Assembly: GCA_035544615.1 (NCBI GenBank)
Contig: DATKEA010000002.1
Location: 2,795 to 66,794, forward strand
Source of the DNA: Acidimicrobiia bacterium
GTDB lineage: Bacteria; Actinomycetota; Acidimicrobiia; Spongiisociales; ZC4RG35
DNA: 64,000 nt
Reading direction: 5' to 3'
Under the pieces are notes generated by a model. That model saw nothing but the letters and a program-made list of their open reading frames with translations, did no database searches and had not been told where the DNA came from. The translations under genes and the position numbers were made by a program. This document shows positions 1 to 64,000 of the stretch, piece after piece (within the stretch, counting starts at the first letter, position 1; each line of letters begins with the position of its first letter).

Positions 1-933
1 CAATGGGCCGGGAACGTAGCCGATCGGGTGCTCGGGCTAGGCCCGCTCCAGCCACTTCTGGAGGACGAAGCCATAACCGACATCCTGGTCAACGGCCCAG
101 GTGAGATCTGGGTAGATCGCGGTGGTGCCCTGGAGCTGGTCCCGGGCGGGTTCACCGGCGATATGGAGATCTACACCGCGGTGGAGAGGGTCATCGCGCC
201 ACTCGGGCTCAGGATCGACCGTTCGTCACCCATGGTCGATGCTCGGCTGGCCGACGGGAGCCGGATACACGCAGTGGTGCCACCGGCCGCTGTCGATCAT
301 CCGATCATCGCGATTCGCCGTTTCACCCAGGCGATCACCTCGCTCGGCCAGCTGCAGGACAATGGCAGCGCTACCGCTGACCAGATCGAGCAGTTGACTC
401 GAGCCGTCTCGCAACGAAAGACCATCCTCGTCAGCGGAGGAACCGGGACAGGCAAGACGACTCTGCTCAACCTGTTGGCGACCTTGATTCCAAGCGAGCA
501 GCGTGTGGTGACCATCGAGGATGCGGCGGAGTTGCGCATCCCCGGGCACCGGGTTCGGCTGGAAGCCCACCCACCCAACTCCGAAGGAGTCGGGGAGATA
601 ACCATTCGCCAATTGCTTCGCTCCGCTCTCCGACTCAGACCTGATCGGATCATCGTCGGCGAGGTCCGTGGTGCCGAAGCCATGGATCTGATCTGGGCGC
701 TGAACACCGGTCATCGCGGCTCGCTGTCGACGGTCCATGCCAATTCGCCTCAGGAAGCGTTGTGGAGGCTGGAAACGCTTGCTCTGTCGGCCGGTGACAC
801 GGCCGAGGAAGCGGTGCGACGTCAGCTGCTGGCGGCGGTCGACCTTGTGGTTCAGATGGAGAGGGTGGGATCGATGAGAACTATCGGAGAGATAGCGATG
901 GTCGGGCCTGGCGGGATCGGGGCAGGGGAATGA
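1..933 (+). CDS. cpaF: Tad/Flp pilus assembly ATPase CpaF/TadA (5' end outside window)
   Basis: The frame is open from nt 1 (VADRVLGLGPLQPLLEDEAITDILVNG). Motifs seen: Walker A VSGGTGTGKTTLLN, Walker B-like DRIIVGEVRG and His-box NTGHRGSLSTVHAN. It is followed by tadB/tadC/flp. Confidence 0.9.
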   Translation, partial: QWAGNVADRVLGLGPLQPLLEDEAITDILVNGPGEIWVDRGGALELVPGGFTGDMEIYTAVERVIAPLGLRIDRSSPMVDARLADGSRIHAVVPPAAVDHPIIAIRRFTQAITSLGQLQDNGSATADQIEQLTRAVSQRKTILVSGGTGTGKTTLLNLLATLIPSEQRVVTIEDAAELRIPGHRVRLEAHPPNSEGVGEITIRQLLRSALRLRPDRIIVGEVRGAEAMDLIWALNTGHRGSLSTVHANSPQEALWRLETLALSAGDTAEEAVRRQLLAAVDLVVQMERVGSMRTIGEIAMVGPGGIGAGE

Positions 934-1571
934 TCGGGCTGGTTCTCGCGGCCGGAGTGGCGACCCACGTCGATTGGAGACGTTTGGGGCTGCTCGTCTT
1001 CGCCCTGGCCATGCCGGTCCCTGCCGCCGTGCTCGTTGGCATCCTTTGGTGGCGTTCGCGACCGGCTCTCACCATGCGAGGAGCCCGATTCTGCGACGCG
1101 ATCTCCACCGAGCTCAGGGCCGGAGCATCGTTCCGCGCCGCTCTCGAGAGCGCTGCCGTCTCGGTCGACGCGACTGAGATGATCCATCTCTGCCAGGTGG
1201 GAGCGTCCATGGCCAGCATCGCCGTGGCTGCCCGCGAAGAGTTTGCCGGGATCGGTGAGGAGCTAGGCGCTCTCATCGCCCGCCCTCAGGGCATCGGGGT
1301 CTCCCCTGCGGCGCTGTTCGAGGAGATCGGCAATCTGGCAATGGCTCAGATCGAGGTAGAACACGAGGTCTCGACAGCTTCCGCCGCGGCCAAGGCCACG
1401 GGCACGGTGCTCCTGATCGGACCCATCGCCGCGATCACTCTGACCGCGATGCGAGGCGGATTTGATCCTTATCTAGCCCAGTCGGCACAGCGGGTTGCCG
1501 CTCTCCTCGGCTTGGGACTGATCGGGATCGGATTGCTGGTCACCATCTTGATCCTGAAGGGGGCCAGATGA
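930..1571 (+). CDS. tadB: TadB-like pilus assembly membrane protein (T2SS F-domain family)
   Basis: It overlaps the cpaF stop by 4 nt. It is a hydrophobic polytopic ~210-aa protein in the canonical position after cpaF. Confidence 0.7.
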   Translation: MIGLVLAAGVATHVDWRRLGLLVFALAMPVPAAVLVGILWWRSRPALTMRGARFCDAISTELRAGASFRAALESAAVSVDATEMIHLCQVGASMASIAVAAREEFAGIGEELGALIARPQGIGVSPAALFEEIGNLAMAQIEVEHEVSTASAAAKATGTVLLIGPIAAITLTAMRGGFDPYLAQSAQRVAALLGLGLIGIGLLVTILILKGAR

Positions 1572-2110
1572 CCGCGGTGGTGATGGCTTCAGCCGGCCTG
1601 GCGGTTGCGGGCGCTCCGGGTGCGGTGCTGGGACTGGTGGCCCACGCCTTCTTGATGCTGCGGCGCCGACTCCATCGTCCCGACCCGCCGATCAGACCGG
1701 TTCTGCTGTTGCTTCTCGTCGAGTTGAAATCGGGTGGTCAGTCGGCGCTCGGTGCGCTTCAGGCAGCGGCCCGGACATTCCCGGGTCATCGGGACCTGGT
1801 CCTCGCCTCACGTGTGGCCACTATCTCCGGCCTGACCGAGGCGGTCGACGTGGTGCCGGGCGCGATGAGAGGAGTCGTGTCACAGCTCGCCCGTGCCCAG
1901 AGGTCAGGGGCGCCCCTTGCCGACACGGTCCGCGCCATGATCGAGTCGGATATCGCTGCGGACAAGGCGCGGCGCGTGGCGCGCGCCCGCACCATGCCGG
2001 TCCGGCTGATGGTTCCGATAACCCTGCTCCTGCTTCCCGGATTGGTGCTCCTCTTCTACGCACCATCGATGTTGCGTTTGTTCGAAGAGCTCTCGAGGCC
2101 TCTCACTTGA
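1568..2110 (+). CDS. tadC: TadC-like pilus assembly membrane protein
   Basis: It overlaps tadB by 4 nt. It has N- and C-terminal TM segments flanking a soluble middle region, and it holds the conserved position before flp. Confidence 0.7.
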   Translation: MTAVVMASAGLAVAGAPGAVLGLVAHAFLMLRRRLHRPDPPIRPVLLLLLVELKSGGQSALGALQAAARTFPGHRDLVLASRVATISGLTEAVDVVPGAMRGVVSQLARAQRSGAPLADTVRAMIESDIAADKARRVARARTMPVRLMVPITLLLLPGLVLLFYAPSMLRLFEELSRPLT

Positions 2111-2161
2111 GATCCGCACTTCTCCCCGTACCGGTCGGCAACCGGATGAGAAGGAGAGCTA

Positions 2162-2353
2162 ATGGCTCGTATTTGGACATGGATGACAACCCGCGACGAG
2201 CGGGGACAGGGCACGGTGGAGTACTTCTTGGTGATTCTCGCCGCGACCGCGCTTGCCGTCATAGCCCTGAGGTGGCTTCAGTCGGGAAGCGGCGGGGGAT
2301 TGCTGGGAAATCTCTTCGGCAAGGTGATCGACTGGGTGGCCGGGCGGTTCTGA
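2162..2353 (+). CDS. flp: Flp-type pilin (actinobacterial DUF4244-like)
   Basis: 63 aa. It has a G/TVEY processing-like motif (ERGQGTVEYFLVILAATALAVIAL) followed by a hydrophobic helix, and sits between tadC and the tadE-like genes. Confidence 0.65.
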   Translation: MARIWTWMTTRDERGQGTVEYFLVILAATALAVIALRWLQSGSGGGLLGNLFGKVIDWVAGRF

Positions 2354-2370
2354 GCCAACAGCGTGGCTCG

Positions 2371-2715
2371 GTGACCGTGGAGCTCTTCCTGGTCCTGCCT
2401 GTCCTGATTCTGGTGGTGGTGGCATCGATCCAGCTCGTCGGCGTGGCGCGAGCTCGTATCGAGTTGCAAGGCGCGGCCCGCGAAGGGGTGCGGGTGGCTG
2501 CCACCACCCCGGATCCCGCCAAGGCGGTCGAAGCAGTTTTGGCTTCGCTGGCCCCCGAGATGCGCGATCGGGTTCGTGTCTCGGTGCAGCGCCCATCGCG
2601 GGTGGGGGCGGTGGCCTCGGTGTCAGTGTCGATTCGGCACCCGGTCGGTCTTCCGTTCCCGTCCAGTGTTGCGGTTGAGCTCGTGGCGAAGGCGACGATG
2701 CGTACCGAACGATGA
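2371..2715 (+). CDS. TadE-like pseudopilin/pilus assembly protein
   Basis: A GTG at 2371 gives TVELFLVLPVLILVVVASIQLVG, the TadE N-terminal signature. The longer ORF from 2107 overlaps flp and is unlikely to be real. The start is uncertain by a few codons. Confidence 0.6.
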   Translation: MTVELFLVLPVLILVVVASIQLVGVARARIELQGAAREGVRVAATTPDPAKAVEAVLASLAPEMRDRVRVSVQRPSRVGAVASVSVSIRHPVGLPFPSSVAVELVAKATMRTER

Positions 2716-3098
2716 CCGCCGACCGCGGTGCGGCGACCGTCCTCCTGATCGGGCTGTGCGCTTTCGTGGCCGCGATCGGTGTTGGGTCAGCGGCGCTCGG
2801 TGTCCTTTTCGATGCCCGGGAGCAAGCGGCGACCGCGGCCGAGGCAGCGGCGCTTGCCGCCGCGGTGGCCACCTATCCCCCCACCGGGGCCGGGTCACCC
2901 CAGGCGCTAGCTGCCGAGTACGCAACGCGGAACGGTGCCCGGCTGGTGAGTTGTTGGTGCGACGTCGACGGGTCAATGGCGGTCCGAGTGGTCGCCGTTA
3001 CCGTTGCCTTGACCGCCGACCTGCCGCTGTTCGGCGAAATGCTGGTTGGAAAAACAGCCCGGGCCGAGTTCGACCCGGGAGCATGGCTGGGCAGGTGA
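2712..3098 (+). CDS. TadE-family protein of the actinobacterial helicase/secretion neighbourhood (Rv3654c-like)
   Basis: ATGA overlap with the previous gene. It has an N-terminal TM segment (AATVLLIGLCAFVAAIGVG), then an Ala-rich segment and a Cys-containing C-terminus. It is the last gene of the Tad cluster. Confidence 0.6.
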   Translation: MTADRGAATVLLIGLCAFVAAIGVGSAALGVLFDAREQAATAAEAAALAAAVATYPPTGAGSPQALAAEYATRNGARLVSCWCDVDGSMAVRVVAVTVALTADLPLFGEMLVGKTARAEFDPGAWLGR

Positions 3099-3116
3099 TA
3101 TCCCGCATTCGAACTA

Positions 3117-3518
3117 GTGCTCGGGGCACTAGCGTCGAGACTCATGACCGACAACCGTGATCGGGTCGAGCGGTTCATCGAAGCTCTTGACGACCGCGAC
3201 TGGGACGGATGGGTTTCCTTGCTCCACCCCGAGGTGGTTTATGAGATTCCTCAGACCAGGGAGCGCATTCGGGGCCGGGATCGCTACCTCCAGTTCAACC
3301 AGGAGTACCCCGGGGACTGGCACCTGCATGTCGTGGTTGCCATTGCCGACAATACCGACGGTGTCGCCTGGTTCGTCTGGGAGGTGGACGGGGAGCAGCC
3401 GGCGGATGCCATGGCCTTTTTCACCTTCGTGGACGGTCTAATCACTTCGGTGACTGACTTCTGGCCAGAGCCTTATGACCCGCCTCGGGGGCGTGAGCAT
3501 CTGGTGGAGCGCTGGTGA
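3117..3518 (+). CDS. SnoaL-like / NTF2-fold protein
   Basis: ~130 aa with RVERFIEALDDRDWDGWVSLLHPEVVYE, typical of SnoaL/ketosteroid-isomerase-like domains. An alternative start lies at 3144. Confidence 0.55.
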   Translation: MLGALASRLMTDNRDRVERFIEALDDRDWDGWVSLLHPEVVYEIPQTRERIRGRDRYLQFNQEYPGDWHLHVVVAIADNTDGVAWFVWEVDGEQPADAMAFFTFVDGLITSVTDFWPEPYDPPRGREHLVERW

Positions 3519-3522
3519 CCCG

Positions 3523-4005
3523 ATGGCAGGTAAGACCACCAGGGCGACCGAGGCCCTCGATCGGGTCGGGGCGGACTATCGACTCCATCGTTACCAGGTG
3601 TGGCAGGGCGTTGGGGACGGCTATGGGGTCGCGGTCGCCGAAGCAATCGGGATGTCCGGGAGTCGGGTGTTCAAGACGCTCGTGGCTGAGGTCGACGACC
3701 AGCCGGTGGCCGCAGTGCTTCCCGTCGATCGCAGGCTCTCAACCAAGAAGCTGGCTCGGGCAGTCGGCGGCAAGAGTTGCTCGCTGGTCGCACCGGCAAC
3801 TGCCGAGCGCTTGACCGGCTACGTAACCGGTGGGATCAGCCCGTTCGGTCAGCGGAGGAATCTCAGGGTCATCCTCGACAACTCGGCATCCGGGATGGAG
3901 ACGATCGCGGTGTCGGGCGGGCGGAGAGGGATCCAACTGGAGTTGGCCCCGGAGGTGTTGCTCGCGGTGACCGGGGGGACACTCGCGGCCATAGCCGACG
4001 ACTGA
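3523..4005 (+). CDS. ybaK: Cys-tRNA(Pro)/Cys-tRNA(Cys) deacylase YbaK/EbsC
   Basis: ATG at 3523. YbaK-like motifs: FKTLVAEVDDQPVAAVLPVDRRL, TGYVTGGISPFGQRR and VSGGRRGIQLEL. Confidence 0.8.
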   Translation: MAGKTTRATEALDRVGADYRLHRYQVWQGVGDGYGVAVAEAIGMSGSRVFKTLVAEVDDQPVAAVLPVDRRLSTKKLARAVGGKSCSLVAPATAERLTGYVTGGISPFGQRRNLRVILDNSASGMETIAVSGGRRGIQLELAPEVLLAVTGGTLAAIADD

Positions 4006-4027
4006 CAGCAGATCTAGTCTCGCGCCG

Positions 4028-5755
4028 ATGGCCACTCGTCTCGAGACCCTTCGCATGCTGGCAGAGTTGGCCAAGCTGACGGCTCTCGACGAAGGGAGCA
4101 GACAAGCCTTCCGGGTCCGCGCCTACGAGAATGCGCTTCACGGGATCGAGGGTTACCAGGGGGAGTTGAGCGGGCTCAGCAAACAAGAGCTGGTCGAGAT
4201 CAAGGGAGTCGGGGCCTCCACCGCGGACAAGATCCTCGAGTTCCACGACACCGGCTCGGTCTCCAAGCTGGAAGGTCTGCGCCAGAAGTATCCCCCGGCA
4301 TTTGTCGAGCTGACCAAGATCCCTGGTCTGGGCCCCAAGACCCTCAAGCTGCTCCGATCCGAGCTCGGGGTCGAGGACATCGACGGGCTGCGCAACGCCA
4401 TCGCCTCTGAGCAGCTTCGTGAGCTCCCCGGTCTAGGGAAGACCTCCGAGGAGAAAATCGGCAAAGCGATAGATCGGCTCGGTCTCCACGGCAAGGATCG
4501 CAGGACGCCGTTGGTCGAGGCACTTCCCCTCGCCCGCTCACTGGCGGCGCGGCTCGAGGCTCTCGCGTCGGTGGAGTCTGCGGTCCCCTGTGGCTCGATC
4601 CGGCGCTTCTCCGAGACCGTCGGCGACATCGACATCGTGGTGGCGACCACCGATCCGGCACAAGTCTCGAAGTCCGTCATGGGCCTGGCCGAAGTGGAGG
4701 AGGTGATCGGATCAGGTGACACCAAGACATCGTTCCTCACCCGGGAAGGGATGCAGGTCGACGTGCGGACCGTGCGGCCGGACCAGTTGGGCTCGGCTCT
4801 CCTCTACTTCACCGGGTCGAAGGCCCACAACATCGCCCTGCGGCAGCGGGCCATCGACCGCGAGTTGCTGTTGAGCGAATATGGCCTCTTCGATGGCGAT
4901 GAAGTGGTGGCGTCGCTCACCGAGGAAGAGGTGTACCAGGCCCTGGGGATGACCTATGTCCCGCCGCCGCTGCGGGAGGGCTCCGGTGAGGTGGAGGCTG
5001 CCGCCGCTGACGAACTACCGGCGCTGGTGGAGCGCTCCCAGATCAGGGGCGATCTCCACTATCACTCGGACCGGTCGGGAGACGGCCGGTCGACGCTGGA
5101 CCAGATGGTCGAGGCCGCCCTGGTTCGCGGCTATGAGTATGTCGCTTTCACCGACCATGGGGAGGATCTCGCCATCAACGGGTCTTCCCGCGAGATCATG
5201 CTCGAGCATCGCGATCGGATCAGAGAGCTCCAGGAACGCTATCCGGATATCCGCCTCCTGTTTGGGTGCGAGCTCAACATCGGTCCCGACGGGGGTCTCG
5301 ATTACGACGCCGATTTCCGGCTCCAGTTCGACTACTGCGTCGCCTCTATCCACTCCCACTTCGACCTGCCCCAGGATCAGCAGACGAAGCGGGTGCTCAC
5401 CGCCCTCCACGATCGATCAGTCAACGCCATCGGGCATCTCACCGGGCGATACATAGGACGGCGTCCGGGAGTTGAGATGGACATCGGGGTCGTTTTGGAG
5501 GCCCTCGAGGTGACGGGTGTCGCTCTCGAGATCAACGGTGCCCTCGATCGTCTCGATGCCTCGGCCGAGGTGGTGAGACAGGCCATGTCGAGGCGCGTGG
5601 ACGTGGTGATCGACACCGATTCCCATCACACCAGCGACCTGGTCCGCATGGATTATGGGGTGGCTTACGCCCAGAGAGGCTGGGTGACCGCCGATCGGGT
5701 GATCAACGCCAAGCCGGTGGGCGAATTCATGGAGTGGGTCACCAGAAGACGCTAG
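4028..5755 (+). CDS. polX: Family X DNA polymerase with C-terminal PHP phosphoesterase domain (PolX)
   Basis: HhH repeats (IKGVGASTADKI, IPGLGPKTLKLL, LPGLGKTSEEKI), the pol-beta nucleotidyltransferase motif GSIRRFSETVGDIDIVV, and PHP motifs GDLHYHSDRSGDG and DTDSHH. Confidence 0.9.
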   Translation: MATRLETLRMLAELAKLTALDEGSRQAFRVRAYENALHGIEGYQGELSGLSKQELVEIKGVGASTADKILEFHDTGSVSKLEGLRQKYPPAFVELTKIPGLGPKTLKLLRSELGVEDIDGLRNAIASEQLRELPGLGKTSEEKIGKAIDRLGLHGKDRRTPLVEALPLARSLAARLEALASVESAVPCGSIRRFSETVGDIDIVVATTDPAQVSKSVMGLAEVEEVIGSGDTKTSFLTREGMQVDVRTVRPDQLGSALLYFTGSKAHNIALRQRAIDRELLLSEYGLFDGDEVVASLTEEEVYQALGMTYVPPPLREGSGEVEAAAADELPALVERSQIRGDLHYHSDRSGDGRSTLDQMVEAALVRGYEYVAFTDHGEDLAINGSSREIMLEHRDRIRELQERYPDIRLLFGCELNIGPDGGLDYDADFRLQFDYCVASIHSHFDLPQDQQTKRVLTALHDRSVNAIGHLTGRYIGRRPGVEMDIGVVLEALEVTGVALEINGALDRLDASAEVVRQAMSRRVDVVIDTDSHHTSDLVRMDYGVAYAQRGWVTADRVINAKPVGEFMEWVTRRR

Positions 5756-5781
5756 TGACCACTAGGGCTAGCTTTGGCGGC

Positions 5782-6213
5782 ATGGCGAGGCAGTACGAAG
5801 TCAACCAATCCACCCTGAGGATCGCCCGGCTCACCTCGTGGATGGCGCGATTGGGTATCGGTAGGACACAGGTCCTGACCACAACCGGGAGAAAGACCGG
5901 TCAGCCGCACCAGCTCCCGGTCAGCCCGATCGAGATCGAAGGCGTCGAGCACATCGTCTCTCCCTACGGCGAGGTGGGTTGGGTGCGAAACGTCAGGGCC
6001 AACCCGGAGGTGACACTTCGCCACGGGACGAAGCACCGTGTAGCCCGATTGCACGAGATCACCGGCGCTGCAGCTGCTCCCGTGGTGGCGGCCTATCACG
6101 GCCGGGAGGCCTACGCCAGGCGGTACATGGATGTCCCCGACGACCCGAGTCTCGACGACTTCGTGAAAGCGGCGAACCGGTTCCCCGTCTTCAGGGTGGA
6201 TTCACCCACATAG
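5782..6213 (+). CDS. Deazaflavin (F420)-dependent nitroreductase family protein (DUF385)
   Basis: VLTTTGRKTGQPHQLPVSPIE...GWVRNVRANPEVTL is the characteristic DUF385/Ddn-like pattern. ATG at 5782 is preferred because the ORF start at 5734 overlaps polX. Confidence 0.75.
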   Translation: MARQYEVNQSTLRIARLTSWMARLGIGRTQVLTTTGRKTGQPHQLPVSPIEIEGVEHIVSPYGEVGWVRNVRANPEVTLRHGTKHRVARLHEITGAAAAPVVAAYHGREAYARRYMDVPDDPSLDDFVKAANRFPVFRVDSPT

Positions 6214-6327
6214 CCGTGACGCTGGCCGGTCATATCCGGACCGATCGCTCATGTATGCCGAGGAGGTGGGCAGGCCGATCAGAATCCGATCCTTGTAATT
6301 CGCGCTGGGAGGTAGGAAGCTCTGTTC

Positions 6328-7665
6328 TTGGCGACGAGCCCAAAGGAGACCGATCAGGTGGCCAACACCTTCGTCCTCGACACCTGTGTCCTCCTCGCCG
6401 ATCCCCAGTCTCCACTCCGATTCGACGAGCACGACGTGGTGTTGCCGCTCGTTGTCGTCGAGGAGCTCGACCGGAAGAAGACCCGGATGGACGAGGTCGG
6501 TGCCAATGCGAGGTCCGCAATCCGTCTGCTCGAAGAGCTCGGCGCCTCCCAGTCCGGGGGTCTGAGAGACGCCGTGAAGCTGCCCGGTGGCGGCTCGCTC
6601 CGGATCGAGCTCAATGGGGTGGTCTCCGAGAAGCTGCCCTCGATCCTGGACCCGCAGACACCCGACCATCGGATCCTGGCGACGTGTCTCAACCTCCATG
6701 AGAACACTCCGGCGGTCCTGGTCACCAAGGACGCTGCGCTCCGGATCAAGGGCGCCCAGCTCGGGATACCGGTCCAGGACTACCGGGGCGATACGGTGCC
6801 CGTCGAGCAACTGCAATCGGGGCTCGTCGAGCATCGCACCGATGGGGACGTCATCGACAGCCTGTTCGAGGAGGGCAAGATCGTCCTCGGCGACGTCCAG
6901 GCCATGGTCAACCAGTTCGTCCTTCTCAGGTCTGGGGCTTCCCGTTCGGCCCTGGCTCGAGTGGTTCAGGCGGAGCCGACAGTGGTAGTGGAGCGGGTCC
7001 CGAGCCACGTCAGGGCCTTCGGCGTCGAGCCCAAGAACGTGCGGCAGACGGTGGCTCTGCACCAGTTGCTGGACCCGGACATCCCCGCGGTCTCTCTGAT
7101 GGGCATGGCGGGCACCGGGAAGACCTTCCTCGCCCTGGCGGCCGCCTTGGAGCAAGTTCTGGAGCAGGGGCGTTACCGGCGGGTGTCTGTCTACCGACCA
7201 TTGGTCGCCGTTGGACGTCAGGAGATCGGCTATCTCCCGGGTGACCTCAGCGAGAAGCTGGCGCCATGGATGGCGGCGGTGCACGACAATCTCTACGCCC
7301 TCTTCTCGGATGCCGGGGTGGACGGCGCCAGGCTCGCCATCGAGGAGCTGATCGATAGGGGGGAGTTGGAGATGGCTGCCGTCACCTATCTGCGAGGCCG
7401 CTCGATCACGGGCGAGTTCGTCATCATCGATGAGGCTCAGAACCTCGAGCTACCCACACTGAAAGTGATCCTCACCCGGATGGCCCGCGATTCCAAGGTG
7501 GTGTTCTGCGGCGACCTGTCCCAGGTCGACAATCCCTATATCTCACCCTTCGGTGGGTTGGCCGCCCTGATCGAGAAGTTCAAGGGATCGTCCCTCTTTG
7601 GACATGTCACCCTGGAGAAGTCGGTGAGATCGCCGTTGGCCGAGATGGCCGCGACGATCCTGTGA
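6328..7665 (+). CDS. phoH2: PIN-domain/PhoH-domain ATPase (PhoH2, YlaK-like)
   Basis: N-terminal PIN (FVLDTCVLLADP...VVLPLVVVEELD), a PhoH P-loop (GMAGTGKTFLALAAA) and Walker B (FVIIDEAQN). TTG start. Confidence 0.85.
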   Translation: MATSPKETDQVANTFVLDTCVLLADPQSPLRFDEHDVVLPLVVVEELDRKKTRMDEVGANARSAIRLLEELGASQSGGLRDAVKLPGGGSLRIELNGVVSEKLPSILDPQTPDHRILATCLNLHENTPAVLVTKDAALRIKGAQLGIPVQDYRGDTVPVEQLQSGLVEHRTDGDVIDSLFEEGKIVLGDVQAMVNQFVLLRSGASRSALARVVQAEPTVVVERVPSHVRAFGVEPKNVRQTVALHQLLDPDIPAVSLMGMAGTGKTFLALAAALEQVLEQGRYRRVSVYRPLVAVGRQEIGYLPGDLSEKLAPWMAAVHDNLYALFSDAGVDGARLAIEELIDRGELEMAAVTYLRGRSITGEFVIIDEAQNLELPTLKVILTRMARDSKVVFCGDLSQVDNPYISPFGGLAALIEKFKGSSLFGHVTLEKSVRSPLAEMAATIL

Positions 7666-7701
7666 CCGGGGTTGGGAGATACCCAATCCGTCGCTGGTTC
7701 G

Positions 7702-9477
7702 TCAGCTGATCCGCTCGCCCGCCGAGACCAAACCGCTGCGATCCGTCTCGGCAACGGGGAGTCTGAACTCGAAGCAGGCTCCGCCGAGGAGTTCGGATGT
7801 CCGGTATTCGATCGTCCCGCCGTGGGCGGTCACCAGATCTCTCGCCACCGACAGTCCGATACCTGAGCCTTGCTTGCTGCTGTCATGATTGTGGAGACCT
7901 CGCTCGAACCGCTCCCAAATGTCCGCTTGGTATTTGGACGGCACCCCGTCACCGTTGTCATGGACCGCAAAGGCCACGAATCCGTCATCGACAGATACAG
8001 TCACCAGGATCTCCGAGCGACCGTAACGGTCGGCGTTGGTGATCAGATTCGTCAGCACCTGGCGTATCCGGTCGGGCTCGACCCAAACCTTCGCCTCGGC
8101 ATCGACCTCGGTTCGGATCCCCAACCCGGTGCCGAGGGCGGCAACGGCTTCGTTCACGATATCGGCGGCACCGTACTCCACGCGATTCAGGCCCACACTC
8201 TGTAGCCGGTCCCGTGCCACATCGATCAGGTCGGTCACGATGTGGCCGAGTTGGTTGGCCTGAGTGTTGATTGTGCCGAGCATCTCTTCGCGTTCTTCGC
8301 GGTCGAGCATGTCCCACGACTCCATGAGCAGCTGGGCGTATCCTTGGATCCCGGTTAGGGGGGTCCTCAACTCGTGCGACACCGAGGCCACGAGGTCGTC
8401 GCGTTGGCGCGCCAGGAGCTCGCCCTTCTCGTGCACGACCAGATTCTGTCGCACCACGATCAACACTGCCACCGATGTCGTGGCGATATTGAGCAGGAGA
8501 TCGTTCCCGGCACTCGTAATCAGGCGCAACAAGAACAGAGAGGCCACCGCGGTATACGGCGCTACCAACTGCCACGACGTCAACGACCGATAGCTGGTCT
8601 CGCGCGAGATCGGAGGTCTGGTCACCACCCAGGCCGCCAGAGCGATCAGCCCGTAGCCGAACAACCAGAAGCCGTCGAGCCAGCTCCACTCGACGTACAG
8701 GTCGGCGGAGCTCTGCAAGGAAAAGATGACATCGGCCACCGCGGTCGTTGCCACCGCGCCGGCGAGGAGGACGACCCGCAGGTCGAGCCGCTGCTCGGAT
8801 CTCCGCATCGCCAGGACCATCAGGGCGGTGACCAACAGCACGTCGCCGAACGGATAGGCCACATTCAGGAAGCTCTCGATTGGTTCTATGCCCGGCCCTA
8901 CCACGGCGTTGAGATAGGTGACCCACATGACAACGGCCAACGACATCGCACCTACCGTGGCATCGATCGCGAGTCGCATCCGCTCGAAGCGTCCCGGGCG
9001 GAGGTAGGGCAGGGCGATCACTCCGGCAAAGATGAGTGGGTAGCCAGCCACATAGAAGTAGTCGGCCACACCGGGGTATGGGATCTCACCAACCTGGGCC
9101 TGAAGGGTCCACACCACCTCGCCGAGGCCCCAACTGAGAATGCCGGCGCCGATCAAGGTCCAGGCCAGTCGAGACCGTCCTGCTGCCACATGGGCTGCTG
9201 CGATCATGACCAAACCCGAGCCAATGGCCGCCACGATGTACACGACGCTGGATACGGCCGCGCTCTCGAATGGCCTCTCGACCACGAGTGCGATGCCAAA
9301 ACCGATCGAGGTGGCCGCGATCAGGATCGCCCCAGCCCGGGTTGTGGTTGCCCAGCGTGATCCGGTTGTGTTTTTGGTCGGGATTCGATTCCTTGCGCCT
9401 ATGGCACATGGATCGGCAGGTTGGGACCCAAAGTTGAATGTTCTGGCGGTCGGATCGGACTTCGACCGACAGACCAC
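7702..9477 (-). CDS. Sensor histidine kinase with large polytopic N-terminal membrane domain; no response regulator nearby
   Basis: H-box SVSHELRTPLTGIQGY, N-box LTNLITNADRYG, G1 DNGDGV and G2 GSGIGLSVA. There are ~9-10 hydrophobic helices N-terminally. The GTG at 9477 overlaps the upstream stop (TAGTG). Confidence 0.8.
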   Translation of the reverse strand: MVCRSKSDPTARTFNFGSQPADPCAIGARNRIPTKNTTGSRWATTTRAGAILIAATSIGFGIALVVERPFESAAVSSVVYIVAAIGSGLVMIAAAHVAAGRSRLAWTLIGAGILSWGLGEVVWTLQAQVGEIPYPGVADYFYVAGYPLIFAGVIALPYLRPGRFERMRLAIDATVGAMSLAVVMWVTYLNAVVGPGIEPIESFLNVAYPFGDVLLVTALMVLAMRRSEQRLDLRVVLLAGAVATTAVADVIFSLQSSADLYVEWSWLDGFWLFGYGLIALAAWVVTRPPISRETSYRSLTSWQLVAPYTAVASLFLLRLITSAGNDLLLNIATTSVAVLIVVRQNLVVHEKGELLARQRDDLVASVSHELRTPLTGIQGYAQLLMESWDMLDREEREEMLGTINTQANQLGHIVTDLIDVARDRLQSVGLNRVEYGAADIVNEAVAALGTGLGIRTEVDAEAKVWVEPDRIRQVLTNLITNADRYGRSEILVTVSVDDGFVAFAVHDNGDGVPSKYQADIWERFERGLHNHDSSKQGSGIGLSVARDLVTAHGGTIEYRTSELLGGACFEFRLPVAETDRSGLVSAGERIS

Positions 9478-10601
9478 TAACCCGCCCGGTAGGCCCGGGC
9501 CACCACCTCGAAGGCTTCCTTCCGCTCCCATCGTGAGGGGGAGCCTTCCGAGCCTGCATCCAGCACCTTGACCAACCCGTACCCGGCCATGTCCAGATCG
9601 AAGGCTGGATCAGGAGCGTGGGGAAAGTACGGCTGGGCGAAGTCGAACACGTATGCCCCGCGCACTCCCTCTTCGACGAAGATGCGGAGTAGGTCGTCGA
9701 TACATCGCGCCTGAGTCTGCTCGCTCCGGCGATGGCCGGCATTGAGCCTCGGTGGATCCTGGTCGAAGTCGACGATGGTCCATCCACCGCCGCCCAGTCG
9801 CTCGGCTCCCTCGAATGCGGCGCAGCCGAACTCTGTGATCAAAACGGGCTTAGCCCACTTGAACAGTCGGCGAAGGTCGGTGACGTAGCTCTTCTCGTTC
9901 CAATGGTCTCGGTAGAGGTTGACGCCAACCAGGTCGAATGGGCTCCAGTCGACCGACTCCCAGGTTCCGGCGCCGTAGGTGATCGGGCCGCCGAAGTGCT
10001 CCCTGGCCGCTGCCGCCACGTCGACGAGGTGGCGGTTCAGACGGGAGTTCACCGCGGGCAGGAATGGCCATACCCAGGCCAGGTTGCGCATCCGCGACAA
10101 GAAGGTCCGACCGGGAAGGAAGCCGCGGGTGAACAGGCTGATTTCGCAGCCGGTGTTGAGGGTCACCTCCCCTTGGCCGCGGAGGCGCTCGGCGACTCGT
10201 GCCCCGGCCTCGACAAAGGCGAGCCCCTGCTCACGGTCCTGGTCGATCGACCGCGGCTGAATCGAGACACGCAGCCCTTCTCGGAGCGCCAGGCGGCCGG
10301 CTTCCTCGAGCCGGCCAAGGTCGGTCCCGTACACGTTGACGTCGCTGCAATGGAGGTCGGAGCGGATCGCCGCCATGTCGTAGGCGACCTCCCGCTCCGT
10401 CCACGTAACCCGGGAGATCTCGCCGCGCCGATACTCGGTGCCCGTGTCATAGTTGACCCCCTTCACCGAGAGCCCTTGGCTTGTCGGCTGGGCGCCGCTC
10501 AGTATTCGGTCTCCCCGGCCAGGGGGCCCGAGATAGGCAGGGTCATTTGCCCACTCGCTCCCGTCGCGCCGCCAGCAACTCGGCCGCACGCTCGATGTCA
10601 A
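9477..10601 (-). CDS. Putative glycoside-hydrolase-superfamily (clan GH-A-like TIM barrel) protein
   Basis: NTGCE (Asn-Glu acid/base-like) and LITEFGC (nucleophile-like) motifs occur at typical spacing, and good GC3 bias is seen. The N-terminal 59 nt overlap the topA 3' end, so the true start may be internal. Confidence 0.45.
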   Translation of the reverse strand: MTSSVRPSCWRRDGSEWANDPAYLGPPGRGDRILSGAQPTSQGLSVKGVNYDTGTEYRRGEISRVTWTEREVAYDMAAIRSDLHCSDVNVYGTDLGRLEEAGRLALREGLRVSIQPRSIDQDREQGLAFVEAGARVAERLRGQGEVTLNTGCEISLFTRGFLPGRTFLSRMRNLAWVWPFLPAVNSRLNRHLVDVAAAAREHFGGPITYGAGTWESVDWSPFDLVGVNLYRDHWNEKSYVTDLRRLFKWAKPVLITEFGCAAFEGAERLGGGGWTIVDFDQDPPRLNAGHRRSEQTQARCIDDLLRIFVEEGVRGAYVFDFAQPYFPHAPDPAFDLDMAGYGLVKVLDAGSEGSPSRWERKEAFEVVARAYRAG

Positions 10602-13104
10602 TCGTCTCCGGTGAGTCGCCCTGTCGCAATGATGCGTTGACCTCGCCGTCAGTCACATAGGGGCCATACCGGCCAGTACGCACGGTGACCGGCTTGCCAC
10701 TGACGGGATCCGGGCCCAGATCCTTGAGTGGGCCTGAGGCGCGCTGACCGCGCCGCCGCGGCGGCTCGGCGAGGAGTTTGAGTGCCTCGTCCACGGTGAG
10801 GGCGAAAAGCTGTTCTTCGTTCTCCAGACTTCGGCGGTCGGCGCCTCGCTGGATGTAGGGCCCGTAACGCCCGTTCAGGGCGACGATGTCGACACCGTCG
10901 AGGTCGGTGCCCACGGTTCGGGGCAATGACAACAGCTTCAACGCGTTGTCGAGTGACAGCTCATCGAGCGACATGGTCTTGAGCAAGGAGGCTCGTTTCG
11001 GTTTCTCCTTGCCGCCTTCCTCCGCCTCGCCAAGCTGGACATACGGTCCAAACCGCCCTGTCTTGCCGAGCACGATCAGCCCGGTTTCGGGGTCGGTTCC
11101 GAGGATCTTGTCACCGGCGTTCTGGGTCTCGACGAGCTCCTTCGCCTTCTCCACGGTCAGTTCGTCGGGGGCGACGTCCTCGGGGATAGAAGCTCGCTCC
11201 TCGCCGATCTCCACGTACGGCCCGTACCGCCCGATGCGGGCCACAACGTCGTTGCCCGAGTCATCGACGCCGATCGGGATGGAGCCGATGGCTCGGGGGT
11301 CGATCTCGTCGAGCCGGGAAGCAACCTTGTGCTTGAGGCCATCATCGCCGAAATAGAAGGCGGTCAGCCAGGGGACCGACTGTTCCTCACCGGTGGCTAT
11401 ACGGTCGAGATCGTTCTCCATGGAAGCGGTGAAGCTGTAGTCGACAAGCTGGGGAAAGTGCTTTTCGAGCAGGGCCACCACCCCGAACGCGGTGAACGTG
11501 GGGACCAGTGCGGTGCCTTTCTTCCACACGTAACCCCGGTCCTGGATCGTCGACATGATCGAGGCATAGGTAGAGGGTCGCCCGACACCGAGCTCTTCCA
11601 GTCTCTGGACCAGCGAAGCTTCGGTGTAACGAGCCGGGGGCCGGGTCTCGTGCCCGGTCGGCTCGATTCTCTGCACCGCGAGTGAGTGACCTTCGGTCAG
11701 AGGGGGCAGGATGCTCTCCTTGTCGTCCAGCTCCGTGTCGGGGTCGTCGCTGCCTTGCACATAGGCTCGCAGGAACCCCGGAAACGTGATCGTCCGGCCA
11801 CTGGTGCCAAACACCGTCGGCCGACCGTCGCCGGCTGTGGCTCCGATGCGGGCCGACACGCTGACTCCCCTGGCGTCGGCCATCTGGGATGCAATGGTCC
11901 TCTTCCAGATGAGATCGTAGAGGCGGGCCTCGTCCGGGCCCACCGAGGCGGCAATCTGTTCCGGCGTGGGGAAGGTGTCGCCCGCCGGTCGAATCGCTTC
12001 GTGAGCCTCCTGCGCCCCTTTCACCTTCGAGGCATAGACGCGGGGTTTTGGCGACAGGTAATCCTGGCCGTACAGCTTCGAGATCTGAGAGCGGGCCGCG
12101 GCCATGGCGGTGCCCGACAGCGAAGTCGAGTCGGTGCGCATATAGGTGATGTGGCCGTTCTCGTAGAGACGCTGGGCGACGGACATCGTCCGGGACGAGG
12201 AAAAGCGAAGCTTTCTGCTTGCCTCTTGCTGCAGGGTCGATGTCCTGAAGGGCGGGTATGGCGATCTCTTGTATGGCTTCTCCTCGACCGATTGGACCTG
12301 GAATGAAGTGTCGAGAAGCGCCTCGGCGAGCGTTGTGGCCCCACTCTTGTCGAGAACGAGGACGCCCTGTTTCGGCGCTCCGTCGGCGCCGAAGTCCTTG
12401 CCGGTGGCCACGCGTTGCTCGTCCACCTGGAGGAGAGTTGCCTCAAAGGTCGAACCGAGGTCTGAGGAAGGAGCGAAGGTCCCCTCGAGGCTCCAATACG
12501 CCGCCGAGGTGAACGCCATGCGTTCTCTCTCCCGCTCGACCACGATCCTCACCGCGACGCTCTGGACCCTGCCCGCCGAGAGGCCCTGTTGGATCTTGCG
12601 CCACAGGACCGGCGAGACCTCGTAGCCGTAGAGCCGGTCGAGGATGCGACGTGCCTCTTGAGCCTGGACCAGCCGCTCGTCGAGCTGTCTCGGGTTGGCG
12701 AAGGCCTCCTCGATCGCCTGTTTGGTGATCTCATGGAACACCATCCGGTGAACCGGCACTTTGGGCTTCAAGGCCTCGGTGAGATGCCACGCGATCGACT
12801 CACCCTCGCGGTCTTCGTCGGTGGCCAGATAGAGCTCGTCCACCCCGGCCAGCATGTCCTTCAACATCTTGACCCGATCCCGTCGCTCCTTGGGGATCAC
12901 GTAAAGCGGTTCGAAGTCGTTGTCGACATTGACTCCCAATCGGGCCCAGACCTCGCCTTTGGCGCGGGCGGGTATCTCCGCAGCCGACCTGGGGAGGTCG
13001 CGGATGTGTCCCATCGAAGACTCGACCGCCACGTCCGATCCGAGGAATGCGGAGATGGTTCTGGCCTTCGTCGGCGACTCGACTATGACAAGGCTTTTGG
13101 GCAT
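10543..13104 (-). CDS. topA: DNA topoisomerase I
   Basis: Toprim start MPKSLVIVESPTKA and DEDREGE, the active-site region YITYMRTDS, and actinobacterial C-terminal GRYGPYV/GRFGPYV repeats. Confidence 0.95.
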   Translation of the reverse strand: MPKSLVIVESPTKARTISAFLGSDVAVESSMGHIRDLPRSAAEIPARAKGEVWARLGVNVDNDFEPLYVIPKERRDRVKMLKDMLAGVDELYLATDEDREGESIAWHLTEALKPKVPVHRMVFHEITKQAIEEAFANPRQLDERLVQAQEARRILDRLYGYEVSPVLWRKIQQGLSAGRVQSVAVRIVVERERERMAFTSAAYWSLEGTFAPSSDLGSTFEATLLQVDEQRVATGKDFGADGAPKQGVLVLDKSGATTLAEALLDTSFQVQSVEEKPYKRSPYPPFRTSTLQQEASRKLRFSSSRTMSVAQRLYENGHITYMRTDSTSLSGTAMAAARSQISKLYGQDYLSPKPRVYASKVKGAQEAHEAIRPAGDTFPTPEQIAASVGPDEARLYDLIWKRTIASQMADARGVSVSARIGATAGDGRPTVFGTSGRTITFPGFLRAYVQGSDDPDTELDDKESILPPLTEGHSLAVQRIEPTGHETRPPARYTEASLVQRLEELGVGRPSTYASIMSTIQDRGYVWKKGTALVPTFTAFGVVALLEKHFPQLVDYSFTASMENDLDRIATGEEQSVPWLTAFYFGDDGLKHKVASRLDEIDPRAIGSIPIGVDDSGNDVVARIGRYGPYVEIGEERASIPEDVAPDELTVEKAKELVETQNAGDKILGTDPETGLIVLGKTGRFGPYVQLGEAEEGGKEKPKRASLLKTMSLDELSLDNALKLLSLPRTVGTDLDGVDIVALNGRYGPYIQRGADRRSLENEEQLFALTVDEALKLLAEPPRRRGQRASGPLKDLGPDPVSGKPVTVRTGRYGPYVTDGEVNASLRQGDSPETIDIERAAELLAARRERVGK

Positions 13105-13184
13105 ACGCCTGCAGAGTTGACCGCATGGAGCCGGCATATGTCAATATGGCTCCCGTCAGATGAGACCGTTACCGTCTGTTTTCT

Positions 13185-13805
13185 GTGGCTACGAATGGGT
13201 CCCGGAATCACCGGTACATCGGGCTGGAAGGCGGCGACGGGAGCGGCAAGACGACACTATCGGCAGCTCTGGCCACCCGCCTCCGGGCCGAAGGCGATGA
13301 GGTGGTGGAAGTGCGCGAGCCGGGCGGCACCTCGCTGGGTGAGAGTGTCAGACAGCTGTTGCTCGACTCAGAGCAGGTCGACCCCTGGGCCGAAGTCTTC
13401 CTCTTTGCCGCCCAACGGGCCCAATTGGCCAACGAGGTGATAGCCCCGGCCCTCGACCGTGGCGCCTGGGTGATCAGTGACCGGACGTACTACTCGTCGA
13501 TTGCATATCAGGGGCGGGCTCGAGGTCTCGGAGAGGAGCGGGTGCGCCAGATCAACGAGGTCGGCCTCGCCGGGGTGATCCCGGAACGGGTGTTTGTCAT
13601 CGAGGTCGACCCGGGAGTTGCATTGGGCCGCCAGAGCCGCCCGGACCGGATCGGCCGCGAAGGAGTGAGGTTTCAGAGTGAGGTGCGTGCCGCTTATCGG
13701 GATCTGGCCGTCATCGAGCCCGAACGAGTGGTCTTGCTCGACGGCACGCTTCCGGTGCACGATCTGGTGAGTCGGATAATGGAGGTCATGGGTGAGCCCA
13801 TTTGA
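13185..13805 (+). CDS. tmk: dTMP (thymidylate) kinase
   Basis: P-loop IGLEGGDGSGKTT and DRTYYSSIAYQG. It is followed by holB with a 14-nt overlap. Confidence 0.9.
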   Translation: MATNGSRNHRYIGLEGGDGSGKTTLSAALATRLRAEGDEVVEVREPGGTSLGESVRQLLLDSEQVDPWAEVFLFAAQRAQLANEVIAPALDRGAWVISDRTYYSSIAYQGRARGLGEERVRQINEVGLAGVIPERVFVIEVDPGVALGRQSRPDRIGREGVRFQSEVRAAYRDLAVIEPERVVLLDGTLPVHDLVSRIMEVMGEPI

Positions 13806-14826
13806 AGGGGTGATCGGCCACGATCGGGTGGTTGAGCTCCTGTTGCGAGAAGTGGCCGCACCGGCCCAGGCCTATCTCCTCACCGGGCCGGAGTCGGTCG
13901 GGAAAGGAACGCTGGCCTTCCGTTTCGCCGCCGCCTTGCTGTGCAAGCAGGGCGGCGATCATGAGGTCGAGTGCCGATCGTGTCGTTTGGTGAGGACTGT
14001 GGGGCACCCCGATGTCACCGTCATCGAACCGGAGGGCGCCACCAGTCTCGGTGTCGACCAAGCTCGGGCGGTGGTGACCCGGGCGTCGCTCCGCCCTGTC
14101 GAGTCCGACAAGACGGTCTTCCTCTTTCCCGAGGCGGGGGCAATGACCGATCAAGCAGCCAACGCCCTGCTCAAGACTCTCGAGGAGCCCACGGCGTCGG
14201 TGGTGTTCATCCTCGTGGCCGAGTCGGAGGACGACTTCCCATCCACGGTCGCTTCCCGTTGTCGCACCATCCACGTCGGGCGGGTCCCGTTGGATGTGAT
14301 GGTGGTGGCGCTGGAGGAGCGTGGCATGACCACCTCCCAGGCTGAGGGTGTGGCCGCGGTGTCCGGGGGCAGACCTGGGCTGGCACTGGCCTTGATGAAC
14401 CGACCCGAGGTGTCGCGGTTCCGTGATCTGTGGCTGTCGATCCCGGGCCAGGTGACCCCTCGCCCCGGGGATGGGCACCGATTGGCCTCCGGGGTGTTGG
14501 AGGAGATCACACCCTTGGTCGATCAGTCGGTGCAAGAAGACCTGCCCAAGGATCGGCAGCAGCGGGCTCGTCGGCGAGTGGAGCAGTCGTTGCTGGTCAA
14601 CGGTCTGGAGATCCTTGCCTCGTGGTACGCCGACTCGGCATCGCTGCAGATGGGTGGGCCGGTTCGCAACACCGACCTGCCTCTCGGCTCGTTCACCGAT
14701 GTCAGTCCCCGCAAAGCGGTCGCCTCGGCGGAGAAGATCCTCGATGCGGTGGTCGACATCCAGTCCAATCTCAGACGCGAGTTGGTCCTGGCCAATCTCT
14801 TCGCCGGTCTCGGCTCCGAGAGCTGA
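13792..14826 (+). CDS. holB: DNA polymerase III subunit delta'
   Basis: AYLLTGPESVGKGTLAFRFAAALLC with a Cys-x2-Cys zinc module (ECRSCRLV) and LLKTLEEP. It has the conserved tmk-holB pairing. Confidence 0.85.
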   Translation: MSPFEGVIGHDRVVELLLREVAAPAQAYLLTGPESVGKGTLAFRFAAALLCKQGGDHEVECRSCRLVRTVGHPDVTVIEPEGATSLGVDQARAVVTRASLRPVESDKTVFLFPEAGAMTDQAANALLKTLEEPTASVVFILVAESEDDFPSTVASRCRTIHVGRVPLDVMVVALEERGMTTSQAEGVAAVSGGRPGLALALMNRPEVSRFRDLWLSIPGQVTPRPGDGHRLASGVLEEITPLVDQSVQEDLPKDRQQRARRRVEQSLLVNGLEILASWYADSASLQMGGPVRNTDLPLGSFTDVSPRKAVASAEKILDAVVDIQSNLRRELVLANLFAGLGSES

Positions 14827-14971
14827 CCAGCTCGATCTCAAACCTGCCCCGACACTCAACCGACAGGGAAGGGGATCGGATTCGCCGATGATTCGATCGC
14901 TTGGTCGGCGATCACCGTGTGGCTCGATCATCTGGCTCAGCCGTGGCCCAGCCTTTACCATTCGGCCTCCA

Positions 14972-15046
14972 GCCGGAGTAGCTCAGTGGTAGAGCGAGTC
15001 ACTCGTAATGACTAGGCCAGGGGTTCGACTCCCCTCTCCGGCTCCA
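14972..15046 (+). tRNA. tRNA-Thr (anticodon CGU), CCA encoded
   Basis: Cloverleaf read by eye. Acceptor GCCGGAG/CTCCGGC; D-arm GCTCAGTGGTAGAGC; anticodon stem AGTCA/TGACT with loop CTCGTAA; T-arm GGGGTTCGACTCCCC; discriminator T plus CCA. Confidence 0.9.
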
Positions 15047-15135
15047 CGCTTGTCCACTCATCGCTGACCCGTTTCTCGACTCGGGTTCGACCTCGACTTA
15101 GGGCTTAACATTCACGCCTTGTACCGTCTCTTTCG

Positions 15136-15714
15136 ATGGCTGACCAGGCCGACTTCGAGCGCGATGCGATGCAGTTCACCCGTCAGCTGTACAGCGCCGC
15201 CATGCGCATGACCCGAAACCCTTCCGACGCCGAGGATCTGGTCCAGGAGACCTACCTCAAGGCATACCGGGCCTATCACACCTTCGAGGAGGGCACCAAC
15301 CTCAAAGCCTGGCTGTACCGGATCCTCACCAACACCTACATCAACAAGTATCGCAAGGAGTCGCGCCGACCCTCGGAGGTCGATCTTGGCTCGGTGGAGG
15401 ACCTCTACCTGTATCGGCGAATCGGGTCGGAGGAGTCGGCCGAAGTGGCGCGGACAACCGAGGACAGAGTGCTCGACGGGCTGGTCGAGTCCGACATCAA
15501 GAAGGCCGTCGAGGACCTTCCGGAGAACTTCCGGCTCCCCGTTCTCCTCGCCGATCTCGAAGGATTCTCCTACAAGGAGATCGCAGAAATCCTCGATGTC
15601 CCCATCGGGACCGTCATGTCCCGCCTGCACCGGGGAAGAAAGGCGATGCAGAAATCGTTGTGGGAGTACGCAGTGAAACGAGGGCTTGTGCCCGAAGGTG
15701 CGGAGAGACCATGA
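15136..15714 (+). CDS. sigH: ECF-type RNA polymerase sigma factor SigH/SigR family
   Basis: Region 2 [14 protein letters not shown]...[21 protein letters not shown] and region 4 [25 protein letters not shown]. It is paired with a ZAS anti-sigma gene. Confidence 0.85.
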
Positions 15715-15956
15715 GTAGCCGTGAGTGTGACGACGCACTGACCAACCTGTATCGATATCTCGACCGGGAGGCCGATGTCATCAGTGCCGAGCAGATTCGG
15801 GCCCACCTCGACGATTGCTCGGGATGTCTGCGCAGCTTTGACTTCGAATCCCGGCTCAAGGTCGTGATCAGGGAGCGTCTTTCCGAGGAAGTTCCAGCCG
15901 AGTTCATCCAGCGTCTTCGTCAGGCCGTCGCCCGTGAGTCAACCACCCCGTTGTGA
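15711..15956 (+). CDS. rshA: Zinc-binding anti-sigma factor (RshA/RsrA, ZAS family)
   Basis: ATGA overlap with the sigH stop. It has an N-terminal Cys (SRECDD) and an HxxxCxxC motif (HLDDCSGC). Confidence 0.8.
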
Positions 15957-15996
15957 TGTTCCCCATTTCCGATCGGCCGGGTACCCTGCGCATCAG

Positions 15997-16317
15997 ATGA
16001 GGCGATTCACCCGCATCGCAATCCTCTTGGTCGTGGCCGGGCCATTCTTCGCCCTGGTGGCAAGCCCGGTGCTGGCCACGGAGGAAACGGATTCGACTGC
16101 ACCCGCCGACGAGACGGAGCAGACGGTTCCGGTGACCTCCGACATCGAGCCCGCCGTCCCGATTACGACGCCGGCAGCCATCGAGACCGAGCTCGACTGG
16201 ACCTACCGCTACATGATCCCCACCGCGATTCTCCTGGCGGTGTTGGTGATCGTGGTGACAACCGTCCAGTACTTCACCTCGGTGGTCCGCAAGCGGTATC
16301 GAATCGTAAAAGAGTGA
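15997..16317 (+). CDS. Small secreted/membrane-anchored protein, unknown function
   Basis: Signal-like N-terminus (RIAILLVVAGPFFALVASPVLA), an acidic Thr/Pro-rich middle region and a C-terminal TM segment (IPTAILLAVLVIVVTTV). Confidence 0.5.
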   Translation: MRRFTRIAILLVVAGPFFALVASPVLATEETDSTAPADETEQTVPVTSDIEPAVPITTPAAIETELDWTYRYMIPTAILLAVLVIVVTTVQYFTSVVRKRYRIVKE

Positions 16318-17357
16318 CTTCCGACCGGTCCGGCTCGAACCGTCTCGCCGGACGCATCGCCGGTACGTATGCCCTCGGGGACACTTATCACCGATCTGCC
16401 CTCGAGGCGGACATGACTCGTCTGACAGAACGGGTTTCACGACTCGTCCCCGAAGCCACCGGGCTTTTGCTGCCCGGCGAACCATCGACGGTGGTCATCG
16501 GGAGGGCCGAGTGGATCGAGCGGAACGTGGCCAGCTTCTCCCACTTGATGGAGCCGATTCAGCGCCAACTGGTCGAGAGGATCGATCAGTCGAGCAGCGG
16601 AGCCCGGGGCGCCGCGATGTTCACCAAGCGGATGATGCAAGCGGAGATGACCGCGCTGCTCGGAGTCATTGCCCGTCGAGTTCTCGGCCAGTACGAATTG
16701 GTGCTGCCGACCGGGGAGGACGGCGATGTGGTCACCTTTGTCGGGCCCAACATCATGCAGATCGAGAGAACCCACCAATTCCGACCTGAGGAGTTCAGGT
16801 TCTGGGTCGCCCTTCACGAGCTCACCCATCGGGCGCAGTTCCAGGGCGTGCCCTGGCTTCGCGACTATTTCATGGGACTGGTGGCCGAGCTGGTGGAGCA
16901 GTCCCGGCCCGAGCCCGGGCGGATGAACCGGATCATCGACGAGATTTCCCGGCGTCGCGGCGCCGGGGACCCAATCATCGACGAAAGAGGGCTGCTCGGG
17001 CTCTTCGCATCCTCGGAGCAGAGCATTGTCATCGACAAGGTTCAGGCCCTCATGTCCCTGTTGGAAGGTCACGGCCACGTCGTCATGGACCGGCTCGGGC
17101 ACGAGCATCTCCGCTCACAGGAGCGCATGAGCAAGGTGCTCAAAGCCCGGCGCAAGGACAAGCGCACCGCCGCTTTCTTCCGCCTGACCGGGCTCGAGAT
17201 GAAGATGAACCAGTATCTGAGAGGGGAGAGGTTCATCAAGGCCGTCGAGCGCGAGGCCGGCTGGCAGACGATCGCGCTGGCCTTTCGCGGAGTAGGGAGC
17301 CTGCCAACCCTCGAAGAGATCGAGGCGCCCGAGCGATGGTTGAGACGCGTCGCCTGA
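16314..17357 (+). CDS. Zinc-dependent metalloprotease, DUF2342 family (F420-biosynthesis-associated hydrolase type)
   Basis: HExxH motif in WVALHELTHRAQF. Its size and its position upstream of tilS-hpt match other actinobacteria. Confidence 0.75.
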   Translation: MTSDRSGSNRLAGRIAGTYALGDTYHRSALEADMTRLTERVSRLVPEATGLLLPGEPSTVVIGRAEWIERNVASFSHLMEPIQRQLVERIDQSSSGARGAAMFTKRMMQAEMTALLGVIARRVLGQYELVLPTGEDGDVVTFVGPNIMQIERTHQFRPEEFRFWVALHELTHRAQFQGVPWLRDYFMGLVAELVEQSRPEPGRMNRIIDEISRRRGAGDPIIDERGLLGLFASSEQSIVIDKVQALMSLLEGHGHVVMDRLGHEHLRSQERMSKVLKARRKDKRTAAFFRLTGLEMKMNQYLRGERFIKAVEREAGWQTIALAFRGVGSLPTLEEIEAPERWLRRVA

Positions 17358-18583
17358 CCGAGCTCGTAGCCAGGTTGGGGGGTCTTCTCGATGCTCCCCG
17401 AGGAAACCTGGCTGTCGCACTCTCGGGTGGGGCGGACTCGGCTAGCCTCGCCTACCTCCTCACCACCATCGGCCGGCCGTTCCGAGCGATCCATTGCGAT
17501 CACGGGCTCACCGATTCGCCAAGACTGGCCAAAGCGGCCCGAGCCGTAGCCGAAAGCCTCGGAGCAGACCTCGACGTAGTGACCATCGAGGTCCCGCCCG
17601 GTGCCTCTTTGGAAGGACGGGCAAGACGAGCCCGGTACGACGCTTTTGTCGAGTGGGGAGCAACCGGCGAGTGGCTTCTCACCGCTCATACCCGGGATGA
17701 TCAAGCAGAGACGGTCCTGATGAATCTGTTGCGGGGCGCCGGCCCCGCCGGTTTGGCCGGCATCCCGCCACGCTCGGGGTTCATCGCCCGACCCCTGCTC
17801 GCCGCCAGTCGCTCCGAGACGCGCGAGCTGGCCGCCCTGGCCAAGCTGCCGTTCTTCGACGACCCGAGCAACCTCGATTCGAGTTTGCGGCGGAACGCCA
17901 TCCGCCTCGAGATACTCCCGACGCTTTCCGCCAGATTCAACCCCAGACTCAGTGAAGCGTTGGCCCGATCGGCGCAACTCGTGCGCTCGGACGATTCCTA
18001 TCTCACCGAGAAGTCTCGGTCCGTTGTGGTTTTGACCCGCGACTCCTCGGTCGCGGTCGCCATCGGCGAGCTGTGGGCGGTCGCCAGACCACTCGCCGAT
18101 CGAGCCCTTCGCAGCTGTCTGGCCCGGGTCCGCCCGCCCCACTCGGGGACGGCCCAAGAGCTCGAACAGATCTGGGAAGTGGCCGGAGGTCTTCGCAACC
18201 GCGTCGACCTGACGGGTGGGATCGCGGTGGCCGCCGACGGCCCGTTGCTCGTGTTCCACCCGGAGCTCGGGGAGGCCCGAGCTTCCGAGCCCGTCGAACT
18301 GGTCGTAGGCACCAACCAGATCGGCGGGTTCGAGATGGTGGTCGAGCATGTCAACCGGGTGTGCCGCGTCGCCCCGCTCGGCTTGTGGTCCGCCGTTTTC
18401 GATCCCGAAGCTCGCTTGACGGCCCGGGCCGACGAAAGTGGACGTCTGATCATCGAGGCCGGCGAGCAGACGGCGTGGCTGCCTGGGGAGCGCCGGCTCG
18501 ACGTCGCCTGGTACCAGCCTGGGACCAACGGCTACCTTTCCGTCTTCGCCAGAGAGGAATGTGGATGGACATCAAGCCTCTGA
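17336..18583 (+). CDS. tilS: tRNA(Ile)-lysidine synthase
   Basis: PP-loop motif VALSGGADSASL and TAHTRDDQAETVLMNLLRG. It lies upstream of hpt. Confidence 0.85.
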   Translation: MVETRRLTELVARLGGLLDAPRGNLAVALSGGADSASLAYLLTTIGRPFRAIHCDHGLTDSPRLAKAARAVAESLGADLDVVTIEVPPGASLEGRARRARYDAFVEWGATGEWLLTAHTRDDQAETVLMNLLRGAGPAGLAGIPPRSGFIARPLLAASRSETRELAALAKLPFFDDPSNLDSSLRRNAIRLEILPTLSARFNPRLSEALARSAQLVRSDDSYLTEKSRSVVVLTRDSSVAVAIGELWAVARPLADRALRSCLARVRPPHSGTAQELEQIWEVAGGLRNRVDLTGGIAVAADGPLLVFHPELGEARASEPVELVVGTNQIGGFEMVVEHVNRVCRVAPLGLWSAVFDPEARLTARADESGRLIIEAGEQTAWLPGERRLDVAWYQPGTNGYLSVFAREECGWTSSL

Positions 18584-19086
18584 TCACAGAGAGCCAGATC
18601 GAGGCCAAGCTCGCCGAGCTCGGCCAACAGATCACCACCGACTATCAGGGCAAGGACCTGCTCCTGGTCGGGGTGCTTCGAGGCGCCTTCATGGTGATGG
18701 CCGACCTCGCCCGCCACATCGATCTTCCCGTCGAGTTCGACTTCATGGCCGTGTCGTCATACGGGGCATCCACACAGACTTCCGGTGTGGTTCGCATCTT
18801 GAAAGACCTCGACGAGGAGATTGCCGAGCGACACGTTCTGATCGTCGAGGACATCATCGATTCGGGACTGACCCTCAACTATCTGATGAAGAGCCTGAAT
18901 GTCCGCAAGCCGGCTTCGCTGGAGGTCGCAACCCTCCTCCTCAAGGAGGGGATCCAACGGGTCCCCATCGAGGTCAAGTACGTGGGTTTCCCCATCGGGC
19001 CAGAGTTCGTGGTCGGCTATGGCCTCGACTATGCCGGGAAGTACCGGAACCTTCCCTTTGTCGGGGTCATGGGCGGAGCCGGCTGA
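18559..19086 (+). CDS. hpt: Hypoxanthine-guanine phosphoribosyltransferase
   Basis: PRPP loop VLIVEDIIDSGLTL, LLVGVLRGAFMVMADL and VVGYGLDYAGKYRNLPF. The start is ATG 18559 or 18565, and it overlaps the tilS 3' end. Confidence 0.9.
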   Translation: MWMDIKPLITESQIEAKLAELGQQITTDYQGKDLLLVGVLRGAFMVMADLARHIDLPVEFDFMAVSSYGASTQTSGVVRILKDLDEEIAERHVLIVEDIIDSGLTLNYLMKSLNVRKPASLEVATLLLKEGIQRVPIEVKYVGFPIGPEFVVGYGLDYAGKYRNLPFVGVMGGAG

Positions 19087-19194
19087 CTATCCGGGTCTTG
19101 GAGGGCTCTTGAGCGAGATTGCGGGTTCGAATACTCAGGGGTTTCCCGTAGCATTGACCCCCTCAAGTCTTCCGAAGCCTGAACTGGGGTCTTT

Positions 19195-21195
19195 GTGAAC
19201 CGAACTCTGCGCACACTCGTCGTCTACGGACTGTCGATCATCATGCTGGCAATCCTCGCCCAATGGTGGTTTGACCAGGTCCAGGGTCCCGAGCCCGTAG
19301 AGCTGTCGCAGTTCATCAACAGCGTCGAGTCGGGCGAGTACGAAACCGTCGAGATGCTGGCCCGCTCCAACGAGCTTCAGGGGCGCAAGATCGACTCTCC
19401 CCTCCCCGACGAGGCCTGGGACGAGTTCTCGACCTATCCGGAGGGTTTCGAGGGCGACCTGGTCACTCTCCTCCGAGAGTCGGGGACGACGTTCAGCACC
19501 GACGCTCAGCCACCCGGTTTCTGGGAAGTCTTGATCAGCTTCCTCCCGTGGCTCTTCCTGCTCGGGTTCATGGTCTTCATCTTCATGCAGATGCAGGGCG
19601 GTGGGAATCGCGTCATGCAGTTCGGCAAGTCGCGAGCCAAGCTGGTCGGGAAGGAGCAACCCAAGGTCACCTTCGACGATGTCGCCGGTCTGATCGAGGC
19701 AAAGGAAGAGCTCGAGGAGATCAAGGACTTTCTCCAGAATCCGGAGAAGTACCGCCTGATGGGGGCGAAGATCCCCCGAGGCGTCCTCCTCTTTGGCCCT
19801 CCTGGCACCGGCAAGACATTGCTGGCCAAGGCTGTGGCTGGAGAAGCCGGAGTGCCCTTCCTCTCCATCTCGGGCTCGGATTTCGTCGAGATGTTCGTCG
19901 GTGTCGGTGCATCCCGGGTCCGTGACCTGTTCGATCAGGCCAAGCAGAGTGCCCCCGCCATCGTCTTCATCGACGAGATCGACGCCGTGGGGCGTCACCG
20001 TGGCGCCGGTCTCGGTGGTGGACACGACGAGCGGGAGCAGACACTGAACCAGCTTCTCGTCGAGCTGGACGGTTTCGAGGGCAATGCCGGGGTGATCGTC
20101 ATGGCCGCTACCAACCGTCCCGACATCCTCGATCCCGCCTTGCTTCGCCCCGGTCGCTTCGACCGTCAGATCGTCGTCGACGCGCCCGATCTGGAAGGAC
20201 GCAAGGCGATCCTCGAGGTGCACTCGCAGGGCAAGCCGCTCTCCAACGAGATCGACCTCGGCGTTCTGGCCAGACGTACCCCGGGATTCACCGGCGCCGA
20301 TCTCGCCAACCTGATCAACGAAGCAGCCTTGCTCGCCACCCGGCGTCGGCGCAAGGACATCGGCATGGACGAGCTCGAGGAGGCCATCGACCGGGTCATC
20401 GCCGGGCCTGAGCGCAAGACCAAGGTCATGTCGGACGAGGAAAAGAAGCTCATCGCCTACCACGAGACCGGCCATGCCCTGGTCGGCTATGCACTTCCCA
20501 ACTCTGACCCGGTGCACAAGGTGACCATCGTGGCTCGGGGCCGCTCGTTGGGTCACACACTGGCCCTGCCCACCCATGACAAGTATCTGGTGCGTCGTTC
20601 TGAGCTGGTCGACCAGCTCGCCATGTTGCTCGGGGGCCGCACCGCCGAGGAGATCATCTTTGCCGACCCGACCACAGGGGCAGCCAACGACATCGAGAAG
20701 GCCACTGCCATTGCCCGCAAGATGGTGATGGAGTACGGGATGAGTGACATCCTCGGGCCGATGCAGTACGGAAAACCCAACGGAGAGGTGTTCCTGGGCA
20801 GAGACTATTCGCGTCAGCAGGACTACTCGGACGAGGTGGCGGCGAATATCGACAACGAGGTTCGCAAGATGATCAACGCCGCCCACGAGGAGGCGCGTCT
20901 GATTCTCGAGAGACACGAGCCTGCAATGGAGAGGATGGTCGAACTGCTGATGGAGAAGGAGACGGTCGACCGTGAGGAAGTTGCCGAGCTCTTCTCCGAC
21001 GTCCCCAAGTGGGAGCACACCGCCGAGGGTGCGCTCCGCATCAAGTACCCCGAGAACCCGGTGATCCCCCAGCCGCGCGAGGAGCTGATCGCAGCCGCGG
21101 AAGAGACCGATGAGGAAGAAGACCCGGTGACGGAGTCGCTGACCCTCAATCGCAAGCTGCGACGCCGGGCCCGGCCCGCCGACGCCGGCGCCTGA
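19195..21195 (+). CDS. ftsH: ATP-dependent zinc metalloprotease FtsH
   Basis: Two N-terminal TM segments, AAA Walker [14 protein letters not shown], Walker [32 protein letters not shown] and HETGH zinc site. GTG start. Confidence 0.95.
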
Positions 21196-21242
21196 TCAGG
21201 TCGATCAGATTCGATAGGTCGTTAGGCGAGGGGTCGGCCCGG

Positions 21243-21984
21243 TCAGCCCAACCGGTCTATTCGGATATCTCCAGACACCAGGCGGATCTTCGCCGTGATC
21301 TCTCGTTCCGGCGGCTCGGCCTTTGCACTTGGGGATGGCAGCCTGACCCGACCGGAGAAGGTATTGGCGTCGAGGTCCAGCCGGGTCCGCGTCGGAATCC
21401 CGATACGCACGCTCCCCGACATCGACTTGACGTTCAGCGAAGGCCCGGTGAGCTCGCCCACCCGGATGTCGCCGGACAGAGTGGCACAGGCGATAATCCC
21501 GACGCTTTGATCGATGGTGATGTTGCCCGACGCGGTCGAGAGATCGGCGCGTTCGAGGAGTTGTGAGATTCGGATGTCTCCCCGAAGCCGTTATGCACCG
21601 TGCCTCACCCTCGACCCGGTTGCCGCTGACGCTGCCGCTGGCAGTCTTGACCTGGAGCCGGATGGCAGTGTTGAAGGAGACATCTCCACTGGCGCTTGCC
21701 ACTTCCAGACGGGCGACCGGAGTGACGATGTTGACGTCGCCGCTGGCGGTCGACACCTCGACATCGGTTGGCTGGGGCACCTGCACGGTGACGAAGGCCC
21801 GTCTGGCCTTCTCGCCTCCGGCGACGATGGCGTCCCCGCGCTGGCGAATATCGAACGTCGGATCGCGGGTGTCCACCGAGACTCTCACCACCCCGGGCTC
21901 GCCTGCTTCGACGGCGACCCGGCCCGAGGCAATGGCGACCTTCACCAAGCTTGGCGAGTCGACCGAGAACTCTCGCTCGATCAC
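21243..21984 (-). pseudogene. DUF4097-type beta-strand-repeat protein interrupted by a 1-nt frameshift
   Basis: The N-terminal 133 codons are in the frame of ORF 21205..21984 (repeats ASGDVN/ASGDVS/ASGSVS/ITASG). The repeat pattern then continues only in the +1 frame (DIRISQLLERADLSTASGNITID...LSGDIRVGELTG...MSGSVRIGIPT...VSGDIRIDRLG), ending at 21243. The switch lies at the C4 run 21580-21583. Total length is 742 nt, which is 3n+1. Confidence 0.7.
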
Positions 21985-22442
21985 AGATCGAGAGTCTTTC
22001 TGACCGATTGGGAAGCCACTCGCTCGTAGGCCCTGGAGCGAAGGGCATCGACCACGAACGAATTGACCGAGTCGCCCGCCCCGTCCGCCGCCTCGGCTAT
22101 CAGGTCCTTGAGATAGCCGGGGAGACGTAGCGTGATCCTGGCTTCGGCGTCCATCGCGTCGCCGGGGGAGGGAGGAGTCGGTGGGGTAGGGATTCTCGAC
22201 TCATCGTGTCGCACCAACAGCTCGGGGTCACCCTCGACGAGTCGGATGTCGACTCGCTGACCTGACAGCTGCCCGTTGACCTCCTGGGCTGCCATCTCGA
22301 CGACGTCCATCAGTGTCTGCTTGATGGCAGGTCGGAGCACCTCGAGCAGATCGGACCCGACACCAGCCAGTTCGGGGTCGGTGAGACGAAGCTGGGCTTC
22401 GACCGCCGCCTCCATCTGCAGGGCTGCCTGGGTCAGTTGCAT
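21981..22442 (-). CDS. Hypothetical protein with C-terminal ribbon-helix-helix (Arc/CopG/HicB-antitoxin-like) domain
   Basis: ATG at 22442 with GAAGAAGG upstream. The C-terminus ARITLRLPGYLKDLIAEAADGAGDSVNSFVVDALRSRA fits an RHH pattern. ATGA overlap with the DUF4097 gene. The longer ORF to 23105 is antisense to folE and is rejected. Confidence 0.6.
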   Translation of the reverse strand: MQLTQAALQMEAAVEAQLRLTDPELAGVGSDLLEVLRPAIKQTLMDVVEMAAQEVNGQLSGQRVDIRLVEGDPELLVRHDESRIPTPPTPPSPGDAMDAEARITLRLPGYLKDLIAEAADGAGDSVNSFVVDALRSRAYERVASQSVRKTLDL

Positions 22443-22580
22443 CGCCGGACCTTCTTCAGCTCTCGGATGCGGTCCTCCAACTGGGCTTGGAGGCTGTCCT
22501 GAGTGTGGATGAACATCATCTTGCCTGAGGGCCGGAGAGACGCCACAAGTATTTGCGCGACGGGCCACTAGTTTCATCGG

Positions 22581-23156
22581 ATGACCGTGATCGACCAGGC
22601 ACGAATCGAGAAAGCCGTACGCGAGATCATCGAGGCTTTGGGTGAGGACCCGGAGCGGGAGGGTCTCCTCGAGACGCCGCAACGGGTGGCCAAGTTCTAC
22701 GCCGAGGTCTTCGAAGGTCTCCATCGCGACCCGGGTGACGTCGTTGATGCCTTCTTCGGGGAGGAGCACTACCAGGAGATAGTGATGGTTCGTGAGATTC
22801 CTTTCTATTCGATGTGCGAGCACCACCTCGTCCCCTTCCACGGTGAGGCCCACGTGGCATACATGCCCAGAGGGCGGGTCACCGGGCTCTCCAAGCTCGC
22901 CCGGCTCGTCGATGGCTTCGCTCGGAGGCCACAGATGCAGGAGCGTCTCACCGCTCAGGTAGCCGACGCTCTCAACGAGCGCCTCGACCCACTTGGCGTT
23001 CTGGTGGTGGTCGAGGCGGAGCACCTCTGCATGTCGATGCGGGGGGTGAAGAAGCCCGGAGCCACGACGGTGACCTCGGCAGTGCGTGGGGTGATGGAGT
23101 CCCAACCTGCGACCCGCGCCGAGGCCATGTCGCTCCTGTTCGGAACCACACGCTGA
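22581..23156 (+). CDS. folE: GTP cyclohydrolase I
   Basis: [27 protein letters not shown] and [12 protein letters not shown] motifs. Confidence 0.95.
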
Positions 23157-23158
23157 GA

Positions 23159-24022
23159 GTGACTTCCGGCCCCTGGCGGCTTCGCACCAGGTCCCTCGGC
23201 ACCGACTCCGGGATCCTGATGGGTGTCGTCAATGTGACCCCCGACTCCTTCTCTGACGGGGGCCTTCGCTTGCTCAGGGCCGATGCCGTCGAGGCGGGAC
23301 GGGAGATGATCGAGAACGGCGCCGACGTGATCGACGTCGGCGGAGAGTCGACCCGTCCCGGATCAGATCCGGTGACCGTCGAGGTGGAGCTCGCCCGGGT
23401 GGTCCCGGTCATCGAGGACCTCGCCTCCGAAGGCGCGGTGGTGTCGGTCGACACCTCGAAGCCCGAAGTGGCCCGCGCCGCGGTCGCGGCCGGCGCCGAG
23501 ATCGTGAACGACGTCACTGCCGCTTCGGCCACCGACATGATCGCGGTGCTGGCCGAGTCGAGGGCGGGCGTGGTCCTGATGCACATGAAGGGAGCACCGA
23601 GGACGATGCAACAGGACCCGGTGTACGACGATGTCGTCGGTGAAGTGACTGCATTCCTCGCTGAGCGGGCCCGAGCTCTGGTCGGCCAGGGCGTGGCCCC
23701 CGATTCCATCGCTCTCGACCCCGGGATCGGGTTTGGCAAGACGACTGCTCACAACCTCGAGTTGATCGATGGGCTCGGCCATCTGGCCCGTCTCGGGTTT
23801 CCCGTGGTGCTCGGCGCCTCGCGAAAGTCATTTCTCGGCGAGATAACCGGGATCGCGGACCCGGGGTTGCGCGATGCTGCCACCGCAGTGACCACCGCCC
23901 TCGGATTCTTGCGTGGAGCCAGAGTTTTTCGGGTGCACGACGTCATCGCATCCCGGGATGCCCTCCGCATTGCCGCCGCTATCGTGAATTCCCAGCAATG
24001 GGACGAATGGTCGCGGGACTAA
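23159..24022 (+). CDS. folP: Dihydropteroate synthase
   Basis: MGVVNVTPDSFSDGG, DVIDVGGESTRPG, DPGIGFGKT and GASRKSF motifs. GTG start. Confidence 0.9.
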   Translation: MTSGPWRLRTRSLGTDSGILMGVVNVTPDSFSDGGLRLLRADAVEAGREMIENGADVIDVGGESTRPGSDPVTVEVELARVVPVIEDLASEGAVVSVDTSKPEVARAAVAAGAEIVNDVTAASATDMIAVLAESRAGVVLMHMKGAPRTMQQDPVYDDVVGEVTAFLAERARALVGQGVAPDSIALDPGIGFGKTTAHNLELIDGLGHLARLGFPVVLGASRKSFLGEITGIADPGLRDAATAVTTALGFLRGARVFRVHDVIASRDALRIAAAIVNSQQWDEWSRD

Positions 24023-24492
24023 AGCCCCGGGGTTTCACCTGGGTCATATCGGACCGTCTCGCGGTTTCCGAGCGGGTTGGTGGCTCCGGCTTCCAACACC
24101 GGCGGGTGCGACGGGAGGAAGAGATCACCTGGCTCGTGGAGGAGGCGAAGATCAACACCGTCGTCTCGATGCTCCCGGGCAACCAGAACCTACTTGCCTA
24201 TCGGGAGGCAGGCATCACGACTTATTCGGTCCCCATCGGGTTCGAGTTTGACGCCAAAGAGGTGCAGGATTTCTTCAAGACTCTGAGCAAAGCGACGTCG
24301 AAGAGCAACGCCAAGGTCCTGGTCCATCGAGAGGCAATCGACGACACCGTCGGAGGGTTGCTCGGTGGGTTTCTGGTCGTGTCCGGGTTGGTGGAAGACC
24401 CGATTCTGGCTCTCGCCGTGATACAGCAGATCCTGGGAAGGGCTCTCGGCCCCGAGGGCCGCTCGTTGATCCCCGCGACCACCGCTTCGTGA
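23998..24492 (+). CDS. Dual-specificity-phosphatase-fold protein lacking the Cys-X5-Arg catalytic loop (putative pseudophosphatase)
   Basis: The layout parallels DSPs: WVISDRLAVSE..., KINTVVSML, YREAGITTYSVPI, then KVLVHREAIDDTVGGLLGGFLV where HCxxGxxR(S/T) is expected. It overlaps the folP end by 25 nt and the folB start by 4 nt. Confidence 0.5.
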   Translation: MGRMVAGLKPRGFTWVISDRLAVSERVGGSGFQHRRVRREEEITWLVEEAKINTVVSMLPGNQNLLAYREAGITTYSVPIGFEFDAKEVQDFFKTLSKATSKSNAKVLVHREAIDDTVGGLLGGFLVVSGLVEDPILALAVIQQILGRALGPEGRSLIPATTAS

Positions 24493-24848
24493 CCGATCGG
24501 ATCGAGCTACGAGGCATCGAGGTATTGGCACGCCACGGTGTGCTCGAGCACGAGAAGGTCGAACCTCAGCTCTTCCGGGTAGATCTGACGGTCTTCTTCA
24601 GTCTGGCGGCGGCAGCCCGCTCCGACGACCTGGCGGACACGATCGACTATGGGAGGCTGGCCCAGGCGACGCACGACCTGGTCGAGTCGGAGAGTCATCG
24701 GCTGATCGAAACGCTGGCTGAACGTGTGGCCCAGCTGGTCCTTGCCGAGCCCGGGGTGGAGCGTGTGCTGGTCACCATTCACAAGCCCGACGCCCCGATT
24801 CCCCTCCAGTTCGAGGACGTAGCGGTCACGATCGATCGGCCGCGATGA
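24489..24848 (+). CDS. folB: Dihydroneopterin aldolase
   Basis: IELRGIEVLARHGVLEHEKVEPQLFRVDL and DTIDYGRLA are typical FolB sequences. It holds the conserved folP-folB-folK position. Confidence 0.9.
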   Translation: MTDRIELRGIEVLARHGVLEHEKVEPQLFRVDLTVFFSLAAAARSDDLADTIDYGRLAQATHDLVESESHRLIETLAERVAQLVLAEPGVERVLVTIHKPDAPIPLQFEDVAVTIDRPR

Positions 24849-25798
24849 CCAGATACGCCATCGCCCTCGGCTCCAACCTCGGAGACCGGGTCCAACACCT
24901 TCGTGCCGCCTTGGTCGAGATCAGTCGGATGGGAGAGATCCGGGGGGTTTCGGGCTTGTACGAGACGGCGCCGCTCGGGGGTCCGGCGCAGGACCCATAT
25001 CTCAACGCGGTCGTGATCGTCGAGTGTCCGCTTCAGCCGCGCCAGTTGCTCGATCGGCTCCAGGCAGTCGAGTCGGATCTCGGTCGTGAGAGACCCGTCC
25101 GATGGGGGCCCCGAACTCTCGACCTCGACATCATCGCGACGGATGGCGACCCGGTGCAGACACCCGAGTTGGAGATCCCCCACCGACGGGCGGCCGAACG
25201 GCGCTTCGTGCTCGAGCCGCTTGCCGAGGTGTGGCCCGAGGCGATGGTTGGCGATGGGATGTCGGCGGCGGCAGCGAGGGGTCTCGTGGCCGATCAGGTG
25301 GTCGAGCTACTCCTATTGGACTGGGCCGATGCATCCGCCCCCAGCCCCGGCCGCTACTGGGTGGGGGCTCAATTGGTGTTGATCTTCGCCATCGCGGTGG
25401 CGATCGGCATCGACGGCTCGCTTCCCGACTCGGGTCTTGGCGTCACCCGAATCGGGGGTGGACTGCTACTCGTACTCGGGATCTCGACGGTGTCGCTGGC
25501 TGCTCGGGCTCTGGGCCAGTCACTGACCGCGATGCCTGAGCCGATTCCGGGCGCGGCAATGGTGGATACCGGCGTCTACTCGCGGGCTCGTCATCCCATC
25601 TACGGGGGAGTAATCCTGGTGATGCTTGGCGCATCGCTACTTCTGGCCAGCGCATGGGCGGCCCTGTTGAGCATCGGGCTCTTTGGGTTCTTCTGGGCCA
25701 AGTCGACCTATGAGGAGCGAATGTTGCGAGTTGCCCATCCCGGCTACCGGGCCTATCGCCGCCGGGTTCGTCGTCGAATGATCCCCTTCGTGGTCTGA
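24845..25798 (+). CDS. folK: HPPK (FolK) fused to a C-terminal polytopic ICMT/PEMT-like methyltransferase-family membrane domain
   Basis: The N-terminal ~150 aa carry HPPK motifs (ALGSNLGDR, YETAPLGGPAQDPYLNAVV, RWGPRTLDLDII, IPHRRAAERRFVLEPL). The C-terminal ~155 aa have 4-5 TM segments plus TGVYSRARHPIYGGVIL, the ICMT-family RHPxY-GG signature. Confidence 0.85.
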   Translation: MTRYAIALGSNLGDRVQHLRAALVEISRMGEIRGVSGLYETAPLGGPAQDPYLNAVVIVECPLQPRQLLDRLQAVESDLGRERPVRWGPRTLDLDIIATDGDPVQTPELEIPHRRAAERRFVLEPLAEVWPEAMVGDGMSAAAARGLVADQVVELLLLDWADASAPSPGRYWVGAQLVLIFAIAVAIGIDGSLPDSGLGVTRIGGGLLLVLGISTVSLAARALGQSLTAMPEPIPGAAMVDTGVYSRARHPIYGGVILVMLGASLLLASAWAALLSIGLFGFFWAKSTYEERMLRVAHPGYRAYRRRVRRRMIPFVV

Positions 25799-25942
25799 GC
25801 TGGTCCGCGGCAAGAAGGACAATCGGCCCTACCACCCATCCATGGATCCGTGCTAGCTTCCACACATGGGAAGCAGCCGCGGCCCACCTTTTGTCCATGA
25901 CGATCTTCCAGCAACACGTCCAGGACAGGAGGAATGATCTAG

Positions 25943-26287
25943 ATGGCCAAACGGTCGCGAGAGCATCGCCAGGAAATCCCCGGGTACAACGAGAGTCGCC
26001 CCACGCGCGGAGAGCGCAAGCAGCAACATCGGGCGGTCAGACACCACACCCACCAGATGCTGCACATGGCGGACGACCCCGACGAGATCGTCGTGCCTGA
26101 GGTCAAGGGCGCCGGGGACAATCACGAGACTCCACCCCTCGAGCCGAACGGTGCCACAAAACGCCGGTTTCGGGTCTGGAAGACCAAGTTCTGGAAGCGG
26201 CGCGACGAGTACCACACGATGAAGTCCGAGATCGATGCGACATGGCCGGTCATCACCCCGAACCAGCTCGGGGAGGACCACATCTGA
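25943..26287 (+). CDS. Hypothetical small, highly charged (basic/His-rich) protein
   Basis: AGGAGG lies 9 nt upstream of the ATG and GC3 bias is good. It is the only credible ORF in the 585-nt gap between folK and the DUF2520 gene. No family was recognised. Confidence 0.5.
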   Translation: MAKRSREHRQEIPGYNESRPTRGERKQQHRAVRHHTHQMLHMADDPDEIVVPEVKGAGDNHETPPLEPNGATKRRFRVWKTKFWKRRDEYHTMKSEIDATWPVITPNQLGEDHI

Positions 26288-26381
26288 GCCGAGCTGAGTC
26301 GCTGCCGGAATAGCCTGGCGGCAAATCACTCGGCCAATGACCTGTGGCTACCCTCGCCGCCATGCCGGATGAGGGTGGAAT

Positions 26382-27170
26382 GTGAACTTGGTATTGGTCG
26401 GTCCGGGAAGGGCAGGTGGTTCCATCGCCATCGCCGCCACTCGGTCCGGTCACCAAATCGTCGGTGTTCTCTCCCGCTCCGCCGACCGGCGGTACGGGTC
26501 TGCGCTGAGCTGGGAGGAGTTGCCTCCAGCCGACCTGATTCTGATCGCAGTCAGGGACGAGGCCATCGAAGAGGTCGCAGACCGGCTGGCCACCATCTGT
26601 GCCTCGATACCCGTGGCCGCCCATGTCTCGGGCTTCACCCCGGTGGTCGCCCTCGAAGCCCTGGCCAGGGTTGGCCTCGCGACCGGTGGCTTTCATCCCC
26701 TGCAGACACTCCCGGATGCGGAGCGCGGTGCCGATGCCCTCGCCGGATCCTACGTTGGGATCGGTGGTGCCCCGGCCGCCCGACCCGTCCTCACCGAGCT
26801 CGCGTTGTCGCTGGGGATGAATCCGTTCGCATTGAGCGATGAGGTCCGGGCCCGATATCACGCCGGAGCGGCCGCGGCGTCCAACTTCGTGATCACGGCG
26901 CTGGAGACCGCCGGGGATCTGATGGCTGCCGCCGGGATCGAACCCGGCGTGGCGCAACCGCTCGTCGAGCGAGCGGTCGCCAATGTCTACGAACAGGGGA
27001 CAACCTCGGCGTTGACCGGGCCCATCGCCAGAGGTGACACCACGACCGTCAGGGGCCAGCTGGCGGCGGCGGCCGAGGTGTCAGCGGACGTCGGGGACCA
27101 GTACCGGCTGATGGCCGAGGCAACAGCGATACGTGCCGGCCGGAGAAGCGACAGCGTCAAATGGACCTGA
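26382..27170 (+). CDS. Rossmann-fold DUF2520 protein (ketopantoate-reductase-like, pan-operon associated)
   Basis: N-terminal dinucleotide-binding pattern VLVGPGRAGGS. Its position directly upstream of panC matches M. tuberculosis Rv3603c. GTG start. Confidence 0.7.
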   Translation: MNLVLVGPGRAGGSIAIAATRSGHQIVGVLSRSADRRYGSALSWEELPPADLILIAVRDEAIEEVADRLATICASIPVAAHVSGFTPVVALEALARVGLATGGFHPLQTLPDAERGADALAGSYVGIGGAPAARPVLTELALSLGMNPFALSDEVRARYHAGAAAASNFVITALETAGDLMAAAGIEPGVAQPLVERAVANVYEQGTTSALTGPIARGDTTTVRGQLAAAAEVSADVGDQYRLMAEATAIRAGRRSDSVKWT

Positions 27171-28048
27171 CCTCGAAGTTTGCCGGGACCAGGGAGAAGT
27201 ACCGGGGCAAGGTGGGACTGCTGCCGACGCTCGGCTACTTCCACGAAGGGCATCTCGCCCTCATGGACCTGCTCCGGGAACGATGTGACACCCTGGTCGT
27301 GTCCCTGTTCGTCAACCCGACCCAGTTCGGTGATGAAGCCGACTTCGCCGCCTACCCCCGCGACACCGAGCGGGATGCCCGTCTGGCAGAGGGCCAATCG
27401 GTTGACATCCTCTTCGTGCCGGAGCTCGAAGAGGTGTACCCGGTGGGCCAGACCACGATCGTCGAGGTCGGAGGCGTCTCGCAGGAGATGGAAGGCAGAT
27501 ACCGACCGGGTCACTTCAGGGGTGTCGCCACGGTCGTCGCCAAGTTGTTCGCCGGTCTCCAACCGGATATCGCCTTGTTCGGGCGAAAGGATGCCCAACA
27601 ACTCGCCGTGCTCAGGGCGATGGTGCGCGATCTCAGATTTCCGGTTTCGATCATCGATGCCCCGCTCATTCGCGAACCGGACGGGTTTGCCCTCTCCAGC
27701 CGGAATGTCCGTCTCGACCGCGGGGCGCGTGAACGAGCTCTGGCCCTGAGCCGGGGTCTCTTTCAGGCAGCAGAGCAGGCAGACGCCGGCGAACGGCGGG
27801 CGGAACGTCTCGAAGCAACGGCGCGCAGGGCAATGAAGGGTCTCGAGGTCGATTACGCCACCCTCGCCTCGCAGGACACGATGGAATCCATGGCCCAACT
27901 CGATCGGCCGGCCGTCCTGGCCGTCGCCGCCCACGTTGCCGGGGTTCGGCTCATCGACAACATTGCCTTCGACTGGCGTGACAGCAAGCTGGTGCCCGAC
28001 CGGGGATTGATCCTCAGCGAGCCCAGCCGCCTCGGTACCCTGCCCTGA
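27161..28048 (+). CDS. panC: Pantoate--beta-alanine ligase
   Basis: LPTLGYFHEGHLALM (HxGH), VSLFVNPTQFG, FGRKDAQQL and LSSRN motifs. Confidence 0.95.
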   Translation: MDLTSKFAGTREKYRGKVGLLPTLGYFHEGHLALMDLLRERCDTLVVSLFVNPTQFGDEADFAAYPRDTERDARLAEGQSVDILFVPELEEVYPVGQTTIVEVGGVSQEMEGRYRPGHFRGVATVVAKLFAGLQPDIALFGRKDAQQLAVLRAMVRDLRFPVSIIDAPLIREPDGFALSSRNVRLDRGARERALALSRGLFQAAEQADAGERRAERLEATARRAMKGLEVDYATLASQDTMESMAQLDRPAVLAVAAHVAGVRLIDNIAFDWRDSKLVPDRGLILSEPSRLGTLP

Positions 28049-28073
28049 TTCTCCGCCCAACCATCGAGCCCGT

Positions 28074-29546
28074 ATGACCGAGATACCCGACCCACTCGTT
28101 GCCGGTCGACGCCAGCACCATCAGGAGATCCTCGACTCCGGCGGCTACCCCCATCGCTACGAGCGAACCCACCGAGCGTCTGAGCTTCACCAACGGTTCT
28201 CCGAACTTGAGCCAGGCTCTGAGACCGACACCACGGTGTCCGTGGCTGGTCGGGTCATGCTCAAGAGGTCGTTTGGCAAGCTTCAGTTCGCCACACTTCA
28301 GGACGACTCGGGGACCATTCAGCTCTTCGTCGACCGATCGACGACAGGGGAGGCGATCTCGGACGAGTTTGCACGCGTCGATCTCGGCGATTGGGTCGGG
28401 GCTTCGGGCTCGATGATGACCACCAAGAAGGGCGAGCTCAGTGTTCGCGTCGCCGAGTTCACCATTCTCCAGAAGAGCCTGCGGCCCTTGCCCGAGAAGT
28501 GGCACGGGCTGCACGATGTCGAGTTGCGCAGCCGGCGCCGTTATCTCGATTTGATGGTCAACGATGAGGCGCGTCGGATTGCCCTGACACGGGCGGCGAT
28601 CGTGGGTGAGCTACGGCGACAGTTCGAATCCAGAGGGTTTGTCGAGGTGGAGACACCGGTGTTGCTCAGCCAGGCCACCGGGGCCAATGCTCGTCCCTTC
28701 GTCACCAAGCATCAAGCTCTCGACATGGAGATGTCTCTCCGGATCGCCACCGAGCTCCACCTCAAGAGGCTGGTCGTCGGCGGTCTGGAGAAGGTCTTCG
28801 AGATCGGGCGAATATTTCGCAACGAGGGAATCGACTCCACCCACAACCCCGAGTTCACCATGCTCGAGGCCTATCAGGCCCTTGCCGACTATTCCGACGT
28901 GATGACTCTGGTCGAGGAGGTCATCGCCGCAGTGGCCAGGACGGTTCTCGGGGCGACCAAGACAATGTTTCAGGGTGGCGAGCTCGACCTCTCCCCGCCA
29001 TTTCGCCGGGCGTCGATGTCCACGTTGGTTTCCGAGAAGCTAGGCCAAGAAGTGAACCTCGATACGCCATTGCAGGAGCTGGTGTCGGTGGCGAGGAGTG
29101 CGGGCGTCGATGTGGAAAGTGACTGGACGGCGTCCCGGATCTTGGCGGAGGTGTATGAGGGCATCGTCGAGAGTGGCATCTGGGAACCCACCTTCGTCAC
29201 CCATCCGCCAATCGAGGTTTCCCCCCTGGCCCGTCGCAATCGGCTGGACCCGCGTCTCGCCGATCGTTTTGAGCTGGTGATCGCCGGCTCCGAGTATGCA
29301 AATGCGTTCAGCGAGCTCAACGACCCTGACGACCAGCGTGCGCGGTTTGCGGCCCAGGCGGCGGCGCGCGAGGCCGGCGACGACGAGGCTCACCCAATTG
29401 ACGAGGATTACCTGCTGGCCCTCGAGTACGGGCTCCCCCCGACGGGCGGGCTGGGAATCGGGGTCGATCGCCTGGTGATGCTGCTCACTGACCAACCCCA
29501 TATCCGGGAGGTCATCTTGTTCCCGACCCTCAGACCCGACTACTAG
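28074..29546 (+). CDS. lysS: Lysine--tRNA ligase (class II)
   Basis: An OB-fold region (VSVAGRVMLKRSFGKLQFATLQDDSG) and class II motifs (FVEVETPVL, FRNEGIDSTHNPEFTMLE, GGLGIGVDRLVMLL). Confidence 0.95.
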   Translation: MTEIPDPLVAGRRQHHQEILDSGGYPHRYERTHRASELHQRFSELEPGSETDTTVSVAGRVMLKRSFGKLQFATLQDDSGTIQLFVDRSTTGEAISDEFARVDLGDWVGASGSMMTTKKGELSVRVAEFTILQKSLRPLPEKWHGLHDVELRSRRRYLDLMVNDEARRIALTRAAIVGELRRQFESRGFVEVETPVLLSQATGANARPFVTKHQALDMEMSLRIATELHLKRLVVGGLEKVFEIGRIFRNEGIDSTHNPEFTMLEAYQALADYSDVMTLVEEVIAAVARTVLGATKTMFQGGELDLSPPFRRASMSTLVSEKLGQEVNLDTPLQELVSVARSAGVDVESDWTASRILAEVYEGIVESGIWEPTFVTHPPIEVSPLARRNRLDPRLADRFELVIAGSEYANAFSELNDPDDQRARFAAQAAAREAGDDEAHPIDEDYLLALEYGLPPTGGLGIGVDRLVMLLTDQPHIREVILFPTLRPDY

Positions 29547-29556
29547 CGACGGGCCA

Positions 29557-30570
29557 CTATCTCTTGGCGGCGTCCACCCGCTCCAAGAGATAGCTCCCCA
29601 GTGTCTCCATGACCTTCTTTGCCTCCACTTCGGGTAGGCCGGCCAGGGCGTCCGAGGCGATCTCGAGTCGTCTTCTCGCTTCGGTCAAGGCGGTGTCGAT
29701 GTGGCCTCCTGCTCGCACGATGTCGATCACTTCGTTGACCACACTGTCCGGGTACGGATGATCGCTCTCCAAGAGCTCGCGGACCCGGGGCCCATCGCGG
29801 CCGATCAGCGCTTCCAGCACCGGCATGGTGAACTTGCCCTCCCGAATGTCGGAGCCTGCCGGTTTCCCGATCGTCTCGCCGTCGGCAACGAGGTCGAGGG
29901 CATCGTCGGCAATCTGGAACACCATGCCGACTTCCCAGGCCCAGCTGGAGAGGGACTCGACCACCGCCACGGGCGCGTCGGAGGCAAGAGCGCCGAGCCG
30001 AGCCGATGTCCGAATCAATGAGGCCGTCTTGCCGGCGATCACCTGCTCGTAGTCTTTGACGTCGTGGTCGAGATCGAAGTCGAGTTGCAGCTCGCGGGTC
30101 TGGCCTTGCACCAGATCGGCGTAGGTCGCGGCGAGCAGCCGCACCGACTCCTGACTGAGGTGGGTGGCTGCCACCTCCGAGGCCCTCGCCATGAGGAAGT
30201 CTCCGGCCAGAATCGCCACGGTGTTGGTCCAATTGGCGTTGACGGATGCCGCCCCACGCCTTATGTCCGCTTCGTCGATCACGTCGTCGTGATAGAGCGA
30301 GCCGACGTGGATCAGCTCAACCGAGACTCCTGCTTCGGTGGGCCGGTGATCCCGGGTATGGCCGAACTCGGCTGCGAGGAGGGCCAAGAGGGGTCGGAAC
30401 CGCTTGCCTCCGGCCAGGAGAAGGTGTTGTGCGATCTTGGTCAAATAGGGGTCGTCGGCGGCTGCCGCCTCCAGCAACCTCTCCTCGACACGGGCGAGAG
30501 AATCCCAGACAATTGGAATACGAATGAGACTTTGGAGGTCCTCCATCTGTGACGATGCTATTACGTGCAC
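29557..30570 (-). CDS. Polyprenyl diphosphate synthase (trans-isoprenyl, long-chain type)
   Basis: FARM LYHDDVIDEADIRRG and SARM FQIADDALD, plus GKxxGxD (IGKPAGSDIREGK). Confidence 0.9.
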   Translation of the reverse strand: MHVIASSQMEDLQSLIRIPIVWDSLARVEERLLEAAAADDPYLTKIAQHLLLAGGKRFRPLLALLAAEFGHTRDHRPTEAGVSVELIHVGSLYHDDVIDEADIRRGAASVNANWTNTVAILAGDFLMARASEVAATHLSQESVRLLAATYADLVQGQTRELQLDFDLDHDVKDYEQVIAGKTASLIRTSARLGALASDAPVAVVESLSSWAWEVGMVFQIADDALDLVADGETIGKPAGSDIREGKFTMPVLEALIGRDGPRVRELLESDHPYPDSVVNEVIDIVRAGGHIDTALTEARRRLEIASDALAGLPEVEAKKVMETLGSYLLERVDAAKR

Positions 30571-30646
30571 TTGGATGAGCAGCCAAGCCCGAAGGTCAGG
30601 AACCCGCCGGTGGTAAACTTGCGTATGTCAGGGTCAGGAGTCGAAG

Positions 30647-33133
30647 GTGTTTGAACGCTTCACAGATCGTGCCCGACGGGTCGTAGTCCTGGCCCAAGAA
30701 GAGGCACGCCTCCTAAATCACAACTACATCGGGACCGAGCACATCCTGCTCGGCCTGCTGAACGAGGGCGAAGGCATCGCGGCCCAGGCCCTGGAGAGCC
30801 TCGACATCGACCTCGCCTCGGTTCGTGAAGAGGTCGTGAAGATCATCGGCCAAGGTCAGCAATCGCCATCGGGTCATATCCCCTTCACCCCGAGGGCCAA
30901 GAAGGTGCTCGAGCTCAGTCTTCGTGAGGCTCTCCAGCTCGGTCACAACTACATCGGGACCGAGCACATCCTCCTCGGTCTGATACGCGAGGGCGAGGGC
31001 GTCGCCGCTCAAGTCCTTCAGCAGCTTGGCGCCGAGTTGCAGAAAGTGCGCCAAACGGTCATCCAGCTGCTCTCCGGTCCCGGAGGGAGCGAGCAACAAA
31101 CGTCTGAGCCATCGAGTTCGAGCAGCAGGGAGTCCTCCCCCGGAGGATCGACGGTGCTCGATCAGTTCGGGCGGAATTACACCCAGCTCGCCCGGGAGAA
31201 GAAGCTCGACCCCGTAATCGGCCGCACCCGCGAGATCGAGCGGGTCATGCAGATCCTGTCCCGACGCACCAAGAACAACCCCGTTCTCATCGGGGAGCCC
31301 GGGGTGGGCAAGACGGCCATCGTCGAAGGCTTGGCTCAGCGCATCGTGGCCAAAGACGTTCCCGAGAACCTCCAGGGCAAGAACCTCTACTCGCTCGACC
31401 TCGGGGCCCTGGTCGCAGGTTCGCGCTACCGGGGCGACTTCGAGGAGCGTTTGAAGAAGGTGCTCAAAGAGATCAAGAGCCGCGGCGACATCGTTCTCTT
31501 TATCGACGAGATCCACACCCTGGTCGGTGCCGGCGCGGCTGAAGGCGCCATCGACGCCGCATCGATCCTCAAGCCGATGCTGGCCCGTGGTGAGCTGCAG
31601 ACTGTCGGTGCCACAACGCTCGAGGAGTACCGCAAGTACCTGGAGAAGGACTCCGCCCTCGAGCGCCGCTTCCAGCCGATCCAGGTCGACGAGCCATCGG
31701 TCAGCGAGACCATCCAGATCTTGCTCGGTCTCAAGGATCGCTATGAGGCTCACCACTCGGTGCGATTCACCGATCAAGCCATCGTCAGCGCGGCCAATCT
31801 GGCCGACCGCTATCTGTCCGATCGGTTCCTCCCCGACAAGGCGATCGACCTCATCGACGAGGCAGGCAGCCGGACCCGGATCATGCGGACCAGCGCCGTT
31901 CCCGAGATCACTGCGATCGACGAGAAGCTGTCCAACCTCCGCAAGGACAAGCAGGACGCCGTCGCCCGTGAGAACTACGAGCGGGCCGCCAATCTCCGCG
32001 ACGAGGAGCGGATCCTCCTCAGCGACCGCGCGGTCAAGGAGGCCGACGAAGCCGAATCAGGCTGGGTCATCGATGAGGAAGAGATAGCTGAGGTTCTCGC
32101 CCAGTGGACCGGGATCCCCGTCCACCGACTCACCGAGGAGGAGACCGCCCGCCTCGTCCACATGGAGGACGAGCTGCACAAGAGGATCATCGGTCAGCAC
32201 GACGCGATAACTGCTGTGTCCAAGGCGATCAGGCGGACTCGTGCCGGGCTCAAAGACCCGCGCCGTCCATCCGGTTCGTTCATCTTCCTGGGCCCCTCGG
32301 GTGTGGGCAAGACAGAGACGGCCAAGGCTCTGGCCCAGTTCCTCTTCGGTCAGGAAGACGCACTCATCCAGCTCGATATGTCCGAGTACATGGAGAAGCA
32401 CACCGTGAGTCGCCTGGTCGGCTCACCTCCCGGCTACGTCGGTTACGACGAGGGCGGCCAGCTGACCGAAGCAGTGAGACGCAAGCCGTTCTCCGTGGTC
32501 CTCTTCGATGAGATAGAGAAGGCCCACCCCGACGTGTTCAACACGCTTCTCCAGATCCTCGAGGAGGGCCGTCTGACCGATGCCCAGGGTCGGACTGTCG
32601 ACTTCAAGAACACCGTCATCATCATGACCTCCAACCTCGGCACACGCGACCTTCACAAGAAGTCAGTTGGCTTCCATGCCGAGGACGAGGAGATGGGCTA
32701 CGAGCACATGAAGGAGCGGGTTACTGACGAGCTCAAGAAGCACTTCCGTCCGGAGTTCATCAACCGGCTCGACGAGATCATCGTGTTCCACGAGCTGGCG
32801 ATGGACGAGCTGAAGTCGATCGTCGACCTCATGTTGGAGCGGGTGCGCGATCAACTAGAGGCCCAGCATCTCGACCTGGTCCTGACCGACGACGCCAAGG
32901 AACACCTCGGGTCCCGAGGCTATGACCCGGAGCTCGGAGCCAGGCCGCTGCGTCGCGCGATCCAGCGTCTGCTCGAAGACCCGCTCTCGGAGCGGGTGCT
33001 GCTAGGCGAGTTCAAGGCCGGGATCACGATCCTGGTCGGCGTCGACAGTGAAAACGACGAGTTGACCTTCGAAGCAGTGGCCCCGTCCGACACCCCGGAG
33101 AGGCCCCAAGTGGAGATGGCCGGACAGGACTGA
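30647..33133 (+). CDS. clpC: ATP-dependent Clp protease ATP-binding subunit ClpC
   Basis: GTG start giving [13 protein letters not shown]. Duplicated Clp-N repeats, two AAA modules (GEPGVGKTA; GPSGVGKTE) and a UVR-like linker ([12 protein letters not shown]). Confidence 0.95.
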
Positions 33134-33190
33134 ACGCCTAAAGAGGCATTGGCTTTCAGCCGATGTTGATGGGGTCACCGAACCATCAAT

Positions 33191-33844
33191 ATGCCCCTAC
33201 TCGTTGTCATCCTCGCGCTAACTTCCGCCTTCGCAACTGGCCCGGCCCCTGACTACACGCCGGTCAGCGACGAGGCGTACACCCTCGATCTCGAGATCGA
33301 CGGGTATGTCAACGGCGCAATGGACAAGAACCGCATGATGACGCTCAACGGCTGCACCCTCGAAAGAGATGCGGCCTACATGTACGCCTTGCTGATGGAA
33401 GCGGCGGAGCGGGACGGCATCGAGCTCGGGTGGGAGGACTGCTATCGCTCCTACAACGTCCAGAAAGCCTCGTACGAGAAGCGTTGCCCCTACGAGGACC
33501 AGCCTGTATTCGAGACCGATCCCCTGACCGGCGAGAAGATCCAGACCGGGTCGAAGGCGGTCCGGGTGTGCTCCGGCCCGCCGATCGCTCGTGCCGGGTT
33601 CTCCAATCACGGTTGGGGACGCGCCGTCGACTTCACCAGCGGACGGAGCGTCTTGAGCTGCAACGACCGCGCCTTCCGCTGGCTGCAAGGCAATGCTCAT
33701 CGCTTCGGCTGGGTCCATCCAAGGTGGGCTGCGTGTGACCGCTCGACACGCGAGCCCTGGCACTGGGAGTACGCCGGTGTCACCGACCCCAATCTCGTCG
33801 ACTACAACCGTCTCAACCTGGAGCTGCTCAAGTCGGTCGAATAG
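33191..33844 (+). CDS. VanY-like D-alanyl-D-alanine carboxypeptidase family (peptidase M15B) protein
   Basis: Signal-like N-terminus, zinc motifs FSNHGWGRAVDF and EPWHWEY, and HRFGWVHP. Confidence 0.8.
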   Translation: MPLLVVILALTSAFATGPAPDYTPVSDEAYTLDLEIDGYVNGAMDKNRMMTLNGCTLERDAAYMYALLMEAAERDGIELGWEDCYRSYNVQKASYEKRCPYEDQPVFETDPLTGEKIQTGSKAVRVCSGPPIARAGFSNHGWGRAVDFTSGRSVLSCNDRAFRWLQGNAHRFGWVHPRWAACDRSTREPWHWEYAGVTDPNLVDYNRLNLELLKSVE

Positions 33845-33934
33845 GGCGGGTTCCCGGGTCCCGGGAAAACAGGTTCGCCGATCGGGTGCGGTCGGTGTGA
33901 TTTAACCCACCCACCGCCCCCGTTCTAAGCTCCG

Positions 33935-34348
33935 ATGGTGACTCTCGCCGACTACCTGCCCATCGGCCTGATGCTTCTGCTTGCCGGAGGGTTCGTGGCC
34001 GTGTCGCTGATTGTCTCCCGGTTCTTCAGCCCCAGCAATCCCACCCGGGCCAAGCTGGATCCCTACGAGAGCGGTATCGTGCCGGAGGTCGAGCCGGTAC
34101 AGCGATTTCCGGTCAAGTTCTACCTGGTCGCGATGCTGTTCGTGATCTTCGACATCGAGATCATCTTCTTGTTTGCCTGGGCTTCGCTGTTCGACACCCT
34201 CGGCTGGTATGGAGTGGCGGCCGTGTTCATTTTCACCTTCTTCGTCGCCGAGACACTGGCCTATGTCTGGAAGCGGGGGGCTCTCGACTGGAACGTGCAC
34301 AGACGGTCCCGGTACTTGACGGCCGACACATCGGACGAGGCCGCATAG
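33935..34348 (+). CDS. nuoA: NADH-quinone oxidoreductase subunit A
   Basis: Three TM helices, with YESGI...[26 protein letters not shown] typical of NuoA/ND3. It is the first gene of the nuo cluster. Confidence 0.9.
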
Positions 34349-34373
34349 TGCATCTCAGGGGTGGAGAAGGCTG

Positions 34374-34841
34374 ATGGCCACCACGGCCCCGGGCAACCTC
34401 CTCATGACCACCGTCGACCGCGCCGCCCGCTGGGCGCGGACCCGCTCGATGTTCCCCGCTACCTTCGGCCTCGCCTGCTGCGCCATCGAGATGATGGCGA
34501 CGGGGGCAGCCCACTACGACCTCGCCCGTTTTGGCATGGAAGTGTTTCGCGCCTCGCCTCGCCAGGCCGACCTGATGATCGTTGCCGGTCGGGTCAGCCA
34601 GAAGATGGCCCCGGTGTTGCGGCAGGTCTACGACCAGATGCCCGACCCGAAATGGGTGATCTCGATGGGGGCGTGCGCCTCCACCGGTGGCATGTTCAAC
34701 AACTACGCCTTGGTCCAGGGCGTCGATCAGGTGGTGCCGGTCGACATCTATGTGCCCGGGTGCCCGCCCGGGCCGCAAAGCCTCATGCACGGGGTTCTGA
34801 CCCTGCACGACAAGATCATGAGCGGGGAGATCGTCAATTGA
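34374..34841 (+). CDS. nuoB: NADH-quinone oxidoreductase subunit B
   Basis: N2-cluster cysteines [20 protein letters not shown] and VPGCPP. Confidence 0.95.
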
Positions 34842-35377
34842 GCGAGCCGGGCGACGCCGTGGTGGAGGGAGCAGTGGAGCCGATCGTGGATCGGGTCCTC
34901 CCCGAGAATGACGTGCTGCATGACCTGCTCGAGCAGTTCGACGACGCCGGGTGGGAGGTCTCCCGTGGTCAGGATCTGGTGCGTGTCCCCAACCAGGGCT
35001 GGCTCGACTTTGCCCGAGCCGCCCACGGCGCCGGCTTCGAGATGTGTGTCGACGTCACGGTGGTCGACTGGATGCGGTCCCGCCCCGAGCGGTTCGAGAT
35101 CGTCGCCAATCTGCTCTCTATGCAGCACAAGCTGAGGCTGAGGATGACGACGACCGCACCACGAGAGCAACCGGCAGTCGCCTCCCTGGTCCCGATCTGG
35201 CCTGGGGTCAACTTCGCCGAGCGAGAGGCTTATGACATGTTCGGTGTGACCTTCGAGGGTCATCCCGACCTGACCCGGATTCTGATGCCCGACGAATGGG
35301 AGGGTCACCCACTGCGCAAGGACTTCGGTGTCGGAAGTGTCCCGGTGCAATTCAAAGAGAGCCATCAGGTGAACTGA
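34838..35377 (+). CDS. nuoC: NADH-quinone oxidoreductase subunit C
   Basis: The TTG at 34838 overlaps the nuoB TGA. Motifs: [38 protein letters not shown]. Confidence 0.85.
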
Positions 35378-35378
35378 G

Positions 35379-36731
35379 ATGAGCGACGACACCAAGAGCG
35401 TCGAGACCCTGGACGTCTGGGTCGCCGGCACCGAGGAACCACAGTTCAGCCCCACCGACGAGGGCGCCCAAGAGATCTCCGACCACGAATCCGACGCCCG
35501 ACTCGACGAGCAGTTCGGCAGGGTCGTCGAAGACGACTACGTCTTCGACGACTCGGTCGGTGATGAAGACGAACGGATGATCCTCAACATGGGGCCGCAA
35601 CATCCGTCCACCCACGGGGTGCTGCGACTTCAGATCGAGCTCGAGGGCGAGATAATTCGACGTACCAAGCCGATCATCGGCTACCTCCACACCGGCATGG
35701 AGAAGACGGCGGAGCAGCTCACCTTCTCCCAGGGTGGCACCAATGTCACCCGCATGGACTACCTGGCCCCATTCCACAACGAGCTGGCCCACGCCCTGGC
35801 GGTCGAGCGTCTGCTCGAGATCGAAGTGCCTCCACGGGCGGCTGCGATTCGGGTCTTGCTCACCGAGTTGAACCGCTGCTCATCGCATCTGGTGGCGCTG
35901 GCCACCAACGGCATGGACATCGGCGCGGTCTCGATGATGATCTACGGGTTCCGGGAGCGGGAGCAGATTCTCGCTTTCTTCGAGAAGACCACGGGACTCA
36001 GGATGAATCACAACTTCATACGGCCCGGAGGGGTCGCCGCCGACCTTCCACCCGGTTGGAAGGACGACGTGGCCGAGATCCTCGACGAGCTGCCCAGACG
36101 GCTAAAGCAATACGACGACCTCCTTCAGGACAACCCGATTTGGGGGTCGCGGACCAGGGGGGTCGGCGTCATCTCGGCTGAGGAGGCGATCGCCTACGGG
36201 ATCACCGGGCCTCCGCTTCGTGCCGCCGGAGTCGATTGGGACCTGCGCAAGGCCTTCCCCTACAGCGGGATCGAGCAGTACGAGTTCGAGGTCCCGGTGG
36301 GCGAGCACGGGGACGTCTACGACCGCTACCGGATTCGGGTCGATGAGATCATCCAGTCGTTGCGCATCGTGGAGCAGGTGATGGACTCGATGCCGAAAGG
36401 TGACTACCGGGTCGACGACCGAAAGGTGACTCCGCCCCCTCGCGCCCGGATCGACGAGTCGATGGAAGCCCTGATCCATCACTTCAAGCTGTTCACCGAG
36501 GGGTTCAAGGTCCCCCCGGGGGAGACCTACGTCGCCGTGGAGTCGCCTCGTGGCGAGCTGGGTTGCTATCTGGTCTCGGACGGCATGGCGCGCCCTTATC
36601 GGATGCACACCAGAGCCCCGTCCTTCGTCAACCTGCAAGCGCTGCCAATCGCCATGGCCGACTCTTTGATGGCTGACACCGTGGCCACCATCGCCTCCAT
36701 GGATCCGGTGATGGGCGACGTCGACCGCTAG
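35379..36731 (+). CDS. nuoD: NADH-quinone oxidoreductase subunit D
   Basis: MILNMGPQHPSTHGVLRL, ESPRGELGCYLVSDG and a C-terminal DPVMGDVDR. The N-terminal extension is acidic. Confidence 0.95.
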   Translation: MSDDTKSVETLDVWVAGTEEPQFSPTDEGAQEISDHESDARLDEQFGRVVEDDYVFDDSVGDEDERMILNMGPQHPSTHGVLRLQIELEGEIIRRTKPIIGYLHTGMEKTAEQLTFSQGGTNVTRMDYLAPFHNELAHALAVERLLEIEVPPRAAAIRVLLTELNRCSSHLVALATNGMDIGAVSMMIYGFREREQILAFFEKTTGLRMNHNFIRPGGVAADLPPGWKDDVAEILDELPRRLKQYDDLLQDNPIWGSRTRGVGVISAEEAIAYGITGPPLRAAGVDWDLRKAFPYSGIEQYEFEVPVGEHGDVYDRYRIRVDEIIQSLRIVEQVMDSMPKGDYRVDDRKVTPPPRARIDESMEALIHHFKLFTEGFKVPPGETYVAVESPRGELGCYLVSDGMARPYRMHTRAPSFVNLQALPIAMADSLMADTVATIASMDPVMGDVDR

Positions 36732-36749
36732 CACCCGCCTACCGGCTTA

Positions 36750-36802
36750 CCGCTTACCTGAGGTACGTGGCGCCATATATGGCGCCACCCCGACAGAGAA
36801 AG
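36750..36802. repeat. Left arm of a 53-bp imperfect inverted repeat (partner 39909-39961)
   Basis: ccgcttacctgaggtacgtggcgccatatatggcgccaccccgacagagaaag. Its reverse complement matches 39909-39961 at 48/53 positions. It contains the perfect 22-nt palindrome GTGGCGCCATATATGGCGCCAC. Confidence 0.9.
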
Positions 36803-36857
36803 CCCGCGACCCCACCGGGGCTCACGTTTTCAGACCACCACCGATCTCCAACCCAGA

Positions 36858-37838
36858 TCACTCGCCTCTTGAGATCGTTGTCGGTACGGTCACCAACCCG
36901 TCCACTGAGCCTTCATCGAGCGAGGGAAACCCGATGGATGGGGGCGCCATCTCGACCAGCATTCCATAGTCGTCGTACGTCGAGAGTTCGAGGGGGTACA
37001 GATTGGGGACGATTCGCCCGAATTGATCTCTCTCGAAGGCCACCAGGCCATATCCGAAGTCGAAGCTCTCTCGGTTGGGGTCGAAGACGGCTTCTTGGTA
37101 GACGTAATCCGGCAGTGTCCGCAACGGCCGGCCCCGAGAATCGAAGAGGAGCACTTCCACCGGGTGTCCCTCCAGGTCGTAGGCGAAGATGTTCTCCACG
37201 GGCTCTCCGTTGGCTCCCGTGAGCCGGTCGATGTGCAACACCGGGTCCTCGAAGTCCTGCTGCACCCAGCTGTATATCGGATTGAGGAGGCTGGCGAGGA
37301 GAGCGATAGCGGCAACCACCGAGTAGAGGGCTGATGCAGTCTGCCTGCGGCTGGTCGATCGCCCTTGTTCGAGCCAGACCGAGATACCGGTTGCGACCGC
37401 AGCCAGCACCAGTCCGGTCAGACTGCTCCCACCGAAGCGAGGGATGGGGAAACGCTCGAAGGTCTCGCCGTAGTAGAGCATCCCCCAAACGGTCACCAGG
37501 AGCCATCCGCGGACCCAGATCCACGCCGGTCGGAATCGCGACCATTGGATCACCTCGGCTACTCGGGCCGACCTCTCCTCTATCACCGCCCGGGCATGGC
37601 GGAGACGAGTGAATCCTCTCTTCCGCTGTGGCTCGTCGAGGCCGGCGCTATGGCGGAACTCTGCCACGAACATCCCGGCATCCCCGAGCGTGGAAACGAC
37701 CTGGTCATCGTCCAGCTCAGCCAGATGAGCTTCGAGATCCTGGATCACTTCTTCCCGGTCCTCGTCGGAGAGATCCGAGAGTCCTTCGGCGACTCCTGCC
37801 AGGTAGGCAGCTTTGACCGATGAGAGTGTGATGCTCAT
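36858..37838 (-). CDS. HAAS/DUF1700-type membrane protein (PadR-associated sensor) with C-terminal extracytoplasmic domain
   Basis: N-terminus YLAGVAEGLSDLSDEDREEVIQDLEAHLAE matches the DUF1700/HAAS pattern that pairs with PadR. It has ~4 TM helices and a ~130-aa C-terminal soluble domain. ATGA overlap with the padR stop. Confidence 0.7.
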   Translation of the reverse strand: MSITLSSVKAAYLAGVAEGLSDLSDEDREEVIQDLEAHLAELDDDQVVSTLGDAGMFVAEFRHSAGLDEPQRKRGFTRLRHARAVIEERSARVAEVIQWSRFRPAWIWVRGWLLVTVWGMLYYGETFERFPIPRFGGSSLTGLVLAAVATGISVWLEQGRSTSRRQTASALYSVVAAIALLASLLNPIYSWVQQDFEDPVLHIDRLTGANGEPVENIFAYDLEGHPVEVLLFDSRGRPLRTLPDYVYQEAVFDPNRESFDFGYGLVAFERDQFGRIVPNLYPLELSTYDDYGMLVEMAPPSIGFPSLDEGSVDGLVTVPTTISRGE

Positions 37839-38161
37839 TGTCCTTTATCCTCCAACAGGTCGTTCATCACCGTGGCGAAACCGGCCCAGGTCTTCCTCGA
37901 GGTCTCCAGCATGTGGGTGCCCGCTGCGTTTATCCCGTAGTACTTTCGGGCCGGGCCCTCTTCGGATGGGACTATCTCCGAGGTCAGGTACCCACCCCCA
38001 AAGAGACGACGAAGCGTTCCGTAGACCGAGGCATCCCCGACATCGTCGAACCCGGCGGTTCGGAGCTGTCTGACCAGGTCGTATCCGTAAGTCCTGCCTC
38101 CGCTGAGGACGGCGAGCACCGCCGTGTCCAGGACTCCCTTGAGTAGTTGAGTCGAGTCCAT
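37835..38161 (-). CDS. padR: PadR-family transcriptional regulator
   Basis: 108 aa. LKGVLDTAVLAVLSGGRTYGYDLVRQL...VYGTLRRL is the winged-helix PadR signature. Confidence 0.85.
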   Translation of the reverse strand: MDSTQLLKGVLDTAVLAVLSGGRTYGYDLVRQLRTAGFDDVGDASVYGTLRRLFGGGYLTSEIVPSEEGPARKYYGINAAGTHMLETSRKTWAGFATVMNDLLEDKGQ

Positions 38162-38176
38162 TGCTCCTTCCCTGTC

Positions 38177-38216
38177 GCTACTGCGTGTCAGACACTACCA
38201 CGCAATGCGGAGTAGC
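38177..38216. promoter_or_regulatory. Nested palindromes just upstream of padR (candidate PadR operator)
   Basis: GCTACTGCG (38177-85) pairs with CGGAGTAGC (38208-16) at 8/9. This flanks the palindrome GTGTC-a-GACAC (38185-95), 16-55 nt upstream of the padR ATG, in a lower-GC intergenic region. Confidence 0.4.
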
Positions 38217-38420
38217 AATAGGCTTCTTGGGGCTTTCGGGCGGCTAAGTGGTGAACTCGGATCGCAAAGCTTCAGAGAAGGCGGTCGATCACTCGGAGTA
38301 ACTGCTTGATCAGAGGCAAACCCTTGAGTCGCTGTGCAAAGGTCACAGGATTGGACTCATCAACCACCGCACGTGTCGCATCCTTCGCTTTGCTCACAAG
38401 TCACAGCCTACCGGCGCCGG

Positions 38421-39884
38421 TCACGGCCAGCCCTGGTGATGCAATCGGAACTCACGCACCTCCCCGCTGGTCGACGGGCCCCAGGTCATGGTGGGAACCG
38501 GGTGCTCCACTCTCGCCGCCTCCAGATCCGCAACGGTGAACCCAACCGGTTCGGTGATGGGCACGATGTCAAAGAGGTTGGCGGCGTTCCATCCGAGGAT
38601 CTTGGCCTTCACCCCTCGAGTCAGTTCTGGATAACCCCACCGCTCTCGCAGGGCGGCAGGTATCTGGAACGCCCGGAAGGCGTCGATCTGACCCTGTGGC
38701 GACCCGTAGAAGATCGAGTCGGTCCCCCAGAGCACATTGTCCTCGCCGAAAGCGACGAGGAGCTTGCCCAACACGTGAGCGGCTTCATCGGGTCGTCGCA
38801 GCAGATGCCACCAGGTCGAGCCGATCTCGGCGTAAACGTTCTCCCCCGGACCGACCCCTGACTTCTGCAGCGAGTCGATGAGGCGGTTGATCCCGGTGTG
38901 CGCTGTCTCCGACGTGAATGGGCCTTCGCGCGCGCCGACCTCGAATCCGGAGTGATAGACCACGATCTTCACATGGGGATGAGCTCGCGCCGCAGGTCCC
39001 ACGTCCTCGGGCGACCCGTAGCGGGCCTGATTGGAGAGACCCTTGTGCACGAAGAGGATCGGGGATCCCAACCTCTCGATTTCGTCGAAGAACCGGTTGG
39101 CCACTTGGGGGAGGCCGGGTTCGTGGTCGTCGAGCCACCAGTGGATCCCATTGGGGAAGTGGGTGAAGGTCTTCCAGCCGGAGATTGTGTTTTCGTTCAC
39201 GGTGCGCTCCATCTCCTCCACGACCGACTCGATCGGTGCTATTTGAGGCAGCGCTAGGGCATTGACCACCACCCTCTCGTCGCCTGACAGGGACTGGACC
39301 ATCCGTCGGGTGTCCTCCATCACCTCAGCGGACAGCGGGCTTCCCTCGGGCAGGATCGGCAATCCGGATAGGGCAACCATGGTGGTATCCGATCTGACAA
39401 AGATCTCCTCGAGGAAATGGTTGGTGGCAAAACAGGCGCGAGGGTCGTCCTCTTCCTCACAGCGTGCCTGAGGAAAGTTGCGGCCCCAGAACCAGTCCCC
39501 CCTCGTCGACGGGTCGAGGTCGTATTCGAGTAGGTGACCCTGAACGTCGAACACGAACTGGGCCGGCCCCAGGATCGAGCGTGCCGCGTCGGTATCGTGA
39601 CGTGCCGTCGGGTCGAAGGGGTACCACAGCCCGGGGGCGACGCCCAACGCTCGAGCCATGGTGTTGTCGATGGCAGTGAGCGAGACGGCCAGCGCACATG
39701 CCGAGCGAAGGAACTCGCGACGGCTCAGCCCGGTGCGCCGGATGCCTTCGTCGATCCCGGCGTGCGCCGCTTTCTCCATCTCCCGGCGGACCGGTGTGAT
39801 CGGCTCGGGCTCGTACTCCCCGTTGGAGCATTGCCCGAAGGCGATTGGCAGACCCGGGTCATCGTCGCGCCACGATCGAGACAT
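38421..39884 (-). CDS. Amidohydrolase-family (metal-dependent TIM-barrel hydrolase, PF04909-like) protein with twin-arginine signal
   Basis: Tat motif SRREFLRSACALAVSLTAIDNTMA, and VHKGL...VVYHSGFE...VLWGTDS typical of amidohydrolase-2-like proteins. The start is uncertain: ATG 39884 or ATG 39779, the latter giving a normal-length signal. The ORF-track start at 39932 lies inside the IR. Confidence 0.7.
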   Translation of the reverse strand: MSRSWRDDDPGLPIAFGQCSNGEYEPEPITPVRREMEKAAHAGIDEGIRRTGLSRREFLRSACALAVSLTAIDNTMARALGVAPGLWYPFDPTARHDTDAARSILGPAQFVFDVQGHLLEYDLDPSTRGDWFWGRNFPQARCEEEDDPRACFATNHFLEEIFVRSDTTMVALSGLPILPEGSPLSAEVMEDTRRMVQSLSGDERVVVNALALPQIAPIESVVEEMERTVNENTISGWKTFTHFPNGIHWWLDDHEPGLPQVANRFFDEIERLGSPILFVHKGLSNQARYGSPEDVGPAARAHPHVKIVVYHSGFEVGAREGPFTSETAHTGINRLIDSLQKSGVGPGENVYAEIGSTWWHLLRRPDEAAHVLGKLLVAFGEDNVLWGTDSIFYGSPQGQIDAFRAFQIPAALRERWGYPELTRGVKAKILGWNAANLFDIVPITEPVGFTVADLEAARVEHPVPTMTWGPSTSGEVREFRLHHQGWP

Positions 39885-39908
39885 CGGTCTGATTCTGCTC
39901 CACTTCCA

Positions 39909-39961
39909 CCTTCTCTGTCTGGGTGGCGCCATATCTGGCGCCAGATACCTCAGGTAAGCGG
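39909..39961. repeat. Right arm of the 53-bp imperfect inverted repeat (partner 36750-36802)
   Basis: ccttctctgtctgggtggcgccatatctggcgccagatacctcaggtaagcgg. It contains the self-complementary pair TGGCGCCA-tatc-TGGCGCCA. Confidence 0.9.
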
Positions 39962-40011
39962 CGCGAGCTGGTTTCGCTCGGGCTAGCGGGGCTACCTAAT
40001 CTCCGGCATCC

Positions 40012-40635
40012 ATGAGTCAATGGTCGGAGGCCACCGAGGAGCGCGCCCGGGAGATCATCTCGCGTTACCCGCAGAAGCGCTCGGCGGTGATGCCGCTCCT
40101 CTACCTGGCGATGGCCGAGGACGGTTATCTGACCAATGATGGGATGGAAGAGGTGGCGCGTTGGGTCGGGATCACTCCGGCCCAGGTCCACGCCGTGGCC
40201 AGCTTCTACACCATGTACAAACGGGAGCCGACCGGTCGCTATCTGATCTCCTGCTGCACCTCGATCTCGTGCATGCTGTTGGGCGGAGACGACATCCTCC
40301 ACGCGGTGGAAGACGAGTCGGGGGTTCCTCATGGCGAGACCGACTCGGACGGTTTTCTCTCCGTTGAGCATGTCGAGTGCATCGGCGCCTGCGGGGGAGC
40401 TCCTGCGGTGCAGGTGAACTACGAGCTGATCGAAGGGGTCACCTCCGAGCGTGCCCGGGATCTGGTCAGATGGCTCAAGGGGGCTCGACCCGAGGTGATC
40501 AACGGGGACGAGATGCAGGAGCTCTTCGGCGGGGTGAAGAGCTTCGACTGGGCGATCAAGGAGGAAGAGGGGGCTTTGGGCCCCTACCCGGCATTTCAGT
40601 CATTGGGCACCGTCGGGCGCGAGGGAGACGCTTGA
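40012..40635 (+). CDS. nuoE: NADH-quinone oxidoreductase subunit E
   Basis: YPQKRSAVMPLLYLAM, 2Fe-2S cysteines CCTSISCML and CIGACGGAP. Confidence 0.9.
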   Translation: MSQWSEATEERAREIISRYPQKRSAVMPLLYLAMAEDGYLTNDGMEEVARWVGITPAQVHAVASFYTMYKREPTGRYLISCCTSISCMLLGGDDILHAVEDESGVPHGETDSDGFLSVEHVECIGACGGAPAVQVNYELIEGVTSERARDLVRWLKGARPEVINGDEMQELFGGVKSFDWAIKEEEGALGPYPAFQSLGTVGREGDA

Positions 40636-41945
40636 ACACGCAACCAGTGGTCACGAGGCGGATGACCGAGCATCCGACCGACTCGCACACCATCGACCGG
40701 TACGAGGCAACAGGTGGGTACCACCAGGCCCGCCGCGCCACCGGGATCACTCGTGACGAGCTGGTCGAGGAGATCAAGGCCTCGGGACTCCTCGGCCGTG
40801 GTGGCGCCGCCTTCTCCACCGGGCTCAAGTGGAGCTTTCTCGCTCCCGCTCGCCCCGCTTACCTCGTGGTCAACGGCGACGAATCAGAGCCGGGCACGTT
40901 CAAGGACCGCCAGCTCCTCGAACGTGACCCGCATCAGATCGTGGAGGGCGTCATCATCGCTGCCGTGGCCAACGAGGTCCACCACGCCTTCGTCTACATC
41001 AGGGGCGAGTACGCCAAACCGGCGCGCAGGCTTCAAGCCGCGGTCGACGCCGCCTATGCCCGCGGCTATCTGGGTAACGGCATCTTCGGCACCGGCTTCG
41101 ATCTCAAAGTCACCGTTCACCTCGGGGCGGGGGCCTACATCTGCGGCGAGGAAACGGCCCTCATCAACAGTCTGGAGGGTTTGCGCGGCGAGCCACGCCT
41201 GAAGCCGCCGTACTTCCCGGCGGCCAAGGGCTTGTACATGATGCCGACCATCGTCAACAACGTTGAAACCGTGTCGAACCTGCCCCACATCCTGGAAATG
41301 GGGGCCAAAGCGTTCACGGAGATCGGGCACCCGATGGACACCGGCACCTTCATGCTTTCGGTCTCGGGCCATGTCAATCGACCGGGGAACTTCGAGGTTC
41401 CTCACGGGATCACCTGGCGTCACCTCATCTACGAGATCTCAGGGGGGATCAAGGGTGACCGCGCCCTGAAGGCATGGATTCCGGGAGGGGCCTCCTCGCC
41501 GTGGTTCGTCCCCGAGGTACATCTAGACGACCAGATCACAAAAGACATCTGCGCCGAGGCCGGCTCGATGCTGGGCTCGGGTGCGGTGATCGTCATGGAC
41601 GAGACCGCCTGCATGGTCCGCGCATCGGAGAGGATCGTCCGCTTCTTCGCCCACGAGTCGTGCGGCCAGTGCACTCCCTGTCGCGAGGGAACCACTTGGC
41701 TGGAGATGATCTTGCGTCGCATCGAGGAGGGTCAGGGTCGATCTGTCGATCTCGATCTTCTGCTCGACGTGTCCGACAACATCAGCGTCGGGCTGGGCTG
41801 GCCACCAAAGATGACCACGATCTGCCCGCTCGGGCCATCGGCGGTGTCCCCAATCCTCGCCTTGCGCGACTACTTCCGCGACGAGGTCGACGCCCACGTG
41901 GAGCTGGGAGGATGTCCCCTAAAACCGGTTGAGGTTGGGTTGTGA
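40632..41945 (+). CDS. nuoF: NADH-quinone oxidoreductase subunit F
   Basis: The TTG at 40632 overlaps the nuoE TGA; an alternative ATG lies at 40662. Motifs: GLLGRGGAAFSTGLKW (FMN/NADH site), VVNGDESEPGTFKDR and ESCGQCTPCREG. Confidence 0.9.
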   Translation: MNTQPVVTRRMTEHPTDSHTIDRYEATGGYHQARRATGITRDELVEEIKASGLLGRGGAAFSTGLKWSFLAPARPAYLVVNGDESEPGTFKDRQLLERDPHQIVEGVIIAAVANEVHHAFVYIRGEYAKPARRLQAAVDAAYARGYLGNGIFGTGFDLKVTVHLGAGAYICGEETALINSLEGLRGEPRLKPPYFPAAKGLYMMPTIVNNVETVSNLPHILEMGAKAFTEIGHPMDTGTFMLSVSGHVNRPGNFEVPHGITWRHLIYEISGGIKGDRALKAWIPGGASSPWFVPEVHLDDQITKDICAEAGSMLGSGAVIVMDETACMVRASERIVRFFAHESCGQCTPCREGTTWLEMILRRIEEGQGRSVDLDLLLDVSDNISVGLGWPPKMTTICPLGPSAVSPILALRDYFRDEVDAHVELGGCPLKPVEVGL

Positions 41946-41963
41946 CTTCTGGGGCTGTGATTT

Positions 41964-41981
41964 CTGGGGGGCGACCCCCAG
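41964..41981 (+). other. GC-rich hairpin with GCGA tetraloop in the nuoF-nuoG spacer
   Basis: CTGGGGG-gcga-CCCCCAG is a perfect 7-bp stem. It is preceded by the tandem 14-mer TGTGA(C/T)TTCTGGGG at 41941-54 and 41956-69. Confidence 0.6.
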
Positions 41982-42072
41982 ATCCCCGTTCGCTGGTCGT
42001 GGGAGGCGAGGGCTTGGCTGGGCGGTCTCTTGACGGCGTCGTGGGTGAGGGATCGCGAGTGAGGCTGAGACA

Positions 42073-44508
42073 GTGAGCGAGGAGACCCAACTCGTCACCG
42101 TCACCATCGACGGCGTCGAGCATCAGGTTGCTGCCGGATCGCTTCTGATCAAGGCAGCTCAGGACAACGGGACCTACATCCCTCGCTTCTGCTGGCACGA
42201 GCGGATGAACCCAGTGGGGATGTGTCGCATGTGTCTGGTCGAAGTGGTGACTCCGCGCGGACCGATGCTGGTGACCTCTTGCACCAATACGGTTGCCGAC
42301 GGAATGGTCGTCGACACCCGGAGTGACGTGGTCAAGAAGGCCCAGGAGGGGGTTCTCGAGTTTCTGCTCGCGAACCATCCCCTCGACTGCCCGGTCTGTG
42401 ACAAAGGCGGGGAGTGCCCGCTCCAGGACCAGGCGTTCTCACATGGCCCGGGGGAGAGTCGTTTCGTCGAGATCAAACGCAACTACGAGAAGCCGATTCC
42501 GATCTCCGACCTGGTTCTGCTCGACAGGGAGCGATGCATCCTCTGTGCCCGCTGCACCCGCTTCTCCGACGAGATCAGTGGGGACCCCCTCATCGAGTTC
42601 CAGTCCCGGGGAAACGTGACCGAGGTGAACACATTTCCCGACCTGCCCTTCTCGTCTTATTTCTCGGGCAACACTATTCAGATCTGCCCGGTCGGCGCTC
42701 TCACCTCCACGCAGTACCGCTTTCGGGCGAGGCCCTGGGATCTTTCAATGGTCGAGAGCTCGGGTCTTCACGACACAGCCCACCCGCGGCTGTCGATCCA
42801 TGCCAGCCAGAACCAGATACTCCGCTATGTCGGTGTCGACAACGACGCCACCAACCATGGCTGGCTGTCGGACAAGGATCGCTTTGGCTTCGAATACCTC
42901 GAGTCCCCGCATCGGGTCACCACCCCTCTGATCCGACGCGACGGGGAGTTGGTCGAGATCGGTTGGACCGAGGCCCTCGACGTGGTCGCCGAGAGGATCG
43001 GACAGGTCAGAGACGCGGAAGGCGGCGACGCCTTTGCGGTGATCGGTGGCGCCCGCGGAACAAACGAGGATGCCTACGCGCTCTCCAAGTTCGCCCGGGT
43101 AGTGCTCGGCACCAACAATGTCGACGCCCGGGTCGACGATTCGCTCTCATCGCACTTCCTGGCGGCGACGGTCGACAGGGCCCTCATCTCCGACCTCGAC
43201 GACGCCGACACCATCCTGGTATGGGGGCCCGACCTCAAGGAGGAGCATCCCACGCTTTACCTGCGGGTACGGCGAGCGGCGCAGGAGCTCGGCGTCAAGC
43301 TCGTCGTGGTCCATCCCAGGGCGACCGGTCTCGACGATCGGGCCGCGATCAAAGTGAACTATCGGCCCGGGGGCGGGTTCACCTTGCTCGACGAGATCGC
43401 CGATGGGGGTCACCCCGAGCTGCTGGCCGCGTTGTCCAAGGAGAAGGTCGTGGCTCTGGTCGGTCTTGCATCCCATGCCGACGGTCCCCACCTCGCCGAG
43501 TCGGTGGCGGCGCTGGTCCGAAGCAAGGCGAGCTCGGCGAGGATCCTGCCCTTGGCTCGCCGCGGGAACATCTTTGGCGCCCTAGACATGGGTCTCGCTC
43601 CAGACCTGCTCCCCGGCCGGGTGGGCAACGAAGAGTCGGGACGCTCCAGGTTGGCACCGGCTTGGGGCGAACTGCCCGCGGGAAGGGGCAAAGACACCCG
43701 GGCCATGTTCGAAGGCCTCGCCAAGGGCGACATACGGTTCCTGTTGTTGGTCGGGTCCGATCCCTTGCGGGACATGCCCGATCCGAGACCGGTGGCTCCC
43801 GCCCTCGAGTCTGCCGGGTATGTGGTGTCGATCGACATGTTCATCAACGACTCGAATCGGGATGCCGACCTGATCCTCCCGGCCGCCGGTTTTGGCGAAA
43901 AGGAAGGGACCGTCACCAATGTCGAGGGGCGGGTGCAGAAGGTGAACGTCATCTCGCCAGGCCCGGGGCAAACGCGTCCCGACTGGTCGATACTCGACGA
44001 CATCGCACAGCGGGTAGGCCGCTCCATCGGTCTCACCTCCCCTGATTTGATCGCAAAGGAGATCGCGTCGGTGGCTGCGGCCTATGACGGGGTCACCTGG
44101 GACCATCTCGAATGGGAGGCGAGGGACGGCGCCGTTGTGCCCCAACCCGGATCCCAGATCCTCCACCACATCCCGGTGTCACTCAAGGGAAACAAGGCGC
44201 CATCGGCAGCATTGACCCTCCATGTGGCGAGGACTCTCTACGACGATGGCGTCATGATGCGGCACGGTCCCACGCTGCACCACCTCGCACCCGGACCGCT
44301 GGTGCACCTCAATCCCGAGGATGCCAAGAGAGTGGGTGCTCAGCCCGGCTATCGAATCCACGTCGTTACCAAGCACGGGAACGGCGAGTTCATGGCGGTG
44401 ATCGACGAGATGACCCCGCCTGGTGTGGTGTACGTGCCGTTCAACCAGCCTGGTGGTTCCTCCTTGGGGACCGATGCCGTGGTCAGGGTGACGACGGTGG
44501 GCAAGTGA
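42073..44508 (+). CDS. nuoG: NADH-quinone oxidoreductase subunit G
   Basis: GTG start. 2Fe-2S/4Fe-4S motifs IPRFCWHERMNPVGMCRMCLVEV, HPLDCPVCDKGGECPLQD and CILCARCTRF, then a molybdopterin-like domain. Confidence 0.95.
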   Translation: MSEETQLVTVTIDGVEHQVAAGSLLIKAAQDNGTYIPRFCWHERMNPVGMCRMCLVEVVTPRGPMLVTSCTNTVADGMVVDTRSDVVKKAQEGVLEFLLANHPLDCPVCDKGGECPLQDQAFSHGPGESRFVEIKRNYEKPIPISDLVLLDRERCILCARCTRFSDEISGDPLIEFQSRGNVTEVNTFPDLPFSSYFSGNTIQICPVGALTSTQYRFRARPWDLSMVESSGLHDTAHPRLSIHASQNQILRYVGVDNDATNHGWLSDKDRFGFEYLESPHRVTTPLIRRDGELVEIGWTEALDVVAERIGQVRDAEGGDAFAVIGGARGTNEDAYALSKFARVVLGTNNVDARVDDSLSSHFLAATVDRALISDLDDADTILVWGPDLKEEHPTLYLRVRRAAQELGVKLVVVHPRATGLDDRAAIKVNYRPGGGFTLLDEIADGGHPELLAALSKEKVVALVGLASHADGPHLAESVAALVRSKASSARILPLARRGNIFGALDMGLAPDLLPGRVGNEESGRSRLAPAWGELPAGRGKDTRAMFEGLAKGDIRFLLLVGSDPLRDMPDPRPVAPALESAGYVVSIDMFINDSNRDADLILPAAGFGEKEGTVTNVEGRVQKVNVISPGPGQTRPDWSILDDIAQRVGRSIGLTSPDLIAKEIASVAAAYDGVTWDHLEWEARDGAVVPQPGSQILHHIPVSLKGNKAPSAALTLHVARTLYDDGVMMRHGPTLHHLAPGPLVHLNPEDAKRVGAQPGYRIHVVTKHGNGEFMAVIDEMTPPGVVYVPFNQPGGSSLGTDAVVRVTTVGK

Positions 44509-45611
44509 GCTGGCCCGAGTTCTGGATCGTTCTGCTCAGGGTGGTGCTCACTTTCGTCCTGCTGATGGTGGTCACCGTCCTCAACGTGTGGGCGGAGCGG
44601 AAGATCCTGGCTGACATGCAGAGCCGGATCGGCCCCAACCGGGCCGGCCCGTTTGGGGTGCTCCAGACCGTGGCCGACGGACTCAAGCTCTTCTTCAAGG
44701 AATCGATCACCCCGCGCAAAGCCGAGCTTGGCATGTATGTCCTCGCCCCTTTCCTCGCGGTGATTCCCGCCTTCCTCATCTTCATGATGGTGCCGTGGGG
44801 CAAGCCGTTCATGATCGGTGAGCGCGAGGTTGCTCTACAGGGCGCAGACCTCAACGTCGGGCTGTTGTTCATCCTCGCCATGTCTTCGCTGGCGGTCTAC
44901 GCGGTGGTCCTGGCCGGATGGTCGTCGGGGTCGAAGTATCCCCTGATCGGAGGGGTGAGAGCGACAGCCCAGGCAATCTCGTACGAAGCCGCCATGGGTC
45001 TTGCCATGGTCTCGGTCGTCATGTTCTCGGCGACTCAGGGAGATGGAGGCACCCTTTCCCTCGCCGAGATAGTCAGCCGACAGTCGGGAACCTGGGGCGA
45101 GCTCATACCGGCCCTGGAGCCGGTGCTTCGCTTTGTTCCCCGGTGGAACATCTTTCCTCAGATAGTGGCCTTCTCGATCTTCTTCATCGCCATTGTGGCC
45201 GAGACCAATCGGGCTCCGTTCGACCTTGTGGAAGCTGAGCAAGAGATCGTCGGCGGATTCCACACCGAGTACTCAGGCATGAGATTCGCCATGTTCTTCC
45301 TCGCGGAGTACGTCAACATCTTCTCCATGTCGGCCATCGCGGCGACACTCTTCCTCGGTGGTTGGAACGGGCCCACCTTCGACGATGTCCTGCCCGGGTT
45401 CATCTCGGCGATCCTGCCCACGGTGTACTTCCTGGCCAAGACCTATCTCATCGTCTTCATGTTCTTCTGGATAAGAGCGACACTTCCCCGTCTGAGATAT
45501 GACCAGCTGATGCAACTGGGTTGGAAGCGTCTCATACCCGGTGCATTGGGTTGGCTCGTCTTGTCCACCTTCGTGATCTCGTTCCGACAATTCGGTCCTC
45601 CCTGGAGCTAG
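44505..45611 (+). CDS. nuoH: NADH-quinone oxidoreductase subunit H
   Basis: The GTG at 44505 overlaps the nuoG TGA. Motifs: ERKILADMQSRIGPNRAGPFGVLQ, ETNRAPFDLVEAEQEIVGGFHTEYSGMRFA. Confidence 0.9.
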   Translation: MSWPEFWIVLLRVVLTFVLLMVVTVLNVWAERKILADMQSRIGPNRAGPFGVLQTVADGLKLFFKESITPRKAELGMYVLAPFLAVIPAFLIFMMVPWGKPFMIGEREVALQGADLNVGLLFILAMSSLAVYAVVLAGWSSGSKYPLIGGVRATAQAISYEAAMGLAMVSVVMFSATQGDGGTLSLAEIVSRQSGTWGELIPALEPVLRFVPRWNIFPQIVAFSIFFIAIVAETNRAPFDLVEAEQEIVGGFHTEYSGMRFAMFFLAEYVNIFSMSAIAATLFLGGWNGPTFDDVLPGFISAILPTVYFLAKTYLIVFMFFWIRATLPRLRYDQLMQLGWKRLIPGALGWLVLSTFVISFRQFGPPWS

Positions 45612-45613
45612 TG

Positions 45614-46265
<652 letters not shown>

Positions 46266-46273
<8 letters not shown>

Positions 46274-46790
46274 GGCGATTCTGTTCGTGGTCATGGGCAT
46301 CTCCGCGCTGGCGGGGGCGGTGACCGTGGTCGTCGCCCGAAACCCGATTTATTCGGCAATGGGTCTGTTGGGCACTCTGTTCTCGGTTGCCGTGCTCTAC
46401 GTCGTCCAGCTCGCCCATTTGGTGGCCGCGGTCCAGGTCATCGTCTATGCAGGGGCGGTGATGACCCTGTTCCTGTTCGTGATAATGATGGTGGGTGTCG
46501 ACAAGGAGGAGAGCCGCAAGGAGGAGCTGCCCCTTCAGAGAGTCATGGTTGGCGCCCTGGCCGGAGTGGTGATTGTCGCTGCCGGAGTCATCACGGTCGT
46601 AGGTGACTTCGACTGGGTTCCCGCTGCCGCCACCACGATCATCGAGGATTCCACCAACGGCACGGTGCAGGCAATAGCCGAGCCGTTGTTCACCGACTGG
46701 GTGCTCGCATTCGAAGCGACCGCCTTGCTATTGACGATCGCGGCAGCAGGAGCAATCGTTCTCGCCCAGTTCAAAAGGCAGCGGTCGTGA
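46266..46790 (+). CDS. nuoJ: NADH-quinone oxidoreductase subunit J
   Basis: The ATG at 46266 overlaps the nuoI end. It is hydrophobic, with the NuoJ-like sequence [25 protein letters not shown]...[19 protein letters not shown]. Confidence 0.85.
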
Positions 46791-47092
46791 TCGTCCCCGT
46801 CGACTGGTACATGGCTCTGGCGGCTGCTCTTTTCCTGATCGGCGCTCTGGGGATGCTGCTCCGTCGCAATGCCCTGGTGATGTTCATGTGCATCGAGTTG
46901 ATGTTGAACGCTGTGAACCTGACGCTGATCTCCGCCGGACGTGCCATGAACGACATAAACGGCCAGGTGGCGGTGTTCTTCATCCTGGTCGTGGCCGCCG
47001 CCGAAGTGGTGGTCGGCCTCGCGATCATCGTTGCCATCTTCCGGAGACGCACCTCGGCTTCGGTGGACGAGCTAAGTGAGCTCAAGGGATGA
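46787..47092 (+). CDS. nuoK: NADH-quinone oxidoreductase subunit K
   Basis: 101 aa with three TM segments. [13 protein letters not shown]...[17 protein letters not shown] is typical of NuoK. Confidence 0.9.
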
Positions 47093-47201
47093 GGATGCCT
47101 CGCCTCATCAACGGCTGCTTGTTCCCTTGCGGAGCGAGGGGGGCGAACCCTGCGCGCCTTCGCATCGCTCGGGCGGCACCCCTTTCAGAAGGGGGGACTT
47201 C

Positions 47202-49088
47202 GTGACCGAGTTCCTCTGGTTGGTTATCGCTCTACCTCTGGGCGGGGCGTTGCTCCTGCACTTCTTCGGGCGATACCTCAAGGGCCCGCTCAGCGGGTGG
47301 CTCGCTTCCGCGGCCGTCGCGGCCTCATTCGTGATCGGGGTCGTGGCCGCCTTGCCTTTCTTCCAGGGTGGGGAGCATGGCGTGACCGTCCTGCTGTGGG
47401 AGTGGATGCCGGCGATCGGTGCCAACCTCGAGCTGCACTGGGATCCGCTGGCTGCACTGATGACACTCGTGGTGACCGGGGTCGGGTCTCTCATCCACAT
47501 CTTCGCCATCGGCTACATGCATGGTGACGACCGGTTTCCGCGGTTCTTCACCTATCTCAACCTGTTCGCCGCTTCGATGCTGACCCTGGTGCTGGCGGGC
47601 AATTACGCCATGTTGTTCCTCGGCTGGGAGTTGGTCGGGCTTTGCTCCTATCTGCTGATTGGCTTCTGGTTCACCAAGCCGGCCCCGCCCGCCGCCGCCA
47701 AGAAGGCGTTCATCGTCAACCGGATCGGCGATTTCGGGTTCATGATCGGCCTCATGCTGGTGTTCACCGCGTTCGGGACCCTCTCCTATGCGGGGGTTTT
47801 CGAGCGGGCCGGCCAACAGTTGACCAGCGGCACCGCGACCGCGATCGGATTGCTCATCCTGGTCGGGGCGGCCGGCAAGTCGGCACAGATCCCTCTTTAT
47901 GTCTGGCTGCCCGATGCGATGGAGGGCCCGACCCCGGTCTCGGCCTTGATCCATGCCGCCACCATGGTCACCGCCGGGGTCTACGTCATCGCCCGCTCGG
48001 CGGCGATATATGAGCTCACACCCCTGGCGTCGACGGTGGTGGCGACGGTCGGGGCACTCACCGCCCTGTGGGCCGCCTCGATAGCGATCGCTCAGCGGGA
48101 CATAAAGAGGGTGCTCGCCTATTCGACCATCTCACAGCTCGGCTACATGTTCCTGGCGGTCGGGGCGACTGCCTATGTCGCCGGGATCTTCCACCTGATG
48201 ACCCACGCTTTCTTCAAGGCACTCCTCTTCCTCGGTGCCGGCTCCGTCATCCACGCCATGGGCGACGAACAGGACATGCACAAGATGGGGGGGCTCAGGC
48301 GGAAGATGCCGATAACCGCGGCGACCATGGGGGTGGCCACCCTTGCCATCGCCGGCCTTCCACCACTGGCCGGCTTCTGGTCCAAAGACGAGATCCTGGC
48401 CTCTTCGTTCGCCCGCGGCGGATGGTTCTCTTTCCTATGGATCATCGGGTTGATCACGGCCCTGCTCACTGCCTTCTATATGAGTCGTCAGTGGGTCCTG
48501 GTATTCCTCGGGGAGCCGCGCTGGGAGGAGTCGGCCCACCCCCACGAGTCGCCACGGGTCATGACCATCCCGCTGATCGTGCTCGCCATCCTGTCGGTCG
48601 TCGGGGGCCTGGTCAACACTCCGTTCCGGACCTCCTTGGAACACTTCTTGGAGCCGAGCTTCGAGCTGGTCAGCCTGCAACATCCCGACGAAGGATGGTT
48701 GATGTTCGCCTTGCTCGCCGGGTTGTCCGTGCTCGCCGGCCTGGTGGGAGTCGGCGTCGGTCTCCTCACCTATCGCCGACCTTTGGAGAGATGGCGTGGG
48801 TTCGAGGAGACCTTCGAGCCGCTGTGGGGCATCTGGGAAGAGGCCTACCGGGTGGATGACATGTACGGCCGAGTCCTGGTGGCGCCGGGCAAGAGAACTG
48901 CCGAGGTGGCCGCGTTCGACGTGGATGCCCGGCTCATCGACGGTTCGGTCAACGGGATCGGCAGGCTGGTGCGAAGTCTCGGCCAATGGGCACGACCGCT
49001 GCAAACAGGTTTCGTCCGCAACTACGGCGTGTTGTTCCTCGGCGGGACCTTGATCGTGGTGATCTGGCTGGTGGCGGGGGGAGCCTGA
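47202..49088 (+). CDS. nuoL: NADH-quinone oxidoreductase subunit L
   Basis: GTG at 47202 preceded by GAAGGGGGG. N-terminus TEFLWLVIALPLGGALLL is NuoL-like. It is an antiporter-like subunit (WELVGLCSYLLIGFW, SAQIPLYVWLPDAMEGPTPVSALIHAATMVTAGV). Confidence 0.9.
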   Translation: MTEFLWLVIALPLGGALLLHFFGRYLKGPLSGWLASAAVAASFVIGVVAALPFFQGGEHGVTVLLWEWMPAIGANLELHWDPLAALMTLVVTGVGSLIHIFAIGYMHGDDRFPRFFTYLNLFAASMLTLVLAGNYAMLFLGWELVGLCSYLLIGFWFTKPAPPAAAKKAFIVNRIGDFGFMIGLMLVFTAFGTLSYAGVFERAGQQLTSGTATAIGLLILVGAAGKSAQIPLYVWLPDAMEGPTPVSALIHAATMVTAGVYVIARSAAIYELTPLASTVVATVGALTALWAASIAIAQRDIKRVLAYSTISQLGYMFLAVGATAYVAGIFHLMTHAFFKALLFLGAGSVIHAMGDEQDMHKMGGLRRKMPITAATMGVATLAIAGLPPLAGFWSKDEILASSFARGGWFSFLWIIGLITALLTAFYMSRQWVLVFLGEPRWEESAHPHESPRVMTIPLIVLAILSVVGGLVNTPFRTSLEHFLEPSFELVSLQHPDEGWLMFALLAGLSVLAGLVGVGVGLLTYRRPLERWRGFEETFEPLWGIWEEAYRVDDMYGRVLVAPGKRTAEVAAFDVDARLIDGSVNGIGRLVRSLGQWARPLQTGFVRNYGVLFLGGTLIVVIWLVAGGA

Positions 49089-49089
49089 G

Positions 49090-50619
49090 ATGCTGACCGC
49101 CCTGATTGTCCTACCCGTGGCCGCCGCCATCGTCGTGGCCCTGGTCCCGGGTAGGCGTCGTGAGATCCATCTCCCGCTTGGGATAGCCCTCTCGGCGACA
49201 CCCCTGGCCCTCGCCGGTTACCTCTTCTGGGTGTTCGAGCCGGCCGCCGCGTACCAACAGGTGGAGCGCGCCATCTGGTACGAGCCGTGGGGGATCAGCT
49301 GGTACATCGGTGTCGACGGCATCTCGCTTCCGATGGTGGTCCTCACCGCGCTGTTGGTTCCGATCTCCCTGGCCGCTTCCACCTCGATCACCAATCGGAC
49401 CAAGGAATTCGTGGTCTACACGTTGTTGCTCGAGGCCGGCCTGATCGGTGCCTTCCTCGCCTTGGACCTATTCCTCTTCTTCGTGTTCTTCGAGGCGATC
49501 CTGATCCCGATGTACTTCATCATCGGTATCTGGGGTGGGGAGCGCCGGATCTACGCCGCAGTCAAGTTCTTCATTTACACCGCATTTGGGTCCGCTCTGA
49601 TGCTGGCCGCCATCATCGCCCTCGCCGCCAGCCATACCGCCGAGTTTGGGTTCACATCTTTCGCCCTCACCGACCTGGTCAACGCCGACCTGACCACCGG
49701 GGCAGAGCGATGGCTGTTCGCCGCATTCGCCATTGCCTTTGCCATCAAAGTCCCACTGTTCCCATTCCATACCTGGTTGCCCGACGCCCACGTCGAGGCG
49801 CCCACCGCGGGCTCGGTCCTGCTGGCCGCGGTGCTCCTGAAGCTGGGCACCTACGGTTTGCTCCGCTTCAACCTCAGTCTCTTCCCCGACGCATCGGTCG
49901 ACGCGGTGCCGATCATGGCGACGCTGGCAGTAATCGGGATCATCTACGGCGCTGTGGTCGCCATCGTCCAGCCCGACCTCAAGAAGCTAGTGGCCTATTC
50001 CTCGGTCAGCCATCTCGGGTTCATCGTGCTTGGGACCTTCGCCCTGACCTCGGGCGGCCTCCAGGGGGCGGTCATACAGAATCTCAACCATGGTCTCACC
50101 ACCGGCGCCCTGTTCCTCCTGGTGGGAATGCTCTACGACCGACGGCACACCAAGAGAATCGCCGATTTCGGGGGCCTGCAGAAGGTGATGCCGATCCTGG
50201 CGGGATTCTTCCTGTTCATGGCGTTCGCATCGATCGGGCTTCCCGGTCTCAACGGGTTCGTTGGAGAGTTCCTGGTATTGATCGGGAGCTTCCCCACCCT
50301 TCCCGGCTTCGTGATCGCGGCTGCCACCGGCGTGGTCCTCGCCGCCATCTACCTTCTGTGGGCCTATGAGCGGGTGTTCACCGGGGTGCCCGACAAGGAG
50401 GAGAACTCGATCCTCACCGACCTGTCGCCACGGGAGATCGGCCTGCTTGCCCCGTTGGCCGCCCTCATCGTGGTCATCGGTCTCTATCCCGGCTTCCTCT
50501 TGGATCGGATCACCCCTTCGACGGAGGCGGTCCTCGATCACATTGTGGATCAGACCGACTTCGTGATCCCCGAGCCGGGGCGGGTCGACGATGTGTTGGT
50601 TGCGGGGGACTCGTCGTGA
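49090..50619 (+). CDS. nuoM: NADH-quinone oxidoreductase subunit M
   Basis: Antiporter-like subunit with FPFHTWLPDAHVEAPTAGSVLLAAVLLKLG. It sits between nuoL and nuoN. Confidence 0.9.
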   Translation: MLTALIVLPVAAAIVVALVPGRRREIHLPLGIALSATPLALAGYLFWVFEPAAAYQQVERAIWYEPWGISWYIGVDGISLPMVVLTALLVPISLAASTSITNRTKEFVVYTLLLEAGLIGAFLALDLFLFFVFFEAILIPMYFIIGIWGGERRIYAAVKFFIYTAFGSALMLAAIIALAASHTAEFGFTSFALTDLVNADLTTGAERWLFAAFAIAFAIKVPLFPFHTWLPDAHVEAPTAGSVLLAAVLLKLGTYGLLRFNLSLFPDASVDAVPIMATLAVIGIIYGAVVAIVQPDLKKLVAYSSVSHLGFIVLGTFALTSGGLQGAVIQNLNHGLTTGALFLLVGMLYDRRHTKRIADFGGLQKVMPILAGFFLFMAFASIGLPGLNGFVGEFLVLIGSFPTLPGFVIAAATGVVLAAIYLLWAYERVFTGVPDKEENSILTDLSPREIGLLAPLAALIVVIGLYPGFLLDRITPSTEAVLDHIVDQTDFVIPEPGRVDDVLVAGDSS

Positions 50620-52076
50620 TCGCCACCCCCGAGATCTCATGGATCGCCATCGCTCCCGATCTGCTCTTGGCACTTGGTGCCGCGGCGGTGCTGCTCGTCG
50701 ACGTGCAATGGAAGCCACCGGCGCGAGTCCTGGCCTGGGTCGTCGGGGTGACGCTGGTTTCGGCGATCGGCTTCGCTGTCCTCCAGTGGTTCCAGGCCCA
50801 CGACGCAATGGCGGCCGGTGACTCGACCACCAGGATCGCTTTCTCAGGCCTGATCGTCATGGATGGGTTCGCAGTGTTCGCTCGTCTGGCTCTCCTGGCG
50901 GCGACGGCACTAGGCGTGATGGCTGGCTGGCGATTCGTCGTGAGCCTGGGCCGGCGAGGAGCGGAGGCACTAGCCCTGATTCTCCTGGCGACCGCCGGCT
51001 TCTCCTTGATGGTGGCCTCTAACAACCTGATCATGTTGTTCCTGGGGCTCGAGGTGGGCTCGATCGCGCTATATGTGCTCGCCGGGCTATCCCGGGAGCG
51101 ACCCGAGTCGGACGAGGCGGCCATCAAATACTTCCTGCTTGGGTCGTTCGCGTCGGCGATGTTCGTCTACGGGGTGGCCCTCATCTACGCGGGCACCCGT
51201 CAGTTCGAGATCCTCGAGATCAGGGGCTTTCTCGGGAACTTCATCGTCACCGAGCCGGCGGTCATCTACATCGGGATCGGGCTGGTCATCGCCGGTCTCG
51301 GTTTCAAGGTGTCGGCCGCCCCGTTTCACACCTGGGCACCCGACGTCTACCAGGGAGCGCCCGCCGGACTCGTCGGTTACATGGCTGCGGTTGCCAAGGT
51401 GGCGGGTTTCGCTGCCATTGCCCGTGTCCTGATAACCGCCCTCGGCGATCTGGATCTGACCTGGCTTCCGGTCGTCGCCGGTATTTCGGCTCTGTCGATG
51501 CTGCTCGGTTCGGTTCTGGCTCTGGTGCAAGGTGACCTGAGACGCTTGCTTGCCTATTCCGGTGTGGCCCACGCCGGGTTCATCATGACCGGTGTGGTCG
51601 GGGGCGCGTTCGATGCGATCCTTTTCTATTTGGCGGTTTACGCCATCCAGCTGGTTGGCTCGTTTGCGGTTGTGGCCGTCGTCAACGGGCCGGATGGCGC
51701 AGGCTCTGCGATCACTGATTATCGCGGTCTCGCCCGGCGGAGCCCGATGCTCGCCGCCTCATTCACCGTGCTCCTGCTCGGCATGGGCGGACTCCCGCTG
51801 ACGTCGGGATTCATAGCCAAGTTCGGTGTGTTCACCGAGGCCTGGGCCGGTGGCTACCAATGGCTGGTGATAGTGGCGGTGGTGGCTTCGGTGATCGCTT
51901 TTGCCTTCTACATCAGAGTGATAGTCGTCATGTACATGGACGAATCCATCGACCAGGTGGAGCTCTCGCTGGGGCCGGCACGGTGGGTGCTGGCTGTGGC
52001 TGTCGGGACGACGATTGTGTGGGGCATCTTCCCGACGTCGCTTCTCGAACTGGCAGCCGATGCACTACCTCTCTAG
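50616..52076 (+). CDS. nuoN: NADH-quinone oxidoreductase subunit N
   Basis: GTGA overlap with nuoM. Motif: AAPFHTWAPDVYQGAPAGLVGYMAAVAKVAGF. It is the last nuo gene. Confidence 0.9.
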   Translation: MIATPEISWIAIAPDLLLALGAAAVLLVDVQWKPPARVLAWVVGVTLVSAIGFAVLQWFQAHDAMAAGDSTTRIAFSGLIVMDGFAVFARLALLAATALGVMAGWRFVVSLGRRGAEALALILLATAGFSLMVASNNLIMLFLGLEVGSIALYVLAGLSRERPESDEAAIKYFLLGSFASAMFVYGVALIYAGTRQFEILEIRGFLGNFIVTEPAVIYIGIGLVIAGLGFKVSAAPFHTWAPDVYQGAPAGLVGYMAAVAKVAGFAAIARVLITALGDLDLTWLPVVAGISALSMLLGSVLALVQGDLRRLLAYSGVAHAGFIMTGVVGGAFDAILFYLAVYAIQLVGSFAVVAVVNGPDGAGSAITDYRGLARRSPMLAASFTVLLLGMGGLPLTSGFIAKFGVFTEAWAGGYQWLVIVAVVASVIAFAFYIRVIVVMYMDESIDQVELSLGPARWVLAVAVGTTIVWGIFPTSLLELAADALPL

Positions 52077-53226
52077 AACGGCGGTGATCGCCGGGTTCTC
52101 GATGCTCTATCTGCTCGCTGTCGTGGCACCGGTCTCGGCGGCGGAGACCGCCTCTTCGGAGCTCGTCATCATCAGGGAAGGTGACACCCTCGAAGGGGAC
52201 TTCTATGCCACCGGGGTGCGGATCATCATCGAAGGCGTGATCAACGGCGACTTGACGGCCTTCGCAGCCGAGGAGGTGACTATCTCGGGCCAGGTCACGG
52301 GAAGTGTCGTCGCGGTGGCTCCGACGGTGACCGTGAGCGGCGACGTTGGCGGAGCGGTGCGCACCACGGCCAACGTTCTCGAGGTGTCAGGCTCGGTGGG
52401 CAGCGACCTGGTAGCTGCCGCGGTCGGCGCGGGACTCCGCTCGGGCTCCGTGGTGGGAGGCGACGTCGTCGTCTGGGCGGTCAACCTCGAAGCAGCAGGC
52501 ACCATCGGATCCAACCTGGAAGGCACCCAGCGGACAACTCGTATGGAGGGCACCGTCAACGGCGACGTCGAGATCAGCCTGCGTCGTCTGATCGTCACCG
52601 GCCCCCTCGAAGTGGCGGGGGACCTCGGGTATCGATCCGAGATCGAGGCCGACGGTTTGGACCAGGCGACGGTGGGCGGAGTGACGGTCCACAAGGTCCC
52701 GTTCCCTCCCAACATCAGGATCCGGGCTCTCGGCCTTCTCGCCAGGCTTCTCGCCATCCTGGGCCTGACGACGGCCGCAGTGCTTGTGGGCTGGAGTTGG
52801 CCAGACCGCACCAGACGCGCCGCGGAGCAAGCGCGCGGGCAACTGCTGAAGGCCTACGGCTTCGGGGCCCTGGTCATGCTCTCACCGTTCCTGCTCGGTG
52901 GCGTGGCCGCCTTGATCGCAGGCTTGACACCGGCGGCGGCCAGCCTCCCGCTCCTGGCCATCTTCGGACCCCTCGTCGTGGCCACCGCCGGCCTGGTTCT
53001 GGTGCTGTCACTGGTCGCCGGGGTCCCGTCGGTGCTGGCCCTGGGGGAGCTCTTGCCCCGAAAACTCGGCCTTTATGGCTCGATTCTCGCCGGCTCGGCG
53101 CTCGTCGCCCTTCTGTGGATGGTTCCTCTCGTCGGCTGGCTGGTGCCCCTGCTGGTGCTGCCCACCGGTCTCGGGGCATGGATGCTCAGCTTCCGCCAGG
53201 ATCCGTCGGTCACCACCGGGCGCTAG
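52060..53226 (+). CDS. Membrane protein with bactofilin-like (polymer-forming, beta-helical G-x-V/I repeat) exo-domain and C-terminal polytopic region
   Basis: Signal/TM N-terminus, ~200 aa of repeats (GDFYATGVRIIIEGVINGDL, ISGQVTGSVV, VSGDVGGAV, VSGSVGSDLV, VVGGDVVV, MEGTVNGDVEI), then ~5 TM helices. Its start overlaps the nuoN end by 17 nt. Confidence 0.6.
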   Translation: MHYLSRTAVIAGFSMLYLLAVVAPVSAAETASSELVIIREGDTLEGDFYATGVRIIIEGVINGDLTAFAAEEVTISGQVTGSVVAVAPTVTVSGDVGGAVRTTANVLEVSGSVGSDLVAAAVGAGLRSGSVVGGDVVVWAVNLEAAGTIGSNLEGTQRTTRMEGTVNGDVEISLRRLIVTGPLEVAGDLGYRSEIEADGLDQATVGGVTVHKVPFPPNIRIRALGLLARLLAILGLTTAAVLVGWSWPDRTRRAAEQARGQLLKAYGFGALVMLSPFLLGGVAALIAGLTPAAASLPLLAIFGPLVVATAGLVLVLSLVAGVPSVLALGELLPRKLGLYGSILAGSALVALLWMVPLVGWLVPLLVLPTGLGAWMLSFRQDPSVTTGR

Positions 53227-55589
53227 ACGACCTCGACACTCCCGTGGAAGGTCTTCTCGGCGGGTCGCCCACTCGGGTCGGGCACCATGGTGAACATGCC
53301 CGCCTCGACCAAGTCCCGGGAGGATGTTCCCACCAGGACCTCGATCTGTCCCGGTTCGACCACGTACCGGATATCTCGGTCATGGAACCCGAGCTGCGCC
53401 GCTGGGAGCCGGAATGTGATCTGCGTGGAGTCCCCGGCCGGCAGCTCGACACGGGCGAAGCTCTTGAGCTCCAACACGGGTCTGGTCACACTCGCCACCG
53501 GGTCGCGGACATAGACTTGCACCACCTCGTCTCCTTCTCGGGTTCCCTCGTTGGACAGGGTGGCGGTGACCGTCACCTCGGCATTCCATGAGACAACGTC
53601 AGGAGCGACCGCGATTTCACTGAGCTGGAACGAGGTGTAGCTGAGCCCGTGACCGAACGGGTAGAGCGGTGCCACCGGGCCGTCGACGTAGTCACCTTTC
53701 CAGTGAGATCTGCCGCCCGAGATCTTGTGGCTGTAGTAGACGGGTATCTGACCTGCCGAGCGCGGGTAGGAGATCGGCAGCTTTCCACCGGGATTGGTCA
53801 CACCGGTGAGGACATCGGCGATGGCTGAGGCGCCTTCCTGTCCCGGGAACCACGCCATGACCACGGCAGCACAATTCTCGTGAATCCAAGGACTTCCCCC
53901 GGGTCGTCCCGTGACGAGAACCAGGATGACGGGCGTCCCGGTGGCGACCACGGCCCGGACGAGGTCCTCCTGGACCCCGGGCAGGTCGAGGTTCAGTCGG
54001 TCACGGCCTTCTCCACTGGTGCAATCCTCGGTCAGGCCGGCCTTGTCGCCCATGACCATGACCGCCATGTCGCAGCTCGAAGCCAACGCCACTGCTTCGG
54101 CAAAGCCTTCGGTCGAGCTCCCGTTGATGTCACAGCCGCGGGCGTACTTCACCTTCGACCCGAGTCTCTCCTCGAGTGCCTCTCGGACGGTGGTGACACT
54201 CACTTTGGCGTCCTCGGGATCGAGCCCATCGGCGAATGGGACGGAGAACACGTTCTCCCGATTCTTCATCTCGAGCAGGGCCTCGATGTGTGCTGGATAG
54301 GTGTAGTCCCCGAAGAGATTCCGTCCGTCGTCGGCGTTGGGGCCGATCACCGCGATCGAATCGATCCCGGTCGGAAGCGGGAGGGCCCTATCGTTGCGAA
54401 GCAGGACGATGCTCTTCGCCGCTATGGAGCGGGCCAGGTGGCGATGGGTGGGCGTGTCGGTCATGGCGGGACCTTGCTCAGGATCGACAAACGGGTTCTC
54501 GAACAGGCCGAGCTCGAACTTCGTTTGGAGGACTCTTGCCACTGCGTCGTCGACCGTGATCTCATTCAACAGACCCGAATGGACGGCGTCGAGCAGGGGT
54601 TGCCCGTAACAGTCGGTGCCGGGGAGCTCGACGTCGATCCCGGCGGTCAAAGCCAGCGTCGCCGCCTCGGAATCGCTTCCGGCCACCTGGTGATAGTCGA
54701 GTAGCTGTCGGACCGCGAAGTAGTCCGACACCACGTAGCCGCCGAATCCCCATGTATCTCGAAGAAGACCGGTGAGCAGGTCCCGGTCGGCGCCACAGGG
54801 GACGCCGTCGAGCTCGTGGTAACCGTTCATCACAGACCGCGCTCCCGAGGTCTTCACTGCGGCTTCGAATGGATGCAGGTAGACGTCGTGAAGCTCGCGG
54901 GTCGGGATATGCGCCGGCGCCCAGTTGAGACCACCTTCGGATGCTCCGTATCCGACGAAGTGCTTCGCGGTCGCGATCACTCCATGGGCCAGGTCGTCGC
55001 CCTGAAGCCCGAGTACGAACGACATTCCCATCATGGCGACCAGATGGGGGTCTTCGCCAAATGTCTCCTCGGTCCGCCCCCATCTCGGGTCACGAGCGAT
55101 GTCGAGCACCGGCGACAGGCCCTGGTGAGCGCCCATGGCCCGCATTTGGGCCTGTACCGCTTCGGCGACTTCCCGTGCAAGTTCGGGCTGCCAGGTGCTG
55201 GCGATCCCAATGGCCTGGGGGAACACTGTTGCCCCCCGCGCCATCAGGCCGGAGCAGATCTCCTCGTGGACTATGGCCGGGATTCCGAGCCGGGTCTGTT
55301 CGAGGAGATGGCGTTGGATGGCATTGGCGACCCGGGCCGCATCCCTCGAATCGAGATTGCTCGCCCCCGAGATTCGAGTCACGTGCCCCAGACCATCGCG
55401 CAGGATCTGGGATGCCTTGTCCGGCGCGAGCTCCCCACCGTCGAGGAGCTGGAAAACCCACGCGCTGCCCAACTGTGCCACTTTCTCTTCGAGGGTCATT
55501 CGCTCAAGCAGGTCTTGGACACGCGTCGCTATAGGTCGGTTCGGGTCCTGATAGACAGCCGGCCCGCTGCCCTCGGTGATTGCAGTCAT
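53223..55589 (-). CDS. Glycoside hydrolase family 3 beta-glucosidase
   Basis: The ATG at 55589 gives MTAITEG...LTLEEKVAQLGS. GH3 motifs: GLSPVLDIARDPRWGRTEETFGEDP, GGYVVSDYFAV (nucleophile Asp) and a C-terminal Fn3-like domain. The ORF-track extension to 56264 overlaps the permease gene and is rejected. Confidence 0.9.
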   Translation of the reverse strand: MTAITEGSGPAVYQDPNRPIATRVQDLLERMTLEEKVAQLGSAWVFQLLDGGELAPDKASQILRDGLGHVTRISGASNLDSRDAARVANAIQRHLLEQTRLGIPAIVHEEICSGLMARGATVFPQAIGIASTWQPELAREVAEAVQAQMRAMGAHQGLSPVLDIARDPRWGRTEETFGEDPHLVAMMGMSFVLGLQGDDLAHGVIATAKHFVGYGASEGGLNWAPAHIPTRELHDVYLHPFEAAVKTSGARSVMNGYHELDGVPCGADRDLLTGLLRDTWGFGGYVVSDYFAVRQLLDYHQVAGSDSEAATLALTAGIDVELPGTDCYGQPLLDAVHSGLLNEITVDDAVARVLQTKFELGLFENPFVDPEQGPAMTDTPTHRHLARSIAAKSIVLLRNDRALPLPTGIDSIAVIGPNADDGRNLFGDYTYPAHIEALLEMKNRENVFSVPFADGLDPEDAKVSVTTVREALEERLGSKVKYARGCDINGSSTEGFAEAVALASSCDMAVMVMGDKAGLTEDCTSGEGRDRLNLDLPGVQEDLVRAVVATGTPVILVLVTGRPGGSPWIHENCAAVVMAWFPGQEGASAIADVLTGVTNPGGKLPISYPRSAGQIPVYYSHKISGGRSHWKGDYVDGPVAPLYPFGHGLSYTSFQLSEIAVAPDVVSWNAEVTVTATLSNEGTREGDEVVQVYVRDPVASVTRPVLELKSFARVELPAGDSTQITFRLPAAQLGFHDRDIRYVVEPGQIEVLVGTSSRDLVEAGMFTMVPDPSGRPAEKTFHGSVEVV

Positions 55590-56443
55590 CCTTTGACACC
55601 TCCGGCGGTGAGTCCGCTCACTATCTGACGTTGAGCGATGAAATAGAAAACCAAGGCGGGGACCATCGCCAACGTGGTGTAGGCCAGCACCACCGCGTAA
55701 TCGGTCACGTACTGTGCCGAGACATTGTTTACTCCGATAGGCAAGCTCCACTGGTCGGGTTGGATCAAGACCAGGAGCGGGAGCAGGAAGGCATTCCAGC
55801 TGCCCACGACTGTGAGCACGGCGATGGTGCTCATGACCGGCCGGGACAAAGGGAGCATGACCGACCAATAGAAGCGCAACGGACCGCATCCGTCGATAGC
55901 CGCGGCATCCTCGAGGTCCCGAGGGATGCTGCGAAAGAAGGGCCGCAGGATGACGATCGACAACGGCAAGCCGAACGCGGCCTGGGGCAGGGCAACCCCG
56001 AGCGGGTTGTTGAGCAGACCGGTCTGACGGAGGGTGATGAACAGGGGGAGGATGGCCACGGCCACCGGGAACAAGAGACCGAGTGTGAACAGGATGTAGA
56101 TGGCCTCCCGGCCCCGGAACCTGTAACGGGCGATCACGAAAGCCGCCAAAGACGCGGTCGGCAAGACCAGGGCCGTTGTGGCCAGGGCGATGACCAGGCT
56201 GTTCCTGACCTGACCATAGAAGGAGGGACTTCTCAACGTATCCAGGTAGTTGGAGAAGACCCATGGGTCGGGCATGCCCACGGGGCTTGCGGCCAGTTGG
56301 CCCGTGGTGCGGAAGCCTCCCAGCACCGAGAAGGACAGGGGAACGATGATCACCAATAGGACCACCACCGCCACGGTGTAGAGGATGCCGCGGTTCACAG
56401 TGCGTCTGAGCGGGTGCCGTCGGGTGGCTGTTGCCGTCGTCAT
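55586..56443 (-). CDS. Carbohydrate ABC transporter permease (MalG/CebG-like)
   Basis: Six TM segments and the EAA-like loop DLEDAAAIDGCGPLRFYWSVMLP. ATGA overlap with the GH3 start. Confidence 0.9.
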   Translation of the reverse strand: MTTATATRRHPLRRTVNRGILYTVAVVVLLVIIVPLSFSVLGGFRTTGQLAASPVGMPDPWVFSNYLDTLRSPSFYGQVRNSLVIALATTALVLPTASLAAFVIARYRFRGREAIYILFTLGLLFPVAVAILPLFITLRQTGLLNNPLGVALPQAAFGLPLSIVILRPFFRSIPRDLEDAAAIDGCGPLRFYWSVMLPLSRPVMSTIAVLTVVGSWNAFLLPLLVLIQPDQWSLPIGVNNVSAQYVTDYAVVLAYTTLAMVPALVFYFIAQRQIVSGLTAGGVKG

Positions 56444-57384
56444 CCTGTCAGGGCTCCCTGGAGGTCACGTCTCAGGACGAACCGCTGGTAGAGGAGAGCA
56501 ACGATCAGCGACAGCCCGAAAACGATGACCGAGACCGCGCTCGCATACCCGAACTGCCCGCGTCGAAAGCCCCAGTCGACCAGGTAGGTGGCCATGGTCG
56601 ACGAGGCATTGATCGGCCCCCCTTTGGTGGTGACCCAGATCAGGTCGAAGAGCTGGAGAGCGCCGATGATGGAGAGAAACATCGAGACGCGGATGGTGGG
56701 GCCGAGCAACGGGAGAGTCACGTAGCGAAATCCCTGCCACCAGCTGGCCCCGTCGATCGAAGCCGCCTCCTCGAGCTCATTCGGGATGAGTTGGAGCCCG
56801 GCCAGGATCAGGATCATGTGGAACCCGAAGTACTTCCAGGAGATGACGAAGAACAGGCTGTAGAGGACGATGCTGGGATCCGCCAGCCATTCCTGGGTCA
56901 AGCCGTCGGCTCCGACCGACCCCAGCAACCGGTCGATCAGCCCGTCCGGGCGCAGGATCTGACGCCAGACGACACCGGTGACCACCTCGGAGAGCACATA
57001 GGGAGCAAAGAACATGGTCCGGAACACCCCCCTGCCTTTGAGGTTTCTGCTGAGGAGCACCGCCAAGCCGACCGCGAACGGTATCTGCACCACAAGGGAG
57101 AGGCCGGCGATGATGGCGTTGTGCTGGATCGCCTCGATGAAGAGCGGGTCAGCGAGGGCGGTTCTGAAGTTCTCGAGGCCGACCCAGTTGGTCAGAGGTT
57201 CCAGGCCGTTCCAGCTGAACCCGCTGTAGCGAATGCTCTGTGTGATCGGATAGAGGACGAAGACGGTATACAGAGTGAGGGCGGGGAGTAGGAATCCTGC
57301 GATCACCGGCCACGGCGCAACACCGGGCACTCCTTTGAGTGGCCGGCGCTCCGTCTTGGTGTCGACGGTCTTGTGGGTGGTCAA
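56440..57384 (-). CDS. Carbohydrate ABC transporter permease (MalF/CebF-like)
   Basis: Polytopic, with the EAA loop ELEEAASIDGASWWQGFRYVTLP. It overlaps the downstream permease by 4 nt. Confidence 0.9.
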   Translation of the reverse strand: MTTHKTVDTKTERRPLKGVPGVAPWPVIAGFLLPALTLYTVFVLYPITQSIRYSGFSWNGLEPLTNWVGLENFRTALADPLFIEAIQHNAIIAGLSLVVQIPFAVGLAVLLSRNLKGRGVFRTMFFAPYVLSEVVTGVVWRQILRPDGLIDRLLGSVGADGLTQEWLADPSIVLYSLFFVISWKYFGFHMILILAGLQLIPNELEEAASIDGASWWQGFRYVTLPLLGPTIRVSMFLSIIGALQLFDLIWVTTKGGPINASSTMATYLVDWGFRRGQFGYASAVSVIVFGLSLIVALLYQRFVLRRDLQGALTG

Positions 57385-57458
57385 GATCGGCTCATGCGGT
57401 AATGGAGGGTCGCCGGGAACGGCGACCCTCCATGTATCTGTTCACACTATGGCCAGGC

Positions 57459-58838
57459 TCAGCCCGCGGCCGCGTTGGTGATGGCCTCGGCGGCCTCCTC
57501 GGGAGTGACGGTGCCTGCGAACAGAGTTTGGACCACGTCGTTCACTGCGGCGCCGAGCTCCGGGGTGAAGAACTGATCCAGGTAGAGCTGGACGAAGGTG
57601 GCGTTGCCCAGGCCTTCCAGCACCGCGAGCTGGTAGGGATCCGTGATCGAGACCTCGGCCCCCTTGGTCACCGGGAGGGTGGTCCCGGTCTCGCCAGTGC
57701 GGATCGCCTGGTCGAGGCTGGTGATGTACTCGAGGAACTGCACCGCTTCGAGCGGAGCGTCCCTGCCCACGGCGAACCCGTCGCCACCACCGAAGCCGTC
57801 GGTCGGGGCCCCGGCCCCGCCTTCCACCGCCGGGAACGGGAACCACCCGAACTCACCGGGGAGACGGTCGGCGATCGGATCCTCTGGGACGCCGATCCCC
57901 GATTGGTTGGCGTATGCCCCCGGGCCCCACTGCCCCATGAGGCTGATCGCGGCCTGTCCGGTGCCTATGGCCCCGGACTCACCGTCGGGCGCATCCCACG
58001 GTGCGGCGAGGAACCCGGGCTGGAACGGCTCCAGGTCGATCAAGCGCTGGAGCTCGTTGCCCGCTTCGATGAACTCGGGCTTGTTGAAGTCGAGGTCCCC
58101 GGCGACCTGGTTCATGGCAGCCTCGCCGCCCTCACGGATCATAAGGTACGAGTAGTAGAAGTGGGCGGGCCACTTGTCTCCGGCACCGACCGCGATCGGG
58201 GTGATACCTGCGTCCTTGAGGGCCTGCACGTCCTCGAGGAATTCGTCCCAAGTCGCCGGAGGGGCGTCGATCCCGGCCTGAGCGAACAGGTCCTTGTTGT
58301 ACCAGAAGCCGACCATGCCCAGGTTGAACGGGATTCCGTACTGCACGCCGTCGACCTGATAGAGACCTACCGCGCCCTCGGTGAGGTTGCCGATGAACCC
58401 CGAGGACGACTCGGTGATGTCCTGGACTAGCCCGGCATCGACCTGTTCCCGCAGGCCACCGCCACCCCAGGACTGGAAGAGGTCGGGCACGTCACCCGCC
58501 TGGAGGTTGGTCTGAAGCGCAGCCTTGAATGCCTCGTTCTCCATCACGGTGATGTTGATGGTGACGTGAGGGTTGGCCGCCATGAACTCGTCGGCGAAGG
58601 TCTGCCACACGGTCATCATCGGGTCGGTGTTCTGTATGTGCCACCACTCGACGGTGACTGGCTCCATCTCCTCGTCGGGTGCCGCTGTGGTCGCCGGTGC
58701 CGCGGTGGTCTCGCTGACATCGGTCGCCGTCGTGGTGGTGGTGTCATCGGCATCACCGGAGCCGCCGCCTCCACACGCAGCGAGGATGAGTGCCAGCACA
58801 GCAAGCACCACCAACGGGATCTTTCTCATTCGATTCAC
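57459..58838 (-). CDS. Sugar ABC transporter substrate-binding lipoprotein
   Basis: Lipobox LALILAACGGG, a Thr/Ala-rich linker, then a family-1 solute-binding-protein-like body. It is the first gene of the operon. Confidence 0.85.
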   Translation of the reverse strand: MNRMRKIPLVVLAVLALILAACGGGGSGDADDTTTTTATDVSETTAAPATTAAPDEEMEPVTVEWWHIQNTDPMMTVWQTFADEFMAANPHVTINITVMENEAFKAALQTNLQAGDVPDLFQSWGGGGLREQVDAGLVQDITESSSGFIGNLTEGAVGLYQVDGVQYGIPFNLGMVGFWYNKDLFAQAGIDAPPATWDEFLEDVQALKDAGITPIAVGAGDKWPAHFYYSYLMIREGGEAAMNQVAGDLDFNKPEFIEAGNELQRLIDLEPFQPGFLAAPWDAPDGESGAIGTGQAAISLMGQWGPGAYANQSGIGVPEDPIADRLPGEFGWFPFPAVEGGAGAPTDGFGGGDGFAVGRDAPLEAVQFLEYITSLDQAIRTGETGTTLPVTKGAEVSITDPYQLAVLEGLGNATFVQLYLDQFFTPELGAAVNDVVQTLFAGTVTPEEAAEAITNAAAG

Positions 58839-58879
58839 GCGCTTTCTCCTTTTTACGTGTCGGGTCCTTGTTCTGTCGT

Positions 58880-58893
58880 TGAAATCGTTTTCA
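58880..58893. promoter_or_regulatory. Candidate LacI-family operator upstream of the sugar ABC operon
   Basis: TGAAATCGTTTTCA is a 14-bp sequence with a central CG, 12/14 self-complementary. It lies 42 nt upstream of the SBP start and downstream of the lacI-family gene. Confidence 0.5.
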
Positions 58894-58945
58894 AAGACCC
58901 AAGGTTGATCGTGCTCTGTTTCTGATTCTTCCTCCTCGTTTGTCG

Positions 58946-59959
58946 TCAGCTCCGTGGGGCCCGGCAGGACTGCCGGATCACCAACTCGGTCGGTAACGTC
59001 AGGTGTATCGGGCTGTCGCCCGGCTCGTCGATCAGGCCGACGAGCAGCTTCGCCGCTTCGAAACCCATCTCTTGGATCGATTGGTCGATGGTGGTGAGCG
59101 GGGGGTTGGCCAGGGCGGACTCCGGAATGTTGTCAAAGCCGATCACCGAGAGGTCGTCGGGGACCGTCATCCCCAGTGAGCGGGCGACCACCATGGTCTG
59201 AATCGCCGACACGTCGTTGGCCGCGAAGATCGCGGTGGGGGGACGGCTCAGCTGGAGCAGCTCTCGCGCCGGCGCTTCGGCCGACTCTGGTTTGTAGCCT
59301 CCGACTCCGACCAGGTCCGGATCGAAGGCAATCCCGGCTCTGTCTAGCGCCTCCCGGTAGCCCAACTCGCGCAGACGCGCCGACTCCAGGTCGGGGCGCC
59401 CGGACAAGAAGCCGATGCGGCGATGTCCCAGTGAGATCAGGTATTCCGTTGCGGCGACCGCGCCCTCCAGGTTTTGCGAGTCGACCGTGGGCAGGGTGGA
59501 GGACCCGGCATGGGGGTCGACGGCTACCACAGGAGCCCCACTCGACACCTCGACGACCGTGGGGGTGACGAGGATGGTCCCATCGGTGAGGGTCCCGTTG
59601 AGTCGGGATAGATAGCGACGCTCCCAGCCGACCTGGTCCTCTGCGTGGCCACCGCCGGAGTAGACGATCAGCTCGTAGCCGGTGCCGTGGATCGCCCTGG
59701 CGGCGCCCTTCAACAACTCGGCGCTGAAGGGCTCGATGTCGGCGACGATGATGCCGATCACGTTGGTGCGTCGACTGCGCAGGCTTCTCGCCACCAAGCT
59801 CGATTCATAGCCGAGGTCGGCGATCACCGCTTGGACCCGGGTAAATGTTCCCGGTGCGACCCCGTAGCGCCCGTTGACCACCCTCGAGACGGTGGCGATC
59901 GACACTCCCGCCTGCTCGGCCACGTCGCCGATGGTGACCCTGTCGCTTGAAGGTCTCAT
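58946..59959 (-). CDS. LacI-family transcriptional regulator
   Basis: N-terminal HTH VTIGDVAEQAGVSIATVSRVVNG, then a periplasmic-binding-protein-like sugar-binding core. Confidence 0.9.
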   Translation of the reverse strand: MRPSSDRVTIGDVAEQAGVSIATVSRVVNGRYGVAPGTFTRVQAVIADLGYESSLVARSLRSRRTNVIGIIVADIEPFSAELLKGAARAIHGTGYELIVYSGGGHAEDQVGWERRYLSRLNGTLTDGTILVTPTVVEVSSGAPVVAVDPHAGSSTLPTVDSQNLEGAVAATEYLISLGHRRIGFLSGRPDLESARLRELGYREALDRAGIAFDPDLVGVGGYKPESAEAPARELLQLSRPPTAIFAANDVSAIQTMVVARSLGMTVPDDLSVIGFDNIPESALANPPLTTIDQSIQEMGFEAAKLLVGLIDEPGDSPIHLTLPTELVIRQSCRAPRS

Positions 59960-60209
59960 GCCAGGCCGACCTCAGAGTCGTTAACGATGTCGATAACGTT
60001 TACAACCTACCTACGTAGACCTCCCGGCCGCAACCGAGAACGGGGGTCTTGTCTACTTTCTGGTCTGCTGCGGGGACGGCTCGCCTCACCCGAGCGAGGT
60101 TGTTCAGCCTCGAATGACGAAGCGAGAGCGGTCTGAGATCGGGTCATCGACTCATTGCGCATCCCGACCCGGCGACATTTGCCGCCAGGGCAAATACTGT
60201 GGGTCCCTG

Positions 60210-61214
60210 ATGGCCGTCTTGACCGACAAGTTCGAACGCCCGGTACGCGATTTGCGGTTGTCGGTCACCGACCGCTGCAACTTCCGTTGCACCTACTGCA
60301 TGCCGAAGGAGCTGTTCGGCAAAGACCACGAGTTCCTTCCCCGCGGCCAGCTGTTGAGCTTCGACGAGATCTCGATGCTGGTCGCGCTGTTCGTCGAACG
60401 AGGGGTCGAGAAGGTACGGATAACGGGCGGGGAGCCGCTCCTGCGCAAGGATCTGGAGAAGCTGATCGGGATGCTGCGGTCGATCGACGGGGTTCGGGAC
60501 TTGACCTTGACCACCAACGCATCTCTTCTGGTCAGAAAGGCCCGCAGCCTGGCCGCCGCCGGCCTGGACCGGGTAACGGTCAGCCTCGATGCTCTCGACG
60601 ACCCCACATTCCAGAGGATGAACGACGTTGGCTTCCCGGTGGCCGCGGTGCTGGAGGGAATCGAGGCCGCCGCCGAGGCGGGACTAGGCCCGATCAAGGT
60701 GAACGCCGTGGTCCAGCGTGGTGTCAACGATCACGCAGTCATCGAAATGGCCAGGCATTTCAAGGGCACCGATCACATTGTGAGATTCATCGAGTACATG
60801 GATGTCGGGACGACCAACGGCTGGCGTCTCGACGACGTAGTTCCCGCCGAAGAGATGATCTCAGCCATCAACGCGGTCCTTCCCTTGGAGCCGATCCCTC
60901 CCAACTACCCGGGAGAAGTTGCCAATCGTTTCCGGTATCTCGACGGAGAGGGCGAGGTCGGGGTGATCGCCTCGGTGACCAAGCCGTTCTGTGGCTCCTG
61001 CACCAGGGCCCGGGTCTCGGCCGAGGGCACGCTCTACACCTGCCTATTTGCCTCCTCCGGCACCAGTCTGCGAGATGCGATACGCGCTGGAGACGACGTG
61101 GGTGCCATCGTCGATCGGGTCTGGTCGGCCCGAGAGGATCGCTACTCCGAGATCCGCTCATCCCAGACGGTGACCATCGGCTCCAAGGTGGAGATGAGCT
61201 ACATCGGGGGCTAG
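60210..61214 (+). CDS. moaA: GTP 3',8-cyclase (molybdenum cofactor biosynthesis protein A)
   Basis: The ATG at 60210 gives MAVLTDKFERPVRDLRLSVTDRCNFRCTYCMP (radical-SAM CxxxCxxC). The C-terminal cluster is FCGSCTRARVSAEG, ending in GG. The ORF-track start at 60114 is an upstream extension. Confidence 0.9.
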   Translation: MAVLTDKFERPVRDLRLSVTDRCNFRCTYCMPKELFGKDHEFLPRGQLLSFDEISMLVALFVERGVEKVRITGGEPLLRKDLEKLIGMLRSIDGVRDLTLTTNASLLVRKARSLAAAGLDRVTVSLDALDDPTFQRMNDVGFPVAAVLEGIEAAAEAGLGPIKVNAVVQRGVNDHAVIEMARHFKGTDHIVRFIEYMDVGTTNGWRLDDVVPAEEMISAINAVLPLEPIPPNYPGEVANRFRYLDGEGEVGVIASVTKPFCGSCTRARVSAEGTLYTCLFASSGTSLRDAIRAGDDVGAIVDRVWSAREDRYSEIRSSQTVTIGSKVEMSYIGG

Positions 61215-61243
61215 GCGCCTTCGCAACCCTCTGACCAGGAGCT

Positions 61244-62410
61244 TTACCCTTCTGCGTCTTCGGCGTTCCGCACAGGTTCCGCGGGAGCACCATGCGCAGC
61301 ATCAATTGCGTCCCGGGCCCGGTCCTCGGATTCGGGCATCAGATGGGCGTAGGTACGCAAGGTGAAGCCCGGGTCGTGGTGGCCCAGATACTCGGACACC
61401 GCCCGGATGGACACCCCGCCATCGAGGAGCACTGAGGCGTAATGGTGACGGAGTGCGTGCATCCCCGTCTCCCGGCTCCGCTCGATCCCGGCCGCTGACA
61501 AAGCCGGCTGCCACGCGTTGTGAGTGAAGTAGGCCCGGGTCAGCGGCCCTCGGTCCCGGTTGGTGAACAACAGCTTGCCCGAGACCGCTTCGCCGCCCGG
61601 CTCGCGCCATGGCAACAGGACCTCCGACGTCCCGTATCGGCGTAAATGCTCTGCCAGGGCCACCGACACGACATCGGGCAGGGGAACCTCACGCTCCCGG
61701 CCGCCCTTCGGCGGGGCGAAAACGGTCTGATTCTCGACGAGGCGGAGCTGCCGACGGACATAGACCACCCGACGCAGGAAGTCGATGTTGTCGACCGTGA
61801 GACCGAAGATCTCACCCTGCCTGAACCCACAACCGGCGCCGAGCACCGGAGCGGCCCGAAACTCGGCCGGATGGCTCTCAACGACTCTCTGGGCCGTCTC
61901 GACAGACCAGGGCACCACTCGGCGCCGGTCCACCCGTGGTGCCTTCACCGAGGAGACGACGCAAGGGTTCGACGGGATCAGCCCGTCCTCCACCGCTGCG
62001 GAGAGAATCGTCGACAGGTTGGACAGCAACAACCGACAGTAGGAGGTTGCCACTTCGGTCTGACGGCTCCGTACCCAGGCCTGGACCGTGGACGGTTTCA
62101 GGTGGCGCAGCTCGATGTCCCCGATCGTCGGTACGATGTGAGTTCGGACACGCGACTCCATCGTCTCCCGGGTAGAAGCGTCGAAGGTTTGCGATTTGAG
62201 CCACTGTGTGGCGAAGTCAGCCAGTGTGACCCTCCCCGCCCGAGGGTCCACATAACGGCCGGTCACTAGATCAGCTGTCACCTGGTCGAGCCATCGTTGC
62301 GCGTCCACCTTCCTGGTGAAGGTTCTCGATTTCTCATGGCCATCTGGATCGCGGTAGCGGGCCTGCCACCGTCGCTCGAGATCCCTCCCACGGTCCCTGA
62401 TGTGCGCCAT
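61244..62410 (-). CDS. int: Tyrosine-type site-specific recombinase (phage/AICE-type integrase)
   Basis: N-terminal arm/SAM-like domain (RWQARYRDPDGHEKSRTFTRKVDAQRWLDQV). Catalytic region motifs: GLRxGE-like GFRQGEIFGL, HALRHHYASVLL and LGHHDPGFTLRTYAHL. Confidence 0.9.
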   Translation of the reverse strand: MAHIRDRGRDLERRWQARYRDPDGHEKSRTFTRKVDAQRWLDQVTADLVTGRYVDPRAGRVTLADFATQWLKSQTFDASTRETMESRVRTHIVPTIGDIELRHLKPSTVQAWVRSRQTEVATSYCRLLLSNLSTILSAAVEDGLIPSNPCVVSSVKAPRVDRRRVVPWSVETAQRVVESHPAEFRAAPVLGAGCGFRQGEIFGLTVDNIDFLRRVVYVRRQLRLVENQTVFAPPKGGREREVPLPDVVSVALAEHLRRYGTSEVLLPWREPGGEAVSGKLLFTNRDRGPLTRAYFTHNAWQPALSAAGIERSRETGMHALRHHYASVLLDGGVSIRAVSEYLGHHDPGFTLRTYAHLMPESEDRARDAIDAAHGAPAEPVRNAEDAEG

Positions 62411-62518
62411 GCACGCCCCCTTTCGTCTCCGGCCGGCCGTTCCTAGCTGTGGCGTTTGGTCGGGATCGATCGATCATCGCTTGCCGGTCTCAACGTACAG
62501 GTCGGTGCCGACACCTGC

Positions 62519-62710
62519 TCAGCGGCTGACATCGTGGAGTTGATGATCGATCCACTCTTCGACGTCGCGCCACCGGAAGCGGAGGTGTTTACCGACCCGA
62601 AACCCCAATGGGCCTTCGCGTCGGTAGCGCCAGGCATAGATGGTGGCCACGGGCACACCGAGGTACTCGGCGAGCTCCTCCACGGTGAGCAGCCGATTTA
62701 GAGCTTCCAT
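62519..62710 (-). CDS. xis: Excisionase-family helix-turn-helix DNA-binding protein
   Basis: 63 aa. LLTVEELAEYLGVPVATIYAWRYRREGPLGFRVGKHLRFRWRDVEEWI is a typical Xis/MerR-like HTH. It lies directly upstream of int. Confidence 0.8.
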   Translation of the reverse strand: MEALNRLLTVEELAEYLGVPVATIYAWRYRREGPLGFRVGKHLRFRWRDVEEWIDHQLHDVSR

Positions 62711-62862
62711 GCCCTGATCCTGCGTTTGGACCCTTTCAACACGATGTCAGAACCGCTTGAAGTCCCTTCTTTTCGGTACCGCCGCTGGTAGAGGGTGGCT
62801 ACCGGCACACCGAGACAGTCGGCGAGCTCCTCGACGGTGATGAGCTGGTTGTCGTGTTCCAT
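62698..62862 (-). pseudogene. Decayed tandem duplicate of the excisionase gene
   Basis: MEHDNQLITVEELADCLGVPVATLYQRRYRKEG parallels the xis N-terminus. Similarity then continues only in another frame (DFKRF-stop-HRVERV), which is the frame that runs into the xis ATG. Confidence 0.55.
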
Positions 62863-63195
62863 GCCGGCGATGATGGGTGGGCACCCTCCCAACTCACTCC
62901 CATTACCCCTCTCATACCGTGATCGGCGTGGATTGACGTCCAGGTAGCGATTCTGATCGGGTCCGGTGTAATCGACGCGGAAAGGCGTATCGGGCCTGGT
63001 CAGAGGGGTCGGGGAATGCTTTTGGGAGTGGTTTGGGAGGATGAACTGGTCTTGTTCCCATCGATGACTTGTCGATCGTTTCCCCGGTCCGTGACGGCTC
63101 GGTCACCACATCGAATCTCAACTCGGCCATGGGCACCACCTTCAATACCACGTTCACCTCCAACAAGGATGCGGCTTCACTCAGGCGGTGTCAGT

Positions 63196-63230
63196 CATGT
63201 CTCCGGAACGTCCGACATGTCTCCAGAACG
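63196..63230. repeat. Two direct 15-mers CATGTCTCC(G/A)GAACG with 20-nt periodicity
   Basis: The copies at 63196-63210 and 63216-63230 differ at one position. They lie in the non-coding part of the integrative element. Confidence 0.85.
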
Positions 63231-63686
63231 ATCCGTACGGCATCTCCCCGCTTAGAACATGCTCGGTTGTGACATCGAGATGATCGCCGGATGACAGGGT
63301 CACTGACACTCTATGGACAGGGTTGGCGGCTAGTTGGCGGTTCATGCGAGTCGCAGAACTGCTTTCAACCCAGTCACAGAATCGCTTTCACGTCGCTGCC
63401 GAGGTCCAGGAAGGCTGTCCGCACCTTCGCCAAGCAGGCGGAGTGCGGTTGGGAAGACAGTTGTGGGCATTCCGCCCAACGGCTGTTCTTGCTCCGGCGG
63501 AGGCCGAGAACGGCTGAAATCGAAATGAAAGCGTCCCAAACGATCATGAGGCCGATGTCAGTCACGGCAGAGGAGCCCACGGATGCACTCGGTACAGCCA
63601 CCGACCCGATGATGCGACCGACGAGTAGCGCGCCTCGCGTACCGACCCCCTCGAAAGACACACGCACATGCAACAAGTTGCCCGAT

Positions 63687-63700
63687 GTCTACATGTAGAC
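63687..63700. promoter_or_regulatory. Perfect 14-bp palindrome GTCTACATGTAGAC abutting the RBS of the 63714 gene (candidate operator)
   Basis: It is self-complementary over all 14 nt. AGGGGAGG follows at 63701-08 and the ATG at 63714. Confidence 0.5.
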
Positions 63701-63713
63701 AGGGGAGGCTGGG

Positions 63714-64000
63714 ATGAGTCTTGAGCGGAACAGGTTGGCCAGGATCGACCGGCGACTGCTGGCAGGGCTCGACCGGGACGAGTCTTTTCGGATGGTGAGG
63801 GTGCCGGTGACGGTGGCGATGTGGTCGATGTGGAAGCGTTACTGCGACGGAGCCGGCATCTCGATGGGCCGAGCCATCGTCACCCTGATCGCACACGAGC
63901 TAGTGAGCGTGCTCGGCGAAGGCAACGGCGAGGGGGTTGCTGTTTTGGCGGACCAAGCCGAAGAACAGCTTGCGGTCCGCGAGCGGCAGGTTGCCGCCCG
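63714..64000 (+). CDS. Hypothetical protein with RHH-like N-terminal pattern (3' end outside window)
   Basis: Own translation: MSLERNRLARIDRRLLAGLDRDESFRMVRVPVTVAMWSMWKRYCDGAGISMGRAIVTLIAHEL... It has a strong SD and good GC3. The strand-helix-helix pattern (VRVPV / AMWSMWKRYC / MGRAIVTLIAHEL) is only suggestive. It is absent from the ORF track because it is open at the window end. Confidence 0.55.
   Translation, partial: MSLERNRLARIDRRLLAGLDRDESFRMVRVPVTVAMWSMWKRYCDGAGISMGRAIVTLIAHELVSVLGEGNGEGVAVLADQAEEQLAVRERQVAA

What the first reader, a model, noticed from the sequence alone, without database searches (positions are those of the whole stretch)
36750..39961. Inverted-repeat-bounded three-gene cassette splits the Complex I (nuo) operon between nuoD and nuoE
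Seen directly in the sequence:
- The reverse complement of 36750-36802 matches 39909-39961 at 48/53 positions (37/40 over the outer 40 nt).
- Each arm carries its own palindrome: GTGGCGCCATATATGGCGCCAC on the left, and TGGCGCCA-tatc-TGGCGCCA on the right.
- The left arm begins 19 nt after the nuoD stop, and the right arm ends 50 nt before the nuoE ATG.
- The 3.2 kb in between encodes three genes, all antisense to the 14 nuo genes: a HAAS/DUF1700 sensor, PadR and a Tat-signal amidohydrolase.
- No transposase or integrase is present.
- Just outside both arms there is a similar string. On the left it is GCTAGCacccgcCTACC at 36727-43, which includes the nuoD stop. On the right it is GCTAGCggggCTACC at 39982-96. 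This could be a degraded duplication of the original nuoD-nuoE junction.

Established knowledge: in characterised nuoA-N operons (E. coli, M. tuberculosis) nuoD and nuoE are adjacent and co-transcribed.

Inference: this is either a non-autonomous, transposase-less, IR-bounded cargo element, or a REP-like hairpin pair that captured genes. In either case nuoE-N would need independent expression, and nuoABCD transcription would converge on the cassette.
Basis: partly seen in the sequence, partly recalled or inferred. Interest (0 to 1): 0.8.

Follow-up and report, generated by a model that had tools for sequence, protein, structure and literature searches.

The report
REP-like repeat pair brackets nuo islet
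The inverted repeats around the three genes that split the Complex I operon are real, but they are two copies of a short palindromic repeat scattered through these soil Acidimicrobiia genomes, not the private ends of a jumping gene cassette, and the gene islet they enclose is old and variable.

Summary
In detail: arms at 36750-36802 and 39909-39961 match at 48/53 as an inverted repeat. They enclose HAAS, PadR and a Tat-signal amidohydrolase, antisense to nuoA-N, with no transposase.

The arm is a roughly 52-nt unit: TACCTGAGGTA, then the hairpin GT(A/G)GCGCC-ATATAT-GGCGC(T/C)AC, then GACAGAGAA. It belongs to a dispersed REP/REPIN-like family in related Acidimicrobiia MAGs, with 156 copies in 0.82 Mb of sampled contigs. 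Adjacent copies are almost always outward-facing pairs (47 of 48). Of these, 36 are roughly 120-nt doublets with unrelated spacers, usually just after stop codons, and 11 enclose 0.35-3.1 kb of unrelated genes. No target duplication was seen.

At nuoD|nuoE the arms sit at the edges of a long-lived islet holding 0-6 genes in different species. Some islets lack arms, and some sites are empty. The amidohydrolase has diverged in step with NuoE/F. No cargo was seen at more than one site.

So this is a REP-like pair bracketing an old islet, not a cassette-specific mobile element. The gene-bracketing habit and the absence of a detectable RAYT are the unusual parts. Interest is moderate.

The parts
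35379..36731 (+). nuoD (Complex I 49-kDa subunit), the last gene before the islet
   Evidence: Pfam PF00346, E=2e-117. 100% identical to an Acidimicrobiia MAG protein.
36750..36802 (+). Left arm, one unit of the dispersed REP-like family, read from outer end to inner end on the + strand. It consists of TACCTGAGGTA, the hairpin 36767-36788, and the tail GACAGAGAA.
   Evidence: nhmmer family profile score 61.5 bits. Aligned with 111 other copies.
36805..37900 (.). Block replaced by a divergent allele, covering HAAS and the 3' part of padR. Identity to 96-98% relatives is only 40-70% here, against about 95% on either side. The left breakpoint lies at the inner edge of the arm.
   Evidence: blastn HSP ends and sliding identity. 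HAAS is 50% identical while the amidohydrolase is 97% identical.
36858..37838 (-). HAAS-domain membrane sensor (326 aa), convergent with nuoD
   Evidence: Pfam PF22564. Small, very diverse family of 81 clusters.
37835..38161 (-). PadR-family regulator (108 aa). Its stop codon overlaps the HAAS start codon.
   Evidence: Pfam PF03551. NCBIfam PadR models match below their cutoffs.
38216..38420 (.). Non-coding insert specific to this window, with lower G+C, between the padR upstream region and the amidohydrolase stop. Relatives have only about 66 nt here.
   Evidence: G+C of 0.578 in the 600-nt composition window 37800-38399, the lowest in the region.
38421..39884 (-). Amidohydro_2-family hydrolase (487 aa) with the twin-arginine motif SRREFL
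   Evidence: Pfam PF04909. Translation. Start codon as called in relatives.
39909..39961 (-). Right arm, a second unit of the same family, read from outer end to inner end on the - strand. It lies 24 nt upstream of the amidohydrolase start.
   Evidence: 52.2 bits. 90% identical to the left arm, at about the 99th percentile of random family pairs.
39971..40011 (+). Conserved nuoE leader, GTTTCGCT-N14-TACCTAATCTCCGG-N5-ATG (window spacing). It has no Shine-Dalgarno sequence. It is a candidate internal promoter or leaderless start for nuoE-N.
   Evidence: Invariant blocks in 12 lineages, including empty sites. Any function is inferred. The sigma-70 consensus scan found nothing.
40012..40635 (+). 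nuoE, the first gene after the islet. nuoF-N follow to 52076.
   Evidence: Pfam PF01257. nuoF-N identified.

Best explanation
The two arms are a pair of units of a lineage-specific REP/REPIN-like palindromic repeat family. They are not the termini of a transposon that carried the three genes in.

The family unit is about 52 nt. It has a strongly conserved TACCTGAGGTA, a hairpin with an invariant GCGCC/GGCGC top and a covarying base, and a GACAGAGAA tail. It occurs tens of times per genome in a clade of soil Acidimicrobiia. It almost always occurs as outward-facing inverted pairs whose outer ends abut gene ends.

At the nuoD|nuoE junction one such pair sits at the two edges of an old, variable gene islet. 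The core of the islet is PadR-HAAS, usually with the amidohydrolase. Other lineages add or substitute UPF0060, FTHFS, a 112-aa ORF, MarR and a SnoaL-like gene.

Shown:
- The arms are generic to the family.
- The pair orientation rule holds almost without exception.
- There is no target duplication.
- The islet content varies inside fixed arms.
- The cassette has co-diverged with the nuo genes.
- The two arms at a locus evolve in concert.

Inferred:
- The islet grew and turned over inside the spacer of a doublet. That spacer is the only dispensable DNA between the nuoD stop and the conserved nuoE leader.
- The conserved arms also serve as portable homology for recombination. One allelic-replacement breakpoint lies exactly at an arm edge.
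- The hairpins act on single-stranded nucleic acid. They would cap the nuoABCD transcript 3' end and insulate it from the antisense islet.
- nuoE-N restarts from its own conserved leader.
For: Dispersal:
It gave 97 stretches, nearly all in Acidimicrobiia MAGs, including the MAG of the 98% relative L005.
- A family profile finds 156 non-overlapping copies in 0.82 Mb.

Pair rule:
- Among adjacent copies within 4 kb, 47 are (+,-), none are (-,+), none are (+,+) and one is (-,-).
- 36 pairs are doublets of 98-155 nt with unrelated spacers of 10-55 nt. 11 pairs enclose 347-3105 nt.

Position:
- 73 of 146 arms have an ORF of at least 80 codons ending within 25 nt of the outer end, against 8% for random positions.
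- 16 of 31 doublets lie between convergent gene ends.

Hairpin:
- 87.9% of cells are paired and 5 of 10 pairs show double changes.

Target duplication:
- None was found.

Same site, different content inside the arms:
- The three-gene cassette occurs in the window, L002-9, L069, L102, L110 and L118-121.
- FTHFS occurs in L012.
- A 112-aa ORF occurs in L097.
- A six-gene islet occurs in L128.
- FTHFS plus the amidohydrolase, with only the right arm, occurs in L129.

Age:
- Amidohydrolase identity of 81-88% tracks NuoE/F identity of 83-87%.
- Filled lineages are scattered over the NuoE+F tree.

Persistence:
- An arm pair around an AbiEi_4-DUF559 gene is kept at an orthologous site. The flanks are about 71% identical while the arms are 81-91% identical.
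- In a 57% orthologue the pair is a diverged variant whose two copies are still 90% alike.

Concerted evolution at this locus:
- The window arms are 0.90 identical, against 0.755 for random family pairs.
- L002-5 carry the same nested repeat mirrored in both arms.

Arm edge as a recombination boundary:
- Identity to close relatives collapses at 36804/36805.
Against: - No cognate enzyme was found. The RAYT test was only a regular-expression scan of 0.95 Mb, so family membership in the strict REP-RAYT sense is open.
- Doublet spacers are unrelated in sequence. REPINs that replicate as units normally share theirs.
- Partner arms in doublets are less alike (0.70) than random arms. This points to two subtypes or to an unknown way of forming pairs.
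- The order of events is unresolved. L016 and L114 carry islets without arms, and L129 has one arm. The arms could have been added around a pre-existing islet.
- No arm-only doublet was seen at the nuoD|nuoE site.
- The RNA-level role is not demonstrated. There is no U-tract terminator at the arms, and the spacers are not generally strong hairpins (mean z of -0.9).
- The sample of loci was selected with a strict arm pattern, which inflates the apparent conservation of the pattern positions.
Confidence: 0.62

Rival explanations
1. Mobile insertion cassette (MIC-like). The arms are terminal inverted repeats recognised in trans by a transposase encoded elsewhere. Arms plus cargo transposed as a unit into the nuoD-nuoE spacer. 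The roughly 120-nt doublets are deletion derivatives (MITEs).
For: - Outward-facing pairs enclose tightly fitted single genes or gene sets with no transposase.
- Relatives with empty sites lack both arms and cargo, and the homology break lies within a few nt of the arm ends.
- The arm pair behaves as a unit.
Against: - None of the 47 pairs examined shows a target-site duplication.
- Doublet interiors are all different, unlike copies of one MITE.
- Every cargo seen more than once is at an orthologous site.
- The cassette co-diverges with the nuo genes and occurs without arms.
- No IS with these ends is present among the 11 cargo pairs.
Confidence: 0.12
2. Secondary bracketing. The islet was already present between nuoD and nuoE, as in L016 and L114. 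An active repeat-spreading mechanism later deposited one unit at each of its edges. This could be an unidentified enzyme that targets gene ends and places units in pairs.
For: - Islets without arms and with one arm exist.
- Doublet spacers are unique local DNA with a preferred length of about 19-23 nt. This would be expected if units are laid down around target DNA rather than copied as whole doublets.
- Units strongly prefer positions 4-9 nt after stop codons.
Against: - The right arm abuts a gene start (nuoE), not a stop.
- Arms occur in both deep branches of the NuoE+F tree. Several independent bracketing events, or an early one followed by losses, are therefore needed.
- No enzyme has been identified.
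Confidence: 0.2
3. Invertible or excisable segment. The palindromic cores are sites for a site-specific recombinase that flips or excises the 3.1-kb segment, giving phase variation of the islet or of nuoE-N expression.
For: - The core looks like a recombinase site, with roughly 10-nt inverted half-sites around ATATAT.
- The arms are in inverted orientation.
- Empty sites exist.
Against: - The PadR-HAAS-amidohydrolase genes are antisense to nuo in every lineage sampled, more than 12.
- No recombinase gene is in or beside the islet.
- The same units occur as about 120-nt doublets at dozens of loci, where inversion would do nothing.
- Empty sites retain no arm.
Confidence: 0.03
4. Operator sites. 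The palindromes are binding sites for the cassette's own PadR regulator.
For: - PadR proteins bind palindromes.
- The right arm lies in the amidohydrolase upstream region.
Against: - The identical units flank FTHFS, an alpha/beta hydrolase, an AHSA1-like protein and a DUF559 gene, and form doublets at loci with no PadR.
- The left arm lies beyond the 3' end of the operon.
- The stem base covaries rather than being conserved.
Confidence: 0.02

Closest known systems
REP / BIME sequences and REPINs (REP doublets forming hairpins) with their RAYT transposases, in Enterobacteria, Pseudomonas and Stenotrophomonas (PMC2817692, PMC3116915)
   Same: - The units are short extragenic imperfect palindromes with compensatory stem changes.
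- They are dispersed in many copies.
- They are mostly arranged as inverted doublets, with a spacer less conserved than the units.
- They often lie right after stop codons.
- They are vertically persistent at orthologous sites.
- A GT(A/G)G motif is present.
[quoted passage not shown]
   Different: - No RAYT was found.
- The unit is longer (about 52 nt) and has two palindromes plus a tail.
- The GT(A/G)G lies inside the stem rather than 5' of it.
- Doublet spacers are unrelated between copies.
- Copy number is tens, not hundreds.
- About a quarter of the pairs enclose ordinary genes, up to six of them.
- The host is Acidimicrobiia, whereas RAYT/REP systems were described mainly in Proteobacteria.
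Mobile insertion cassettes (for example MIC231 of Bacillus cereus) and MITEs, in the ISfinder sense (PMC3129680, PMC5444012)
   Same: Inverted-repeat ends enclose passenger genes with no transposase. Short gene-free versions coexist with them.
   Different: - There are no target-site duplications.
- No parent IS with the same ends was found.
- The interiors of the short forms are unrelated.
- No copy of the same cassette occurs at two sites.
- The cassette is inherited vertically.
Flexible genomic islets at conserved sites, exchanged by homologous recombination in flanking core genes
   Same: One chromosomal site holds alternative gene sets in related species. Gene modules are gained, lost and replaced, and empty sites exist.
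   Different: The site lies inside the otherwise contiguous nuoA-N operon. The islet is delimited by a conserved repeat pair, and one recombination breakpoint coincides with the edge of a repeat.

Membership tests
REP/REPIN-RAYT system | Short imperfect palindrome whose stem is kept by compensatory changes | tested here: met
   The helix at columns 16-25/30-39 is 87.9% paired. 5 of 10 pairs show changes on both sides. Slid controls give 27-45% pairing.
REP/REPIN-RAYT system | Extragenic, dispersed and multi-copy within a genome | tested here: met
   97 or more stretches were found in related MAGs, about 20 in one MAG. A profile finds 156 copies. Copies lie next to gene ends. Copy number looks like tens per genome, lower than for classic REPs.
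REP/REPIN-RAYT system | Predominantly inverted doublets with a less conserved spacer | tested here: met
   47 of 48 adjacent pairs are outward-facing, and 36 are doublets of 98-155 nt. The spacers are not merely less conserved but unrelated.
REP/REPIN-RAYT system | GT(A/G)G head 5' of the palindrome | tested here: inconclusive
   GT(A/G)G occupies alignment columns 17-20, but it is part of the stem and pairs with C(T/C)AC. It could be coincidence.
REP/REPIN-RAYT system | A cognate Y1 (HUH) transposase gene flanked by the repeats | tested here: inconclusive
   None of the 11 bracketed cargos is a Y1 transposase. A motif scan of 0.95 Mb found none. Whole genomes could not be searched.
MITE (transposon-derived) | Target-site duplication flanking the terminal inverted repeats | tested here: not met
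   The flanks of 47 pairs show no direct repeat. Symmetry extends only as (C)GC(T/G)|TACC, which is part of the inverted repeat.
MITE (transposon-derived) | Copies share an internal sequence derived from a parent IS | tested here: not met
   The doublet interiors (10-55 nt) are unrelated to one another.
Mobile insertion cassette | Inverted-repeat ends enclosing passenger genes and no transposase | tested here: met
Mobile insertion cassette | Evidence of transposition: the same cassette at different sites, a target duplication, or ends shared with an IS | tested here: not met
   All recurrences are orthologous. There is no target duplication. The cassette co-diverges with the nuo genes.
Invertible (phase-variable) segment | Both orientations present in populations, and a recombinase nearby | tested here: not met
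   The shared islet genes have one orientation in more than 12 lineages. There is no recombinase. Read-level data were not available.
Intrinsic terminator | G+C-rich stem followed by a U-tract | tested here: not met
   The scan found no terminator-like site at either arm. The tail after the hairpin is GACAGAGAA.
Rfam RNA families | Match to a curated covariance model | tested here: not met
   No match with E up to 1 in 36500-40300.

The most novel reading that the evidence does not exclude
The arms are the cis sites of an undescribed, RAYT-independent REP-like system of Acidimicrobiia. In this reading, outward-facing pairs form chromosomal 'brackets' that accumulate and exchange genes at fixed sites, acting as a cassette platform without an integron or a transposase. 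The system might be serviced by the AbiEi-HTH/DUF559 nuclease. That gene is itself bracketed by arms next to groEL in four lineages, with arms that co-evolve as a pair.
Probability: 0.12. Interest if true: 0.8.

Novelty: new variant of a known kind. Interest (0 to 1): 0.45.

Why it matters
REP-type repeats are best known from Proteobacteria, where they depend on RAYT transposases. This looks like a comparable repeat family in uncultured soil Acidimicrobiia. It has an unusual habit: its inverted pairs enclose ordinary genes. At one site they frame a replaceable islet in the middle of the normally contiguous Complex I operon.

If the pairs actively promote gene capture or exchange, that would be a new route for making small flexible islets. 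If they do not, the case still shows three things:
- A conserved respiratory operon can tolerate an antisense insertion for a long time.
- Inverted repeats around genes should not be read as transposon ends without a genome-wide copy count.
- A concrete site (the left arm and the nuoE leader) is available for testing how such operons are transcribed.

Tried and rejected
- **PadR operator idea.** Rejected, because the units occur at dozens of PadR-free loci.
Rejected. The right-hand copy is the ancestral nuoE leader, and no pair shows a duplication.
- **Extended outer/tail helix within the arm**, suggested by the single-sequence fold. Not supported by the alignment: 69.5% paired, with variable partners opposite invariant bases.
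- **Doublet as a bidirectional intrinsic terminator.** The spacers are not generally stable hairpins (mean z of -0.9; 7 of 33 below -2), and there is no U-tract.
- **Rfam.** No family matched.
- **Viral contigs.** The arm pattern is absent.
- **RAYT motif scan.** Nothing was found, but the test is weak.
- **AbiEi_4-DUF559 gene as a multi-site 'master' element.** All arm-bracketed copies (L044/L073, L022, L130/131) turned out to be one orthologous locus beside groEL. There is therefore no evidence of mobility. Persistence and paired co-evolution of its arms were noted.
- **Literature search.** Searches for the repeat sequence and for REP-like elements in Actinobacteria found no description of this family.
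- **G-T versus A-C mismatch asymmetry in the stem.** The count is 74 against 42. This hints at function on the outer-to-inner strand, but the copies are not independent, so I do not lean on it.

Full report
**1. The observation**

The repeat finder gives arms 36750-36800 and 39911-39961, 51 nt and 92% complementary. Over 53 nt the match is 48/53. The 22-nt palindrome GTGGCGCCATATATGGCGCCAC and the outer 16-mer occur nowhere else in the 64-kb window at up to 3 mismatches, and never in shuffled sequence.

The genes are as described:
- nuoD, 35379-36731
- a HAAS-domain protein, 36858-37838, - strand
- PadR, 37835-38161, - strand
- an Amidohydro_2 protein with an SRREFL twin-arginine motif
- nuoE, from 40012

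nuoA-N are all present on the + strand. No transposase or integrase domain is in the cassette.

Relatives call the amidohydrolase at 487 aa. Its start is therefore ATG 39884, and the right arm is upstream of the gene, not inside it.

**2. Where the window comes from, and what relatives carry at this junction**

NuoD is 100% identical to a protein of an Acidimicrobiia MAG, and relatives exist at every identity level from 98% down to 86%. I fetched the nuoD or nuoE neighbourhoods of relatives. I also ran one targeted metagenome scan for 'right arm abutting the nuoE leader'. Gene maps are; sequence read-outs are. Together these give the following states of the nuoD|nuoE site:

| State | Loci |
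|---|---|
| Arms plus HAAS-PadR-amidohydrolase | window, L002-L009, L069, L102, L110, L118-L121 |
| PadR next to the right arm | L122 |
| Arms plus FTHFS on the + strand | L012/L013 |
| FTHFS plus amidohydrolase, right arm only | L129 |
| Arms plus a single 112-aa ORF | L097 |
| Arms plus six genes (SnoaL-like, MarR, the 112-aa ORF, HAAS, PadR, amidohydrolase) | L128 |
| Cassette plus UPF0060, no arms | L016 |
| PadR-HAAS plus an unknown gene, no arms | L114 |
| Empty, no arms, spacer of 49 or 112 nt | L014/L015 and L010/L011 |

The junction is therefore a small variable islet. It is usually, but not always, delimited by the two arms. The arms stay at the extreme edges whatever lies inside.

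**3. Age of the islet**

Amidohydrolase identity to the window is 81-88% in L102, L110, L016 and L069. This tracks NuoE/NuoF identity of 83-87%. On a neighbour-joining tree of NuoE plus NuoF(1-277), the cassette-bearing lineages are scattered and the empty ones are nested among them. The tree has no bootstrap support, so this is indicative only.

The simplest reading is that the islet has been at this site since before these species diverged. Modules have since been lost, added and replaced. This is not a recent insertion.

**4. The arms are a generic dispersed repeat**

I scanned one genome per species (GTDB) with TACCTGAGGTANNNNGCGCCNNNNNNGGCG.
- Nearly all stretches are in Acidimicrobiia MAGs.
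- About 20 are in one MAG and about 9 in another.
- Two lie elsewhere in the MAG that carries the 98% relative L005.

A few MAGs labelled Acidobacteriota share orthologous flanks with the Acidimicrobiia ones, so that label is doubtful. The pattern is absent from viral contigs.

An alignment of 112 distinct copies gives the consensus CGCTTACCTGAGGTACGTAGCGCCATATATGGCGCTACGnnGACAnAGAA. A profile built from the copies finds 156 non-overlapping units in 0.82 Mb of arm-selected loci.

*Caveat:* the loci were recruited with a strict pattern, so the conservation of the pattern positions is overstated. Partner arms found only by the profile show a second subtype (GGTT[TC]AT instead of GGTACGT).

**5. 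How the units are arranged**

Among adjacent units within 4 kb, 47 are outward-facing (+,-). None are (-,+), none are (+,+) and one is (-,-). The pair is therefore a unit.
- 36 pairs are doublets of 98-155 nt. Their spacers are 10-55 nt, most often 19-23 nt, and are unrelated in sequence.
- 11 pairs enclose 347-3105 nt.

The enclosed genes are unrelated to one another:
- the nuo islets
- an AbiEi_4-DUF559 protein
- an AHSA1/SRPBCC protein
- an alpha/beta hydrolase
- two segments without recognisable ORFs

None of the pairs shows a target-site duplication.

Half of all arms (73 of 146) have a long ORF ending within 25 nt of their outer end, mostly 4-9 nt away. The figure for random positions is 8%. 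16 of 31 doublets lie between convergent gene ends.

The central hairpin is 87.9% paired, with compensatory changes at its base and an invariant GCGCC/GGCGC top. The extended outer/tail pairing suggested by single-sequence folding is not supported. There is no Rfam match and no terminator-like U-tract. Spacers are not generally stable hairpins.

**6. Persistence and concerted evolution**

The AbiEi_4-DUF559 gene beside groEL is bracketed by arms in three species. Their flanks are only about 71% identical, yet the arms are 81-91% identical and the element length is unchanged at 1044 nt.

In a more distant orthologue (57% protein identity) the same gene is bracketed by a diverged arm variant. 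Its two copies are still 90% alike.

At the nuo site the window's two arms are 0.90 identical. Random family pairs average 0.755, with a 99th percentile of about 0.90. Partners within doublets average 0.70.

In L002-L005 a second, G-rich dispersed repeat is nested in the centre of the palindrome of both arms, in mirror image. In L006-L008 it is in the left arm only. The two arms of a pair therefore exchange sequence.

**7. An arm edge as a recombination boundary**

Against its 96-98% relatives, the window is about 95% identical through nuoC-D and the left arm. Identity then drops to 40-70% exactly at 36804/36805 and recovers inside padR. HAAS is only 50% identical, whereas the amidohydrolase is 97% identical.

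The HAAS family is small and very diverse. PadR-HAAS pairs also occur on a prophage- or plasmid-like contig and at an unrelated chromosomal site. The window therefore carries a swapped-in HAAS allele, and one crossover lies at the conserved arm.

**8. Expression of nuoE-N**

All 12 lineages compared, including the empty ones, keep GTTTCGCT-N15-TACCTAWTCTCCGG-N6 immediately before the nuoE start. None has a Shine-Dalgarno sequence. I infer, without proof, that this is an internal promoter or a leaderless start. This would explain why the junction tolerates insertions. The E. coli-type promoter scan finds nothing there.

**9. Comparison with known systems**

The closest match is the REP/BIME/REPIN class. 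Its features, taken from PMC2817692 and PMC3116915, are:
- extragenic palindromes with compensatory changes
- inverted doublets with less conserved spacers
- positions right after stop codons
- vertical persistence
- one gene (the RAYT) flanked by two inverted REPs

The differences here are:
- No RAYT was found (weak test).
- The unit is longer and composite.
- Spacers are unrelated between copies.
- Copy number is tens per genome.
- A quarter of the pairs enclose ordinary genes.

MITE and mobile-insertion-cassette membership fails on three counts: no target duplication, no shared interiors, and no multi-site copies. I found no description of this repeat in the literature held.

**10. Verdict**

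The 'cassette-specific mobile element' reading is not supported. The 'REP-like pair around captured genes' reading is supported.

Two things remain open: how pairs come to enclose genes, and whether a dedicated enzyme exists. I rate the finding as a new variant of a known kind, of moderate interest (0.45).

Noticed in passing
L006:8390-8442; L002:7813-7980 and 10918-11024; also L019, L020, L023, L046, L055, L076, L077: A second dispersed repeat family is present. It is G-rich, with units such as GGGGGGAGTACCCCGAAGGGGGG. It is nested exactly in the centre of the arm palindrome. In L006-8 it is in the left arm only. In L002-5 and L119 it is mirrored in both arms.
   Followed up: partly
window 36805-37900: The window's HAAS gene, with the 3' part of padR, is a divergent allele. 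It is 50% identical at protein level to that of relatives whose NuoD is 96-98% identical. The identity break lies at the inner edge of the left arm.
   Followed up: yes
window 38216-38420: A roughly 205-nt non-coding insert with lower G+C lies between the padR upstream region and the amidohydrolase stop. It is found only in this window and in an identical Logan contig (L001). Relatives have about 66 nt here.
   Followed up: partly
window 39971-40011, and the same position in 11 other loci: The nuoE leader GTTTCGCT-N15-TACCTAWTCTCCGG-N6-ATG is invariant, has no Shine-Dalgarno sequence, and is present even at empty sites. It may be an internal promoter or leaderless start, or an unknown RNA element.
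   Followed up: partly
L044:6793-7836, L073:1241-2284, L022:1-1044, L130:2913-3965: An AbiEi_4-HTH plus DUF559/MTES_1575 nuclease-like gene between an LLM oxidoreductase and groEL is tightly bracketed by arms in three species. In a 57% orthologue it is bracketed by a diverged arm variant, ACCTAATGCACCAGGGGCCATATCTGGCCC, whose two copies remain 90% alike.
   Followed up: partly
L115:5678-6987: A PadR-HAAS pair 50% identical to the window's HAAS sits on a contig with Prim-Pol, D5_N and DUF5906 genes. The contig looks like a prophage or plasmid, so the regulator-sensor module also travels on mobile DNA.
   Followed up: no
L006:1-5500 versus window 29500-33900: The genes upstream of nuoA differ between genomes with 98% identical NuoD. 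The window, L002 and L009 have a ClpC-like ATPase and VanY. L006-8 have a serpin, a B3_4 domain protein and a DUF222 protein. There is a rearrangement boundary just upstream of nuoA.
   Followed up: no
window 36738-36756: A small tandem duplication, TACCGGCT/TACCGCT, lies between the nuoD stop and the left arm. It is absent from L009.
   Followed up: no
Alignment A1 (for example L024:1181-1236, L053:2071-2126, L084:2738-2793): There are two arm subtypes, GGTACGT and GGTT[TC]AT after TACCTGAGG. Doublets often combine one of each, so partners are less alike (0.70) than random arms (0.755). This is reminiscent of the Y/Z units in E. coli BIMEs.
   Followed up: partly
L019, L024, L030 and others (CAVVCY01, CAWENM01): MAGs labelled 'uncultured Acidobacteriota' carry the repeat and share orthologous gene ends with Acidimicrobiia MAGs. 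The taxonomic label is probably wrong. One Gammaproteobacteria-labelled MAG contig (L071) carries a single arm-like sequence.
   Followed up: no
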